Shown here one piece after another: positions 1 to 63,321 of a stretch of DNA of 63,321 nucleotides. Source of the DNA: Salisapilia sapeloensis CBS 127946 (lineage: Eukaryota > Protista > Oomycota); the NCBI GenBank assembly GCA_023334545.1, contig JAADVB010000092.1:1-63321 (forward strand). Reading direction: 5' to 3'. Both the position numbers and the translations under genes were made by a program. Under the pieces are notes generated by a model. That model had not been told where the DNA came from. It saw only the letters and a list, made by a program, of their open reading frames with translations, and ran no database searches. The stretch's first letter is position 1, and every line of letters starts with the position of its first letter.

Positions 1-50
1 CGACTACCCCCTCTTCCACGTCCTCTTCCACTTTGGTTATTCGTAGACAT
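1..50 (-). CDS. 5' end of a gene running off the window; RG-rich N-terminus (MSTNNQSGRGRGRGGS...)
   Basis: ATG at 50 on the minus strand followed by 16 open codons with RG repeats; too short to classify. Confidence 0.35.
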   Translation of the reverse strand, partial: MSTNNQSGRGRGRGGS

Positions 51-577
51 CACGGCTCGCTTCTTGTTTGCTCCCGAGGTTGTTGCCAGTAGGAATCAAA
101 ATTTGGACTGAGAACACTGCTAGACTGCTAGCTCGCGCAAGATACTGATTGAAGTTGATGTGCGACTACGTGTAGTCGATGGAAAGTTTCACAGAATGAT
201 AGTTGGCGCCAACAGAATATATTGTTCAACGCAGAATTTTGGCCGAACGGTCCTCCTCTACAAATACGCGCTGTGAGATGTAAAGCTAAGCAATTAAACC
301 TTCTCAATTATACCTATGGAAGTGGCGTTTTCGGCAAGCTTGAATGGAATGAGTTCGTGATATCGTGGTCCTAGTATTTGCTCAGAAGTTCGTCAGCCGA
401 TGGAATGTGATCACGATAAAATGCCCCACTGCAAATGCATTCGATAGCTAAGAGCTTTCGACATTCGAAATTGAAAACCATCCATGCTGTAAATCGTTTT
501 CAAATGTTTCAGCTTTTATTGTTTTTATCAAAGTACCAAGTGAATCCTCCAGTTGTTGCACAAAACAGTTCGAGTAC

Positions 578-2487
578 TCATGCCCGTTCATTGCGCTTAG
601 CGTACATCTGCACTTCCTCATAAATCCGCCCTACTCGACATTACCATTAGTCTTTCTCCCAAAGCATCAATATACCAACAAAGCATACCTTTGAGGCTCT
701 CCTTGTCTAATCGCACGTTCTCAAACTTCATATCAAGGGGCTTCATCTCCACCGATTCCGACTGCGTTCGTCGGACGGGGGCCAAAAATGGATGCTCCAG
801 AGCTTGATCCACCTACAACGTACAACATAAGTATACGTGACAGCACAAACACAACTACAAGTCGACATACCGTTATCCTTGACGATGGATTAAACGCAAG
901 CATCTTCTTCAGCAGATCCAGGGAGTCTGCAGGCGCACCTGGGAACAGTTCTCGCAAATCCCTCGGCTCTTTTCTCGACAATTTACGCAAGTACTGCTTC
1001 ACTTCTCCAAGTTCACCAATATCATCTTCTCCAGGTGTCCCAATGACATTAAAGATGACATTCAGCTGGTCCAACTTGTCCGAGTATGTCGTCGGTCGAT
1101 CTGCACTCAGTGGGAAGCATGACTTTCCAGGGAACAAAGGTACTCGGTCTTGATACCGTGGACAGCTCTCCACCTGCATACTTAAGAGCTCAGCAAAGAT
1201 ACACCCGACGCTCCACATGTCCACTGCAAAGTCGTAATCCTGCAGCAAAATCAACTCTGGCGCTCGGTACCAACGAGTCACGACGTGCTTTGTGAGCTGT
1301 CGACGAAACTTTGGCGCAGCGTCGCCTGAATTCGAGGACGGTGTCGAGGAAGCACTCGCAGGCGATGGCTCTGTGGTTCCAGCGTCCGACGTCGGGGACT
1401 TGGCGTCCTTGGGAGAGTACAGATGCTGTCGTAGTTCACTCATCTTCAGCTCCGGCTCGAGCACTCGAGAGAGGCCAAAGTCGCACAGCATGAGCGTGCA
1501 GTCCTCATTCAAAAGGATGTTAGCTGGCTTGATATCCCGATGGATGACATTGGCCGAGTGGAGGTACTTGACACCGCACAGAATCTGGTACAAAAACACT
1601 TGAATATGGCGAATGGTCAGGTATTGAGGACTCATGATGAGTTTGTGCAAGTCCGTGTCGAGGAAATCGAATACAAGGTACAGATCATTGAACGTATCGT
1701 AGCTCTGTGGTGGCACGACATCGATGAGCTTGATCACCTGCGGGTGGTTCAAGTGACGGAGGATGTAGATCTCACGATACAAGCGCTTGCAGTCGATCTC
1801 CTGGTCGAACACGTTCAAGATCTTTTTGATCGCCACCTTTTTCTGCGTCACACTGTCGAAGGCTTCCGCTACATGACCGTACGATCCTTTTCCCAAGAAC
1901 CTTACGAGCGTGTACCGACTCGTGACGTCCCAATTGGCAAAGTTGTTCAGCACCAACGGCGTCGCTCTCGGGGCTGCCGATGGAGTCGTGTGGTGGGTCT
2001 TGTTCGGATCTTGTGACGCATTCGTCGCGGCGTTCGCAGGAGCTTGGCCTGCTCGAGGGGCTGGCGTCGGCATAGTCTCGTAGCTTGCCATGCTCTGTCC
2101 GTTCGCGTCCTCCATGTTCCCGGACAAGTGATTCCCGACAGCAGGTGTCGGGGGCATCTCATGCAGAGGACCGCCCGGTGTCGGCGCACTGTAGAAAGAC
2201 GCACCAAAGTTGTCTTCATTGGGGTAATCGAGCGGAGGCGTCGGGGCCGCGCCATTAGCCAAAGTCGTCTCGCCCGTGGCTGCGACGAAGGAGCTGGTGG
2301 ATGCCATGGCGTTAGGACCTTGCGCCATCGGAGGCGTGGTCCCTGCAGGGCGCACAAACTTGTTTCCGCGCTTTAGCGCACTTCCTCCGACAGGCGTAGG
2401 CGAGGATATCATTCGCCGCTTGCGATTGTTTTCGCCGGCAGTGGGAGCTGCCGGAGAATCTTGTTTGTCATTCGAAACCTGGTCCAT
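578..2487 (-). CDS. Atypical MAP kinase (TKH activation loop), 3 exons
   Basis: GKGSYG, VAIKK, HRDIKPAN, DFG, LTKHVVTRWYRAPE and DMWSVGCIF motifs. Introns 813-870 and 631-688 (GTATGT/GTATGC...TAG) restore the C-terminus ...RITVDQALEHPFL...KGRIYEEVQMYAKRNERA*. Confidence 0.93.
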
Positions 2488-2815
2488 GCTCGATACTCTT
2501 TTCCTCGTGGCTGTTCCTACGGTATCTTTCTAATGCTGAATGCTCGGTAGTCCAAGGTATCTCGCGGGAAATGAGCAGGGTACGGCAGGCCTTTTTCCAG
2601 AATGGGCCTTGCTCCACTTCGTCCTGAGGGGCAATCGACTGGGCTTTTTCTCAGACCTCCCTCCAAATCAAGCGTATACTCATTCCTAGTTGTTTCCATC
2701 CATCCAATCAAACACCGGCATCTGATAGTCATGAGCCAATCGGAGGAAGGGTGCGACCTCACTTCAACTTCGATCGATCGTCTCCAAGCAACACTTTCTA
2801 TTTCGACTTGTCCGA

Positions 2816-3196
2816 CTACAAGTCAAGTAGCGCTTCCAGGTCATCTAGCTCTGTGTCTAATGCCAACGCACTCTGTTCTTGCTGTAAAATTTCTTGTCGT
2901 GCCTTTGATTCCTGAGCTTCGCGGCGACTGTTGGCTGCCGCTTCATCCCGCTGGCGTTGAGCCTCCTGCAGCTGCTGCAATCGATCTTTTGACTTTGAAA
3001 TAGTTTCTGTACTCTGGTCCGCAGCATGTGCATCTTGAACTGCTTTCTCCAACAATGCATGCGTCGTTTGCATCTCGCGCAGTTGCTGCTGTGCATGCTG
3101 CTTCAATTGCTGAACACGGCGCAATTGAGACTCAACCTGCCTTTCTCGCGCGCCCATCTCTTCCCGTGTATGTCCATGTCCATGTGCATCTTCCAT
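2816..3196 (-). CDS. Small coiled-coil protein of unknown function (~126 aa)
   Basis: Q/E/R/A-rich helical ORF; first ATG at 3196 (the ORF-track start at 3211 is GTG). Confidence 0.6.
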   Translation of the reverse strand: MEDAHGHGHTREEMGARERQVESQLRRVQQLKQHAQQQLREMQTTHALLEKAVQDAHAADQSTETISKSKDRLQQLQEAQRQRDEAAANSRREAQESKARQEILQQEQSALALDTELDDLEALLDL

Positions 3197-3332
3197 CGCT
3201 CTCTGCGCCACGCACGTCCGCCTGTCGCCTGCGATACCAAAACGATCGTCGCTGGTCGTAAGTCTCCGGATAAAGTATCAGAAATTATGCGGATGAACAA
3301 CCAATCGTGGACAGAGACATCGAGCTCGCGTC

Positions 3333-4710
3333 ATGGCATCTCCGATGAATGATCCTGCCCGCGCTTCGCAGCCGACTGGCGAAGAAGAAGATCTGTCGTA
3401 TCGTCTGCATGCTCTAAAAGTTTGTGGCCAATGGTCCGTGCAGGATGATGGAGACGGCCATCTTTTTTACTATGACCATGCCACCAAGCAGTCGCAATGG
3501 GGTGCACCACGCGAATTAGCTGCACAAGAAGGAGACTTTATGATGGAGCTTATGCTAGTTCAAGCTCTGGCAAAGTCTGGTGGCTGGAGTGCACATGACG
3601 CAGGCAACGGTACGCTCTACTATTTTAACCGGAAAACCCGTGAGTCTGTATGGGAGCGACCGGCAGAGTGGGGCATGCCAGAAGAGCCTGAAAGTCTACC
3701 TGAGCCTATGGATATACCACCTCCACCTCCTGAGCCACCAGTGGAGGAGAAGGCATCAGAACCTACATCTGAAGAAGAAGAAGAGGAAGAAGTGGAACTA
3801 ACAGAGGAAGAGATTCAGCAAGCGAAAGAAAAAGAAGAGAAGGCTGCCAAGCTCCGACACGAGTTTCAAGAACTGTTACGAGAGAAGAAGATCATGCCGT
3901 TCACCAAATGGTCAGTGGCACTTCCAAAAATCATCAACGACATGCGTTTCCAAGCGATCCCAACGTCCGTATCCCTGTTTATTCGTCCCTCTACACTACT
4001 AAACTATTCTGTTTGTACCTAATAGAATGGACGAGCGTCGTGCAGTCTTTGAAGACTTTGTCGCACATCGACGAGAAGAGCTTAAAGGAGAGAAGAAACA
4101 GCGACTGGATTCGGCAAAGAAAGACTTTGCCAAGCTCCTACAACAGTATCTCCGGCCATCCTTGCTGTCGTGCATTGTCAACGACACAAAGCCATTGTCA
4201 AAGTGGGTGAACGGGCAACGTTTATCCGTGATACTAGCTACCATGCATCAAGACAAGGGAGAGGAAGAGTACAAGCAGATCCAGACCAACGTTCTGGACT
4301 ATCTTCCGATGAAAAGCCAAGACAAGGTCGTGTCAAAAGTAGTCAAGGAGCTAGAGGAAGAAGGGAAGAGCGTGCAAGAGCAGATTAAATACGTCGAGAA
4401 GGAACTAGAAAAGCTCGTATCGAAAGAAGGGCGACAGAACGTATCGTTCGAGACACCTCGTGTCCAGAAACTGCTGCATCAAGTCGTCCCGAGAGGAGAA
4501 AATAATGATCAGATTTTATCGTTCGAGCAACAGCGTCAACTATTCCGTCGAGTCGTGCCACCTGGTGGGAAGACAGAACACAACCATGCGCAGGAGCGGT
4601 CGTACTACGGTCCATCTCATTCATCCAGCCGTCGCCGGAGTCCAAGTCCACGACATCGAAGACGATCTCATCGCTCTCGATCTCGATCCAGATCACAAAG
4701 TCGGAGGTAA
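3333..4710 (+). CDS. WW-WW/FF domain protein (Prp40/TCERG1-like) with an RS-rich tail
   Basis: Two WW domains (W..YY..T..SQW..P; W..YYFN..T..S.WE.P) and an FF domain (FQELLREKKI...KW...LPKI...RF...ERRAVFEDF) joined across intron 3965-4025; C-terminal RSRSRSQSRR. Confidence 0.85.
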
Positions 4711-4756
4711 CACGACGGAATCCTCTTTCAAAGTAAAAACATGTTGCTTCATTTTT

Positions 4757-7111
4757 CTATTCCGTTGCTGAAGTCGACGCATCGCTCGAGTCGTTTGAAA
4801 AGTCGACTGTCCGAAGTACGTACTGTGGTTCATCCACGATTTTCATCACGGCCTGGACACCATAGTCCAGCGGGATGGAGTAGATGCCATCCATATTCAC
4901 TTGCATATCCCATCCGAGTGATCTCACCGACACCCGTCGAGAGTTTCCTCGCCGGAATCGAATGTCGCCAAACGTCTCGTTGATGATCGGCTCTCGAACG
5001 ACAAAGCCCATGTCGAGCGAATCTTCCGGGAAGATGTGTGCCTTATTAAACCTACTTGCATCGTCAATACCTCTTTGAATAAGCTTATTTAGCAAGGTCG
5101 TACGCTTCTGTGAGTTCCGTCACCGTCTCATTCGTATGCGTATGACCCATGGCGCCAAGGACATTGTCCACTTGCTCCCGATACATCTGAGACTATGTGG
5201 TCATTAGCATCTACACGCCTAACGTATATAAAGAAAGAGTGTACAGCAGAGTAATGCCATGCGCTGGATCCTGTGCCGGTGGAAATGATGATGCCACTAC
5301 TCCGATGCGTCTCACGCTGGTGCTGATCCACGCCAATATTATAATGAGAAGGCCTCGACGCATCGCTCTCGGCGATAAACACTTCGTTCAAAGCGTATCG
5401 AGGGAGTTCATGCCAGAATCCGTCCTGGTTGACCATACCCACTCGAATCCGCTGTCGAACGCGCCATTGGAAATCGCCTGCTAACAGTCGATCTAATGCC
5501 ACCTTGAACCGGTGCATCGCACTGTCCACCCGATAGCAGCAGAGGTTGCCTTCGCTACGAGCTGGATCTGTGTTCAAGCCAGCAATCGGCAGCTCTCGAT
5601 TAATAAAGCTCGCCGCCTTTAGGAACGTACCGTCTCCACCTGCGGAGAACACCATGTCTGCATCATCAAACGTCGTGTCCGTCAAGTCATTCGCGTTCAC
5701 GACTTTAACGGAAATCCCATTCTCTGATAAACTGTATCATAGCATCAGTACATGCACACGTACAAACTGTACTATGATCCTACCTAGACGTGATATCATC
5801 AATCGCAGCCACATGGTGCTCATGACTCGCTCGTAGACGCTCGTAGACAAACCCTCGCATGGACATTTGCTTCCTCAACTCTTCTCTGCAAGCTCAAAAC
5901 ATAAGTGACATACGATACATTAATACGACCAGAGCCTACCCTGTGTAGCCATTCAACGCGCACTCGTGCTGGAATCTCGTCATTTTGTTTACGACCACTG
6001 CCTTCTTTAAATTCAGCATCGGCTTCCCAGGATACAACAACGGAGACTGGTCCGAAGTGTCTTTCCACTCGGTCCAATTCGCCTTCACCTCTTTCTCATC
6101 TTCCGCAGATATTCGTTCCGTAATGGCTCCTGTCGTACGCACGATTGGTCCTTCTTCCTTCACTTTTTCCTTCGCTCGACCCTTGTACGTCGCGGCGATA
6201 TACTCTTCCGAGACGATCATACGTGGCACGCGCTCTGCGATGGCCAGAAGCATCTCGTTGTCGTACACTGGTCTCTCGATCTTCATCCATCCCTTTGGAC
6301 TGAGCTTTTCATTCCAAGGACAGACCGAACGCATGTGTGTAAAGTACGGCGCGACCTCTCCGGACTGAGGGTCGGTACGCGTATAGTGTAGAATGTGTCC
6401 GTTGTGGATCTGGTCCACCATCTGACCAGACTCTTGCAACTCTCGGAACGTATCTTGGGACATGCGCTCCAACCGCGTTCGCATGGCCCACATCACCTCT
6501 GCATGTGCGACGACGATCACCCTTTTATTAGCACATTCGCGATGAAGAGTTGACAGTAGCCTATCTGCTCGCTGTGCTACTCCTGCCAAGGACTCTCCGC
6601 CTGGAGGGGTGTAGTAAAATCGGTCTAAATCACGTCGTTTTAGCTCGTCTTGCATCTTCTGAAAGCGTTCCTTTTCCGACATGAGATCCATCTGACCCCA
6701 ATCACGCTCCCGAATGAGCATCTCGGCGTACCAGTTCGCTCCAGGAAGACCCAATCGCCCAGCAGTCTCCATCGCTCGTAAATATTCCGATACGAGGTAC
6801 CGATCGAATTGCAGCAGCCCTTCCTTCTTCAGCCATTCGCCAGCTGCCACAGCCTGCTTCCGTCCTCGGTCCGTCAGTCGCCAATTGCAACTATGACGGT
6901 GCTGGAATTCTCCATAGAAAAGGCTGTGATCGCCGTCGATGGACCGTTGGCGAGCGACATTCCCTTCGCTCTCGCCGTGACGAATGAGCACGAGGTCAGC
7001 TAATCGAGGCTCCTTAAAGTGATGGATGCTCCTCTCTTGCGTAAAGTTGCATCGAGGTCGTTTCCGCGGTAGACAAACACTCGCGGACGATCGCGAGAGC
7101 AAACGGAGCAT
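4757..7111 (-). CDS. Histidine-phosphatase (PGM-like) / NAD kinase (NADK2-type) fusion protein with a mitochondrial-type presequence, 5 exons
   Basis: LVLIRHGESEGN, PPGGES and VIVVAH (His phosphatase), then KAVVVNKMTRF, SAGGDGTFLKAAS, YALNEVF, SSGIIISTGTGSSAW and VVREPIIN (NADK2-like). Introns 5886-5939 and 5732-5783 join the domains in frame; two more introns lie near 5190-5245 and 5050-5100. Confidence 0.88.
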
Positions 7112-7225
7112 GAAAATGGGATTTGGCTGTGTGTTTGTGCGGCTCGTAGGTTCGATACTGTATCCAGGTCGTTTGTCAAGCGACCTTTGAAGATATATTT
7201 ATGACACATAAAGTATTGAAAGGAC

Positions 7226-10200
7226 ATGAAGGAGCTAGAGGATGTCCAGGATGTACTTCATCAAGCTCAGATGCGTAGTAGAGAGATCCGACAACGACTT
7301 CGCGACTTTCATCTGCCTACGAAGACCAATGGGCTGAGTAGGAATACTGTTATTACATCAAAAAGTACGAATAAAGGTATATATAAGCCAGCAAAGCGCC
7401 ATCGCGATACTTTAGATGTTTCGATGGAAATCGAGCAAATGCAGTTGCACGATTGGGATTGGAGATGGGATGTGAGGCAGATTCAATCGGAAGTGTCGCG
7501 TAGGATAGCACGGGTTGACAGAGAATTACGCGACGTTCCAAAGTTAATGAGATACTGGAATATCGGTAGTCACTCACCTCGAACTCAGGTCGTCGAAAAG
7601 CAGAAGGCTAGAAGTACACATAGTCCTCGCAGACGTGTCAATCGTGTGAAGAAGCATCCAAAGTCAGAAAGGGTAGTTAAAGCTCCTTGCATCATCTCGA
7701 AAGTTGCAAGTAGTAAACCAAAGAGTGAAGCAGCAACGACTACATCTGATCCAGAGGATGTCCACGAGTCACCAACGTTATCTGTACCTGTTCAAGATGA
7801 TCTTGCTACGGATCAACAGCAGACTGTCATCAGCGATATTATTGAATCTACTGAAGCACAAGATAATGATGAAGAAGCAAGTAAAACACAATATGATGAC
7901 GATGCTTCACGAGTTACTCGTGTAACTGATGCTCCCACTTTACCAGCTATAGATGCAGACGATAATGTGGAGAATGATCAAGTACAAGAAACTCAAAAGA
8001 AAGATATTGTAGTCTCAGAAGAAGGCTCTACAACTAATAAGACGCCTCTGGTGGAGGAAACTTCCATACGAGTGAAATTGGAGTCACACGAACCCAAAAG
8101 CTATGTTAGTAGTGAGAAAGCTACAGAAGGAGAAGATAATTCTGATGGCAAAGTGTCATATGCTGAGGTTCAGACATCCATGGACTATCCTATTGGCTTA
8201 ACCTCACCATCGTCTTTTGGCCGACAAGTGCTTTCTCAGCATCAGACGATGTCGACGTCCTCGACGTATGGAGATTTAGCAGTACTTCCATCTAACAGCC
8301 ATCGCACCAGAGGTACAAGATCTTTAAATCCAAATGTCCTAAGGCGACTATTTAATGATCTCGATACGGACCGAGACGGGTACATTAACCGCATCGAAAC
8401 TTCCGTCGCCTTGCACCGCCTCCAGATAGCTGTACCAGTAAAAAAGCTAGCTTCATTCTTTCTATACATCAATCCACCGATCCAACACTCGATAAGTTCT
8501 CGTTCGCATACGATACAATCTGAAGCCTTGATCTCAAGACAACGATCTGTTATTAATTACCAGCAATTTGTCGCTTTCGTCACAGTAGCGTTCACACAGC
8601 AGCAGCAGCGACTAGTTCGCCACATACACCAGGAACAAAGTTTAATGTCTGGAGCAATAGCAAACCCGTGGCATAGTGACTCACATCAAGAGGAGTTGAA
8701 ACAAGACGATGAAGAGGAAGCGATGGAAGAGGAGAATGAAGTACCTGTTATTGACAATGTTCTACCAGACCATAAATATGATAACGAGGTACGTACGATC
8801 GCCTTGATCTCTCGTGAAATTGGATTTGGATATAGCTTAACGGCGTATGATGCATATTGTAGGGTCTTGTGGAAGTCGTACATGACTTGCTGACAACACA
8901 TTCAAACATGCTTCACAACGTCAAGCACTTAGAATTTACTGAGTCGGAGATGGATAGAGTTATTGCAGCAGAGCAATGGCTTCAGCAATGGTTTTACTCT
9001 GTTAATGCCGACGATCATTCGCTAAATGACTGTCATCCTCAGGAGGAGGAAGTGGTATGGCCAACCTGTATTCAAGAAGAGTATCAACCGCCATCTATAT
9101 CAGAGCTAAATGATAGCAAAGAAGACGAACACTCCAGAAGTGTCGAGTTAGATAATACAGTACAGACTCCAGTGCAACCATCGATGGTTGCAAGTGAAAA
9201 GTCATTTCCAGTAGAGGAAAGTAAAGTGACCGCATTATCAAACATTGGGGCTGTAGCTGCTGCTTTTCCAGTCGATTTATCACTTTTACCCAGAAGCACA
9301 CGGTCTGTAGATATCCACCCACAGGGCAATCGCATTGCGTTGCTTGAGAGGCTGTGCAGACGTCGTCGCAACATTCAACAGCAAGCCTTTACTATTAGCA
9401 AGTACGCATCTGCTGCAGACCGTTCCTCTTTTTCAGATAGCAACCCCATTCAGGATTCAATTGCTATTGATAAAAGCGTAGACAATAAACCAATTCAGCA
9501 ATGTATGGATGCTGAGAATCAAAGCGAGATTGCCAATCAATCCATCCAGTCTGACTCTAGTGGAATTGTAAAAAGCTTTAGCTCTAGCTCCCAATCAGAA
9601 TGTGCTAGTGTACTTCCTCTTCAAACTAAACATTTTTCAGCTACTCAATGGGAATATCCTAGTACTTCTAGCCACCAAAGTAGTTCCCAGAGCAGCTCGT
9701 TAACAAGTTGTCGTAGTGATATGACAAAAAGTAGTGGCATACATGATGCAGTCTCCGACTTTCCATTAGCTACTCGAAGACAACAGAGGAGACGGAATAT
9801 ATCGAGGAGAGCAGGGTCTTCGATCAGTCGCAGTAGCTATCGAAAATCAATTGAAAGTGAGGATCTATCGGAAGGCGAAATTGAAATGACGGAATCACTT
9901 GATCTTAGTGATGGAGAACTCACTGGTCAAGATTTAGCACGCGCTGTTCGGCTGCACAATAGAAGAGTGGTAAAGCATGAGAAAAAGAAGGCGCACCAGT
10001 TCTATCGACAATCTAGTAGTGATGGAAGTAAAAGCGATTACAAAGATAGCTCGGCAGAGTCTGGGGAACTGATCAACACGGTATGTCCATGTAGTCACTT
10101 ACAGCATCACTTCGAACTTTTGGCATTTAATTAATCAATAGAGTCTTCTGCGCCGCCGTTGTCATCGAACGCTTTACTCGTCTTCTGCAGCTTCATTCGA

Positions 10201-10240
10201 GTCTGGAGAAGTCGACTATGACTATATTTCTATCGAATAG
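7226..10240 (+). CDS. Large low-complexity protein (~960 aa) with one EF-hand-like loop, 3 exons
   Basis: Two long ORFs joined by intron 8789-8862 and a last exon after intron 10081-10141; EF-hand-like DLDTDRDGYINRIE. Confidence 0.7.
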
Positions 10241-11446
10241 TAGTAGTATGCACGCTCAGATTCTTCGATCGCCTGTTTCGTTGCTTCCGTTCCTGTGATC
10301 TTCATCCTCCTAGTTGATTGTCAGTGTGCTTTTTACATGAGTGACCAAATGCTCATATTCATTTTGCATTCGGATACCTCCCGTTTCCTCCAGTCATTGC
10401 GGAGGCTTCCAATTGCTGCTCGACTTCACGCTGCATCTAGTTCGACGACAAGATTTCCGTTCAAGGAAACTAGCAACTTCTCTGTGTGCTTTTCTATGGC
10501 TATGCAAAGCTTTCAAGTGAGAAGGATGGCACTCAACTAAATCTAGCTTACTGTCACATCGATTCCTCTGTTTTATACACGCAGTCTACAGATTTCCAGA
10601 GTCGTAAAGTGCGCCGTAAAAGTAGTCTATGGACATGAAACTTAGGTCGCTCAATGATGAGCGAAGAAAGCATCTACCCGTTATTTTCTCGCCAATATTC
10701 AACTACATTCCGTCAAGCTCTCGTATATTTGATCGCGTACATGAGGAAGAGACTGGTGTAAGCTGTAGAGTCGTTTGATGATATAGGAACATGAAAAGTA
10801 GAGGTAAAGCAGTGACAATGGTCTGTTCTCGATATTAAAATAAATGAAAGCTAAGATGATACCTAGCGCACTTCTTAATATTTTGTTTCTTCGGTTTAAA
10901 GACCTCGCCGAGTCATAGCTATATAGTGCTCGCAAGCTGCTATGTGAATTTGCGTGCTCGAATGTAGCTTCAATCAAGTGATGTTGCCGCGATGGAAACC
11001 TAGATACAGCTTGGTAGCGTAATTGAGCATGTTATCCCGGCAGATGTACACCCCAAAGCTTTCCTCGCATCATTCAGACGCACATACAACTACGTTAACA
11101 AACTACAGAGCCTTTCTTACAAGACGTCCTACCATGTCAATCCACATGCCCATTTCCTCCATCCGACAGTATCAACTTCAATGACATGATCAATCTATCA
11201 AACAACCGCCTACGCGATCTACATCCTTCCTCAACACATGAAACCAGCCAGACATACAAGTACTCTCCGCTCCACTTCCATCATCCATCCACTCGTGCCT
11301 CCTATCGCCTCCTTCTCCAGTATACTTTTTCCGCGTAAGATTGTTTACACTTGCTTTCACTATGTGTATATACTTAATCGCATAGTGTTTTGGTGGTCTC
11401 GTTTTGAGGGGCTGCCATTGAACGGTCCAAAAGCGAAGAAGTGATC

Positions 11447-12902
11447 ATGCTCTCGAAACTCGGCCAGAAAGCCACCGCGCCACTGCGTCGCTCGCTGTCG
11501 TCGGCAGCAGCGCAAACGTACCCGTCCTACGTGCTCCAGGCCCCGGCCACGGAGGTCTCGACGCTCGAAAACGGACTGCGCGTGGCGTCCGAGGGCGGCC
11601 ATGGCGACACGGCCACCGTCGGTGTCTGGATTGGCGCCGGATCTCGCTACGAGACGGAACAGAACAACGGTGCGGCCCACTTCTTGGAGCACATGTCCTT
11701 TAAGGGCACCCAGAAGCGTACGCAGCAGCAGCTCGAGATGGAAATCGAGAACATGGGCGGTCACTTGAACGCCTACACGAGCCGTGAGCAGACGGTCTAC
11801 TACGCCAAGGTGCTCAAGAAGGACGTGCCGCGCGCCATGGACATCCTCAGCGACATCCTCCAGAACTCCAAGCTCGACGAACAGGCCATCGAGCGTGAGC
11901 GTGACGTCATCCTCCGTGAGATGGAAGAAGTGAACAAGCAGGAGGAAGAGGTCATCTTCGACCGTCTCCACGAGACCGCTTATATGGACAACGGTCTCGG
12001 CCGCACCATCCTCGGCCCCATTGACAACGTACGTACACTTACAGCTTCTATATCCCCAAGCTCCTCGTAGTTATGTCTACTACTAGATCCGTAACCTGCA
12101 AAAGCACGACCTCGTCGACTACATCAAGACGCACTACACTGCTCCTCGCATGGTTGTCGCTGGTGCCGGTGCCGTCGACCACTCTCAGTTGGTCGAATTC
12201 GCCCAGAATTCGTTCGGGAACCTCCCGTCCGAGCCGCGTGTGGCGCCCACCCTCGAGCCCGTGCGCTTCGTCGGATCTGACGTCCGCATCCGTGAGGATA
12301 GCATGCCTCTTGCTCACGTCGCCATCGCCTTTGAAGGTTTCAGCTGGACGAGCGAGCATGCGTTCCCGCTCCTCATCATGCAGACGCTTCTCGGCAGCTG
12401 GGACCGCACGTCTGGCGCCGGTATGAACATGTCGTCTAAGCTCGGACAAGTTGTCGCTGAGAAGGAGCTCGCCCACTCGTACATGACGTTCAACACGTGC
12501 TACCAGGACACTGGTCTCTTCGGTGTCTACGCCGTCGCCGACCAGTACCAGCTGAACGACTTGACGTGGTACACGATGGAGGCGCTCGTCCGCCTCGTCC
12601 ACAAGACTTCGGACGAAGAGGTGGAACGCGCCAAGACCCAGCTCAAGGCCAACATGCTCATGCAGCTGGACGGATCGTCTCCTATCTGCGAGGACATTGG
12701 TCGTCAGATGCTCACATACGGCCGTCGCTTATCGCCTGCTGAGGTCTTTGCGCGCATCGACGCCGTGGACGCTGCTGCGGTGCGTCAAGCCGCGGATGAA
12801 GTGATCAACGACAAGGAACACGCCTTGGCGGCCATGGGTCCGATCCACGAACTTCCGGACTACACGTTCATCCGTCGTCGCTCGTACTGGCAGCGATACT
12901 AG
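11447..12902 (+). CDS. PMPCB: Mitochondrial processing peptidase beta subunit (M16 peptidase)
   Basis: Presequence, [19 protein letters not shown] (HXXEH), [23 protein letters not shown]; intron 12029-12086; strong C-ending codon bias. Confidence 0.96.
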
Positions 12903-12969
12903 GGATGCAACCATAAGCTGCATGCCATTGCATGAAGAATACAATGACAGACAAAAGACTTTGGTGGTT

Positions 12970-14265
12970 TCATTTCTGAGCTTGTTTCAAATACGTCTCT
13001 GCTTGCGAGATCTGCGCCACGACGTGCTCCCGTTGTGTCGTCGGAGCGTACTTGGGCGAGGTGTCGACTGTGAATGATGGCAGAGGCTCGATGACCGCGT
13101 CTCCGTTTGCACCGTTGAATCGCACGACTGACTGCCGGCGCTCCTTGCCATTCACCACTCGATGCTGCGTTCATTAGTTATAAGGAGGACTAGATAGGAT
13201 AGACTAGTGGGAATGTACCTCTGTAGCCTGGAGGAGTCCGTTCGTCCAACGCTCGAGCATGTCTCCGATGAGAATGAAGAGTCGGTCGTGGCAGACGGGA
13301 GCTTGGATCCAATGACCCTGTCGATGCCGAAGGTGCAGGCCAGGTCCATTCTGATGGATGATTGTAAAGCACTCAAAGTCCGTGTGGGAAGAGATGCCGA
13401 CAAGAGAAGAGTCTGGTTTGGATGGTGCCTCTGGATACGTCAGAAGTCGCATGAACGCCTCTGCTTCGTCACCAACGTGTTGCTGCCATATCGTCAGATA
13501 CAGATATTTGTAGATGTTCAAGTTATATTAATTACCTCGAATGTGTCGGATGGAAGGGATAGCATCTCTGCGAAAGACTGGAAGAGAACGGACGAGACGA
13601 TCGATGTCTCTTCATACAAGCTGTAGACATCTTGCTGGAAGTTGTCCAGTTCGGTCGGCCAATTGTTCGGACCGAGGCTAGAGCCTTCTCTTATGAAAGA
13701 GGCAGGCAGCTCTTTCGCGAGATCGAAACCTTCGACGTACGAGACTGCACCTGGTTGATACTATTGATTACCATAAGTCCGATGACAAGCGGAAACTTGG
13801 GAAATTACACGTACTGATGGTTCTTCAAAGAGAGGAGTCCATCCCTTGTTATTGGGAGATCGCTTGACGTGGTACTTTTGCTTGACGTCGTCCGGGAGAT
13901 GAAGGAACTCATCCTTTCGCTTGTAGGCCTGAGAAAACCATTCGCTAAGAGACTTGAGCAAAATAAAGTAGGGAATGTATGATGGAAACCTGGTTGATTA
14001 GACCACTTGGTAGGACTCCTTTCGTTGGAATAGTGAAAAACCCTGTCATCACGCATGCTTCTTTCAATTGAGCTAGAATCTCTTCCTTTTCTCCCCATGA
14101 TACGCTTCGCTCCTCTCGTCGGGCCTGCACAAGCGGACCGATATCGACCACTGGTAATTGCGACAATGACACCTCCGAAGCTGTCAGGTCACTTGCCGAC
14201 GAGCCAAAGTACTTCCTCGTAGGTGTCAATCGCTGCGAAAGCCATCGCGTACTTCCTCGCCACAT
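12970..14265 (-). CDS. 2-oxoglutarate/Fe(II) dioxygenase (IPNS/DIOX_N-like), multi-exon
   Basis: LPVVDI...QLKEAC...GFF N-domain, H-T-D (SSHTDFECFTI), GDMLERWTNG, and E|HRV and R-Q-S formed across the intron at ~13167-13218. Confidence 0.88.
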
Positions 14266-14444
14266 CACGTCTGCACCGCTATAGGATCTGTCTGTCCGAC
14301 TAAAATAGCTACTTTTTATCTATAAACGCATCGTTCCGTCAGTCCTCGGATTCCATACGACTTGCTAAAATACTCATAATAAATTGATATTCGCCATGAA
14401 TCGCTCTACTCTTGGCCCAATTCCACACTCGATCGGACTCGAGT

Positions 14445-15575
14445 ATGTCTTACTTGGAAGAGTCTTCCCACTTTAACAATTGGATCTTCACGAAAGATGA
14501 GCTAGACCGATGTGCACGCCTACGACGTGCCAAGTGTCGAAAAACCCTGCGTCTAGAACGAGAGCAAAAGACCCAGCAGGAGGCTGTAGCACCACGTAAA
14601 GCTCGAGCGTTTGCAGCCTTACTACCTCGAAGTTCCACCGCGATTGAAGACACGAACGACTGGCATGACGTCGTGAATCTCGATATAGACCAGGAGGAAG
14701 CAAGTGAAGACTCATTTGAAGCAGAGACGCCGATGGATCCACCTCTTTTATCTGCGCTGGAAGAAACGGTCCTCCAATCGCATTATGAAAAGATGATCCA
14801 AGATAGCTGTACGCAGCTATTCCGTACTTCTGATAAAGTTAAAGGCTGTGCTGTGATGCTATTCAAACGCTTCTACCTGTCGAACAGTGTCATGGAGTTC
14901 CATCCAAAGTACATTGTGCCCACGGCCATCTACGTTGCTGGCAAAGTCGAAGAGCAGTATCTAAGCGTTGATACCGTCGCAGACAAACTGTCCATTGATC
15001 ATAAACACATCATTGCGCATGAAATGGTGCTACTAGACGGTGTACGCTTCCAGCTAATCATGTATCATCCGTTCCGAGCACTCTTGGGATTTTTGGATGA
15101 GTTCCGGGCGTTTAGCAAGAGTAAGAAATCGAAAGAGTACTCGTTAGACGTCCTCCAGAAACTCCATGCAGACTCCACCATCATCATAAATGAGCTTTTG
15201 CTCACGAACTGGCCGCTTCGGATGTATCCGTCCCATCTCGCACTCGCGGCGTTGTACCGGACGAGTGAGAAAGTGGGGGATCCAGAGCTGCGCCAAGAAG
15301 ATGTAGTCGAGTACATTCGAGCGAGTAAATTTTTGCCATCGGATGAGAACAAGAGGCAGGAGGCGGTTGACAAGATACTTGGGGATATACGAGCTATTGA
15401 CAAAGTGAATGATGACGAGGAGAAACCGAGTGCGAGTAAAGTATATAAGAAACTGAAGCAGTTCCATCCGGAAGAGAAGAGCTCGAAGAAAGAAAAGAAG
15501 AAGAAAGAAAAGAAGAAGCGAAAGGGAGAAAAGGACAAGGAGGACAAGGACAAGAAGAAGCAAAAGAAGGAATAA
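14445..15575 (+). CDS. CCNH: Cyclin H (CAK/TFIIH) with a Lys/Glu-rich tail
   Basis: YLEESSHFNNWIF, FKRFYLSNSVMEFHPKYI, KVEE, LLDGVRFQLIMYHPFR. Confidence 0.9.
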   Translation: MSYLEESSHFNNWIFTKDELDRCARLRRAKCRKTLRLEREQKTQQEAVAPRKARAFAALLPRSSTAIEDTNDWHDVVNLDIDQEEASEDSFEAETPMDPPLLSALEETVLQSHYEKMIQDSCTQLFRTSDKVKGCAVMLFKRFYLSNSVMEFHPKYIVPTAIYVAGKVEEQYLSVDTVADKLSIDHKHIIAHEMVLLDGVRFQLIMYHPFRALLGFLDEFRAFSKSKKSKEYSLDVLQKLHADSTIIINELLLTNWPLRMYPSHLALAALYRTSEKVGDPELRQEDVVEYIRASKFLPSDENKRQEAVDKILGDIRAIDKVNDDEEKPSASKVYKKLKQFHPEEKSSKKEKKKKEKKKRKGEKDKEDKDKKKQKKE

Positions 15576-15582
15576 AATGATC

Positions 15583-15954
15583 TTACTCGTCGTCACTTTC
15601 GCTTTCCTGCTCGGCCATCTTTTCACCTGCAAGTCTGTCAGTTTGTATCGATACACGGTAGACGGTAGGGTAGGACGTACGTAAGATTTCGACGATGGTG
15701 TGTTGAGTGCGTCGCTCTAGTTTCTTCAACATTGGCTCAATATCGCGTTCAATGTCCCAATTGGCGCGCTTGGGTGCTAAGTTTAACTCCTCTTCTTCCT
15801 CTGCTGCTTGTTCTCGTTCCTTTGACGGTTCCTGCTCCTCCTCTTCCGCTTCTACTTTATCTTCTGCAACATCCTTTCCTTCCTTTCGAGCTTTTGCTTC
15901 CCGCAGGAGCTTCAAGCGCTTTGCTCGCGGCACTTCCTCCGCCTCGGAGCTCAT
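15583..15954 (-). CDS. CCDC12: Cwf18/CCDC12 spliceosomal (NTC-associated) protein
   Basis: LAPKRANWDIERDIEPMLKKLERRTQHTIVEILR matches the Cwf18 core; intron 15627-15690. Confidence 0.85.
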   Translation of the reverse strand: MSSEAEEVPRAKRLKLLREAKARKEGKDVAEDKVEAEEEEQEPSKEREQAAEEEEELNLAPKRANWDIERDIEPMLKKLERRTQHTIVEILRTSYPTVYRVSIQTDRLAGEKMAEQESESDDE

Positions 15955-16582
15955 TCGTTCGTTCGTGTCCAACTTTTCGTGCTAACATCTACAACTTTGT
16001 ATGTCTATTACAACAACGCTTCTACTGTACACCAAAGAAAAGAACGAGAAAGAGTGCATGTGCTAGCTGCTTTTGCCCCCTCGTCCAGTACTCTAGCTAA
16101 GTTTCCTACTTTTGCATGCATAAACGAACCATTTTACCTAGGAGCTGTACTTAGAGCATAGCTATGATGTAGCATATAAAAGGTAGCTTTGTTTGCTGTC
16201 GATGCAAGCGTCGAAAGATAATAATCGAAACTCTCGATTCTACTACCGACATGTGAACGTTCCGACGGTAAGCCGCAACTTGGACATGAAGAACTAAGAT
16301 ACAACCAAGAACGAGCCAACGGATACGAAAACTTCCATATCTACTATATCGTGAGATCCACTAGCCTACGGACGACAGTCAAAGGACAAACCAACAGACG
16401 CCACAACAAAATACTGCCAATGTGTATCGCTCGCATTATTCACCCCGCAGACTTCTTCTTTGCCTTTGGCACATGCCTACTGTAGCCTCCAGATCAAATC
16501 GAAATCAAACGAAACGCTGTCTCCGAGCTTATCACGTGAAAATCCAAAGCTGTTTCAAATCAAATTCGGCCGACAGACCAAC

Positions 16583-17719
16583 TTAATGGCTCGTACCTTC
16601 CATCTGACGCAGGTGCGCCGAGCACAGGCCCTTGCGACGGCATGGCTTGTCACAGCCGTCCGTCTTGCAGCGCTTGCCTCCGCCGTGCGTCGCGCACAAT
16701 CCGCCACCGCGGTCGTTGCGCATGCAGCCGGGGACTTCGCACAGACGCGAGCCACCGTGGAGGGCGCAGTAATCGCCTCGCTGGGTGCCCTTGTCACATC
16801 CCTTGGTGCGGCAGCGCTTTCCTCCACCGTGCGAACGGCAGAAGCCTCCGCCCTGAGAACTGCGCGTGCAACCGTCCACCTGGCAACGCGGTCCACCGCC
16901 GTGCGCTTTGCACAAAAAGTTCGACTGCGCAGCCTTCGTGCAGCCTTCGTGGGAGCAGCGCTTTCCGCCACCGTGGCGAATGCACAGGTTGCCTCCCTGA
17001 CTGCTCTTGTCGCATCCTTCGACGGCACAGCGACGTCCGCCACCGTGGGAGATGCAAAGTCCGTTGGAACGAGAGCGCTTGTAGCAGCCGTCTTGGCGGC
17101 AGAGACGTCGGCTCTTTGGCTCCATGGCCTTGGGCATCGCTGCAGGAGGCGTCAGCTTGAACTCCTCGTCGGTGAAGTCACTTTCGAGAGAGTCCATAAA
17201 GGACGTCAGCGGGGAGCTGGAGAGCACATTCAGGTTCAAAAGTCCATCATCTGGGTTCTCAACCGCAGCCGGCGACGACGTCTTCTTCTCCTCCGGCGCG
17301 TCCACCAAGAACGAGTACAAGATGGACATTTCCGTGCCGTCGAAGCCGTCATCCAAGTCCGTCACGTCCTTACGGTTCTCCGCAGATTCCGCCTCTTCAG
17401 TGAAATCTAAAAGAGCCTCAAGTTCCGCCGCGTCCGCATCTTCCTGCGCAGACATCTGTTTCGGTTCGTTAAAGTCGTCCAGAGACGAGCTAAAGTCAAA
17501 GCCACCGTTCACGAACGGTAGCGCAGGAGGCATGCCGACGGCGTCGGCGCTGAATTCTTCCTGCTGGAACGACCAAGGTGGTAGATTGTCCACCTGGGCC
17601 TGTTTTTCCATGCGCGGTTGCATGAACGCCGCCGGCGGGAAGGCCGACGACGCATCCTTCGCCGCAGCGCCGTTTCCGGACGGGAATCCGGAGAACATGG
17701 CTGTGGCCGCGGGGCCCAT
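16583..17719 (-). CDS. Protein with seven C-x4-C-x9-C-x2-H(GGG) zinc-finger-like repeats ('WRKY19-like' family) and an acidic N-terminus
   Basis: Seven 24-aa repeats; no WRKY domain present. Confidence 0.88.
   Translation of the reverse strand: MGPAATAMFSGFPSGNGAAAKDASSAFPPAAFMQPRMEKQAQVDNLPPWSFQQEEFSADAVGMPPALPFVNGGFDFSSSLDDFNEPKQMSAQEDADAAELEALLDFTEEAESAENRKDVTDLDDGFDGTEMSILYSFLVDAPEEKKTSSPAAVENPDDGLLNLNVLSSSPLTSFMDSLESDFTDEEFKLTPPAAMPKAMEPKSRRLCRQDGCYKRSRSNGLCISHGGGRRCAVEGCDKSSQGGNLCIRHGGGKRCSHEGCTKAAQSNFLCKAHGGGPRCQVDGCTRSSQGGGFCRSHGGGKRCRTKGCDKGTQRGDYCALHGGSRLCEVPGCMRNDRGGGLCATHGGGKRCKTDGCDKPCRRKGLCSAHLRQMEGTSH
16613..17101 (-). repeat. 7 x 72-bp coding tandem repeat (CCCH-type units)
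   Basis: Periodic Cys/His spacing, e.g. CAVEGCDKSSQGGNLCIRHGGG. Confidence 0.9.
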
Positions 17720-17844
17720 GGCCCCTAGGGCGTCCCTACTTTCAATAGGACGACACGTGGTTGCTAGTTATATGCTTGGCAAAGATGCCTCGATGTACTA
17801 TAAATTCCCTCAGACCAGTGCGAGGAGCTTGTGCTATTGTTGCT

Positions 17845-17858
17845 AATTTGCGAATGGC
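17845..17858 (-). promoter_or_regulatory. Possible INR-FPR-like core promoter of the CCCH-repeat gene, with CCAAT boxes upstream (~17898, ~17936)
   Basis: Minus strand GCCATTCGCAAATT loosely resembles the oomycete TCATTYYNCAWTTT element. Confidence 0.3.
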
Positions 17859-18661
17859 TTCTGTCCAGACGCTGTGGGTGGCGAATGCGAAAAGGGTCCA
17901 ATGAGAATCGGGTTCATTTGTAAAGACGCGATATGATTGGTGGAAAAAGGCCGAGCATAGAAACGCAGTCTAGAGACTCGATGTTGTGGAGTTTGAGTGA
18001 TGCGCAACCTGTTGAGAAGCTATCAGTGGTACGCGCGACAGGCCCGAGAGGTGATTAATATGATAGCAAGGCGGTCGTCGAAAGAGTCGTGGACGGAGCA
18101 AGTCTTCGACGTTAAACATTGCCAGTGAAACGCTTGTTGCCGGCTTTAAAAAGACCGTTGTCATTCGAGTAGACGTAGGCTTCCATAGAAAGTAACAACC
18201 TCGTTAGTATTTCGCAACTGCATGAACAAGAATATTCCGTTGGCTATAAAGTTTGTAGTGGGTAACGGCGTAGCATTTGGCCTGATGATGGTGTGCGTCT
18301 CTATGCAAATTTGAATCACACGTTTCGTTATTATCCTATGGTTCTTCGACTGCTAGTCATATCCTTTGGAAGCATGCTCTCGGTGAGATATACGCCTAGA
18401 TCGCAACTACTCTCATACCACCGAAATCACGGAAAGTTTATTTTGACACATGCAAGTTGAGAGAAGACGGACACGTTGAAGTGAACCCACTATATCAACT
18501 GTGACAGGTTTCTGCAATATAATCAGATATGAAAGGTTCCTCCATTCCATCCGATATCACGTCTGGAGGGAGACAAGATACCACATTCAATCGGACAGGT
18601 TTCGGTGTGTCTGTCTTAACAAGTCCACCGAGCGTCCGCAACTTCAAAAAGCGCCTGGAGA

Positions 18662-20329
18662 ATGCTCGAAGCGCACGACGCATCCGAACGGTTGCTACCT
18701 GCTTCAGACACTTGGATGGACTCGTCGTCTCCTTCTGTGCTCCATGGTGCCACTTCGCCATCTTCCTCACGTAAGAGTGGACAGCTAGAGCTTGCAGCAG
18801 CAATCGTCGCCCTCTCCTCCTTTCTATGGGGCTACGGTGTCGCCGTCTTAAATGTCTGTCTCGTGCCCAATGCTGCTGGGTCCATCCTCGTCGACATCAA
18901 TCTATCTACTTCAGAGCAAGAAACAGCCACTGCTCTCGTACTCGTGGGAGCGCTCTTCTCTGCATTACTGAGCAGTGGCATTGCCGACCGCCTCGGTCGG
19001 AAGAAGACCATCCTACTCAACAACGTCTTCTTCATTCTAGGAGGTGCCCTATGCACCATTGCCACGACTAAAAACATGCTCTTTGCTGGTCGATTCTTCA
19101 TTGGGTAAGCTATTCGCTAACTTGCTCCTACCATGACAAGGCTAAATTTCTTCATAGAGTCGCCTGTGGCATTGTCACCAATACAGTGCCGATCCTATTG
19201 AACGAGATCGCTCCAGTCTTTGCCTCTGGCCAAGTAACATCCTACCACCAGCTCTACTTGACCCTCGGTATGCTCACATCCGGCGTGCTTGGCTTCCTCG
19301 TCATCACGGACGTCCCATCCGGCTGGCGCTACCTGAACGCTGTGATCCTCATTCCATCCACTCTGCAGATCCTAGCGACTACCTGTATATCTGAAAGTCC
19401 TTGGTGGCTAATGAAGCATCGTGGATGGGATGCAAGTCGCGAAGCGCTAGAGTTTCTACGTCCAACCGGTCGAGCGGAGATGATTCAGGACGAATTGGAA
19501 GAAATCGCCAAGAGTATGGCCGATCGAGATGACGAGAAGCCAGCCTCATGGCGAGATTTAAGAAAACACAAGCGAATTGTACTCATGGGTACACTCCTCG
19601 TCTTCTTCCAAGCGTACGTTCCTATGCCTAGTGTATAGACACTCTAGAAGCTCATGAAAGTTTAGGATGACTGGGATCAACACCGTCATGCTGTACTCTG
19701 CCCAGATCTTTCATTTCGCTGGTGTAGATAACCCCTTTCTTGCCACAGCAGTCGTTGGCGTCGTGAATGTCATCGTGACCATCGCCTCCACGAGACTCGT
19801 AGATCGCTTCGGACGCCGACCACTGCTACTAGTTGGAACGTCTATCATGATCCTTGCACTCGTAACACTAAGTATCTCTCTACTTTACCTTGACAAGATG
19901 CCAGGCGTCCAAGGTGCCTTTGCTGTCAGTGCCGTCTTAGTCTTTGTCGCGGGCTTTGCCGTCGGTCTGGGAGCCGTCGTGTGGGTCGTACTGGCAGACA
20001 TTACGCCAGTGCAAGTACGATCAAAGGCGTTTTCCATGTTTATGGCAGTCAATTACATCTGTAACATTGCCATTGCGGTGGGCACACTGTCTGCTATTGA
20101 TGCGTTGGGTCGAGGAGAGGAGCGAGAGAAGAATGGGATTGCAAAGTTGTATTTGATTCTAGCTGCTATTGCGTTCGTCTGTGTCAGCTACGTGCTATTG
20201 AAAGTACCGGAGACGAAGAGGTCTGGACCGAAGAGCCGGAGAAACTTGGAGGAGGATGAGAAGAGCTTGCTTAGTATCACGGAAGAAGAGGAGGATTCGA
20301 TCGCAGCTTCAGATGTTACAGATTTGTAG
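18662..20329 (+). CDS. MFS sugar porter (hexose/polyol transporter), 3 exons
   Basis: ADRLGRKKT, GRFFIG, ESPWWL, GINTVMLYS, VDRFGRRPLL, PETK; introns 19105-19157 and 19614-19665. Confidence 0.93.
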
Positions 20330-21453
20330 AGTCGTAGGAAGGAAGCGCTACTACGAAGAAATGAAAGATGGTATCGATGGATGATTGACTGGTTTTGGGC
20401 TGTGAAATCATTTTGATAAGCCTTCTAGCACATCGAGATGGATTCTATGTCTGTGAAAGGAATGGACACTTGGTGGATATTCGTACTAGATACACTAGCA
20501 ACAAACTAGCTGCTTTAATAAAAGTAGAAGTATTTATCTCATCGAAAGGATCCTAGAAACTAGTGCTTCATGTACCAAATCTTGTAGGTATCTTTTTAGA
20601 TGCCATGGTAGCCTTCATCGGCTAAGCGTGCACGTATGCGTACACTTTGTCTACAGACGTCTACTGGAAGTGTAGAATGAGAAGCGGTTGGCGACCTTGA
20701 TTAACTCGGTACGTACTTTGAAGAGCCCAATGTCGTTTCTATTAATTTGTTTCGAGCTGGGAGAAACGTACGAACTGTCGAACGTGACGCAACACTTGCA
20801 ACGTGGTAGCTTCAACTATGCATGTGTATCTTTCGTACGAAAAAGAGCTTTAGAAATAGACTGATGCACTTTCCTCAAACCAATGCTCTACACTTGCACT
20901 GTGGCGTTGGATTTTAGTCGTAAGTTAGCAATCACGACCCTAGTGGCCTTTCGGCATCAGATAAAATCACGCAGGTACATCAAGAGTTTCCGCCTGCAGC
21001 AAGATACTAATGCACAGGACGTGCGATTCGTAGCTCAACCCGATCGTGCAAGTTGCTCTGCGTTGATGGTGGTTTCATGCATCAGGCTACAGGGAGACTA
21101 TCTAAGATGCTAGAAAGAAAAACACTTTAAGCGTCCCAGATGCGATACGTACACATGCATCTACAATTTATAAATCACCTGTATCTAATGTCCATCGTAC
21201 GACTCATAAAGCAATGCAAGACAAGTAATAAATGCATGTTCCATTGATGGAAACCTGACAGCTACCACTCTACCTCTCATGTCTCGAAAAGATACGCATT
21301 TTACTCGAGAGTATCAACTGACGGTAGAGATGGTGAAGCTGATGAGATACAAAAGCGAAGTGTGCATTCTGTCGTCCAATCGTGCAGTGCACACGGGCTG
21401 TGACTCCATCGACAGTCGATCATTTTCCTGGTTAAACGCTTGAACAAACAACC

Positions 21454-22880
21454 ATGGTCTCCCTCACGTACATGACAGCTCTCGCCGGTGCATTCTTGGC
21501 TGCACACAGTGCCCAAGCCTTGGACAAGAACCTGCATGGTGTCAACTACGATATGCGAAAAGGAGCCGACTGGGCTCCGGAGAAGTGCAAAACCGAGAGT
21601 GAGATCGCCGCGGACATTAAAACCTTGTCGAGCATTACGGGCAACGTGCGTACCTACAGTCTCTCGGACTGTGACGTCACGCCTGTTCTTAAGGCTGCCA
21701 AGGACAATGGTCTGAAAGTGTGGCTTGGCGTCTGGGTCTCAGAAGACGAGAGCGTCTTCGAAGGCGAAGTCGCTGCTTTCAAAAAGCTCGTGGACGCCGG
21801 TCTCATCGACAGCAACGTTATTGCCATCAACGTCGGCAGTGAAGCCGTGTACCGTGAGGACATTACGGCAGACACGGCCGTGAGCTACTTGAAAAAGTTC
21901 CGTGACGTTGTAGACAAGCTCGATGCCGACATCAAGCTGTCCATCACGGACATCATCGATACATTACTCGAGCACAAGCAGATCATCGAGGCCAGCGACA
22001 TTGTCACCGTGAACCAGTTCCCGTTCTGGGAAAAGGTAGACGCAAAGGAAGCTGCGAGTCAGTTCCTCGGTCGTATCCAGCCTCTCCTCAAGCAATTGGA
22101 TGGCAAGGACCTTGTCATCACCGAGACTGGCTGGCCTACAAGTGGCAAGGAAGACAAGGGCTCCGTCGCGTCTCCTGAAAACGCTGTGGTATGTACTCAC
22201 TTATAAGTTACTAGCTTGGATATACCTAACGATGTCTCTTGTAGACGTATCTGAATGACTTTTACAACCTAGCGGAACAGGAAGACTGGAAGTACTACTG
22301 GTTCGCTGGCTTCGACACGCCGTACAAGGCAGAGCAATTGGCCTTGCCGAACACGGTCGAGACGAGCTTTGGTATTTTCGATGAAAATGGCAACATGAAG
22401 TCCGAGTTCTCGGACATGGAGATTAAGGAGAAGAAGATCAAGGCCTCGGGCGACAGCAGCAAGTCCTCTTCTACCAAGAACACTGCTTCTAGTGGTGACA
22501 ACAAGTCTGGTGATAACAAGGACGATGCTTCTGCGAATGGCGACGGTAAGTCCTCTACTACCAAGGATAACACTTCCGATGACGGTGGCAAGTCCTCTAC
22601 CACCAAGGAAGATGCTTCCCCGGATGACAAAGAGTCCAGTGATGTGAACTCACCCTCTTCTGCCACTACAGAAGGCACAACCGAAAGCGAGGATGCAGAT
22701 ACCGAGTCCAGCGGAAACGGTGGTGTCAAGACATCCAGTGCAGTTGACGATGAGAACGCAAGTGACGCCACTGGATTCGATGACGCGAATACCCAGGGTG
22801 ATGATGATAGCGTTGCATCCATTGGAGCGACCTTGTCTGCCGTTGCAATGACCGTAGCTGCCGTCGCTTTTAACTTGTAG
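21454..22880 (+). CDS. Secreted, probably GPI-anchored GH17 beta-1,3-glucanase/glucanosyltransferase with an S/T/D-rich stalk
   Basis: Signal peptide, VRTYS, NVGSEAVYR (acid/base Glu), VITETGWPT (nucleophile Glu), intron ~22189-22244, hydrophobic C-terminal peptide. Confidence 0.92.
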
Positions 22881-23017
22881 AGAATCGAATGTTTTGAGGT
22901 ACTCTAAACAGCCTCCATTCGGCATTTGCTAGCTACCATGCTTCCGCGTAGACCGAAAAAAGAATACATAACTCTTTCTTTTTCTTTTTCTTTGACGCAA
23001 CGTACCATAAAACGAGG

Positions 23018-23985
23018 ATGGATGTACCAACGGCTACGGCCGGACCTCTACCGACGTCCCAGCACCCTCATGAAGGACTGCTTGTGCTAGTGATTGACAC
23101 GAACCCTTTGCAATGGTTCCCGTCTATTGATGGAAGCCGAAATGATACAGGTGTGGGAGAAGGCGCGTTCCAGCAGCTCATTTCCAGCACGCTTGTGTTC
23201 GTGAATTCCTACTTGCTATTGCATCGGAGCAATCGTGTCGTCGTGATCGCAGCGCATGGAGGCAGCTCGGAAATCCTATATCCGAATCCTGATCAGGATG
23301 ACACGACTGGTGCAGCAGAGCAGGCGTCAAAGGTGAATGAACAAGTCATTAATCGACTGCGAGAACTGAACGTACGAGGCGAAAAGAGCAAAAAGTCAAA
23401 CGACTCGGCTATCGCAGCCTCTCTATCCAGAGCACTTTGCTGTAAGATCTTGTTCTAATATGCTACTGGCAGCCTATTCACTTCATGCATATAGTTATTA
23501 ATCGAGCCATGAATGACGAAATGGAGCTCCATCCTCGGATCCTAGTGCTGCAAAAGTCCGCCGATGTGCCTCATCAGTATATTTCGATGATGAACGCCAT
23601 CTTCTCTGCACAAAAGAAGAGCGTGGCCGTCGACGCCTGCATCCTCGGCCATGAGCCGTCCTCTTTTCTGCAGCAGGCAACATATTTAACCGGTGGCGTC
23701 TACTACAAACCGTCCAACCAGTCTGCATTGTTACAATACCTCATTTCGATCTACTTGCCCGATCCGTCGACTCGGCAGTTGTTAAAGCTTCCAGCTCAAG
23801 ACTCGGTAGACTTCCGGGCCATGTGCTTTTGCCACAAACGAGTCGTATCCGCTGCATACGTCTGTCCAGTCTGTCTCTCGCTCTTCTGTGAGTTCAAGCC
23901 CATTTGCTCCACTTGCGGTATTCGAAGTCGGATCCAACCGAATAAGCAACTCAATGCTCCAACTAAAAAGCAACGGACTCGCTAA
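23018..23985 (+). CDS. GTF2H3: TFIIH p34/Tfb4 subunit
   Basis: vWA-like LLVLVIDTNP, NAIFSAQKK, FLQQATYLTGGVY, C4 finger CFCH...CPVCLSLFC...CSTC; intron 23442-23494. Confidence 0.93.
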
Positions 23986-24283
23986 CTAAATAACCATCAT
24001 CTTTCAAAGATTTCGTAAAGATATCCATTATATTGAAGCTTCATCTAGATATCCAAATGTTCGTATAGAGTCTTTACTTGTCATTAGGCCGATAACCATC
24101 CACTTCCTCTAGCGGGGAGATCTGACCACGATCTCATTCGTATGGTGTCTCAGCATTATGCAGTGATTGGCTTATCTGAAAAGCATATTTCAATGATTGG
24201 TTAGCACCAATCTAATGCTTGCAACCTTTTTCACTAGAAAGCGAATAACTCGAGTGAGAGATGGCGAGGTGAGTTCATGGACA

Positions 24284-24302
24284 CTTCATTCCGCCATTTT
24301 CC
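24284..24302 (+). promoter_or_regulatory. Oomycete INR-FPR core promoter of trpA
   Basis: TCATTCCGCCATTTTCC has one mismatch to TCATTYYNCAWTTTNYY and lies ~40 nt before the ATG; CCAAT elements occur at ~24166 and 24195-24212. Confidence 0.55.
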
Positions 24303-24328
24303 ATCCAACCCACATTTTTCTCTCGACA

Positions 24329-25240
24329 ATGTCTAGACAAACGATTGCCCAAGCGTTCGCGGATGCGAAGGAACGACAGACGCCAGCCTTTGTCGCGTAT
24401 GTGCCTTGTGGGTACAAGACGAAAGCAGACACCGTCGAGATCCTCCTTGCTCTAGAGCGAGGTGGTGCTAGCATCATTGAGGTAAATGCATTTGCTGTAT
24501 TATGTAACGTCACCTATCTCACAGCTATATATGGTAGCTCGGTATCCCGTACTCGGACCCACAGGCCGATGGCCCGACCATCCAAAAGGCACATCAAGTG
24601 GGTGTCGACCAAGGCATCACGCTGCCGCACGTCCTCGAGGTCGTCACGGAGGCCCGATCCAAGGGATTGACGCTGCCGCTGGTTCTCATGGGCTACTACA
24701 ACAACATTCTACAGTACGGTGAAGAGCGCATGTGCAAATCGTCGGCGGAAGCAGGTGTCGATGGCTTCATCATCGTCGACTTGCCTGCTGGTGAAGCTAA
24801 GACGCTGACGGAGCTGGCCAGTGCCCACAGCATCGACTTCATTTCGCTCGTGTCGCCAACGACGACAGAAGAGCGTATGAAGGACGTGGCCAAGGTTGCC
24901 CGTGGATTCGTCTACTGCGTCAGTGTGAACGGTGTGACTGGAGCACGTGAGTCGTTGCCGGAAGGCATTGAAGCCTTCATGAGCAAAGGTAGTCTTGCAT
25001 CCTTTCGATACATATTGTACAATCATATTAAACGATGACACAGTCCGAAGCCACTTGAATCTACCGCTGGCGCTCGGCTTTGGCTTGTCGACGAGAGAGC
25101 ACTTTATGGAAGCGTCCAAGTACGCGGACGGTGTCGTCATGGGCTCCAAGATCGTCAAGGTCATTGAAGAAGCTGGTGACAGCACCCAGGCGCGTGCCGA
25201 CGCTGTAGAAAAGTTCTGCAAGTCTATCGTACAGGGTTAA
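24329..25240 (+). CDS. trpA: Tryptophan synthase alpha subunit (stand-alone), 3 exons
   Basis: IIE|LGIPYSDPQADGPTIQ (catalytic Glu and Asp), LMGYYN, GVDGFIIVDLP, GVTG, LGFGLS, ADGVVMGS; introns 24482-24537 and 24989-25043. Confidence 0.95.
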
Positions 25241-25711
25241 AGAGAATAGATACGCAGTACGATCAATCTTTCATACCATGATCCTTTCGTCTACCATAAA
25301 ATTGACCATCGAAGCAATATTACTTTGCTCATTCAGTTTTGTACTTTATATATTGCTCATTCGCTTATAATTAAACTTGGTCATTTGGGCGAGTCGATAA
25401 CTTGTTGTATTCATTTTTGAAAGGTCAGTAGATCGAGCCCCATGGGGGACGCATTCTTCGAAGCCTAGCGTGTCCGTACCATTGGGCTAAGGGCTGGGTC
25501 AAAAGACATGCAATATTACGAGACATTGTCAGCTCATCAGGGTGTCAGACTCGGTTCGACTATACCGAGAAACTGCCAATCGATGGGCGTACATGCTTTT
25601 TAAATTGGACAAGTTGAAGTCGAGATCGTTAAAGGTCGTTTTGGATGAAAATGGAATGAGGAAAACTACTATCTTTGCTTTGTGTGTAAATTTAGTTTTG
25701 AGGTACTTTCG

Positions 25712-26515
25712 ATGGAAGGAGGGACGAGTGAATGGGAGATGGTGCATGCCATGGACATGCATGCTCTCGAAGAGCTGAAGCAACGTGGAAATATGCACAT
25801 GCAACAGCGAGAGTTCAAGGCTGCGATTAGCATCTACACGTCCATTTTAAAGAGCTTGGATGCTAGTTCGCCTTCCACACCGGAAGAAACGTCTCGCGTC
25901 ACTACTTTAGAGCGATTGGTGCACTTGAATCGCGCCATGGCCTATTTAGAGTCGCAGGATGCCAGCAGTCTTATGAAAGCTGAGAGAGATTGCAACTTTG
26001 TGCTGGCGAAAGACACCAATTGTGTTAAGGCTCTGTATCGTCGTGCATTAACCAAGGAGCGTCTCCACAAGCAACGAGTATGATTTATGTATATATTAAC
26101 TAGTCTAAAACTAGCTCATGCTGTCTACTAGGAAGCTTTACTTGACGCGTTAGAGATTCAACGAATGGAGCCATCCAACCCTGCTGCTCTAGAGCTAGTA
26201 GCTCGCCTCAAGTCCTACGAGGCACAAGAAGATCATCCTCCAGCCAAGACTGAAACTAATGTAGATGATGTCTGGAAGTCACTCCAGTTAGAAGAGCAAC
26301 AAGTGAAAAAGGTATTTCAAAGTAGACGTCCAGACACCGTCCACAGTACACAAGACCAGGCTCGCTGGACGCATATCAAGTACGATGGTATCCCAGAAGA
26401 GATCCAGCGCAAGACAGAGGACGACTGGCAATCGCTTTTGCAGGAGGAAGATCGGACCATGCACAAGGTGTTTAGTCGATCCACATCCAAAAGCAACGAC
26501 TCGGTCAAGGTCTAA
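25712..26515 (+). CDS. TPR-repeat protein
   Basis: LKQRGN...F..AI..Y, LNRAMAYL, KALYRRA TPR motifs; intron 26078-26131. Confidence 0.8.
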
Positions 26516-26540
26516 GGACGCTGTAAAGAAATAAAATATA

Positions 26541-29500
26541 TTAGATGCGCGTCGCTCGCATTCGGAGACCGCAGCCATCGCAAGTACTAGTGGACATGTG
26601 GTTTTCTAAAGTGCACCTGGAGCAACTCCACGTTTCCTTGTCGTCCGTTGCACTGCCTGTCGATGTCGTACCTGCAGAGAATGTACGTTGTAAGTCCTCT
26701 AGATCATCACTAGCCTCCGCTTGTTTCAACCGCAGACGACTACGCTTCCGTGGCGTCTGGCTCAACCCTCCCGTATCCGAAGACTGTGTATTACCTGTAG
26801 GTTGACTGTTGTCGTCGCTCTTGGTCGACGCGGCGTCCTTGGCAAGCAACGACTGTCGTCTCAATGCCTCCTCTAGTCCCATAGGCGCTTTCGTCATAGG
26901 CTTCTGGGATGTAATAGCTGGTGCCTTGCGTGGTGGCTCGACCACATCTACCTCCGACTCTTCACTCTCATCTATTGCGATCGGAACGACTTCATCCTCA
27001 GCTTCGTCCATTGGTGCATCCATGAGATCATCCTCTAAATCACTTTCCCCACCACTACTCTGTGCAGACTCCTCTTCCTCTGACGTATTATCCACCTTCT
27101 TCGTCTTTCTCTTCTTCGCATTCTTTTTCTCTTCTTCCAACTGTCGCTTCTTATTCGCAGCTTCGATCTTTTCCATCCGCTTCCGCTTGCGTTCAGTCTC
27201 ACGAGCTTTCTCATCATCTTCATTCTCCATCTGATGCGTCTGAAGTAACTCCCAGTCCACTCGACAAGAGAACGCAAAACTCACGAGCTCTTGCTGGACG
27301 TCTCGCAATGCCGCTTGCATCACTTCGTCGTCTACGGACTCGTACGCACGATGATGACCCCAATTATTCAAGTCTTCTTCAGGTGGCATGCCGATCTGAG
27401 GATGATAATTCTTCACCTCTCCAGAGACCTCACTCACATCTGTTTCAGGTCGATCTTCATCACTCGAAAGCGTACCGTCCAAACTCTCTGCATCATCATC
27501 GTATCCCTCTCGACTCTTCTTCGTACTACGCCAGTTACATCGCTCGCATTTCAGTTGGTCGTGCGTATCCGACAATGTTCCCTTCTCCAGAACAAACAAC
27601 CGCTTCAGGTCTTTCGATGATAAGGAATTCACCTCCTCTTTATCATCCACGATGCTCTGCAATCCTTCCTTGGATAACTGTCGCTGGAAGATCTTCTCTT
27701 CCAGTGTTCCAGTAGCCAAGAAACGGTAGATGTAGCACGTGTGCTTCTGACCTTCTCGCCAAACACGAGCAGCGGCCTGTTTATCTGTCGCTGGATTCCA
27801 ATCCGGATCGAAGAGCACCAAACGGTTCGCACCAATCAAGTTGAGGCCACACCCGCCAGCTTTACTCGACAGCAAGAAAGCAAATGAATCGGTATTCGGG
27901 TCATTGAATGTATCCACTAGTTTCTTGCGTTTCTTGCCGCTTGTTGTACCGTCCAAACGCACGAATGGAAGGCTACGCTCATGGCAGAGGTCCGAAACTA
28001 CGTCGAGTGTCTGAGTGTAATTGGAGACGACCACAATGCGTTCCTTTGTCATGCGACGCATGGATAGCATCAAACGGTCTAGGAGCAACATCTTGCCGGA
28101 CCATTCGGAATGACACGTTCTTCCGCTTCCACCTGCAGACGAGCGTCGTCTTGTCAAGCCATTGTTTTTCTGAGGAGCAGATGCCGGTGGTGGCGGAGGA
28201 GGAAGAGACTTTGCTTGCACAAAGTACTGCGCACAATCGTTAAAACCAGGTAGTTTAGTGTTTGTCTTGCCATTGTCATCAAAAATAAGCGACGGATGAT
28301 TGCACAGCTTTTTCAATGCTGTGATCGAAGCCAAGACTGGCGCATTCTCCTTGTCCATTAGCTTCTTAAAAGCACTCGAGCGTAGGAAATGAGTGTACAG
28401 ATCCATCTGCAGTGCACTCAAGGAGCAGCAAACCACCTGCGTGATCTTCGGAGGTAGATGCTTTGCGTTAAGCACGTTACCACGACGTAAGATAAACTGG
28501 TTTACAACCTCGTACAGCATAGCTGTACACGCCTGGGCTTTCTCACGCTCCGAATCCGTGGAGTCAGGCTCTCTCCCAACCAAGATCGGGTTCAAGTAGT
28601 TCTTGCGGAATTCATTTGGCTCTCCGAGAATATTCGGGTTCGTAAAGTCAGCCATCGCATAGAATTCATCCAAATCGTTTTGCATAGGAGTACCCGATAG
28701 CAAAATACGCTTTCGACACGCGAGGGATGATAATGCACGATTGATCTGCGAGTTGGCGTTTTTAAGTCGATGGGCTTCATCACAGATAAGGAGCTCGCAA
28801 CTACTAGGCGCATTGTGGAACTTTGCAGCATGCATGCGGAAAGTCTCATAAGAGATGATGAGCACCTGTGCAGCATTCTTGCTCATAAAGGCAGATTGGT
28901 TGGGCTTGCTACCACCAATGAACTTGCTGATGTTCTGGATCACAATGTCACGGCTGGCCTCAAACAGCGCAATCGTCTTGACCCGACCATTGAGCCACTT
29001 GGTGATTTCGTCATCCCAGTTCTTGACAAGAGATGTCGGGCATACAACAATTGCACGTCGAATCGTCGGTTCCTTTACGGCTTCCATGCTCGTGCATAGC
29101 AACGTGTACATAATTGCGATACTTTGCAATGTTTTACCGAGACCCATGTCATCGGCTAAAATGCAGCCTTGGCCGTCAAACCCACGCACTTGGCACACGC
29201 AGTCAAACATAAATTGAACACCCTCGCGCTGATGCGGTCGCAAGAACTTGCCGACAATCTCAGGAACGACAACTTTGCGTTCTGGGTCTTCTTCACTCTG
29301 CCAAAGCACCAGAGGTGGAGGAGCATTTTCATCTGCCTTACTCGGTCCAACGTCAAGTTCTACGTCTTCACTATCTTCCTCTTCCTCGCTCAAGTCGCCT
29401 TCCACCTCCATCGCATTATGCGGAACGAGTGGTGCACTTGGCACACCAGTAAATCGCCGTCGCATCCCAAGTGTCTTTACTTGCAACAGTCGGTCGCTTT

Positions 29501-29759
29501 CAGCAGAGCGTATGCCTTCACAAGGTGTCTTAAATTGCTGATGCACGCGCTTTGTCTTCACACCGTCCGCCAAAAACGACAAAATAGGCAGCTTTTTAAT
29601 CGCCAACGACCCTCCGTTACGCATAGCACGTCGATTTGTCATTGCACTCTCATCATCCTCTGTTGTAGTGCTCCTCTTCGTCGGTGGCACGAACGGCTTT
29701 TGCCCTGAAGGTGTGTTGCCGCCTGGAGAAGACTGTGGGCGACGACGTAGGAGCGACAT
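26541..29759 (-). CDS. RAD54: Rad54 SNF2-family recombination ATPase with a C-terminal RanBP2/NZF zinc finger; intronless
   Basis: LRPHQREGV, GCILADDMGLGKTLQ, DEAHRLKN, LSGTPMQNDL, LSSKAGGCGLNL, QAAARVWREGQK, HDQLKCERC. Confidence 0.93.
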   Translation of the reverse strand: MSLLRRRPQSSPGGNTPSGQKPFVPPTKRSTTTEDDESAMTNRRAMRNGGSLAIKKLPILSFLADGVKTKRVHQQFKTPCEGIRSAESDRLLQVKTLGMRRRFTGVPSAPLVPHNAMEVEGDLSEEEEDSEDVELDVGPSKADENAPPPLVLWQSEEDPERKVVVPEIVGKFLRPHQREGVQFMFDCVCQVRGFDGQGCILADDMGLGKTLQSIAIMYTLLCTSMEAVKEPTIRRAIVVCPTSLVKNWDDEITKWLNGRVKTIALFEASRDIVIQNISKFIGGSKPNQSAFMSKNAAQVLIISYETFRMHAAKFHNAPSSCELLICDEAHRLKNANSQINRALSSLACRKRILLSGTPMQNDLDEFYAMADFTNPNILGEPNEFRKNYLNPILVGREPDSTDSEREKAQACTAMLYEVVNQFILRRGNVLNAKHLPPKITQVVCCSLSALQMDLYTHFLRSSAFKKLMDKENAPVLASITALKKLCNHPSLIFDDNGKTNTKLPGFNDCAQYFVQAKSLPPPPPPASAPQKNNGLTRRRSSAGGSGRTCHSEWSGKMLLLDRLMLSMRRMTKERIVVVSNYTQTLDVVSDLCHERSLPFVRLDGTTSGKKRKKLVDTFNDPNTDSFAFLLSSKAGGCGLNLIGANRLVLFDPDWNPATDKQAAARVWREGQKHTCYIYRFLATGTLEEKIFQRQLSKEGLQSIVDDKEEVNSLSSKDLKRLFVLEKGTLSDTHDQLKCERCNWRSTKKSREGYDDDAESLDGTLSSDEDRPETDVSEVSGEVKNYHPQIGMPPEEDLNNWGHHRAYESVDDEVMQAALRDVQQELVSFAFSCRVDWELLQTHQMENEDDEKARETERKRKRMEKIEAANKKRQLEEEKKNAKKRKTKKVDNTSEEEESAQSSGGESDLEDDLMDAPMDEAEDEVVPIAIDESEESEVDVVEPPRKAPAITSQKPMTKAPMGLEEALRRQSLLAKDAASTKSDDNSQPTGNTQSSDTGGLSQTPRKRSRLRLKQAEASDDLEDLQRTFSAGTTSTGSATDDKETWSCSRCTLENHMSTSTCDGCGLRMRATRI

Positions 29760-30089
29760 GTCCTAGCGTAGATAAGAGAGTAATCAAGAGCTCGTATAAG
29801 GTGGCAAGTAGCCTCTCGTCTACCGACAACTAGCGCAGCGACACGAGTGCGCGCGAACTATTTCCAACTGCAACTATTTGAAAGTGACTCTACAATTGTA
29901 TGTCTCCCGATGTGCCTATGTATTCGTTGAAATCTATTTCTCAAGACACGACCATTGGCTGAAATGCAACGTCTACATGTTGCACGAATGTAACAACTTG
30001 GCCGCAGCTCCTCGGGTCGCAGCGCACCGACTTACGAGAGGACTTGTCAGTCACCACTGCTTGACACCTTGTCTATCATTTGCATCTAA

Positions 30090-31869
30090 ATGGAAACTAC
30101 ATTGGAAGCATTTAAACGTATTAAACCTGTGGTGCAGTTTCAACGAGATGAAGCATCCTCTTCCAATAGTCTTCAGAAATGCTTGACATTGGTCGATTTG
30201 ATTGCGTACGGCGTCGGATGCTCCGTCGGTGCCGGTGTGTACTCTCTCGTCGGCGTCGGGGCACAAATTGCTGGTCCTGCAGTTTCACTGTCTTTCTTCA
30301 TCAGTGGCATTGCTTGCATTTTCACGTCACTCACCTATTCGGAGTTTGCAGCTCGCGTCCCTGTATGCCACTTGACACGCTGCATGTATCGTTGGACTAC
30401 ATAACTAAGCTTTGTGTATTGCAGATAACAGGAAGCGCATATACATTTGTCTATATCACATTTGGTGAACTATCAGCGTGGCTAATCGGGTGGAACTTGA
30501 CGCTCGGATATGGCATTTCCGCTGGTATCAGATGATCGTGTCTCCAACTTGTACTGCACTTACTAACTAGTGCATCATGTGTAGCTGGCATCGCGAGAAG
30601 TTGGTCTTCGTATGCTGAGCTGTTCCTACAACACCTTGGATTCCCTCTACCTCATGTCATTGTCGAAGTGGATATCATGGGAGTCACCTGCAGCATCTTG
30701 GCCGCTCTTCTCGTCCTCTCATGCACTGCCATTCTACTCGCCGGTGTTCATGTATGCTACCTTGTGGCTACAAACAACCAATTATGCATTAAAAGTACTA
30801 TCTAACGTAGGAATCGGCCAAATTCAATGCCTTCGTGACGCTGCTCAACTTGCTCGTACTCTTCTTCGTCATCGTATACGGAGGTACTAAAGTCGATGCG
30901 TCCTACTGGCAACCTTTCATGCCAGAAGGAGCACATGGCGTCGTGACGGCAGCTGGCGTCGTCTTCTTCGCCTACTTGGGTTTCGACATGGTCGCATGTC
31001 TCGCAGAGGAAGTCCAGGAGCCACAGAAGACACTACCGAAGGGCATCATTGGCTCTCTACTTATCTCTATGACCGTCTACGTCGGTGTCTCGCTCGTCGT
31101 CACTGGCATGGCCCCCATCGATAAATTAGGAGGCGACGTTCCACTGATCAACGCATTCACTTTCCACCATCTCGGATGGGCAAGCCGTATCGTATCCTTC
31201 GGTTCCATCTTTGGTTTGACCACTGCAGCCTTCACATGCCTCATGGGTCAGCCACGCATCTTTTACCAAATGGCAAAGGATGGACTGCTTCCTCCTCTCT
31301 TCGCCAAATTGAGTCGCAGGAAGCAGGTGCCTGTCGCGTCCACTCTGTTCACAGGAGCATTGGTGGCACTCATCTCGTTCATCTTTGACCTCGGCTTCCT
31401 CGCCAACGTCATCTCTTGTGGCACTCTCCAGGTCTTTACGTTCGTGAATGCTGGCGTGCTCCTGTTGAGACTCGAGACGAGAAAGGAAGCGAAAGTGAGT
31501 GTCGTGACCAGAGTCATCTGCTTTGTCATACTCGCATTAGCGCTTTCGCTTTCATTCGTTCTAGATTTCCACTGGATCATCCACGCCATGTTGGCAGTCA
31601 TCCTAGCAGCATCTTTCACAAGCATCTGTCTCCTCGATCATGCAGAAGATAATAATGCAACGTTCCGCTGTCCATGGGTGCCGCTAGTACCTTGCTTGGG
31701 TATCTTCTCCAACATCTACATGATGACGAGCATTCCTGTTGGAGGTTGGTTTGGCGTTGGTGTCTGGCTGCTTATCGGTTTGCTTGTATATTTGTGCTAT
31801 GGGATCCATCATAGTGAATTGCGAAAGGATATGTCAACAGCGAAAGAGCCACTGCTAGAAGGAGTATAG
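30090..31869 (+). CDS. Cationic amino acid transporter (APC superfamily, CAT-like), multi-exon
   Basis: GVGCSVGAGVY, YSEFAARVP|..GSAY, FFAYLGFD, EEVQEPQKTLP, QPRIFYQMAKDGLLP, FRCPWVPLVP. Confidence 0.92.
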
Positions 31870-31962
31870 ATCATCAATCCTTGGATGGAAATACAAACAC
31901 TTTGGATGATGACAGATATCTATTTTCGGTAGATAATTGGTTTTTAGTCTACTTCTACCAAG

Positions 31963-33678
31963 ATGACTGACGGCCAGTCTTCGATTTTGCCATTCTTGCT
32001 ACCATATGCCCGAGACTCGGAGGAAATAGACGTGGTAAGCTATGGTAGTGACCGATGTGAACAAGAGCAAAACAGACAGGCGGGTGCTTTAATGCAGCCA
32101 TACTCATGTGCTGCAACGAAAACAGCGAGCAAGATGCTTCATAATCCGAATCTAGCTCGGCATATGCTAGCACGTGGTCAGCATCCTACGCACGACCTAG
32201 ACGATAAGAAGAAGTCTTCAAAACAAACAAAGGATTTTATGATTGCTTGTCAAAAGTTGTTCACTACTCTTGAGCAAGTAAATGGCAAAAGCGGTTCCAT
32301 CAAAGTGTACAATCTAAAGGATCTCTTTCAAACACTCGGAATGGAAATCAATGATGTCCAGTTTCGACAATGGGAGCATTCATTACCAGTGGACACCACG
32401 ACAGTTTCCATTACAATGTTCATCCAGGCTTGTCGGAGTTGGTTTGGAGAGAAACCCTTCTTAGAGCAAGTACAGAGGCTCCACCTTGACGCTGGAATGC
32501 CCCATGAAGGCCATAGCATGTCCAAGAGTGTATCTGCTCCACAACTTACCCATCCATATCGTCAGCTAGCTCAAGAAAGCGAAGATACCAAAGCGTTTGA
32601 TTATGAAGCATATGCCAACAGGCTACATCAGGAAGCGATGAAGCGAACGCACCACGAAACGCTTGCTCGTCGAGGTGAAGGCATGGTTCGTTCATCCAAA
32701 CAACTTCGCCGTAAAACTAAAGTATTGCAATCTATGCCGACTTTGCCAACAACACCTGAAGACCGTCTCAATTGCAAACCTTTACACGACCGCCTTCATG
32801 ATGAAATTCTTAGCCACAATATTCTTTCACACTGTGCGAAGCAAACACTAGCTACCAATTTAAATCGTATAAATGGCAGTGAACAAGCGTCTGCTGTATC
32901 TCGAGCTCGAAAAGCGCAAATGGTGCGGTCTGAAAAGCGTCGACAGGATACTGCCACTGCAAATGCCTTTGCTGCGAGCATCGGTATGATTGCGCGTCAC
33001 CTTCAGCATGAGGAACTACAGGAATCTCGAGCGCAGAAACAAGAAGTACAGAATGCAGTCGTAAACAGGAACAAATACAGTAAGCTGGAGCACAAAGTAC
33101 ACTACCGAGCGCGTGCGCGAGAGATCAAGTCACAGCAATTGCGAGAAGTGCAAGTAATGAAGGAGCTAGCGAGAGAAGAGGCTATGCTCGTGTCGTCTCA
33201 CTTAGCTCAGAAGCAAGCTCTTTTTGCTGCCAGTAAAACTCGCTTCGAGATGACAGCTTCCAGTAGTACCATATATCCACCACCTCCAGAGTTACTAGCA
33301 GCTAGAGCAACTGCCAAGACGAGCGAAGATTTAAAAGAGGTCGCTCTGATGGAAAAAGATCATTTAGAACGAGTTCGCAGCCTGCAACAACTTGATTATT
33401 CGTTCGACCGACGTCTAGCTATTCTGGAAGCCAATCGACCGCGCACTGAGGCCGGACTCGTCGACGTCGACATATCTGAATTACCGGATGATCGACTCGA
33501 GAAGTTACAAGATGAAGAGTTATGGCGGCAGTATTTGGAAATGCAAATTGAGCAAGGCAGGCTGGAATCACTGCCGTCGCGTGGTAACATTCCCCCTGCT
33601 GCCCTACGCTACTATGGAGAGATTCGACCAGTGCCTACACCAGCCTTCAATTCATCCGTCCAACGCTCATCATCCTAA
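31963..33678 (+). CDS. Hypothetical protein (571 aa, coiled-coil C-terminal half)
   Basis: Long ATG-initiated ORF; no recognised domain. Confidence 0.7.
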   Translation: MTDGQSSILPFLLPYARDSEEIDVVSYGSDRCEQEQNRQAGALMQPYSCAATKTASKMLHNPNLARHMLARGQHPTHDLDDKKKSSKQTKDFMIACQKLFTTLEQVNGKSGSIKVYNLKDLFQTLGMEINDVQFRQWEHSLPVDTTTVSITMFIQACRSWFGEKPFLEQVQRLHLDAGMPHEGHSMSKSVSAPQLTHPYRQLAQESEDTKAFDYEAYANRLHQEAMKRTHHETLARRGEGMVRSSKQLRRKTKVLQSMPTLPTTPEDRLNCKPLHDRLHDEILSHNILSHCAKQTLATNLNRINGSEQASAVSRARKAQMVRSEKRRQDTATANAFAASIGMIARHLQHEELQESRAQKQEVQNAVVNRNKYSKLEHKVHYRARAREIKSQQLREVQVMKELAREEAMLVSSHLAQKQALFAASKTRFEMTASSSTIYPPPPELLAARATAKTSEDLKEVALMEKDHLERVRSLQQLDYSFDRRLAILEANRPRTEAGLVDVDISELPDDRLEKLQDEELWRQYLEMQIEQGRLESLPSRGNIPPAALRYYGEIRPVPTPAFNSSVQRSSS

Positions 33679-33725
33679 GACTCACAAAGGCTGACTGATG
33701 CAAAAAGAAAAATTTATTTGTCCAT

Positions 33726-35669
33726 CTAATGGGAAAATCCTTTGCTATTCTTGGCTTTACGCTTGGCGGCCGTCCGAGGGTTGTACTTACCCTTACGATG
33801 ACGTGCCTTCCACTTGTCTCGCCCGGCAGAGCTCTTGCCGACACCAGTGCCATAGCTAATCCGATCCTCCGGCGTCTTTTCGTCCAGCATCTCCGTCACG
33901 CCTTCTGCAGAAAAGTTGTGCAGTGGGTCATTGTCCGTCCGCTTCTTGCCATCCGTCGACCTCGCTCGCGGGTTTCTTCGTGGCTTCTTCTTCTTCGGTT
34001 GCGTAGAGGCTTGCATAGACTGCGGGACTAAATAATCCGGTACGGTTGCCAAGTGCGGTTGGATGCGAGCTGCTCCGATCGCCTTGTCATGCTGCAACAC
34101 GTTCAGCTCCCGAGGGTTGGCTTCAAAGTGGGAAGCAAGTTTATCCGAATTTAGAATTTCTTTCTTGACGTCCGCAAGCTGCGCCTCTCGAACAGCAGTG
34201 CTCGTAACTGCGCGTCGAACATCTTCCACACGATACCGGAAGCAGTCGATCTCTTTCAAGTCAAAGTCCAGTTGAGCAGGTTGCTGCAGCACATCATTCG
34301 TGCTCGTTTCCACTGGCTGCTGTGTCGCCTGAACCTTGGCCAATACGCTCGTGTCGTTCTCATCGTTCGAACAGACCAAGGACAAGGCAGTACCGTTGGC
34401 CCCACCACGCGCTGTACGCCCAATGCGATGCGTGTAAGAGCGTACGCTACGAGGAAAGTCGACATTGACGACGAAAGTGACGCCGCGGAAGTCGACTCCT
34501 CTCGACACACCAAACGCCGAGTCCGCCTCCAAACGCTTTCGCTTCGCACCTACTTGCGGCTTTTCTACCTTTTCATCTTCTTGCTCTTCCTTTTCATCTT
34601 CTTGCTGGTCGTCACTCTCCTCCGACTCTTGCTCTTCTTCGTCACTGTCTTCATCCTTGTCCATACTGTCGTCTGTTGCAATGAGGTAGTCAAAGAAGCC
34701 ACGGTTGAACTCCTCGATGATGTGCTGACGAGAGTTGTGTGGTAACTGGGCGTTCAGGACTGCGCTTTTAATGATGAACTGCTCAAAGAAGAGCTTTAGA
34801 CGGTACGCCGCTTCCGTCGAGTTTACAAAGAAGATGACTTTGCCATTCACGACGCCGAGCTTTAATAAGGCATACAGGAGTAGATCCTTATCCTTAGCGT
34901 TGACATTTAAGTAGTACTGCTGTAGCTTTCCGTCCGTCTCACCTTCTTCCAGTTTCACCACCGCAGCGTTATGCAAAACGGCTTTCTTTAGCTGCTCGAG
35001 CTCCGGACTGAGAGTGGCGGACATGCAAAACGTCTGACAAGCTTTTGGCAAGTGGTTGTAGATCGTACGAACGTCGTCACCGTATCCAAAGGATAGAACG
35101 AGGTCTGCTTCATCGATGACGACGCTTTCGACGTGCTGGAGACTCAGGTTACCTGCGTTCAAATGAGCGACAAGTCGACCTGGTGTCGACACTACAATGT
35201 CCGGGACGTCTCGCAATAGAGCCTGTTGCGCATTCATGCTCTTTCCACCCCCTAAAGCTAGTAACGATAGCACATCTCGGCAATAGTACATGAGTTCCGA
35301 GATGTGGCGTTGTGCCTGTTCCACGAGCTCCTTAGTGGGCACGAGCACCAGCGCTCGAACGCGTGGTGTGGATCCCACTGGCAATGGAGATGAAAGCAAC
35401 TTGTGCAACAGCGGCAATGCATATGCAGCCGTTTTGCCTGATCCAGTCCGAGCTCGGACCAACAAGTCTTTGCCTTGTAAAGCCAACGGGATGCAATGAC
35501 GTTGTACTAGCGTGGCATGCACAAATTCAAGCTTCGCAACAGCTTTGGTCAGTCGACGGTCGAGGCCAAAGTCGCTCGCCGCGAAAGACTGTTTGTCGTC
35601 TAGTAGAGACGTACGTACGCCTGTCGGTGCCATCGAGGATGAAAATGTGACTGGAGGTGGCGAAGACAC
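33726..35669 (-). CDS. DDX56: DEAD-box RNA helicase DDX56/Dbp9 (60S biogenesis)
   Basis: ARTGSGKT, VPTKEL, VIDEADLVLSFGY, MSAT, FGVSRGVDF, HRIGRTARG, HFEANPREL. Confidence 0.93.
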   Translation of the reverse strand: MSSPPPVTFSSSMAPTGVRTSLLDDKQSFAASDFGLDRRLTKAVAKLEFVHATLVQRHCIPLALQGKDLLVRARTGSGKTAAYALPLLHKLLSSPLPVGSTPRVRALVLVPTKELVEQAQRHISELMYYCRDVLSLLALGGGKSMNAQQALLRDVPDIVVSTPGRLVAHLNAGNLSLQHVESVVIDEADLVLSFGYGDDVRTIYNHLPKACQTFCMSATLSPELEQLKKAVLHNAAVVKLEEGETDGKLQQYYLNVNAKDKDLLLYALLKLGVVNGKVIFFVNSTEAAYRLKLFFEQFIIKSAVLNAQLPHNSRQHIIEEFNRGFFDYLIATDDSMDKDEDSDEEEQESEESDDQQEDEKEEQEDEKVEKPQVGAKRKRLEADSAFGVSRGVDFRGVTFVVNVDFPRSVRSYTHRIGRTARGGANGTALSLVCSNDENDTSVLAKVQATQQPVETSTNDVLQQPAQLDFDLKEIDCFRYRVEDVRRAVTSTAVREAQLADVKKEILNSDKLASHFEANPRELNVLQHDKAIGAARIQPHLATVPDYLVPQSMQASTQPKKKKPRRNPRARSTDGKKRTDNDPLHNFSAEGVTEMLDEKTPEDRISYGTGVGKSSAGRDKWKARHRKGKYNPRTAAKRKAKNSKGFSH

Positions 35670-35829
35670 TGTTCTCTATGAGATGCCACTGCCACAACTG
35701 CTGTGTCATCGATATCCGAACTTCAACACTAGTGACAGAAAAAGCGACGTGGTTGATGTTTGCCATTGGTGAAAAACAGCTGAACCCGTCGGCAATTGGT
35801 TGAAAAAGTACTTTCACTTTTGTATAGGC

Positions 35830-37468
35830 ATGCCAGAAACGACTCCGCTCGTGAGCAATATGAAGACCGGGTATCGGATACTCGACGACCGCGACATGGA
35901 CGACAAGGAAAAAACGTCGGAGCCAGTGGGACACCGTCGCTATGTCATCGCCTTCCTCTGTCTCTGGGTGACGACAATCTGCTACGCGGATCGTATGCAT
36001 GAGTAGCTCCTCAAATCTTCGTATCAATGCGTTTAACATTTTGTGTCCGTAGGCACCAACATTGGCATCGCGCTGCCCGCATTCGTGCAAGACAAAAAGG
36101 TGCAAGGAGCAGTCATGTCTTCTTTCTTCTACGGCTACTTGTGTACTCAGGTGGGAACTTTCGTGGTAACACATCATGGATGTGCATCTGATCTTGGGTG
36201 GTTGTTTAGATTGCCGGCGGATACCTCGCAACCCACTTTGGAGCAAAGCGAGTCCTCATCGTTGGTGTCATCGTATGGACGCTATTTGTACGTATTTCTA
36301 TCAAATGCAACCGAAAAAATGCTCACGTGTTCGATAGGACCTGTCGACTGTACTCGTGGCCGACTGCCGGAACTGCCTCTACGTTGCTCGCGCAGGCATG
36401 GGACTTGGAGAAGGAATCCTCTTCCCATGCATGCACCAGATTTCTGGTGCATGGTATCCACTTCAAGAGCGCAGTTTCCTCGTGTCTATCGTCACTAGCG
36501 GGACGGACTTTGGAACTATCTTAGCGCTCGTCTTATCCCCTGCGTTGCTCGAAAGCTACGGATGGGAACGTATTTTTGAAGTTTTTGGTGTCCTCAGTTT
36601 CATTTGGCTCGGTTTCTATGTCATCCTTGGCGGACCTCGCCCGGAGCTCGATACTCGCATCACAAGTGCCGAGCGTCATTACATTCTAACGAACCGTACG
36701 ATCGACCCAGAGACACATCGTGGTGCCTACCCACATCCTCACCCTCCAAATCAACATGAAAAGCTTCCATGGAAGACACTCCTAACATCTCGACCGGCAT
36801 GGGCGATCTACGTTGCACACTTTTGTTTCAACTACGGGTGGTACGTCCTCCTCGGATGGATTCCTCAGTACTTTCGTCAAGAGCTGCACATTGATATGAG
36901 CAAACACATCTTCTCTGCTGCTTTGCCTTACTTATGTGGCTACGTCGGGACCATGTCGGCTGGTAAAATCTCCGACATGATGGTCGCAAGAGCTTGGCGA
37001 GTGGTACATGTGCGTAAGATCATGAACACGGCCGGATTCCTCGGTGCCGCGATCTGTCTCTTTTCTCTCAAGTACGCTCCGAGTGCCAACTTTGCCGTCG
37101 GACTACTGTGCGCCGCTTTGTTCATGGCTCGTCTGTCCATGAGCGGGTACTGGGTGAACATGATCGACGTCGGGCCGAACCACGCTGCGTACGTCATGGG
37201 TGTCTCCAATACGTTTGCGACGATCCCAGGTATCGTCGGAAATGTCGTGACTGGAGACATTTTAGAATCCACTGGTCGTTGGGACCTCGTCTTTGGCATC
37301 GCAGCCGCGGTCCTTGTCTTCGGAGCAGCCTTCTTCCATTGCAATGCTTCCGACAAATCAATCTTTAGCAGGTCGCATGGAGGAACGAGTACGGACGGAT
37401 ACACGAGTCTAGACATGAATGACGATGTAGATGGTGTGAATGACGACGACGCGCTACTAGAACGTTAG
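35830..37468 (+). CDS. MFS anion:cation symporter (SLC17/PHT4-like), 4 exons
   Basis: ICYADR|TNIGIA, SSFFYGY, GLGEG, WYPLQERS, NYGWYVLLGWIPQYF, SNTFATIPG. Confidence 0.9.
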
Positions 37469-37530
37469 TGTCGACACTCGAGTTTTGCTGTAAAGACAAC
37501 AGGAATGAGAAACGATTTGACCACTTTGAA

Positions 37531-40500
37531 TTACGATGCAGACTGTCTACCGAGACTATACCGACCTAGAGCTATCCGCTGCAACTGCGTACTTGATATC
37601 TCATCGCCAAATACTTTCTTCATCTCCATGAATAGTCGCAAAGCTTCATCCCAATCCACGCGCTCTTCTGCTGCGTAGATGGCCTGGACATAGACATCTA
37701 CTGTCGGCCGAACTTGGTACTCTGCTGCCTTTTGCATGGAATAGAAGACTTGGAGAGCACTTTGATACGCCTCTGCTTCATTACACAGCGTCATAACACG
37801 ATCGACAAAGGCTGCATCCGGTGACGTACCAAAGCCATCATGTAGGTCTTTAAGAATCGACACAGCTTCTTTCCAATCATCCAGTTCATCCAGCACTTTT
37901 AGCATGACAGCGGAAGGAGTAGCGACGCCGAGTTGTCGATGCCATTGACGAAGGAGACTGATGAGGTGAAGTATACGCTCGGATGATTCTTGTCTCTTGC
38001 AAGCACTGATGTATGCATGCAAGAGGGATGGACTGACAAGCTCAGACGCTGTCTCTCGAGACACTGTTCGCAAGTTGGATGTGAAACGATCGAAGAGGTC
38101 CAATGCAGTGTCATACGAGCTACGTTGGATACATGCAATGAGCATGCGACTGTAAGTCGCAGCAGACGGCTCCACATCGTTCGCGTCCATACTATCTAAT
38201 AGCTTCCGCATGGTTTCCTTGACGTCATGCGTCCTCGAGGACACGTCCTTTACCTCCACTTCCACTTGTTCCTCTGAGTCTTCCAGCAAAAGTGATCCGT
38301 GGTATCTCGTCGTGACAAAGCTCTTAAGTACCATGTTGTACGTCACAACGTCCGGTGTTAATCCTTCTTTCTGCATTCGATCTAACAAATCCATCGCCTG
38401 CGCTTCATTCCTCGCTTTCCCACATGCCTGCAACACTCTGTTGTACGCTCCAACCGTCGCTCCTAACTCTGTTGCCATCATCTCCAAGAGTTCCATGGAG
38501 TTGACGACATCGCCAACGCGTGCAAAGGCATGGATTACATTCTCATACGTCAACGCGTCCGGCACTGTCCGATCAGACATGAAGACACCATCGAACAGCT
38601 CTAACGCTCGTAGTGGCTCGCCAGACGTTGCACAGAGCTCAATCGCGCCGTTCAGTACCTTGACACTGGGGGTGTACTCTTCGTCTTGCATCAAATGGTC
38701 CAGGAAGCTTAGCCCGACACTAGCTTGATTCCCACGACTGCACGCAGCAAACAAGAGCGTTAGTGTTCCATCGTCCGGTGGGATCTGTCGTTGCGTCATG
38801 ATATTGTAGAGCTGGAAGGCAGCGTCTACTTGGCCAAACCGCTGGAGGTAGTCGATACCAGCATTGAAAACACCCGTGTCTAGTTGAGATGTAGGAGCTG
38901 TTCGACAGATTTCCAGGATAAAAGGAAAGAAACGAGGTGGGAGCATCAACTGGTCTACATCGACGATACCTTCCGCATCCGATAGCAATGCTCGGAAGAG
39001 TAAAAAGTGAATAGCAGTGTCAGGAACGACGTCTGCTGTCTGTGTGGCTTGCTGGTAAAAGTCGACTGCACACTCGGCAATCTCCATCTCATCTGGTATA
39101 ATCACGTCCGACGACATGGCGTTCACGTACGCTTCGAGGACGTTGCGTAGAATATGTTGGTCGCATCCTACAGCTTCTCGAATCTCCTCGTACACTGCTT
39201 CTGCAGTCACTGGATCACCTGCATTGGCACAGGAACGTAATATGGTGTTGTAATCGGACGCTTGGATTCTTAATTGAGGATCTGAAGCAACATCACGCTG
39301 GAACTCGTACAGGCTTAAGCTGGTGCGTACATCGCCAGCTTTTGCACATCCGTCATACAGTCGCTCCACCATATTTCGATCTGCTAGACGTTGTTGAGCA
39401 AGGGTCATGAAGACATCTAGCGCCTTCACTCGGACAGGTGTACGTGCTGCCACGAGGATAAAGTGCTGTCCTAGACTTTTTATGATATCTTCCTGTATAT
39501 GGTCGAATGCACCTGGAAGGTCCACGAGACGCTCTAGCTCTACTAGAGATGCTTGTGTGAGCATCTCGTTCCACTGATCTATGCTATCGATGTGCGTGGC
39601 GATTTCTTCCCAGCTAGTGGCAGATGCAGCCGCTTTCATGAGTCGATCGAGGGACTTTCGAAGACGCCTTCGAGTCTGATTTGAGCGTCCATTTAGATCA
39701 TCTTTGCGATAATGGGAGCGAGACGCAGTCGGACGAAGTGACTTGACGTCGTACGCGACAGGTTCTATTGTCGCGTCTCTTTCATCGCATAACGTACATA
39801 GCTTACGATATGTATGACCGTCTCCTGGACGCCACGACGCTAGTGTTCCATCGCAAACCTCTCGAATCGACGCAACAAGATCCCAATCTTTTTCCAATCG
39901 ACATACATCCAATACACTGTTGTACACATATCCTTTGCATACGATATTGTCATGATACGCTTTAGTGAGATATTTGACAGCATCTCCCACTTTTCTATCT
40001 GCCAAGAGCGCAAATGCGAGGTTGGTCATCGTGTCTGCATCCGGTTTTAACTTGTACTTTGTCTGCATGTCATGGAATAAGTACACGGCCTTGTGGGATC
40101 GACCGGCATCTCGGGAGTATACACGCAAGAGACAATTGGCAGCAACGAGAGAGGGTCGTACGTTACTGCCAATCATTTCTTTCCAAAACTTTTCTGCAGT
40201 CTGGACATCCCCACGGTCTTTCGAGCAGCAATTGATCAAATTAGCAAATGTAAAAGCTCCCCTTCTCTTCCCTGCTTGCACCATTAATTTTTGCACATAC
40301 TCTGCTGTCTTGAGATCCTGCTGCCGACTGCAACCAGCAATTACGGTGTTGAAACTGCGAGAATTGCAACGCTTCTCCATTGTCATTTCAGATAATAAGG
40401 TCACGGCCGTCGATAATGACTTGGTACTGTGGCGTTGGCACAGTAGGTATAAGACTTCATTATACGTGTCAGCCCAAATGGGAACATCGTAGTGCTGTCT

Positions 40501-40839
40501 AGCGAGCTTAATCGCATCCAAAGAAGCTTCGATGTCCTTGTGTGCTACTGCTGTTCGTACGCGACGATTGTACTCGGACTTGCTTGGCATCGATTGTACT
40601 CCATCCACACTGCTAAACGATCTTGCAATCATATGAGCGTCCGGACGTCTGCTCTGTCTTATAACATGACTGGATTTACTCAAAGCACTGCTGACACCAC
40701 CAAAACCTCGATGATAATCGAGATTCGACGCTATGAGACCACTCGATTTTACACTCTTTGCAGTTGCAAATGAGCAACACCATCCAGCGCGTCCATTACA
40801 AAGTCCATAAGCTATATTCTTGGGCAAATACACCCTCAT
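37531..40839 (-). CDS. Pentatricopeptide-repeat (PPR) protein (~1100 aa), probably mitochondrial
   Basis: Repeated 35-aa-type motifs (TYNEVL, SFNTVIAGC, TFANLINCC, DYNTILRSC, TYENVIHAF, AYNRVLQAC, TYNMVLKSF, TYSRMLIAC); first ATG at 40839. Confidence 0.88.
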   Translation of the reverse strand: MRVYLPKNIAYGLCNGRAGWCCSFATAKSVKSSGLIASNLDYHRGFGGVSSALSKSSHVIRQSRRPDAHMIARSFSSVDGVQSMPSKSEYNRRVRTAVAHKDIEASLDAIKLARQHYDVPIWADTYNEVLYLLCQRHSTKSLSTAVTLLSEMTMEKRCNSRSFNTVIAGCSRQQDLKTAEYVQKLMVQAGKRRGAFTFANLINCCSKDRGDVQTAEKFWKEMIGSNVRPSLVAANCLLRVYSRDAGRSHKAVYLFHDMQTKYKLKPDADTMTNLAFALLADRKVGDAVKYLTKAYHDNIVCKGYVYNSVLDVCRLEKDWDLVASIREVCDGTLASWRPGDGHTYRKLCTLCDERDATIEPVAYDVKSLRPTASRSHYRKDDLNGRSNQTRRRLRKSLDRLMKAAASATSWEEIATHIDSIDQWNEMLTQASLVELERLVDLPGAFDHIQEDIIKSLGQHFILVAARTPVRVKALDVFMTLAQQRLADRNMVERLYDGCAKAGDVRTSLSLYEFQRDVASDPQLRIQASDYNTILRSCANAGDPVTAEAVYEEIREAVGCDQHILRNVLEAYVNAMSSDVIIPDEMEIAECAVDFYQQATQTADVVPDTAIHFLLFRALLSDAEGIVDVDQLMLPPRFFPFILEICRTAPTSQLDTGVFNAGIDYLQRFGQVDAAFQLYNIMTQRQIPPDDGTLTLLFAACSRGNQASVGLSFLDHLMQDEEYTPSVKVLNGAIELCATSGEPLRALELFDGVFMSDRTVPDALTYENVIHAFARVGDVVNSMELLEMMATELGATVGAYNRVLQACGKARNEAQAMDLLDRMQKEGLTPDVVTYNMVLKSFVTTRYHGSLLLEDSEEQVEVEVKDVSSRTHDVKETMRKLLDSMDANDVEPSAATYSRMLIACIQRSSYDTALDLFDRFTSNLRTVSRETASELVSPSLLHAYISACKRQESSERILHLISLLRQWHRQLGVATPSAVMLKVLDELDDWKEAVSILKDLHDGFGTSPDAAFVDRVMTLCNEAEAYQSALQVFYSMQKAAEYQVRPTVDVYVQAIYAAEERVDWDEALRLFMEMKKVFGDEISSTQLQRIALGRYSLGRQSAS

Positions 40840-40995
40840 CACCTACATGCAGTCGCACAAGCGCCTTCGCCTCTCAATTGTGTCGTGGTCCGTGCTACAT
40901 CCTATAGTAATGTGTACACATAACTTTAGGATAAATCCGGATAAAGCACACGATTCGGATCCATCGCCCACATCTCAAGACAAAGGACGAGAAAA

Positions 40996-42390
40996 ATGTC
41001 GTCGACTACTGCCGAGGATGAGCGTACGCAAGTGCTGAATGCGTACAAGGCAAAGGTGCGCGAGCATCGGGAAATGGAGAGCCGGTATGTGTTTAGCTAT
41101 ATCCTTCGAGATGATCCTCTATCGACTTGTGGAGGATCGTATTTATCGAAAAGATCCTGTGGCTAAAGAATGTGAATTAGTCTCAAGCAAATGCGTGAGA
41201 ACGTCAAGCAGCTCGTCAAGGACTACAACAAGACGGAAGATGACTTGAAAGCCCTACAAGTATAAAATTATAGACAAATGATACTCTTGCTGGTGTGTTT
41301 AACATGCATCGTGGCATCTAGAGCGTCGGCCAGATCATTGGAGAGGTTCTACGTCAGCTAGACGATGACCGGTTCATCGTGAAGGCATCTAGCGGACCAC
41401 GTTACGTTGTCGGGTGCCGGACAAAGGTAATTGCCTCTATTTAGTTCCTAATCGATCTATATTCACCACTATTTCCAGGTGGATAAGGACAAGCTGAAGG
41501 CTGGTACTCGTGTCGCATTGGATATGACGACTCTAACGATCATGCGCCACCTCCCCCGTGAAGTTGATCCAACCGTCTACCACATGCTTAAGGAAGACGC
41601 CGGTAACATCTCGTTCTCGGCCATCGGTGGTCTCAACGAACAGATTCGCGAGCTGCGTGAAGTTATCGAGCTTCCACTCACCAACCCAGAGCTCTTCCTT
41701 CGTGTCGGCATCAAGCCTCCCAAGGGTGTCTTGCTCTACGGTCCTCCTGGAACGGGCAAGACGCTGCTTGCTCGAGCCCTCGCCTGTAACATCAACGCGA
41801 CGTTCCTCAAGGTGGTCGCCAGTGCCATCGTGGACAAGTACATCGGTGAAAGTGCTCGAGTGATCCGTGAGATGTTCGGGTACGCTCGGGACCACCAGCC
41901 GTGCGTCATCTTTATGGATGAAATTGATGCTATTGGTGGCAGTCGGTACTCGGAGGGTACGTCTGCGGATCGTGAAATCCAGCGTACGCTCATGGAGCTC
42001 TTGAACCAATTGGATGGTTTCGATGCTTTGGGGCAAGTGAAGATGGTCATGGCGACGAACCGTCCAGACATCCTGGACCCTGCACTCTTGCGTCCAGGTC
42101 GATTGGACCGAAAGATCGAGATCCCGCTACCGAATGAAGCTTCTCGAATGGATATCCTCAAGATCCACTCGGCAGCAATCACGAAGAAGGGAGACATTGA
42201 TTACGAATCCATCGTCAAGCTCACGGACGGTTTCAACGGCGCGGACATTCGCAACGTTTGTACCGAAGCGGGTGTCTTTGCCATCCGCAGTGACCGAGAT
42301 TACGTCGTGGAAGAAGACTTCATGAAGGCGGCGCGGAAACTTGGGGAGACCAAGAAACTCGAATCCAAAATGGACTACAGCAAAGTCTAA
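40996..42390 (+). CDS. PSMC6: 26S proteasome AAA-ATPase Rpt4 (subunit 10B), 4 exons
   Basis: [56 protein letters not shown]; first intron 41085-41180. Confidence 0.96.
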
Positions 42391-42477
42391 CGGCTTTCGT
42401 GTCTAACTGAAACGAAGGACAGCCGAAAATACACCTTGTTAGGCTTACGTTTTTGTTTACATTCGTACGTTGGTAGC

Positions 42478-43562
42478 ATGGTAGACGACGTTTCTCTGGT
42501 TGTGGAGCTTTATGGCGCAGCGGACGACGTCGTCTTCCAGCGTCATGTCTTATTGCTGCGGGAGTTGACTACCCAGCGTCCAAATGTCTTCGTTTCCATG
42601 CAAGGAGATACGGAACTCGAGTACTTGGATCACGTTCGTCGGCATGTGAAGCTCATGCCCAAAGAAGATCAAGATCAATATCTTTATGTCAAGACCGAGC
42701 CGTTCGTGATTGTGAATGGCTCTGAGTACTTGCACGGAGAAGCATCGTTGCTGGAGTTTATGATGAAGCATACTGACAAGGCTCGATATGAGCTAGTGGC
42801 AGCAGCAGCTTTTGAAGGCAAGTATGAAGTGAGTGAAGAGGAAGATACCGAAGTGGTGGAAAAAGCGTTGCAGACAAGAGCAGAGGATCTTGCTGCATCT
42901 GCTAGTCAAATGAAGCTGAGACCAGGAAGAGATTACGTCTTCATGAACATTAGTTTGGATGGGAAAGAGTTACCACGACTCGAGATTGAACTCATGACGG
43001 ATCTATGTCCACGGACTTGTAACAACTTTAAAGCGTTCTGCCAAGGTGTTGTCACTACTGCGTCCGGAGATTCTGTCGGATACAAAGACAACATTTTCCA
43101 TCGAGTCGTACGTGATGGATGGCTACAAGCCGGAGATGTACTTGGCCAAGGAAGAGGAGATGGACCTTGTATATCTCTGTACGGAGAAGCTTTCGAAGAC
43201 GAGAACTACGCGATGAAGCATGAACGAATCGGTATCGTGGTACGTTCTTACTAGACTATACCTGCCATCAGTCGTCATGACTCTTGGAGCATTCCATAGG
43301 GAATGGCGAGTACTGGACCAAACTCGAACGGTTCTCAGTTCTACATCACGCTGGCACCCTTGTCGTGGCTTGACAAGAAGAATGGTAAGACGTACTCAAC
43401 GTTTGGTACAGAGAAACCATCATAAGAAGAATATGCATCATAGTGGCGTTTGGACAAATCATACGAGGTTACCGGACCTTAGAAGCTCTCAAGAACGTCG
43501 AAACGCGGTACGAACGACCCGTCGTGCCTTGTACAATCAGTGACTGCGGTAGTTTGGGGTAA
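42478..43562 (+). CDS. PPIL6: PPIL6-like cyclophilin with an N-terminal extension
   Basis: CPRTCNNF, FHRVVRDGWLQAGD (PPIL6-type GW), FEDEN, NSNGSQFYITL; introns near 43230-43280 and 43385-43443. Confidence 0.75.
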
Positions 43563-43614
43563 CAAGTAGTATAAATACGTTCAATTCTTCTTATCTACGG
43601 ACCAAAGGTTCATC

Positions 43615-44820
43615 TCAGGACGCTTCTACTTTCATGTCTACTTTCTCATCGAGTCCCATCCGAAAACGCAGTTCTTTCAGATCGTCCAGTCCTCTCACAC
43701 TGTAGAACTTCATACCCAAAGCTTGACTCACTTGCTCTTCTTCCAACCCATCTCCCACGGCGATATACTCTGCATCTCCGAATCTCGCCATAATGTCCTC
43801 AAAGCACTGTTTCTTACGTCGTTTCGCAGAGCTATAGACGGCGTCGATGGGGAAATACGAGTCAAGACCGTAGATCATGCACTTGCACAGGGCTGGTGCC
43901 AACTGGGAATTGGTCACGAGGACATTTCTCCAGCCATTTCGCTCGGATGTCAGTTGTAGCACTTCCGACACTTCTCTTCCCCATCCTTTCGAAAACGCAT
44001 TGATGGCATTGATAAGTGCCTCTTTCACGACAAACCATTGACTATTCGGGTCTGTCATAAAATCGACACTTGCTCTTCGCTCGTAGATAGCTCTAATACG
44101 AGCGTACTGTTCACTCCATGCACATTCACGCTTTCGTGTGCAGGAGATGTGATCAATGTCACTCGTGTGCAGCTCGTTGAAAAAGAAATGCTTTTCTAAT
44201 ATAGCCACGAGGAAATGCATCATGTGCTCACCCAGTTGGATGCCTATTTCCGTCCGGCGACCGTGCTGAGCGGCAAACGCACCAGTGTAGAGAGACGCAA
44301 AGAGTACGAGTGTCTCGTCCAGGTCCCAGATGCACACTTTGGGCCGAAGTACTGGAGATCGTAGGCGCTTGAGGCTATCTGGAGACGCCAACAACGCTGC
44401 TTTAATACTATGACGGGCATCGTTGACTGCCCACAGTGAGATCTGAGCACTATCCTGATGCTCTCCTGTTTTCTGTCGCTTTAGAGGTCGAATATGGAGC
44501 TCCGCAAGCACTGTTCGGTCCTCTTCGAACGTTTCCACCTCGCTCTCTTCCTTGGTAGAGTACAAGGACGATCGGTACGAACAGCGAGAGGAAAAGGACC
44601 ATGGTAGACTGTGACGACGGCGCCGAATGTCGGAGCTGGCGTCGGGAGGTAGCATCGGAGTCTCTCCGACAGCGTACAACCACGTATACGCGGCGTGGCC
44701 TCGACGTTGGAGTGTTTCAACGCACTCCAGACCGATGCCGACAGTCATGAAGCCACATAGACTCACACAAACGACAGGCAAGACTACGATCTGGGAGATG
44801 GCATCACGCAGCCAGGACAT
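43615..44820 (-). CDS. EYA: Eyes absent (EYA)-family HAD tyrosine phosphatase
   Basis: VCIWDLDETLV, HFFFNEL, NVLVTNSQLAPALCKC, VYSS, IAVGDGLEEEQVS. Confidence 0.9.
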   Translation of the reverse strand: MSWLRDAISQIVVLPVVCVSLCGFMTVGIGLECVETLQRRGHAAYTWLYAVGETPMLPPDASSDIRRRRHSLPWSFSSRCSYRSSLYSTKEESEVETFEEDRTVLAELHIRPLKRQKTGEHQDSAQISLWAVNDARHSIKAALLASPDSLKRLRSPVLRPKVCIWDLDETLVLFASLYTGAFAAQHGRRTEIGIQLGEHMMHFLVAILEKHFFFNELHTSDIDHISCTRKRECAWSEQYARIRAIYERRASVDFMTDPNSQWFVVKEALINAINAFSKGWGREVSEVLQLTSERNGWRNVLVTNSQLAPALCKCMIYGLDSYFPIDAVYSSAKRRKKQCFEDIMARFGDAEYIAVGDGLEEEQVSQALGMKFYSVRGLDDLKELRFRMGLDEKVDMKVEAS

Positions 44821-45145
44821 TTTTTCTTATCTGACGTATCTCGTCGAAATGGATGTTCCTGGATGAATCTTGGAAGGATTCTCTTCGGATATGCCGATGC
44901 GTTCAACTATGAAGTGAGCGAGGGTAGTGGACAAAAACGTCAGTACGTGCAAAGCGTACGCATCGAGTACGAGACAAAAAGTGACTGTGACTTGTCATCA
45001 ATGGCCTTTCGCCTGTCTACGTTCTTTGGGCAGTGCAAAAGAGGAAGTATACTGAGCTGAAGCTTATTCTACGGCTACACTTGAAGCTAGTGGGGGAATG
45101 GAAGGGCAAGTTCAGCACTTGGCGAAAGGATAATGTGTTGATATT

Positions 45146-45739
45146 TTACTCGAGGAGCTACGACATAAAAGTTAGTTACACGAGGTAGAAAGCATGCGAA
45201 AGAAAGGTACAGCTTGGGACACGTCGAGCCACTGGGGCAAGGCAGTCGGAAGCGCATGGGTGCTCGTAGCAGAGGACGGATCAGCGGGAACGTGCCTAGA
45301 AAATGGTGTTAAAAGCATATTTGGATAGATTTTTAGTAGGCTTGTACCATGATAGGAATTGGTCAAAATGCTCCTCGATTTCCCACATGCGACCGCCTTC
45401 ATCGATGCTGCCAGCGTCCTCAACAACGAGTCCTATAGCATAGGGATGATAAATACCAAGTCATATAGAGTAGGTGCGTATGCTTTGGAGATCGCAACTA
45501 GCGTATGTACCTGTCATGCCGAGAGAGGACAGGGACATGGATGTACCACGCAGTTCCACGCCACGGAATTGAGCTCGATACGTATTGCTCTCGCTGTCAT
45601 GCTGTACATGAAAGTAGCTCTTCACTGGAGCATTGCCGTCAAAGTCGATGCGACATGGCATAGCGTGCACATTGCCATCTTGTGGCATCGGAAGCGGACA
45701 TCTCGTCGCACAAATGCGTGCTGCAGATTTATCCGTCAT
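45146..45739 (-). CDS. RNASEH2C: Ribonuclease H2 subunit C, multi-exon (3' end uncertain, 45146 or 45172)
   Basis: HAMPCRIDFDGNAPVKSYF, AQFRGVELRG, F..F.SW|H, QWLDVSQA. Confidence 0.8.
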
Positions 45740-46127
45740 GCCTGCTCCTATCGGTCAAAATGTCTTTCGCGCCAAAATTCCGTATTTCGGATTGGTGTAA
45801 AATATGGAAATATGCAGCTCTATTGGACAAAAATGCTTTGGACATCAAAATAGCATTTTGATCCACTTCAAGTAGAAATCGTCTACTTTCAGACATAAGA
45901 CGATGGATTTATTTGAGCGTAATGGGCATGACTGCTTTTATCACCATCCCACTGATATTTGGTAACTATATTAACTTGAATAACTGCTAAACGCTCATCC
46001 AAGCTTCCACGTAGTAAATACTGACTGGGAGCCACACCATTCATAAATGCAATTGTACCAAGAGGTATAAGTTGCGCATGTAAGAAACGAGGTTGACAAG
46101 AAGAAATGATTGAACATTTTTAACCGT

Positions 46128-48400
46128 TCATGCTTTCCCGTTCGAATTATCCAGCAGAGCCACACGACCTTGACGCATGAGGAAGCGAAACTCGTTATAG
46201 TCGATCTTGCCGTCGCCATCACAATCAGCACTCTTCATCATTTGCAGCACTTCTTCCTTCCTTACAGCCTGTTGCCCCAGCAAATGAAGTGTATGCTCCA
46301 GCTCTTGAGTCGTGATAAACCCATCATGGTTGACATCAAACAGCTATTTGCAAACATAAATACCCGAGCGTCATCGCAATACCCATCAAACATACATGAA
46401 ACGCCGACTGCACATCATCTTCCGTCAACTCCCCACGCTGGAACAAGCGCTGGTTCATGAGCGTCACAAACTCATCAAACGTAATCTTCCCGTTCCCATC
46501 CGCATCTCCCTCTCTCATAATGGCATCCAGTTGATCACTACTATGTCATTAATACCACCATCTACACTTCTCATCAACATTATTCACCTCGTCAGGTGTT
46601 GCCCCAAAGCTTTCATCACTCCATCCAGCTCATTTCGATCAATCCCTCCAGACCCGTCGCGATCAAAGAGTCCAAACGCTTGGCGGAACATGTACATATT
46701 CACTTTCGAGGCCGTTTCGGTATCTGGCGCTACCTCTGTGTCTTGTTTGTTGGAAGTAAGTTTCCGACCAAGCTTCAAGTGCTGGACGCCCATGACCACA
46801 GCCAAGACGTTGGCTCTCAGCTGCTGAAGACGTTTATAGGCTTGAATACGCTGCGGGAGACCACTCGGCAGTGGAAGTGTTGATGGCGTCTGTCCTTTGA
46901 GCCACGGATGCTGCAACGCTTGCTTCGCTGTCAACCGAGTGTTGGTGTCTCGGTCCAGGAGATGCGACAGGAAGCGTTTAGCATCACTGGAAAGCTCCTT
47001 GTACCAATCGTTCTCCTCTACAACGACTCAGTATCCACTGGTACATCAATAGGGATGCTAAATACCGTCGTAGGTTCCCTCTGCAATGTACTTGATGATC
47101 TCTGCATCCGATCGATCTCCATTCGGATCAAACGGATGGACACCGGTCAATGCAATGTAAGACTAGGATGCTACAAGTGAGTGTGTAGAAGGTATGCTTG
47201 TCATGAAGAGTGCATACCAAGACACCAAAAGCCCACATGTCGACACCAAAATCCTGTGGCTCCCGTTTGATGATCTCAGGTGCCCAGTACGCTCTAGTTG
47301 CAACATCACTACCTATTAAAGAGACAATCTGGACTATTATCTTACGTCGTGCCCATCGGATGCTCTTCTATATGACTTTCGCCCTGTTGATGACGGCGAC
47401 TGAGGCCAAAGTCCTAATTCGAAGGCGTAAGGAAGGAAAGGAGTCGAGAGCATGGATAAAGTGTACAGCAATCTTGATCATGGCATCCGAAGACATCTTG
47501 GACAAGAGCATGTTTTCTGGCTTGATGTCACGATGGCTAAGCATGCCATTGTATTAGCTGGTAGATACTTGTGTATAGACAAGAGAGAGCGCACCAAACT
47601 TCCCGAGAGTGGATGTAGGCGAGACCTGTACAAATGTCACGAAGGAATCTGCTTGCATCCAACTCGGTCATCGATCCCTAAAATTAATTAGACCTAGGTT
47701 GGATGGGTGTCTGGTAGGATATGACGCGTACCATATCGACAATGTAGTCGAAGAGCTCGCCACCTTCCACAAGATCCAGCATCATGATCGTCTCATCCTC
47801 ATCCTCAATCACGTCATGCATGCCAACGATATTCTTGTGCTCTCCCAAGTACTTTAGCATTTCGATCTGATAAAGTGTTAGAAAAGAAGTCATGTAGCTT
47901 GTCAAAAGCACTTGTACCTCATCTTGGATGGATTCAGCAGTACATAGCTTTGGGTTGAATATTTTGGCTGCTAGAAGCTATACTCCATATACGTACGGTC
48001 AATTGACGTAGGAGAAACAATGAGTGGTAACCTACTTGATCTGTATCGGTGTCCAATGCCAGTCGCACCGTAGCAAATCCTAAGGGTATCCAATGACTTG
48101 ATGTTCGACCACTATCTATACGAGCGACTTACCTCCTTTTCCTAATTCCTTAAGCAGTATATACTTCCCCCTCCGTTCCGACGCAGTCTTATTCTCCAAT
48201 TCCGTACGCTCACTGCCGATTGCGAGGAAGCAGCCTGCCAGTAGGACAGTAGACCAAACTTCCATCTCCGTCTGCTTCCCACTGCCATTTTTGACTCCTA
48301 TCGACAAGTACGACCCCCTCCATTGACCACCATAATATCGGCACCTCGACAATGCATTTCTATGCTTGACCCTCGTCAGAGCGTACCTCGCTGCCTTCAT
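46128..48400 (-). CDS. Calcium-dependent protein kinase (kinase + 4 EF hands), intron-rich, with an N-terminal targeting-like extension
   Basis: LGKG, GGELFDYIV, HRDIKPEN, ALQHPW; EF loops DRDGSGGIDRNE, DADGNGKITFDE, DVNHDGFITTQE, DCDGDGKIDYNE; not all intron boundaries resolved. Confidence 0.88.
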
Positions 48401-48527
48401 CCTCGCGTTCTCGCGTGTTCCGTGATGTTGAAGTTCATGTCATAGATGTGCCATATTTGTACCAATACATATCACCTGCGTTTCGCATAGCAAAAGAAGG
48501 AAGTGGACAAAGTAGTTCGAGGACAGG

Positions 48528-49734
48528 ATGAGTATCAACCGGAATATCGGTCAGCCTATGGGCAAAATCGTCATGACGAACATTGCTGTCGTCCGTATGC
48601 GCAAGGCTGGTAAGCGATTTGAAGTTGCAGCGTACAAGAACAAAGTCTTGAATTGGCGCAATGGCGTCGAGACGGACTTGGATGAAGTTTTACAGATCGC
48701 CAAAGTCTATGAAAATGTTTCCAAGGTATACTCCGTTGCTTATACTTGAACAACTAAATCATCAGGTGTATAACGTGCATCTATGTAGGGTAAATTCGCG
48801 AAAAAGCAGGACTGGTCGAAAGCTTTTGGCATGGATGATGAAGAAGAAGTGTGCAAAGTCATTTTAAATAGTGGCGAGCTCCAAGTGTCGGAAGGGGAGC
48901 GCAAGGCACAAGTCGAAAAGTACCTCTTTCTACGACTTCATACTATTCTTCTACTAACTAGTAAGTAGTACCTATCGAGACATTGCCAGTATAGTAGCAG
49001 ACAAGTGTGTCAACCCAACTTCGAATCGGCCGTACCCAGTACGACATATCTATACACATCCTCACTTCAAGTACTCATATCTCGTCTAGGCAAGTGTCAT
49101 TGAGCGTCTGATGAAAGAGATTCACTTTGGCGTCGTTCCGAATCGTAGTGCCAAGCAGCAAGCGTTGGAAGTCATCAAGCGCCTCGAGTCGCACGTTCCG
49201 ATCGCTCGTGCCAAGATGAAAGTCCAGATCTCGGCTCCGCTGTCCGCCGGAAGTGCAATTAAAGAAGGTTTGCACAAGGAACACGCCGAGGTCGTGGAGG
49301 AAGACTGGAGCGATCCTCTTCGCTTCGTCGTCCTCATCACGCCAGGCACGTACCGCAACGTCGATGCGCTCGTCCAACAGCACGGAGCTGGCAATGGATC
49401 GTTGGAAGTGATCGACTTGAGTGTCCACAAGGAAGGTGAGCACAGTATTGACGCCGAGTTGACGCGAAAAACAGAGCAACTGCAGGTAGAGGACAAGAGT
49501 GAGGTCCAACAGACGCCAGTTGCGCCTGAGGCAAAGCAAAAGAGCGACAAGAAGAAGTGTAGCACGTGTGGAGGCGCGTTTGACGACGTCCAGGCATATC
49601 GGGAACACTTCCGATCGCAATGGCATCGATACAATTTGAAACTAAAGTCTAGTGGTCAGACGCCTGTGAACGAAGAGACCTTCAACGCTTTGTCCAAGGA
49701 AGAGATGGAGCAAGTGTTCAAGCAAATGAGTTAG
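48528..49734 (+). CDS. SBDS: SBDS/Sdo1 ribosome maturation factor with a C-terminal C2H2 finger, 4 exons
   Basis: [41 protein letters not shown]...[11 protein letters not shown]. Confidence 0.95.
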
Positions 49735-49749
49735 TCCATCTTCGCTCTC

Positions 49750-50877
49750 TTACGCTGCTGCACCCGCTCGGTTCTGTGTGAGAGGCACGAACACCTTTGG
49801 ACGTTCAAAAACACGTAGAGCACTTTCAATCTCTCGCAATTTTGTCTCCAACGCCTCTTTCTTCTTTTCCGTACGCACAGATCGAGCACTGATCGGCATG
49901 TGGTTCAATCGATCTCGCGTCTCGTTTAACGACGTATGCAAGACCGAGACTGTTCGCTGCCTTTCGTCTTCTTCCAGTCGCTTCATACCCTTTGGACACT
50001 CTGGGTCCGGGAGATTCTGCTGTCGCTCTTCCTCTTCTTTCGCCCATGCTTCCTTCCGTTTGATCAAGTACTCTGGTACACGCCCAAAGTTCGAATGGTA
50101 ACTCGATGTAGAGGATATGTCGGACTTTGGAGGAGAGTGACGGATGACGTCCCATGCGTTAACACTTATGTAGTCCTTCTTCTCCTTCAGATGCTTCATA
50201 TCGATTGTTGTTAGTCCTGTATTTCGATCGGATGTACGCTAGGGACGTACCATGCTTTCCAGGCGTTTGCGGTTGCGTTCCGAGAGTTCATCGACGGATG
50301 GAACGCGGGCTTTTGTATGCGGCTTGTGGACAGGAGGAGGGTATGGTGGCATACGAGGCTTTGTAGTACGCGCAGTAGGTGGAGGATCTGAAACGAGTTC
50401 ACTCCGTTTCAAAAACGATTTCTTTTCATCAGGAGACCATCCGTCCTACGTTACTCCTTAGTCGAGAGGCTACATGTATACGATGAAAAACTTATCGTAC
50501 ATCACTTTGAAGCTTTGGCTGGACACGTTTGAATCGAGTGAGCTTGAAACTCTCCGGTAGTGGCGCTTCCTAGCACATCTTTTTATAATGACATGTACCT
50601 GGCGTGAGTATTATACGACGTACATCCAATTGCCGCTGCTCTCGATTCTTCGCTTGTAGTTTCTTCACGTACATCTTGTTCAGCTTTTCAAAATCCTTCA
50701 CAGGCACTCCTTTGCGTCGCTGGCGTTGTCTAATGATACATAGTTCATCAATATGATTGATAAAGATACTCCATATAGCAGTACACTCTACCTATTATTC
50801 TCCTGTGGACGTAATAGAGCTGCGACTGCATCGGAAGCATTCGGATCGCGTCGACGATACCCTTGACGAGCGCTCAT
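49750..50877 (-). CDS. ENKD1: Enkurin-domain protein (ENKD1-like), multi-exon
   Basis: FGRVPEYL, PDPECPKGMKRLEEDER, LETKLREIESALRVFERPKVFV; upstream exons start MSARQGYRRRDP at 50877. Confidence 0.78.
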
Positions 50878-50985
50878 ACCCGATAATGGCACCCTCCTTA
50901 GCCCGCACCTCGAAACGACCGCCCAAAATGCCCACTACTGACATTCAGCATACAAATGCCAAGTCATTTCAACGTCATTTGTAAT

Positions 50986-52009
50986 ATGGCTGTCTCCTGC
51001 CAGCTTAAGTACTTGCTCCTGACCTTCTTCCTACTCTGCATCACCATCACGCGTGTGGTTAGCATGCCCAGTTCCAATGCTTGCAGTGCCTGCCGCTATA
51101 AAGCCCATAATTGCTCGAATAATGCCACTGAAGCAAGCATTCACGTGTGTGATGACCAAGGACATATCCAGATCGACGATGTCTTTTGTGACGGCAGCTC
51201 ATGCAAATGCACTGGAGACAAATTGTGTGCTAGTCTTATAGTTGGCTGCCAGGATTCTTTCCAGGCACGCAGTCGACGTCGCTGCCTTAGCACGTCGACT
51301 CTCCACTCTCGATTCCAGAGCTGCGCCTCGGCTTTCACAAGTACGTTCCTTGCTTGTAATCCGTCTAAACGATATCGTCACGTGTACTCCTATAGGCCTC
51401 ACAGACTCGAATCTACAGGATGACTGGGTCCACTTTAAAGAAAACGACAAGTGTGTTTCAGACGACTGCCAAGCCGTCCAACAGTTCGACCGGTGCAGTG
51501 TCGTACAATGCGGCACGATCGCCGTTGCTTGGAAAGAGAGCGATGCGTACCATTTCATTGTGCAAGGTACACGACGCAATGATCTGGCGACTGGAACGTT
51601 CCATTACAAGGTCCAGTACGATCCTGCTGGCTACGTCCGATGTGAATCAGCTGATAGTGATAGCATCTCGCCTTGCTTCTCCATGCAAACGCAAAACCAA
51701 AAGGATGGCGTGTGTGATAGTGTCTATTTAGAACTCGATACGACGCTAAAGCTATCAAACAGCAACGACTACAAGCTGTCAAAGCTCAGTTGGCCCGTTT
51801 GGAACTTGGTCGTTGGATGCGCTGGTGTCGCAGCAGTCGTCGTCCTCCTTGTCGCTTTCGTCTACTACAAGCACCGGAAGATTGACCAAGATGAGAGTCA
51901 GGATGCACTTCTAGATGACGACTGTGACAAGCAAAGCAAACAAACGGACGATATGGATAGTCCACAAGTGGCCGCCTACCAGCGTCGAACGCATTCATCC
52001 ACTTCTTAA
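50986..52009 (+). CDS. Cys-rich type I membrane protein of unknown family, 2 exons
   Basis: Signal peptide, 18-Cys ectodomain, intron 51341-51395 joining the two ORFs in frame, TM helix LVVGCAGVAAVVVLLVAFVYY, acidic tail. Confidence 0.8.
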
Positions 52010-52032
52010 CTTTTTGCGTTTTCAATCGAGCT

Positions 52033-53861
52033 TTACACGCTTTTTGCCATTCTATTCTGCATTCTTCTCCATAATCTCCAGCATCCCCTACAATAGATGT
52101 GAGTAGACGTAGATGATCGAGTATAAGAGCAAACTACCTGTACGACCGGGTCTTGTAGATCCAATTGACTCATGTGCGCCCGTATACCTTCACAGACCAG
52201 ACGTGTGAGCACCTGGTCTCTTTCAATTATCAGTCGAAATAGTTCCAAGCATCGCATCTCACTTCCACGTGACTCTGGATAATCCTCCTGACCGACATAT
52301 TCCAAAAGCTCTCCTAGTACATTCAATGTCTAGAATGGACATCAGGCTATGTCGTTGCGTCTACGACAAGCAAACGTACCTTGCATCGCTCCAGCATCAC
52401 AGCCTTCTTGTACCGAAGTCTTGCCAACTGCATCTCCTCTTCCGATCGATACAATGGTAATGTAGTGTTATTGGCCATGGCAGTCGTGAGCATAACCTCT
52501 TTCAGCTTCTCTCCTTCTGCCGCTTTCAACGCTATCGCCTAATCAGCTAAGGCACTACTACCAAGTAGACAGATACTCTACCAAGACTCGAGTCCAATTG
52601 GGCATTTGCATTCTTCTGCATTCGCGCAAAGTCTCCTCGCATACGAAAGAAGGAGAGCTTCTTGCTCCGAACGCGTCGTGCCATCCTACATGAAAGATTG
52701 TGAACTGCTAATACACATCGACAGCTTACTAGTAACCTTACTTTCTTCGCAACGCTCTCGCTGTCGCTTTTTCAATTGAAAACCCTGCTTCGAGACTCGA
52801 ATCTCCTCTTTGGAGCCTGCTATCAGTATCGGCGCAACAGTACTCACTTGAAGCGATCTTGACTTCGCGACAACCGCGAGAGTCTAATGTGTAGCACACA
52901 CCGCGAGGTGTGTTGTCTTCCGTCGATCGGATGGGGGCATAGTGTGCCGTCATTTGACTTGGCAAGCACTTTCCACTACTTCCATTGACAGAGTCATCAC
53001 GATCGTCAAAGAATTTAAGAGCTGGTACCTCTCGGACAATCCGTTTACTGATGATAGATACGATTGCGGATGCTTCTGCTGGTAGCTCACAAGCCCCTAC
53101 CTTGCCGTTATGTTGATTGATTCGATTAAAAGCTTCAGTTTTAATGCTTTGCTTCCGACTACGCCACATGCGTAGAAACTTCCGAAAGGTTTCCTTCGCT
53201 TTCTCCATTTCCGTTGGCCCATGTATCATTTCCACCTCTTTCATCTTCTCGCGAGGTAACTTCTTTGCGATAGCTGCAGCTGATCGAGACGCAGAGCGTA
53301 GTTTAGCGACGTTCCTTATAGCATTTGCATTGGATGTGACATCTCGACGACGTTTCCACATAGATGAACGGGAGATGGCATCGAGTTTATCTGCCAACGT
53401 CGCTTTGCCTCGAAATTTCGAGGCGAAGAGAGAACTACCCTGATCCATTGCGTGAATACTATTCATCAGCATCTGCTGACGTTGGGAATTTGATCGTTTC
53501 GTTGCATGCGTGGAAGTCTGGGGCGGACGTCTTTGGTATTGCATGGACAATTGCCTCGCGTGATGCACCCTCGCCTTGGGTCCAAAGACAGCCGCCAATG
53601 GTGGTTGCGCAGGCCGTTGAGGGATGATCTGTACGCTGTTTGAAAGAGCGACGGCATCATCGTGCTGGTTACTTGTTCGAGTTCGTCTCGCCGAGTGCAC
53701 GTATCTACAATTGACAGATAAGTCTTCAAGTTACCAATCGTCTATGTGCACTTTCGTCGCGACGTTACGGACTTGGCTTTCTCCAATCGGCGTTCCGAAG
53801 CGCGCAGGTAGCTTTTGATCACCTCGCCAGGGTCTGACACGCCTTGTGCACCAGCTGGCAT
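52033..53861 (-). CDS. Hypothetical multi-exon basic protein; 3' exon structure unresolved (may be two genes)
   Basis: ATG at 53861 splices into the 320-codon ORF; further coding-like segments lie at 52347-52529 and 52140-52270. Confidence 0.5.
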
Positions 53862-54250
53862 TGGGCAGTCGTGCACCAGCACCGTGGGACGTCACTTGTC
53901 GCCACAAATCTTAAAATAGCAAGTACAAACGCAGCACTGCACATCTTATCTTAAAATACAGAAACCTTTCTATTCGACGTTTACTCTAGTTCTACGAGTT
54001 ACTGGGCGCAATATACATGCGAAATGTCGGTTGCAAGTAGATCTGATATGGAGATCATGCCGCTTGGATCGGTCAAGCGTGGTGTATAAAGTGAGTTCGA
54101 AAGGCCAGTTCGGTGTGTCCCAGAAAATTAATGTACGTCACTCCATCCGACTTCAAAGACCCAGACTAATTTTTATACGTCGGCAGAAAAGAACCATTTC
54201 ATCATCTCTGCCTTGCGCCCACCAGACTGTTCTTAGACGACAAGTCGTGC

Positions 54251-55393
54251 ATGCAGACGGAGACGAGAATGACGAGTATGGATACGACGGACATGCAAGC
54301 AGACACTTCGTATGCGCACGAAAATGCCCATGAACCGACGCTGGCAGGCGGTCAAGTCACACATACCAGCAGGTTCGATGGAAGCACGGATGTCGTTGAA
54401 GACCTCGACGACGAGGATGACGACGAGAACGAACTACAGTCATACTTGATCAAACCCATGTCTTCCCAACTAGCCGTTTGTCCCGTGGACGACATTGGCG
54501 TGGAAGAGGAAAAGCGCCGAAGACGAGTGCAGCCGAACAATTCTTTACACCACAGCAGCTCTTATAACGATGTTAGCAGCCTATCTCAGTCCTTCCCAGG
54601 CAGCACACTATCTAGACAGTCCATAGTGGGGCCTCGGTCTCCGCCAGGTCCTGCCACGGATGCCATTCAGGGTAATGCGAACGGTCTTTCGACGCCTGCT
54701 CCGAAAGGACGAGACATCACCGCGCTCCGGCATCAATACTGGAGTCAATTGGGCTTCAACCTGTCTCGAAGCGATGTCGAGCGGTCTACACGACACCGAC
54801 GTGAGCGTCGACAAGGATATATGGCAAAGTTGAACGATTTGGAGGACGAAAAGGGACCTTGGGGGTTCTCCAAGTTGTTCTCTAGCTGGTACAAAGCACC
54901 ATCGGATGAGGACGCGGCCGAACCAAAGGATGAGCATAGTGACACGAGTACAAGCACCCACAGTAGTGAAGCGAGTACTTCGAAAAAGAGTGTTCGGTTC
55001 CATGATGAAGCCGAGATGTTTTTCATTCCGATGGCGAAAGAGTATTCTCGTCGCCAACGATCGTATCTGTGGCCTACTCGAGAGGAATTTATCACCATGG
55101 TAGAGCGTAATCTAGACGCAGTGTATGACGAGATGGAGCGCGAGTATGAGGAACAATTGCGTGCAGAGGAGTTAGAAAAAGCAGCCATGGAAGAAGAAGA
55201 GATGCGGCAACGACAAGTGGAAGCTGCTGCAAGGCACGTGCAGATGCAACGCAACTTGGTCAATACCAAGGAAAGCGTCCCGACCTTAGCGTTGAATCCG
55301 CAGCATACACAAGTGAAGCTAACACCTCGAGCACGTACTTCCCATGACCTTCGATTTAAGTACCTCAAGCATCTAGGTATAAAGAACCAGTAG
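54251..55393 (+). CDS. Disordered protein with an RVxF-type motif (KKSVRF) and a coiled-coil C-terminus
   Basis: 380-aa ATG-initiated ORF; KKSVRFHDEAEMFFIP...LW...RN segment. Confidence 0.75.
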   Translation: MQTETRMTSMDTTDMQADTSYAHENAHEPTLAGGQVTHTSRFDGSTDVVEDLDDEDDDENELQSYLIKPMSSQLAVCPVDDIGVEEEKRRRRVQPNNSLHHSSSYNDVSSLSQSFPGSTLSRQSIVGPRSPPGPATDAIQGNANGLSTPAPKGRDITALRHQYWSQLGFNLSRSDVERSTRHRRERRQGYMAKLNDLEDEKGPWGFSKLFSSWYKAPSDEDAAEPKDEHSDTSTSTHSSEASTSKKSVRFHDEAEMFFIPMAKEYSRRQRSYLWPTREEFITMVERNLDAVYDEMEREYEEQLRAEELEKAAMEEEEMRQRQVEAAARHVQMQRNLVNTKESVPTLALNPQHTQVKLTPRARTSHDLRFKYLKHLGIKNQ

Positions 55394-55623
55394 CCGGGAT
55401 AGAGCTATATATTGTCATAAATACAACATCAAGTGGGTCCGACCAGATGATTGGTTGAAACTCTTTCTTTTGGACAAGTGGAGATACGATCTTGGACGTC
55501 CTGATCGATCGACCGCCGACCTCTGCCGCTCGTCTCTGCTGTCCATGGAACCATTGGCGTCCCAATCTAGTCCACGTATATCTCTCTTGACCACGCTCAC
55601 TACATAGTATACTCACGGAAGCG

Positions 55624-57756
55624 ATGATAGACTCGACTTCTGCAACGAAAAAGAAGCGTCGACGTCGGAAGCGGAACGCCGAAGCGCCGTCCACGATGTC
55701 TTCTCAGGGTGCCCCAAACGGCTCCTGGCGACCCAAGCCAAAGGACGCCGACGCTGGTGCACACGGACATGAAGAAGGCGACGATATGAAGAACATGAAG
55801 GGGCCATCCGACGTTTCGGGCGATACGACTGCCAACGTCTCGAATGGTCCAAAGTCGCGCATGAAGCATGCTTTAATGGATGGAGGGAAATCGACGCCAC
55901 CACCTAATGTCCATGAGATGAAAAGCAGCACGGATGTCGAAGACATGGAGGACTTCTATTCATCTGAAAGCGATGAAGAAGACGATGAAAGTTATAAAGC
56001 AGGAGGGTACCATCCCGTCTCGATCGGAGAGATGTACCACGATAGATTTCAGGTCCGATCCAAGCTCGGGTGGGGTCATTTCTCGACTGTGTGGGAATGC
56101 CTCGACACATCCACAGGTCGATCGGTCGCGATGAAAGTCCAGAAAAGTGCTCGACACTACACGGAAGCTGCACGAGACGAGATCGAGCTTCTAGAGTGCG
56201 TTCGAAAGACGGCCGAGAAGGAAGGAGTTGATGACACACGCATCGTCTCGTTAGTCGACTCGTTCGAACACAAGGGACCGCATGGCGTTCATACGTGCAT
56301 GGTCTTTGAAATGCAAGGCGATAATCTATTAACTCTGATTAAGTACTATGACTACAGAGGTGTACCGATGCCTCTAGTGAAACGCCTGGCAAAAGACATG
56401 CTCCAAGGACTCTCTTTCTTACATGCCAAGTGCCAGATCATCCACACGGACTTGAAACCAGAGAACGTCCTTCTCTCCCACCATATGCCGCAGCTACCTC
56501 GACTACGTCGATCCGACTTTCGCAGGACAAACCAGTTGGACGACAGTATGTCCAAACTCCAGCTCTCGGACATTTCCAGCAGTGAGATGTTGCTATCGAA
56601 CTTTGCCAATAGCGACGATGAAGAAGAGGTAGAGACTTCGACTAGTGTTGAAGTAAAGAGTGGAAATGCGAAGCCAGAAGATAAGTCGTGGGTACGTCTG
56701 CCACCGGAATTTGCAGCTCGGATCATGGTCGTCATCCCAGATACGAGTGACGTGCAGGCGAAACACAAGGACGTCGAGTACACGCTCGCTGTAGGCGAAG
56801 AGAAGACTCAGACGTCTTTCGTCCTCCGGTACGTGGACCGTGTTGCGCAGGACATGCTTGCTAGTCTACATGGCTGTCTCCTTCCTCTTCTCGACCAAGA
56901 GGACCTTTCGATTGCCATCAACCTCCCATCGTCTGCCAAGAAGCTCAAACTATGGCGATTGGAGCTAGATGCGAGGTATCTCTTCCAAGTCCTTTGCCAT
57001 CTCGAGAAGACACTGCCCGGATTGTCCTTCTTGACCCTCTCCAATCAATCGAAAGTAGCTCTTCCTGGATTCTACCTGCCTCCAGGAGACACCGACAAGA
57101 GCGACACGTCGAGCCTTATGATCCAAGGTGTCTCTCTCACGGCATTTGGAAAAGAGGAGAAAATCCCACCACTCAAGCCACTGTCGAGTCGATTGGAGCG
57201 ATGGCATAGAAGGCTAGATGCGATCGCTAAAGGTCATGTATTCGATCCGCTCGAGCTACGAGCCAAGATATGCGACCTCGGAAACGCTTGTTGGACGTAT
57301 CGACACTTTACGGAAGACATTCAGACCCGACAGTATCGAAGTCCAGAAGTGATTCTAGGCAAGCGATACGACACGTCTGCCGACTTGTGGTCCATGGCGT
57401 GCTTTCTCTTTGAATTACTGACGGGCGACTTGCTCTTCGATCCTAAGAGCGGACGAAATTTCAATCGAGATGAAGACCATTTAGCGCAGATGATGGAGTT
57501 ACTAGGACGCATGCCACGGACGTTGACGCTTAGTGCAAAGGACGCAAAAAAGTTTTTCAATCGCAAGGGCGAATTGAAGCGCATTCGGAATTTAAAGTTC
57601 TGGGACTTGGAAAGTGTCCTCAAGGACAAGTACAAGTTTGAAGCGATAGATGCTAAGATGCTGGCGTCTTTCTTGAGCCCGATGCTTCAACACGACCCAG
57701 CCAAGCGTGCTTCGGCGGACGAATGCCTAGAGCACCCGTGGCTTGATACCGAGTAG
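55624..57756 (+). CDS. SRPK: SR protein kinase with a long spacer insert; intronless
   Basis: YKAGGYHPV, KLGWGHFSTVW, KSARHYTEAARDEI, IIHTDLKPEN, KICDLGNACW, IQTRQYRSPE, DEDHLAQMMELLG. Confidence 0.95.
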   Translation: MIDSTSATKKKRRRRKRNAEAPSTMSSQGAPNGSWRPKPKDADAGAHGHEEGDDMKNMKGPSDVSGDTTANVSNGPKSRMKHALMDGGKSTPPPNVHEMKSSTDVEDMEDFYSSESDEEDDESYKAGGYHPVSIGEMYHDRFQVRSKLGWGHFSTVWECLDTSTGRSVAMKVQKSARHYTEAARDEIELLECVRKTAEKEGVDDTRIVSLVDSFEHKGPHGVHTCMVFEMQGDNLLTLIKYYDYRGVPMPLVKRLAKDMLQGLSFLHAKCQIIHTDLKPENVLLSHHMPQLPRLRRSDFRRTNQLDDSMSKLQLSDISSSEMLLSNFANSDDEEEVETSTSVEVKSGNAKPEDKSWVRLPPEFAARIMVVIPDTSDVQAKHKDVEYTLAVGEEKTQTSFVLRYVDRVAQDMLASLHGCLLPLLDQEDLSIAINLPSSAKKLKLWRLELDARYLFQVLCHLEKTLPGLSFLTLSNQSKVALPGFYLPPGDTDKSDTSSLMIQGVSLTAFGKEEKIPPLKPLSSRLERWHRRLDAIAKGHVFDPLELRAKICDLGNACWTYRHFTEDIQTRQYRSPEVILGKRYDTSADLWSMACFLFELLTGDLLFDPKSGRNFNRDEDHLAQMMELLGRMPRTLTLSAKDAKKFFNRKGELKRIRNLKFWDLESVLKDKYKFEAIDAKMLASFLSPMLQHDPAKRASADECLEHPWLDTE

Positions 57757-57888
57757 GCGTTTGCACAATTGTAGTAGAGACAAAGAAACAATATATTTGT
57801 CTTGATGCTACTTGCTTTTGCCAGGAATAGATTTAAGTGCCTATGTATAGATTCTCGATTCCCTTCCTCCTTCAGTTTCTCCACGAAC

Positions 57889-59016
57889 ATGATGGCGACA
57901 CCGTCGTCACCTCCTTTAGGACTGGTGGAAGATGAAGTGAGTGCCTTCAAGAGCGCTTTTGATACATTTGAGCAGGATGATTCCGGTCGAGTGTCCATCC
58001 ACTGCATCCCGGAATTACTAGAAAGAGCTGGATTTGGAGCGTCAGAAGAATTGATTCGGAAGGTGGAGGAAAATGCAGAGAACGAAAACATCTCGTTCGA
58101 TGACTTGCTTGCGGTCATCCAGGCACAAAAGTTGGAAGGAACATCGCAAAATGGCGAGTTCCATACTGGACCGGACCCAAAGGTGATGGAATTCATCAGT
58201 ATCCTGGAGGAGTATCGACTAAAGTGCGAGGAAGACGGAAACTACCTAGAGGCACAGCGAGCGGACACCCAGCTTACAGCATTGCGTCGACAAGAGTTCA
58301 AGAGGCAGTCGAAAGCTATAAAGGCTCGGCAGATTGCTGAGCGCCAGGACATTCAGATTGCCCATAACATGCAGTTCAATGACTTTAATAAGGCATGGGA
58401 TCAGTACCTGGAAGAGTATGATCGTATGGCCAAAGCATATGTAAAACAGCTAACGGACAAACATGCACACGACTTGCTTGAGCTGCAGCAGAAACTGCAG
58501 CAAGAGGTAGTCGAGCGACCACCAAAGTTTTCGAAGGAGTTGATTGAGTGGAGACGGAGGCAGCATCGGCTAGCACAGCAGAAAGCGTATGCAGAGGCAC
58601 AGAAGATCAAGAAGATTGCTGACGAGATTGAACAAAATGAGCGATCCAAACTAGGAGACGATTACCGTCTTGTGGCACAGCGAAAGGAGGATAAATTGAG
58701 GCAGCATCAGAGAGCAGAGCTTGGTGCGTTACTGAAACGCATCGATGGGCGACGGAAGGAGCATCTAAAGCAGCGCCAGCTCGACTCGAAACGCTTGCTC
58801 CAGCGAAATAGGAACGTCCAATCTGTCTTGGAATCGAAGCAGACACTTGAGTCTACGAAGACGCTGCAGGACATTCGGACAAGCTTACTACCAAGAGAGC
58901 GAACAGTTCCGAAAGGTGTCCATAATGTCATTCCACCTGAAGCACGCGTAGTTCGAAGTAAAAAGCGCCTCAACCAAGCGGGCACCGATTCACCTGTTCT
59001 CTCAGGATCACCATAG
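57889..59016 (+). CDS. EF-hand-like plus long coiled-coil protein
   Basis: FDTFEQDDSGRVS; LEEYRLKCEEDGNYLEA; heptad-rich C-terminus. Confidence 0.75.
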   Translation: MMATPSSPPLGLVEDEVSAFKSAFDTFEQDDSGRVSIHCIPELLERAGFGASEELIRKVEENAENENISFDDLLAVIQAQKLEGTSQNGEFHTGPDPKVMEFISILEEYRLKCEEDGNYLEAQRADTQLTALRRQEFKRQSKAIKARQIAERQDIQIAHNMQFNDFNKAWDQYLEEYDRMAKAYVKQLTDKHAHDLLELQQKLQQEVVERPPKFSKELIEWRRRQHRLAQQKAYAEAQKIKKIADEIEQNERSKLGDDYRLVAQRKEDKLRQHQRAELGALLKRIDGRRKEHLKQRQLDSKRLLQRNRNVQSVLESKQTLESTKTLQDIRTSLLPRERTVPKGVHNVIPPEARVVRSKKRLNQAGTDSPVLSGSP

Positions 59017-59215
59017 TTCGCATTGCTTTAAAATATAAACATTCGCATTCAGTAGATCCATGCAGGGTGTGCTTACATATTGTCATTGAGGTAATAATGA
59101 ATAGCACTTGTAGTTTAAATCTAATGAATCCGATGATCAAAGCCGTTGCGGATAGTACATCAGTTTTGTTAAGCAATGACCCATCTAATTTAACTTATAG
59201 ATAAAAACGGACATA

Positions 59216-59629
59216 ATGATGGAGACGAATGCCGGGCGTGGTAGAAGCAGGTTGCTCGAATACCATCCGTCCATGTCCTTGCTCGATGGCCCAGTGTCAA
59301 TCAGTCAATTGCTTTCAGAACTGGATGAAGCACCTCCTCCAACTCAGCTGCATCTTGAAGACGTACTCCGAACTCGTCAGAGTGTATGGACCAAGGTGCA
59401 GCTACTCGCATCTTCTCTGAAAGATAGTGCAGAGTATAAGAATGAGTATAGTACGCTCAGCCAGCTTTTGAATCTTCACGAGAAGTGCCATGAAAAGGAA
59501 GCCCACGTACGAACTTTACACATCGCGATGCTACAGGAAGCTCAAACACGATCGAAGTCTGCCATACAACCAAAAACAGAAATAGAAGTAGAGAATCCAA
59601 ACGAAGATGCTACAAAAGTAGTTGAGTAG
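59216..59629 (+). CDS. Small hypothetical helical protein (137 aa)
   Basis: ATG-initiated ORF filling the gap between two genes; no recognised domain. Confidence 0.55.
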   Translation: MMETNAGRGRSRLLEYHPSMSLLDGPVSISQLLSELDEAPPPTQLHLEDVLRTRQSVWTKVQLLASSLKDSAEYKNEYSTLSQLLNLHEKCHEKEAHVRTLHIAMLQEAQTRSKSAIQPKTEIEVENPNEDATKVVE

Positions 59630-59769
59630 CGTTTATATTATAAACTCATACATGACAATTTATCCTGCAAGTTCCTATACTCGTGACAGCCGAACCGATA
59701 TATTTGTGTCCAATGCACACTTGGTACATATTTTAATCAATATTGAAATGAGGCACAAAATGAGACAGA

Positions 59770-61026
59770 ATGCCAAGTTTGACAAGGAAGCAGCGGATGA
59801 TGAAGAGGCAGCGAGACCGATGGGCATCCGACTCTGATTCGGACCAAGAAGCACGACCGAAGAAGAAAATAGAAGCAGACACTAAGCCATCGGATACAGT
59901 AGAAACTGCGCCATCAGCACCATCAGATCATCCATTCGCAGCGTCTGACGGAGGTCCAGTGAGTGTTCCTGTCCTATCACCGTCCTCTGTCCCCAATCAA
60001 GAGTCAATTGCAAAACCCATATCGAACCACACAGTTCCGCGGCTTTGGGAGAGCTGTCGAAGTGTCGAGAGCTATGCAAGGATCGGGCGTATAGACGAAG
60101 GTACGTATGGTGTCGTGTCGAAAGCCAAGGACAAAGAGACTGGTGCTATTGTCGCTTTGAAGCAAGTCAAGCTAGAGGTAGGCAACGTTACGCAGGAAGG
60201 ATTTCCGATCACTGCGTTACGAGAGACGAACGTCTTGCTCGCGTTAGACCACCCAAACATTATTAAAGTGCGAGAAGTGGTGGTCGGATCGACTCCGGAT
60301 AAAATCTACATGGTCATGGACTACGCCTCAAACGACCTCAAGACCATTCTATCGACCAAAGTGCAGCATCCTTTTCTACAAAGTGAGTCCAAGTACCTCA
60401 TTAAATGCGTGCTGCAAGCTGTCGGCCACATGCATCGAAACGGTTTCATCCATCGAGACTTGAAAACCAGCAATCTCTTGTACGATTCCCAAGCCTACCT
60501 AAAGCTTTGCGACTTTGGACTAGCTCGAAAGTATGAAAAAGTTCCGGACAAGTACACGTCTCTCGTCGTAACGTTGTGGTATCGAGCCCCAGAACTCCTT
60601 TTAGGAGAAACAACGTACTCGACTGCTGTTGACATGTGGTCTGTCGGTTGTATCTTTGCCGAGATTCTTCTACGACAAGCTTTATTTCCTGGTAAAGGCG
60701 AGCTAGATCAGATGGATCGAATCTTCCGGTTGCTAGGTGCTCCGAATGAAGAGAACTGGCCTGGTGTCAACAGCCTTCCGAACGTAAATAAGTTTTCCAA
60801 TCGAAGTAAATGGCCTTCGAAGAGCCATCTGCGAGACAAATTTCCAGTGACCGCGTCTTTCATTGGAGACTCGAGCATGCTTTCTAGTACTGGCTTCGAC
60901 CTGTTATCACGGATGCTGACTTTGGATCCAAAGCAGCGGATCACGGCAGCCGAAGCGTTGGATCACCCGTTCTTTCAAGAGTCGCCAGCTCCGTTACTAC
61001 GAGAGCACATGCCGACCTTTAACTAG
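59770..61026 (+). CDS. CDK11: CDK11/CDK10-type (PITSLRE-like) kinase; intronless
   Basis: RIDEGTYGVV, EGFPITALRE, HRDLKTSNLL, CDFGLAR, VVTLWYRAPELLLG. Confidence 0.88.
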   Translation: MPSLTRKQRMMKRQRDRWASDSDSDQEARPKKKIEADTKPSDTVETAPSAPSDHPFAASDGGPVSVPVLSPSSVPNQESIAKPISNHTVPRLWESCRSVESYARIGRIDEGTYGVVSKAKDKETGAIVALKQVKLEVGNVTQEGFPITALRETNVLLALDHPNIIKVREVVVGSTPDKIYMVMDYASNDLKTILSTKVQHPFLQSESKYLIKCVLQAVGHMHRNGFIHRDLKTSNLLYDSQAYLKLCDFGLARKYEKVPDKYTSLVVTLWYRAPELLLGETTYSTAVDMWSVGCIFAEILLRQALFPGKGELDQMDRIFRLLGAPNEENWPGVNSLPNVNKFSNRSKWPSKSHLRDKFPVTASFIGDSSMLSSTGFDLLSRMLTLDPKQRITAAEALDHPFFQESPAPLLREHMPTFN

Positions 61027-61118
61027 GATCTAGAGTACTTGCGTTATAGAAAGAGAAGAATGTAAAGTTGGACAAGAAACAAACGTTGTTGGACATATGG
61101 ACATTGGAGCACTTCGCA

Positions 61119-62802
61119 TCAGACTTGTCCCGCACGAGACCGGTCACCAGCCAAAGACGACACATATGCCGGGTCTTCAAACCGACTAGGCATGAATAAC
61201 GGAGCACAGGCAGCAAGTTCTTTGTCCGCTGGCACTTCCCCCATGACATGCGCCGCGAGCAATTGACCTGAAGCACCACTCGACCTAATAAAATAAAGAT
61301 TTAAGATAAAGAGAAAGGTGAAAAGAAGAAATGCGTACATGAGGCCGATACCGGACATGGCCGACTGGAGGTATACACCTTCGATAGTGTTATGGGCAGG
61401 ACCGATAAGAGGCTGGTTGTCCAGTGTCTTGCAGTAGTACCCTCCTCTTACATCAAACGACTTGTGTACGTTCAAATCTCCTATGTAGTCCTGCATACCA
61501 GGAAAGAGCTTGGTCAGTCCACGCAGACAGATCTCTGGGAAGCTACATCCACCAGTTAGCATGTCATGACTGCAATTCATAGCGGACATGGTATCGCTTA
61601 CTGCTTGTCGAGCAAAGATTCCACAGGATAAATTGCCTCCACAGGTTCGATATCGTACGTCCATACACTCAACATTTTGCCCTTATCATACGGGCGAACG
61701 TGGACGCCAGCAGGAAACTCTTCCAACATCCTCTTGGCACTTGGGTCGGCACTCAGTCTTGCTCTGTCGTCATCCGTAAACTAGAAGACATACACTGTGA
61801 ATGAGCTTTGAACGTCACTAGGAAAATGCAATGGTACTTGAAACTTCCCAGGAGCATCCGAGTCGAAGGTCAGTGGCGTCAGAGGTGTGATGATTCCTTT
61901 CGGGTCGTCCATAGTCGCTCGGCAGTGGAGTTCATTGATTATAGGAATGTCCATACTCGATTGTCCGCGGCTTTTAAGGACTTCAAGTGTTTCTAGGACC
62001 AGAGGACCCGTCGCAAAGACGATATTCGGCGTCGAAATCTCATAGTTCTCGCCGTTCGCGCCTGCCACTTTGATACCAGACACATGTCCACCGTCTGAAA
62101 TGACTTCTGTCATTCGTCCTAATTTTACTTCTCCATTCGGACAACACTTTCTAGCTTCCTCCAATTGATAATGAACTAGTTTATATGGGTCGAGGGACCC
62201 GCAGCGACGTACATGAAGAGCTGCTTTCGCTCCAGATCCATTTAAAGACGGAAAGATCTGGCTGATGTTGCCCATGCCAAGTATAAGATCGCTCCCATCT
62301 AATGTGTAATCCAGCTCTTCTTTCGGGAATGGGTAACCAGTCATGTCACTCCGTCCATGTACGCGTAGCTTCCCTCCACCGTTTTCTTCGAGCAAGCGAG
62401 CAGAAGTTTGGAAGGCATCAACTTGATTCGCGTCTCGAGTAACGAACATATAGCCATTGCGATTGATACCAATAGCGTTGTTTGTGCTCTTTGCAATGGC
62501 GTCAATCTCGTCTATAGACCGAGATACAAGCGTGCGTAAACCAAACTCTTCGTTACTAGGGAACCAGTTCCGGTAGCTAAATGACCCATTGGCACTACCG
62601 CACAAGGCATCGACTTCGTATAAGGCAAAATACAAGAATAGTAACAAGCAAGATACCTCGTTAAAGAAACTGGCGGAAGTGCATCGAGGAGGATCGGTTT
62701 GAAGCCTGGGTTACGGCAGTTGAGTTTAGCAAGATGGTAGAAAGCTGAGCAGCCTGCAACACCAGCGCCGATGACGACAACATCCGCTGCAGTACGCTGC
62801 AT
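61119..62802 (-). CDS. FAD-dependent oxidoreductase (DAO/sarcosine-oxidase-like fold), multi-exon
   Basis: VVVIGAGVAGCSAFYHLA Rossmann motif, spliced SLTS|ANGSFSYRNWFP, GGYYCKTLDNQPLIGP, SGIGLM, SGASGQLLAAHV. Confidence 0.82.
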
Positions 62803-63124
62803 TCCGATTAAATGCAGGTTCGAGGGAAAGAGGAAAGGAAGAAAGCCGAGATGTGAGAGGGCGTTAGATGTGCACTTCCGAAGTCGAGATAAACATCGTG
62901 TTTAGACGTGAAATCCAACTCAGATTCTGAACTGTACCACGGAATGTGCTCTACACCAGAGGTTCTGACTGCGACGCTGATGACGTCAGGTAGAGAGCTT
63001 TTCTCAGCAAGTACCCGAGTGAATGACGAATCCAGCAAAGTGACACAATATATAGCAACGACCTTGAGTAATTTCTCACTGAGAGAAAGTCGTTCACGAT
63101 GACACTGGACCCAGTTCGGCATCA

Positions 63125-63184
63125 AGTGGTTCGACAGCGAGTGGCTCGGCTGCTAGTGGCTCGACGGCGAGTGGCTCGGCCGCA
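63125..63184. repeat. 4 x 15-bp tandem repeat AGTGGYTCGRCNGCN
   Basis: Units AGTGGTTCGACAGCG / AGTGGCTCGGCTGCT / AGTGGCTCGACGGCG / AGTGGCTCGGCCGCA; reads as SGS(T/A)A on plus or (A/V)EPLA on minus. Confidence 0.8.
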
Positions 63185-63321
63185 GCGGCTAGAAGGCTGG
63201 CGGCCCGCGACACCGTAGAGGAGGTGCCAGCCATGGCGATGGAAGGCCACGACACGAAAACCGCAGAGAAGTCACCACCGAGAGCAAGTCGTCGGCTAAT
63301 GGAAGTTTCGAGCCCGAGTGA

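What the first reader, a model, noticed from the sequence alone, without database searches (positions are those of the whole stretch)
4757..7111. Histidine phosphatase fused to an NADK2-type NAD kinase: candidate single-chain mitochondrial NAD(H)/NADP(H) switch
Seen in sequence: the ORF track splits this into three unrelated-looking ORFs. Canonical introns at 5886-5939 (54 nt) and 5732-5783 (52 nt) join them in frame: ...KAVVVNKMTRFQHECALNGYTG|EELRKQMSMRGFVYERLRASHEHHVAAIDDITS|SLSENGISVKVVNANDL...AGGDGT. The NADK N-terminal strand begins inside the phosphatase ORF before any intron, so the fusion does not rest on splice calls alone. The phosphatase keeps RHG (6974-6982), a GES motif and the second His (VIVVAH). 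The kinase keeps GGDG (5629-5640), NE and the TGTGS motif. The N-terminus (MLRLLSRSSASVCLPRKRPR) is R/S-rich and acid-free. Established knowledge: NADK2 makes mitochondrial NADP(H); a bifunctional NADP phosphatase/NAD kinase exists in Methanocaldococcus (MJ0917), but it uses an inositol-monophosphatase fold, not a His phosphatase. Inference: this may be a convergently built kinase/phosphatase pair acting on the 2'-phosphate of NADP(H), or the phosphatase domain may be a metabolite sensor. I cannot confirm that it is undescribed.
Basis: partly seen in the sequence, partly recalled or inferred. Interest (0 to 1): 0.82.

Follow-up and report, generated by a model that had tools for sequence, protein, structure and literature searches.

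The report
Histidine phosphatase fused to mitochondrial-type NAD kinase
An oomycete gene, confirmed by RNA, joins an uncharacterised histidine phosphatase to an NADK2-type NAD kinase, and bacterial relatives of that phosphatase sit inside NAD(P) gene clusters next to NAD kinase, so it is a good untested candidate for a new kind of NADP(H) phosphatase.

Summary
Minus-strand 4757-7111 is one transcribed gene of five exons and four GT-AG introns (54, 52, 52 and 52 nt). The gene encodes 714 aa: a basic presequence, a branch-1 histidine phosphatase domain with all catalytic residues, a disordered linker, and an NADK2-type NAD kinase (E 1.5e-30 to human NADK2).

The architecture is not new as a database object. 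Every oomycete sampled has it (P. infestans PITG_00257), and so do Rhodelphis and several unidentified protists. It is auto-named 'phosphoglycerate mutase' or 'NAD kinase'. I found no paper describing or testing it.

New here: the phosphatase belongs to a tight family of about 268 aa. Stand-alone bacterial members, mostly Patescibacteria, are 49-54% identical to the window's domain. In 5 of 41 bacterial loci they lie inside NAD salvage/NADP clusters, against 0 of 47 control loci. Twice they are directly adjacent to NAD kinase, in both gene orders.

Fusion and operon context together point to an NAD(P)-linked substrate. The most likely one is the 2'-phosphate of NADP(H), at about 0.5. This is inference and no activity was tested. 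One protist clade has lost the nucleophile histidine, which suggests an added regulatory role.

The parts
4757..7111 (-). Whole coding region (ATG at 7111-7109, stop TAG at 4759-4757). Five exons, 2145 nt, 714 aa.
   Evidence: Collinear with oomycete orthologues.
7112..7187 (-). 5' UTR covered by the RNA contig. It holds no upstream ATG.
   Evidence: X1 record 2 ends at 7187; sequence read.
5940..7111 (-). Exon 1: presequence, phosphatase domain, linker and the first strand of the NADK fold.
5886..5939 (-). Intron 1, 54 nt, GT..AG.
   Evidence: Joint 5885/5940 in X1, X2, X5 and X6.
5784..5885 (-). Exon 2 (aa 391-425).
5732..5783 (-). Intron 2, 52 nt, GT..AG.
   Evidence: Joint 5731/5784 in X1 and X2.
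5245..5731 (-). Exon 3: NADK2 core with GGDG, motif 1, NE and TGTGSSAW.
5193..5244 (-). Intron 3, 52 nt, GT..AG.
   Evidence: Joint 5192/5245 in X1, X2, X5 and X6.
5104..5192 (-). Exon 4 (aa 588-617).
5052..5103 (-). Intron 4, 52 nt, GT..AG. The tool reports 5050-5101 with 'cut +2'.
   Evidence: Joint in X1, X2 and X5; frame check.
4757..5051 (-). Exon 5: C-terminal beta part of the NADK2 fold, plus the stop codon.
4721..4756 (-). 3' UTR covered by the RNA contig. The convergent neighbour gene ends at 4710.
7001..7111 (-). N-terminal 37 aa: 9 Arg/Lys and 2 Glu, none acidic in the first 25. Probable mitochondrial presequence.
   Evidence: Residues 1-47 of orthologue P0290 are disordered in AF2. 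Localisation was not tested.
6212..7000 (-). Histidine phosphatase domain (aa 38-300) of the ~268-aa family.
   Evidence: Pfam, family alignments A1 and A3, AF2 pLDDT 95.6.
6959..6982 (-). RHGESEGN motif: Arg44, nucleophile His45 and Asn51.
6695..6712 (-). RERDWG motif, holding the conserved Glu that is the proton donor in this superfamily.
6590..6640 (-). KRRDLDRFYYTPPGGES stretch: basic residues plus the GES motif. It aligns with the stretch of FBPase-2 that binds the substrate's second phosphate; that role is recalled from memory.
   Evidence: Alignment to 1c7z.
6488..6514 (-). VVAHAEVMW motif, holding the second catalytic His (His203).
6017..6211 (-). Linker (aa 301-365), rich in Lys and Glu. 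The corresponding stretch of the orthologue is predicted disordered.
   Evidence: P0290 residues 328-367 have pLDDT below 50.
4796..6016 (-). NADK2-type NAD kinase domain (aa 366-702), interrupted by the four introns.
5626..5640 (-). GGDGT motif of NAD kinases.
5563..5589 (-). PIAGLNTDP, which is 'motif 1' of the C5orf33/NADK2 family.
   Evidence: motif definition from PMC3535332.
5374..5394 (-). ALNEVFI (the NE motif).
5257..5301 (-). SSGIIISTGTGSSAW, holding the Trp that corresponds to human Trp319.

Best explanation
This is one nuclear gene of an oomycete; the nearest sampled relative is Globisporangium. It makes a 714-aa protein that is probably imported into mitochondria. The C-terminal half is an NADK2 (mito-clade) NAD kinase that makes NADP(H) from NAD(H). 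A flexible linker of about 40-65 residues joins it to an N-terminal, catalytically competent branch-1 histidine phosphatase. That phosphatase belongs to a distinct and uncharacterised family of about 268 aa.

The phosphatase most likely removes a phosphomonoester from an NAD(P)-related nucleotide. The simplest candidate is the 2'-phosphate of NADP(H). On that reading, a single chain carries the opposing kinase and phosphatase that set the mitochondrial NAD(H)/NADP(H) ratio, as PFK-2/FBPase-2 does for fructose-2,6-bisphosphate and MJ0917 does in methanogens.

Shown: the gene structure, its transcription and splicing, the identity of both domains, intact catalytic motifs, conservation of the fusion, and the bacterial gene context. 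Inferred: mitochondrial location, the phosphatase substrate, and any reciprocal regulation.
For: - Gene model and splicing.
- Kinase identity: human NADK2 structures are the best sequence hits by 22 orders of magnitude. The orthologue model matches 7r4l with target-normalised TM 0.86 and 35% identity. GGDG, NE, motif 1 and the conserved Trp are present.
- Phosphatase competence: every invariant family residue is kept, namely both Arg, both His, the Glu and the Asn. The AF2 model has pLDDT 95.6.
- Conserved fusion: 64 of the proteins fetched carry both domains. They come from Saprolegnia, Aphanomyces, Lagenidium, Pythium, Globisporangium, Phytophthora, Peronospora and Hyaloperonospora, from Rhodelphis, and from several unidentified protists. 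The fused phosphatase domains form one clade with SH-aLRT 95. NAD kinase is the only fusion partner seen.
- Independent gene context: stand-alone bacterial members that are 49-54% identical to the window's domain lie inside co-directional clusters. These clusters hold ADP-ribosylglycohydrolase, NUDIX, NAPRT, NadD, NAD kinase, PRPP synthase and NadE. This is seen in L001, L012, L092 and L094/L095, and partly in L039.
- Adjacency to NAD kinase occurs in both orders: NADK then phosphatase in L001, phosphatase then NADK in L094.
- Frequency: 5 of 41 family loci against 0 of 47 other His_Phos_1 loci, Fisher p = 0.02.
- Closest solved fold and sequence: the FBPase-2 domain of PFKFB. This is the classic histidine phosphatase paired with a kinase on the same phosphoester.
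Against: - No enzyme activity is known for any member of the family.
- Most bacterial loci (36 of 41) show unrelated contexts such as Fic, bpX and AlkZ.
- The five NAD clusters come from related small-genome bacteria, so they are not fully independent.
- Operon context points to NAD(P) metabolism in general, not specifically to the 2'-phosphate.
- A kinase and phosphatase on one chain would run a futile cycle unless they are regulated, and no regulatory feature was identified.
- One fusion clade has lost the nucleophile His, so catalysis is not universally required.
- The AF2 pTM of 0.55 gives no defined contact between the two domains.
- Mitochondrial location rests only on composition and on homology to NADK2.
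Confidence: 0.5

Rival explanations
1. The phosphatase acts on a different phosphoester of the NAD salvage network. Candidates are NaMN or NMN (giving the riboside), 2'-phospho-ADP-ribose or ADP-ribose-1''-phosphate, or a ribose bisphosphate or PRPP-related compound. On this reading it is fused to NADK2 for pathway co-localisation rather than as a direct antagonist.
For: The bacterial clusters are salvage clusters: ARH, NUDIX, PncA-like, NAPRT, PRPP synthase, NadD and NadE. The best curated-model match is alpha-ribazole-5'-phosphate phosphatase CobC, a nucleotide-like 5'-phosphatase, though it scores far below its cut-off. A viral contig pairs the family with ARH only.
Against: NAD kinase is the only fusion partner seen in eukaryotes. 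Direct adjacency to NADK in both gene orders singles out the NADK step. Amoebozoa keep the phosphatase without NADK2, a fact that is neutral between the two readings.
Confidence: 0.22
2. The domain is mainly regulatory. It would be either a ligand sensor that controls the kinase allosterically, or a protein phosphatase acting on the kinase or on other mitochondrial proteins (as PGAM5 does), rather than a metabolite phosphatase.
For: In the clade holding the P0005 cluster (seven sequences) and P0305, the RHG histidine is replaced by Pro or Ala. The rest of the domain and all kinase motifs are kept. This shows the domain is retained without catalysis.
Against: All oomycete and most other fusions, and all bacterial members, keep every catalytic residue. 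The stand-alone bacterial forms sit in metabolic operons with no kinase attached. The flexible linker and low pTM give no evidence of a fixed regulatory interface.
Confidence: 0.12
3. The domain is a genuine 2,3-bisphosphoglycerate-dependent phosphoglycerate mutase, as UniProt auto-names it, serving the mitochondrial lower glycolysis of stramenopiles.
For: Stramenopiles do run lower glycolysis in mitochondria (PMC6198282, PMC5715807). One divergent Saccharibacteria member lies directly after PGK (L025), and one lies near enolase and pyruvate kinase on the opposite strand (L037). Some dPGM-like residues are shared; this comparison is from memory.
Against: All NCBIfam dPGM models score 20-52 bits against cut-offs of 81-421. 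Identity to any solved or reviewed dPGM is only about 24%. The experimentally localised P. infestans mitochondrial PGM is PITG_13749, whereas the fusion orthologue is PITG_00257, which is absent from that paper's PGM list. The L025 protein is only 36% identical to the window's domain, against 49-54% for the NAD-cluster members. The glycolytic neighbours occur at about chance frequency. The fusion also occurs outside stramenopiles.
Confidence: 0.04
4. The fusion is an artefact: two adjacent genes whose transcripts were merged by the contig assembler.
For: Logan contigs can bridge overlapping transcripts. The X2 contig also runs into the convergent downstream gene.
Against: The NADK first strand lies in the same exon and frame as the phosphatase. 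All four splices keep one reading frame of 714 codons. No stop or start codon separates the domains. More than 20 orthologous full-length models, MMETSP 'complete' transcripts and a second organism's contigs show the same arrangement.
Confidence: 0.01

Closest known systems
Human mitochondrial NAD kinase NADK2 (C5orf33; PDB 7N29, 7R4J-M)
   Same: The C-terminal half is homologous: E 1.5e-30, about 35% identity, and target-normalised TM 0.86 for the orthologue model. It has GGDG, NE, motif 1 (PxxGxNTDP) and the TGTGSxAW tryptophan. An N-terminal basic presequence is expected to target it to mitochondria.
   Different: It carries a 263-aa histidine phosphatase domain and a linker ahead of the kinase. 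The 'C5orf33 additional region' (about human 175-218) is mostly absent, as shown by the gap between query positions 98 and 109.
MJ0917 / MMP1489 bifunctional NADP phosphatase/NAD kinase of methanogens (NCBIfam NF010678)
   Same: One chain combines an NAD kinase with a phosphatase domain. This is the precedent that selection can favour such a pair.
   Different: That phosphatase has the inositol-monophosphatase/FBPase fold, and its kinase is a classical NadK. NF010678 matches only the kinase half here, at 59 bits against a cut-off of 493. The organisms are archaeal, not eukaryotic.
6-phosphofructo-2-kinase/fructose-2,6-bisphosphatase (PFKFB1-4)
   Same: A kinase and a branch-1 histidine phosphatase on one chain act on the same phosphoester. 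Its phosphatase domain is the best solved sequence match (E 4e-10) and one of the best fold matches (target-normalised TM 0.86-0.87). Some isoforms have weak or dead phosphatase domains (from memory), like the His-less clade found here.
   Different: The kinase fold is unrelated, the domain order is reversed, the substrate is a sugar, and identity is only about 23%.
Known NADP(H) phosphatases: Nocturnin, MESH1 and Arabidopsis CCR4C
   Same: They carry out the reaction proposed here. Nocturnin is partly mitochondrial (PMC12557515).
   Different: Their folds are unrelated. Nocturnin and CCR4C belong to the CCR4 endonuclease-exonuclease-phosphatase family; MESH1 is an HD-domain enzyme (from memory). 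None is fused to an NAD kinase.
Alpha-ribazole phosphatase CobC, phosphoserine phosphatase PspA, glucosyl-3-phosphoglycerate phosphatase and dPGM (other branch-1 histidine phosphatases)
   Same: They share the core fold and the catalytic quartet.
   Different: Identity is 20-26%. All curated models score far below their cut-offs. The family here has its own C-terminal extension of about 60 residues and its own conserved motifs (IHNxQILHYTR, RSVCPW).

Membership tests
Histidine phosphatase superfamily, branch 1 (Pfam PF00300) | Score above the Pfam gathering threshold | tested here: met
   95.9 bits against 21.7, aa 40-226.
Histidine phosphatase superfamily, branch 1 (Pfam PF00300) | Catalytic set: RHG nucleophile His, two Arg, a second His and an acidic proton donor | tested here: met
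   Arg44-His45-Gly46, Arg111, Glu135 and His203 occupy the invariant family columns.
Histidine phosphatase superfamily, branch 1 (Pfam PF00300) | The alpha/beta fold of the superfamily | tested here: met
   AF2 pLDDT 95.6. Target-normalised TM is 0.79-0.87 to CobC, FBPase-2 and PspA.
2,3-BPG-dependent phosphoglycerate mutase (the UniProt auto-name of the orthologues) | Reaches the curated equivalog or subfamily cut-off | tested here: not met
   The best dPGM model, NF002339, scores 52 bits against 316. TIGR01258 scores 30.6 against 81.7.
2,3-BPG-dependent phosphoglycerate mutase (the UniProt auto-name of the orthologues) | Is the mitochondrial PGM of oomycetes | tested here: not met
   The mitochondrial PGM is PITG_13749 (PMC5715807). 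The fusion orthologue is PITG_00257.
2,3-BPG-dependent phosphoglycerate mutase (the UniProt auto-name of the orthologues) | Mutase activity | not testable with these tools
   Needs an enzyme assay.
NADK2 / C5orf33 (mito-clade) NAD kinases | Closer to NADK2 than to classical NADKs | tested here: met
   E 1.5e-30 against 3.6e-8. Foldseek gives E 2e-35 and target-normalised TM 0.86, against at best 1e-15 and 0.77 for classical NADKs. Identity to animal NADK2 is 31-38%.
NADK2 / C5orf33 (mito-clade) NAD kinases | GGDG and NE/D motifs | tested here: met
   GGDGT at aa 456-460 and ALNEVF at aa 538-543.
NADK2 / C5orf33 (mito-clade) NAD kinases | Motif 1 PX-GXN(T/S)DP and the conserved Trp (human W319) (PMC3535332) | tested here: met
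   PIAGLNTDP at aa 473-481 and TGTGSSAW ending at aa 583.
NADK2 / C5orf33 (mito-clade) NAD kinases | Motif 2 S-G-X(C/M) (PMC3535332) | tested here: inconclusive
   The window has SSGIIIS. Other oomycetes have SSGIIVC or SSGILMC. The last position is Ile here, and I could not parse the published notation with certainty.
NADK2 / C5orf33 (mito-clade) NAD kinases | The 'C5orf33 additional region' | tested here: not met
   About 45 human residues (175-218) correspond to only about 10 residues here.
NADK2 / C5orf33 (mito-clade) NAD kinases | Mitochondrial location and NAD kinase activity | not testable with these tools
   Only the presequence-like composition is available.
MJ0917-type bifunctional NADP phosphatase/NAD kinase (NF010678) | IMPase-fold phosphatase half and a full-length model score | tested here: not met
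   59.4 bits against a cut-off of 493, and the match covers only model positions 344-480, which is the kinase half.
PFKFB bifunctional enzymes | 6-phosphofructo-2-kinase domain N-terminal to the phosphatase | tested here: not met
   No 6PF2K match appears in Pfam. Only the phosphatase half aligns.

The most novel reading that the evidence does not exclude
The ~268-aa histidine phosphatase family is a dedicated NADP(H) 2'-phosphatase that has gone unrecognised. On this reading it stands alone in Patescibacteria and other bacteria, in some giant viruses or phages and in Amoebozoa, and is fused to NADK2 in oomycetes, Rhodelphis and other protists. It would supply the missing bacterial NADPase gene. 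In protist mitochondria it would form a single-chain NAD/NADP switch, with a pseudo-phosphatase variant that has become a purely regulatory module.
Probability: 0.4. Interest if true: 0.8.

Novelty: new variant of a known kind. Interest (0 to 1): 0.62.

Why it matters
NAD kinase is the only route to NADP, but the reverse enzyme is poorly known. The enzymes named in the papers I read are the IMPase-type half of MJ0917, MESH1, Nocturnin and, since 2025, plant CCR4C. None of these papers names a bacterial NADPase gene.

A histidine-phosphatase-type NADPase would add a fourth, unrelated solution. It would explain how protist mitochondria and minimal-genome bacteria balance NAD against NADP. It would also give a directly testable candidate protein of about 30 kDa that should be easy to express.

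The work also corrects public annotation and the literature. The oomycete proteins named 'phosphoglycerate mutase', and the bacterial ones named 'NAD+ kinase' by IMG, are probably misnamed. Oomycetes do possess a mito-clade NADK, contrary to the gene sets reported in PMC6675116.

In oomycete pathogens this enzyme may be the only mitochondrial source of NADP(H). That makes it an ordinary target for functional study.

Tried and rejected
- **Frameshift or tiny intron near 5080-5100.** I first modelled the 3' end this way because the ORFs change frame there. The RNA contigs showed two ordinary 52-nt introns instead.
- **Other fusion partners of the phosphatase family** that might give further clues: none found. 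Long family members carry no other Pfam domain.
- **Neighbour survey.** Pfam on 135 neighbours of 37 bacterial loci gave NAPRTase as the top specific recurrent family. Most contexts were unrelated. Unknown neighbours in L002, L006 and L091 are not NAD kinases.
- **The dPGM reading.** I tested it through curated models, gene context and the literature, and rejected it as unlikely.
- **Fold and atlas searches.** Foldseek against PDB and Swiss-Prot, and the ESM Atlas, returned only generic histidine phosphatases. No characterised close relative turned up.
- **Full-length AF2 of an orthologue.** It gave two confident domains but pTM 0.55, so nothing can be said about how the domains face each other.
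- **Literature.** Searches for the fusion or for a His-phosphatase NADPase found nothing. Subscription journals are not covered.
- **Bacterial promoter/terminator scan** of the region: irrelevant for a eukaryotic gene.
- **The window's own spliced protein** could not be passed to the remote tools. I searched its pieces and used orthologue P0290 for the full-length model.
Full report
**What is in the sequence**

The minus strand of 4757-7111 carries three long ORFs: 5936-7111, 5128-5700 and 4757-5095. Pfam places His_Phos_1 in the first ORF (aa 40-226, 95.9 bits against a cut-off of 21.7). It places the NAD_kinase N- and C-terminal domains in the second.

**Transcription and gene model**

Eight public RNA-type runs hold this stretch, and four of them hold 83-85% of its sampled words. 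I laid four runs on 4500-7400.

Two contigs that are 100% identical to the window (2259 and 3069 nt) cover 4721-7187. They skip four segments: 5886-5939 (54 nt), 5732-5783 (52 nt), 5193-5244 (52 nt), and 5050-5101 'cut +2', which is 5052-5103 (52 nt).

All four segments begin with GT and end with AG. Their G+C content is 38-41%, against 49% for the window.

I had first suspected a frameshift at the 3' end, but the RNA shows ordinary introns.

Joining the five exons gives 2145 nt in one frame, 714 codons, ending at the TAG at 4757-4759. The transcript contig starts 76 nt upstream of the ATG and contains no earlier ATG.

Runs of a second organism, about 96% identical, show the same spliced connection from the phosphatase to the GGDG exon. 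Contigs cannot prove a single molecule. However, the first strand of the kinase fold (KKAVVVNKMTRFQHE, 5963-6007) lies in exon 1 in the phosphatase frame, and no stop or start codon intervenes.

**The kinase half**

Exon 3 alone matches human mitochondrial NADK2 structures (7r4j, 7n29) at E 1.5e-30. The next best match is a classical NAD kinase at 3.6e-8.

It has several features that Ohashi et al. describe for C5orf33 homologues (PMC3535332; coordinates):
- GGDGT;
- motif 1 of the C5orf33 family (PIAGLNTDP);
- the NE motif;
- TGTGSSAW with the conserved tryptophan.

The 'additional region' of human NADK2 is largely missing.

An AlphaFold model of the 76%-identical Globisporangium orthologue P0290 matches 7r4l at E 2e-35. 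The target-normalised TM is 0.86 with 35% identity. Classical NADKs reach target-normalised TM up to 0.77 at 14-19% identity.

**The phosphatase half**

An exhaustive HMMER search with exon 1 found 2157 relatives. The strongest fall into two groups: long proteins that also carry NAD_kinase, and a large set of stand-alone proteins of about 268 aa.

The stand-alone proteins form a tight family (alignment A1, mean column identity 54%). All 18 aligned sequences, the window's domain among them, share the following:
- invariant Arg-His-Gly;
- a second Arg;
- the Glu of RERDWG;
- the His of the CHGEVMW block.

A 70-sequence alignment gave an AlphaFold model of window aa 24-310 with pLDDT 95.6.

Foldseek finds only generic branch-1 histidine phosphatases at 20-26% identity. 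These include CobC, the FBPase-2 domain of PFKFB (target-normalised TM 0.86-0.87), PspA, glucosyl-3-phosphoglycerate phosphatase and dPGM. By sequence, the best solved match is also FBPase-2 (E 4e-10).

No curated NCBIfam model comes near its cut-off. CobC scores 54 against 163, and the best dPGM model scores 52 against 316. The domain is therefore a competent histidine phosphatase of an uncharacterised subfamily.

**Distribution of the fusion**

The architecture is universal in the oomycetes sampled: Saprolegnia, Aphanomyces, Lagenidium, Pythium, Globisporangium, Phytophthora, Peronospora, Peronosclerospora and Hyaloperonospora. The window's protein is collinear with them at 71-76% identity.

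It also occurs in Rhodelphis marinus, in MMETSP and EukProt transcriptomes, and on metagenomic eukaryotic contigs. In total, 64 fetched proteins carry both domains.

Many public gene models are broken, with missing exons or predictions of exon 1 alone. This probably helped hide the architecture.

Public names are automatic: 'Phosphoglycerate mutase (2,3-diphosphoglycerate-dependent)', 'NAD kinase 2', 'ATP-NAD kinase' or 'hypothetical protein'. The P. infestans orthologue is PITG_00257.

A quick maximum-likelihood tree puts all fused phosphatase domains in one clade (SH-aLRT 95). That clade is sister to an unfused clade that includes the amoebozoans Filamoeba and Cavenderia. Both are nested among bacterial stand-alone proteins. 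The root is uncertain, so the direction of transfer is not established.

**Independent evidence from bacteria**

The stand-alone proteins come mostly from Patescibacteria, with some from Armatimonadota, Actinomycetota and others. I examined 41 family loci.

Five contain a co-directional NAD(P) cluster with the phosphatase inside it:

| Locus | Source | Gene order |
|---|---|---|
| L001 | Candidatus Buchananbacteria | ARH, NadD, NUDIX, NAPRT, NAD kinase, phosphatase, radical SAM, PRPP synthase, NadE |
| L012 | Candidatus Doudnabacteria | NadD/NADK, ARH, NUDIX, NAPRT, phosphatase, PRPP synthase |
| L092 | not named | NadD-NADK fusion, ARH, NUDIX, NAPRT, a deoxyribosyltransferase-like gene, phosphatase (overlapping its stop), radical SAM, NadE |
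| L094/L095 | not named | PncA-like, ARH, NAPRT, phosphatase, NAD kinase, PRPP synthase, NadE |
| L039 | Saccharibacteria | NAPRT, phosphatase, NadE, NadD |

The NAD kinase is the immediate neighbour in two clusters, and it lies on opposite sides of the phosphatase in the two.

None of 47 loci holding other His_Phos_1 proteins, with the same total length, has any of these genes within the flanks. The one-sided Fisher p is 0.02. The five positive loci are not fully independent.

The window's domain is 49-54% identical to the four best cluster-embedded proteins. Those four are only 52-62% identical to each other.

The remaining loci show unrelated contexts.

**Interpretation**

Two independent kinds of genome evidence tie this phosphatase family to NAD(P) metabolism, and specifically to the NAD kinase step. 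One is the recurrent fusion to NADK2 in eukaryotes. The other is operon membership with a different, classical-type NAD kinase in bacteria.

The simplest chemistry is removal of the 2'-phosphate that the kinase adds. This would make the protein an NADK/NADPase pair.

There are two precedents for such a pair. One is MJ0917, whose phosphatase has a different fold (PMC8553519). The other is PFKFB, whose phosphatase has the same fold as this one.

I put about 0.5 on NADP(H) or a closely related 2'-phospho-nucleotide as the substrate. I put about 0.75 on some NAD(P)-pathway phosphoester.

The KRRD..R..PPGGES stretch aligns with the part of FBPase-2 that holds the substrate's second phosphate. That role is recalled from memory. 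It would be consistent with a substrate carrying further phosphates, but it is weak evidence.

**Rivals**

1. **Another salvage intermediate** (NaMN or NMN, ADPR phosphates). The operons are salvage operons, so this cannot be excluded.
2. **A regulatory role.** In the clade holding the P0005 cluster (seven sequences from four transcriptome assemblies and three contigs) and P0305, the nucleophile His is replaced by Pro or Ala while everything else is kept. This is a real pseudo-phosphatase beside an intact kinase. It suggests the domain also binds something useful to the kinase. Oomycetes keep all catalytic residues.
3. **A true dPGM for the mitochondrial glycolysis of stramenopiles.** The following argue against it:
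   - The curated dPGM models fail.
   - The localised P. infestans mitochondrial PGM is a different gene, PITG_13749 (PMC5715807), not PITG_00257.
   - The one PGK-adjacent bacterial member is a divergent relative, only 36% identical.
   - A scan note reports a separate PGM with a presequence elsewhere in this genome. I did not test it.
4. **An assembly artefact.** This is very unlikely for the reasons given under the gene model.

**Location**

The first 37 residues have nine basic and two acidic residues, with none acidic in the first 25. Orthologues have comparable extensions, with 6-12 basic and mostly 0-2 acidic residues. AlphaFold leaves residues 1-47 of the orthologue disordered. Together with homology to NADK2, this makes a mitochondrial matrix location likely. 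It is not shown.

**Novelty**

The architecture is catalogued but, as far as the searchable literature goes, undescribed. Searches for the fusion or for a histidine-phosphatase NADPase found nothing.

A 2025 paper lists the known NADP phosphatases as MJ0917, MESH1 and Nocturnin, and adds CCR4C (PMC12557515).

A 2019 survey of eukaryotic NADKs reports only cyto-clade genes for oomycetes (PMC6675116), so it appears to have missed this gene.

I classify the finding as a new variant of a known kind: a bifunctional NADK/NADPase-like enzyme built from a different phosphatase fold and a different kinase clade. Its function is still to be shown.

Noticed in passing
P0005 cluster (P0005, P0151-P0156) and P0305: One non-oomycete fusion clade has lost the RHG nucleophile histidine (VRPGESEGS or VRAGESEGS). 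It keeps the rest of the phosphatase domain and all NAD kinase motifs, so it is a conserved pseudo-phosphatase next to NADK2.
   Followed up: partly
P0247 and P0356 (Filamoeba sp.), P0021 (Cavenderia fasciculata XP_004356851.1): Amoebozoa carry the same phosphatase family with an N-terminal extension but without NADK. They are sister to the fusion clade. PMC6675116 reports that Amoebozoa lost the mito-clade NADK.
   Followed up: partly
Bacterial proteins P0176-P0279: JGI/IMG names many His_Phos_1-only proteins of about 268 aa 'NAD+ kinase'. This is probably a transitive annotation error seeded by the eukaryotic fusion proteins.
   Followed up: no
L092:1-1104 and L012:46-1353: Patescibacteria encode a single ORF that matches both NaMN adenylyltransferase (NadD) and NAD kinase. 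This is a NadD-NADK fusion at the head of the NAD cluster.
   Followed up: partly
L001:6822-7766, L092:6947-7900, L092:4811-6004: A conserved radical-SAM gene (E 1e-125 between the two loci) follows the phosphatase in two NAD clusters. A Nuc_deoxyri_tr2-like gene precedes it in L092. Their role in NAD metabolism is unexplained.
   Followed up: no
L096 (177-kb IMG/VR contig) 2451-6771; L097 and L098 (giant-virus MAGs, GC 18-20%): Family members occur on viral contigs. In L096 an ADP-ribosylglycohydrolase, a PTH2 and an unannotated 444-aa ORF lie just upstream of the phosphatase.
   Followed up: partly
window 4710-4757: The convergent upstream-strand gene (4027-4710, +) and this gene stop only 46 nt apart. 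One RNA contig (X2, 3069 nt) runs through both, so their 3' ends overlap or nearly overlap.
   Followed up: no
window 5721-5790, runs X5 and X6: In the related organism B, the exon 2/3 boundary region differs from the window: a few replaced letters at the joint, with 17 letters against 16 in X6. It could be a real indel or alignment fuzz in low-depth contigs.
   Followed up: no
PMC5715807 supplement: Pythium ultimum is listed with two 'mitochondrial PGM' genes (PYU1_G003922 and PYU1_G005969), whereas other oomycetes have one. One of the two may be the fusion orthologue counted as a PGM.
   Followed up: no
L252-type context (P0252) and L006: Some stand-alone family members sit directly after bpX0/bpX1/bpX3 genes or between Fic genes. 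These are contexts typical of conflict systems.
   Followed up: no
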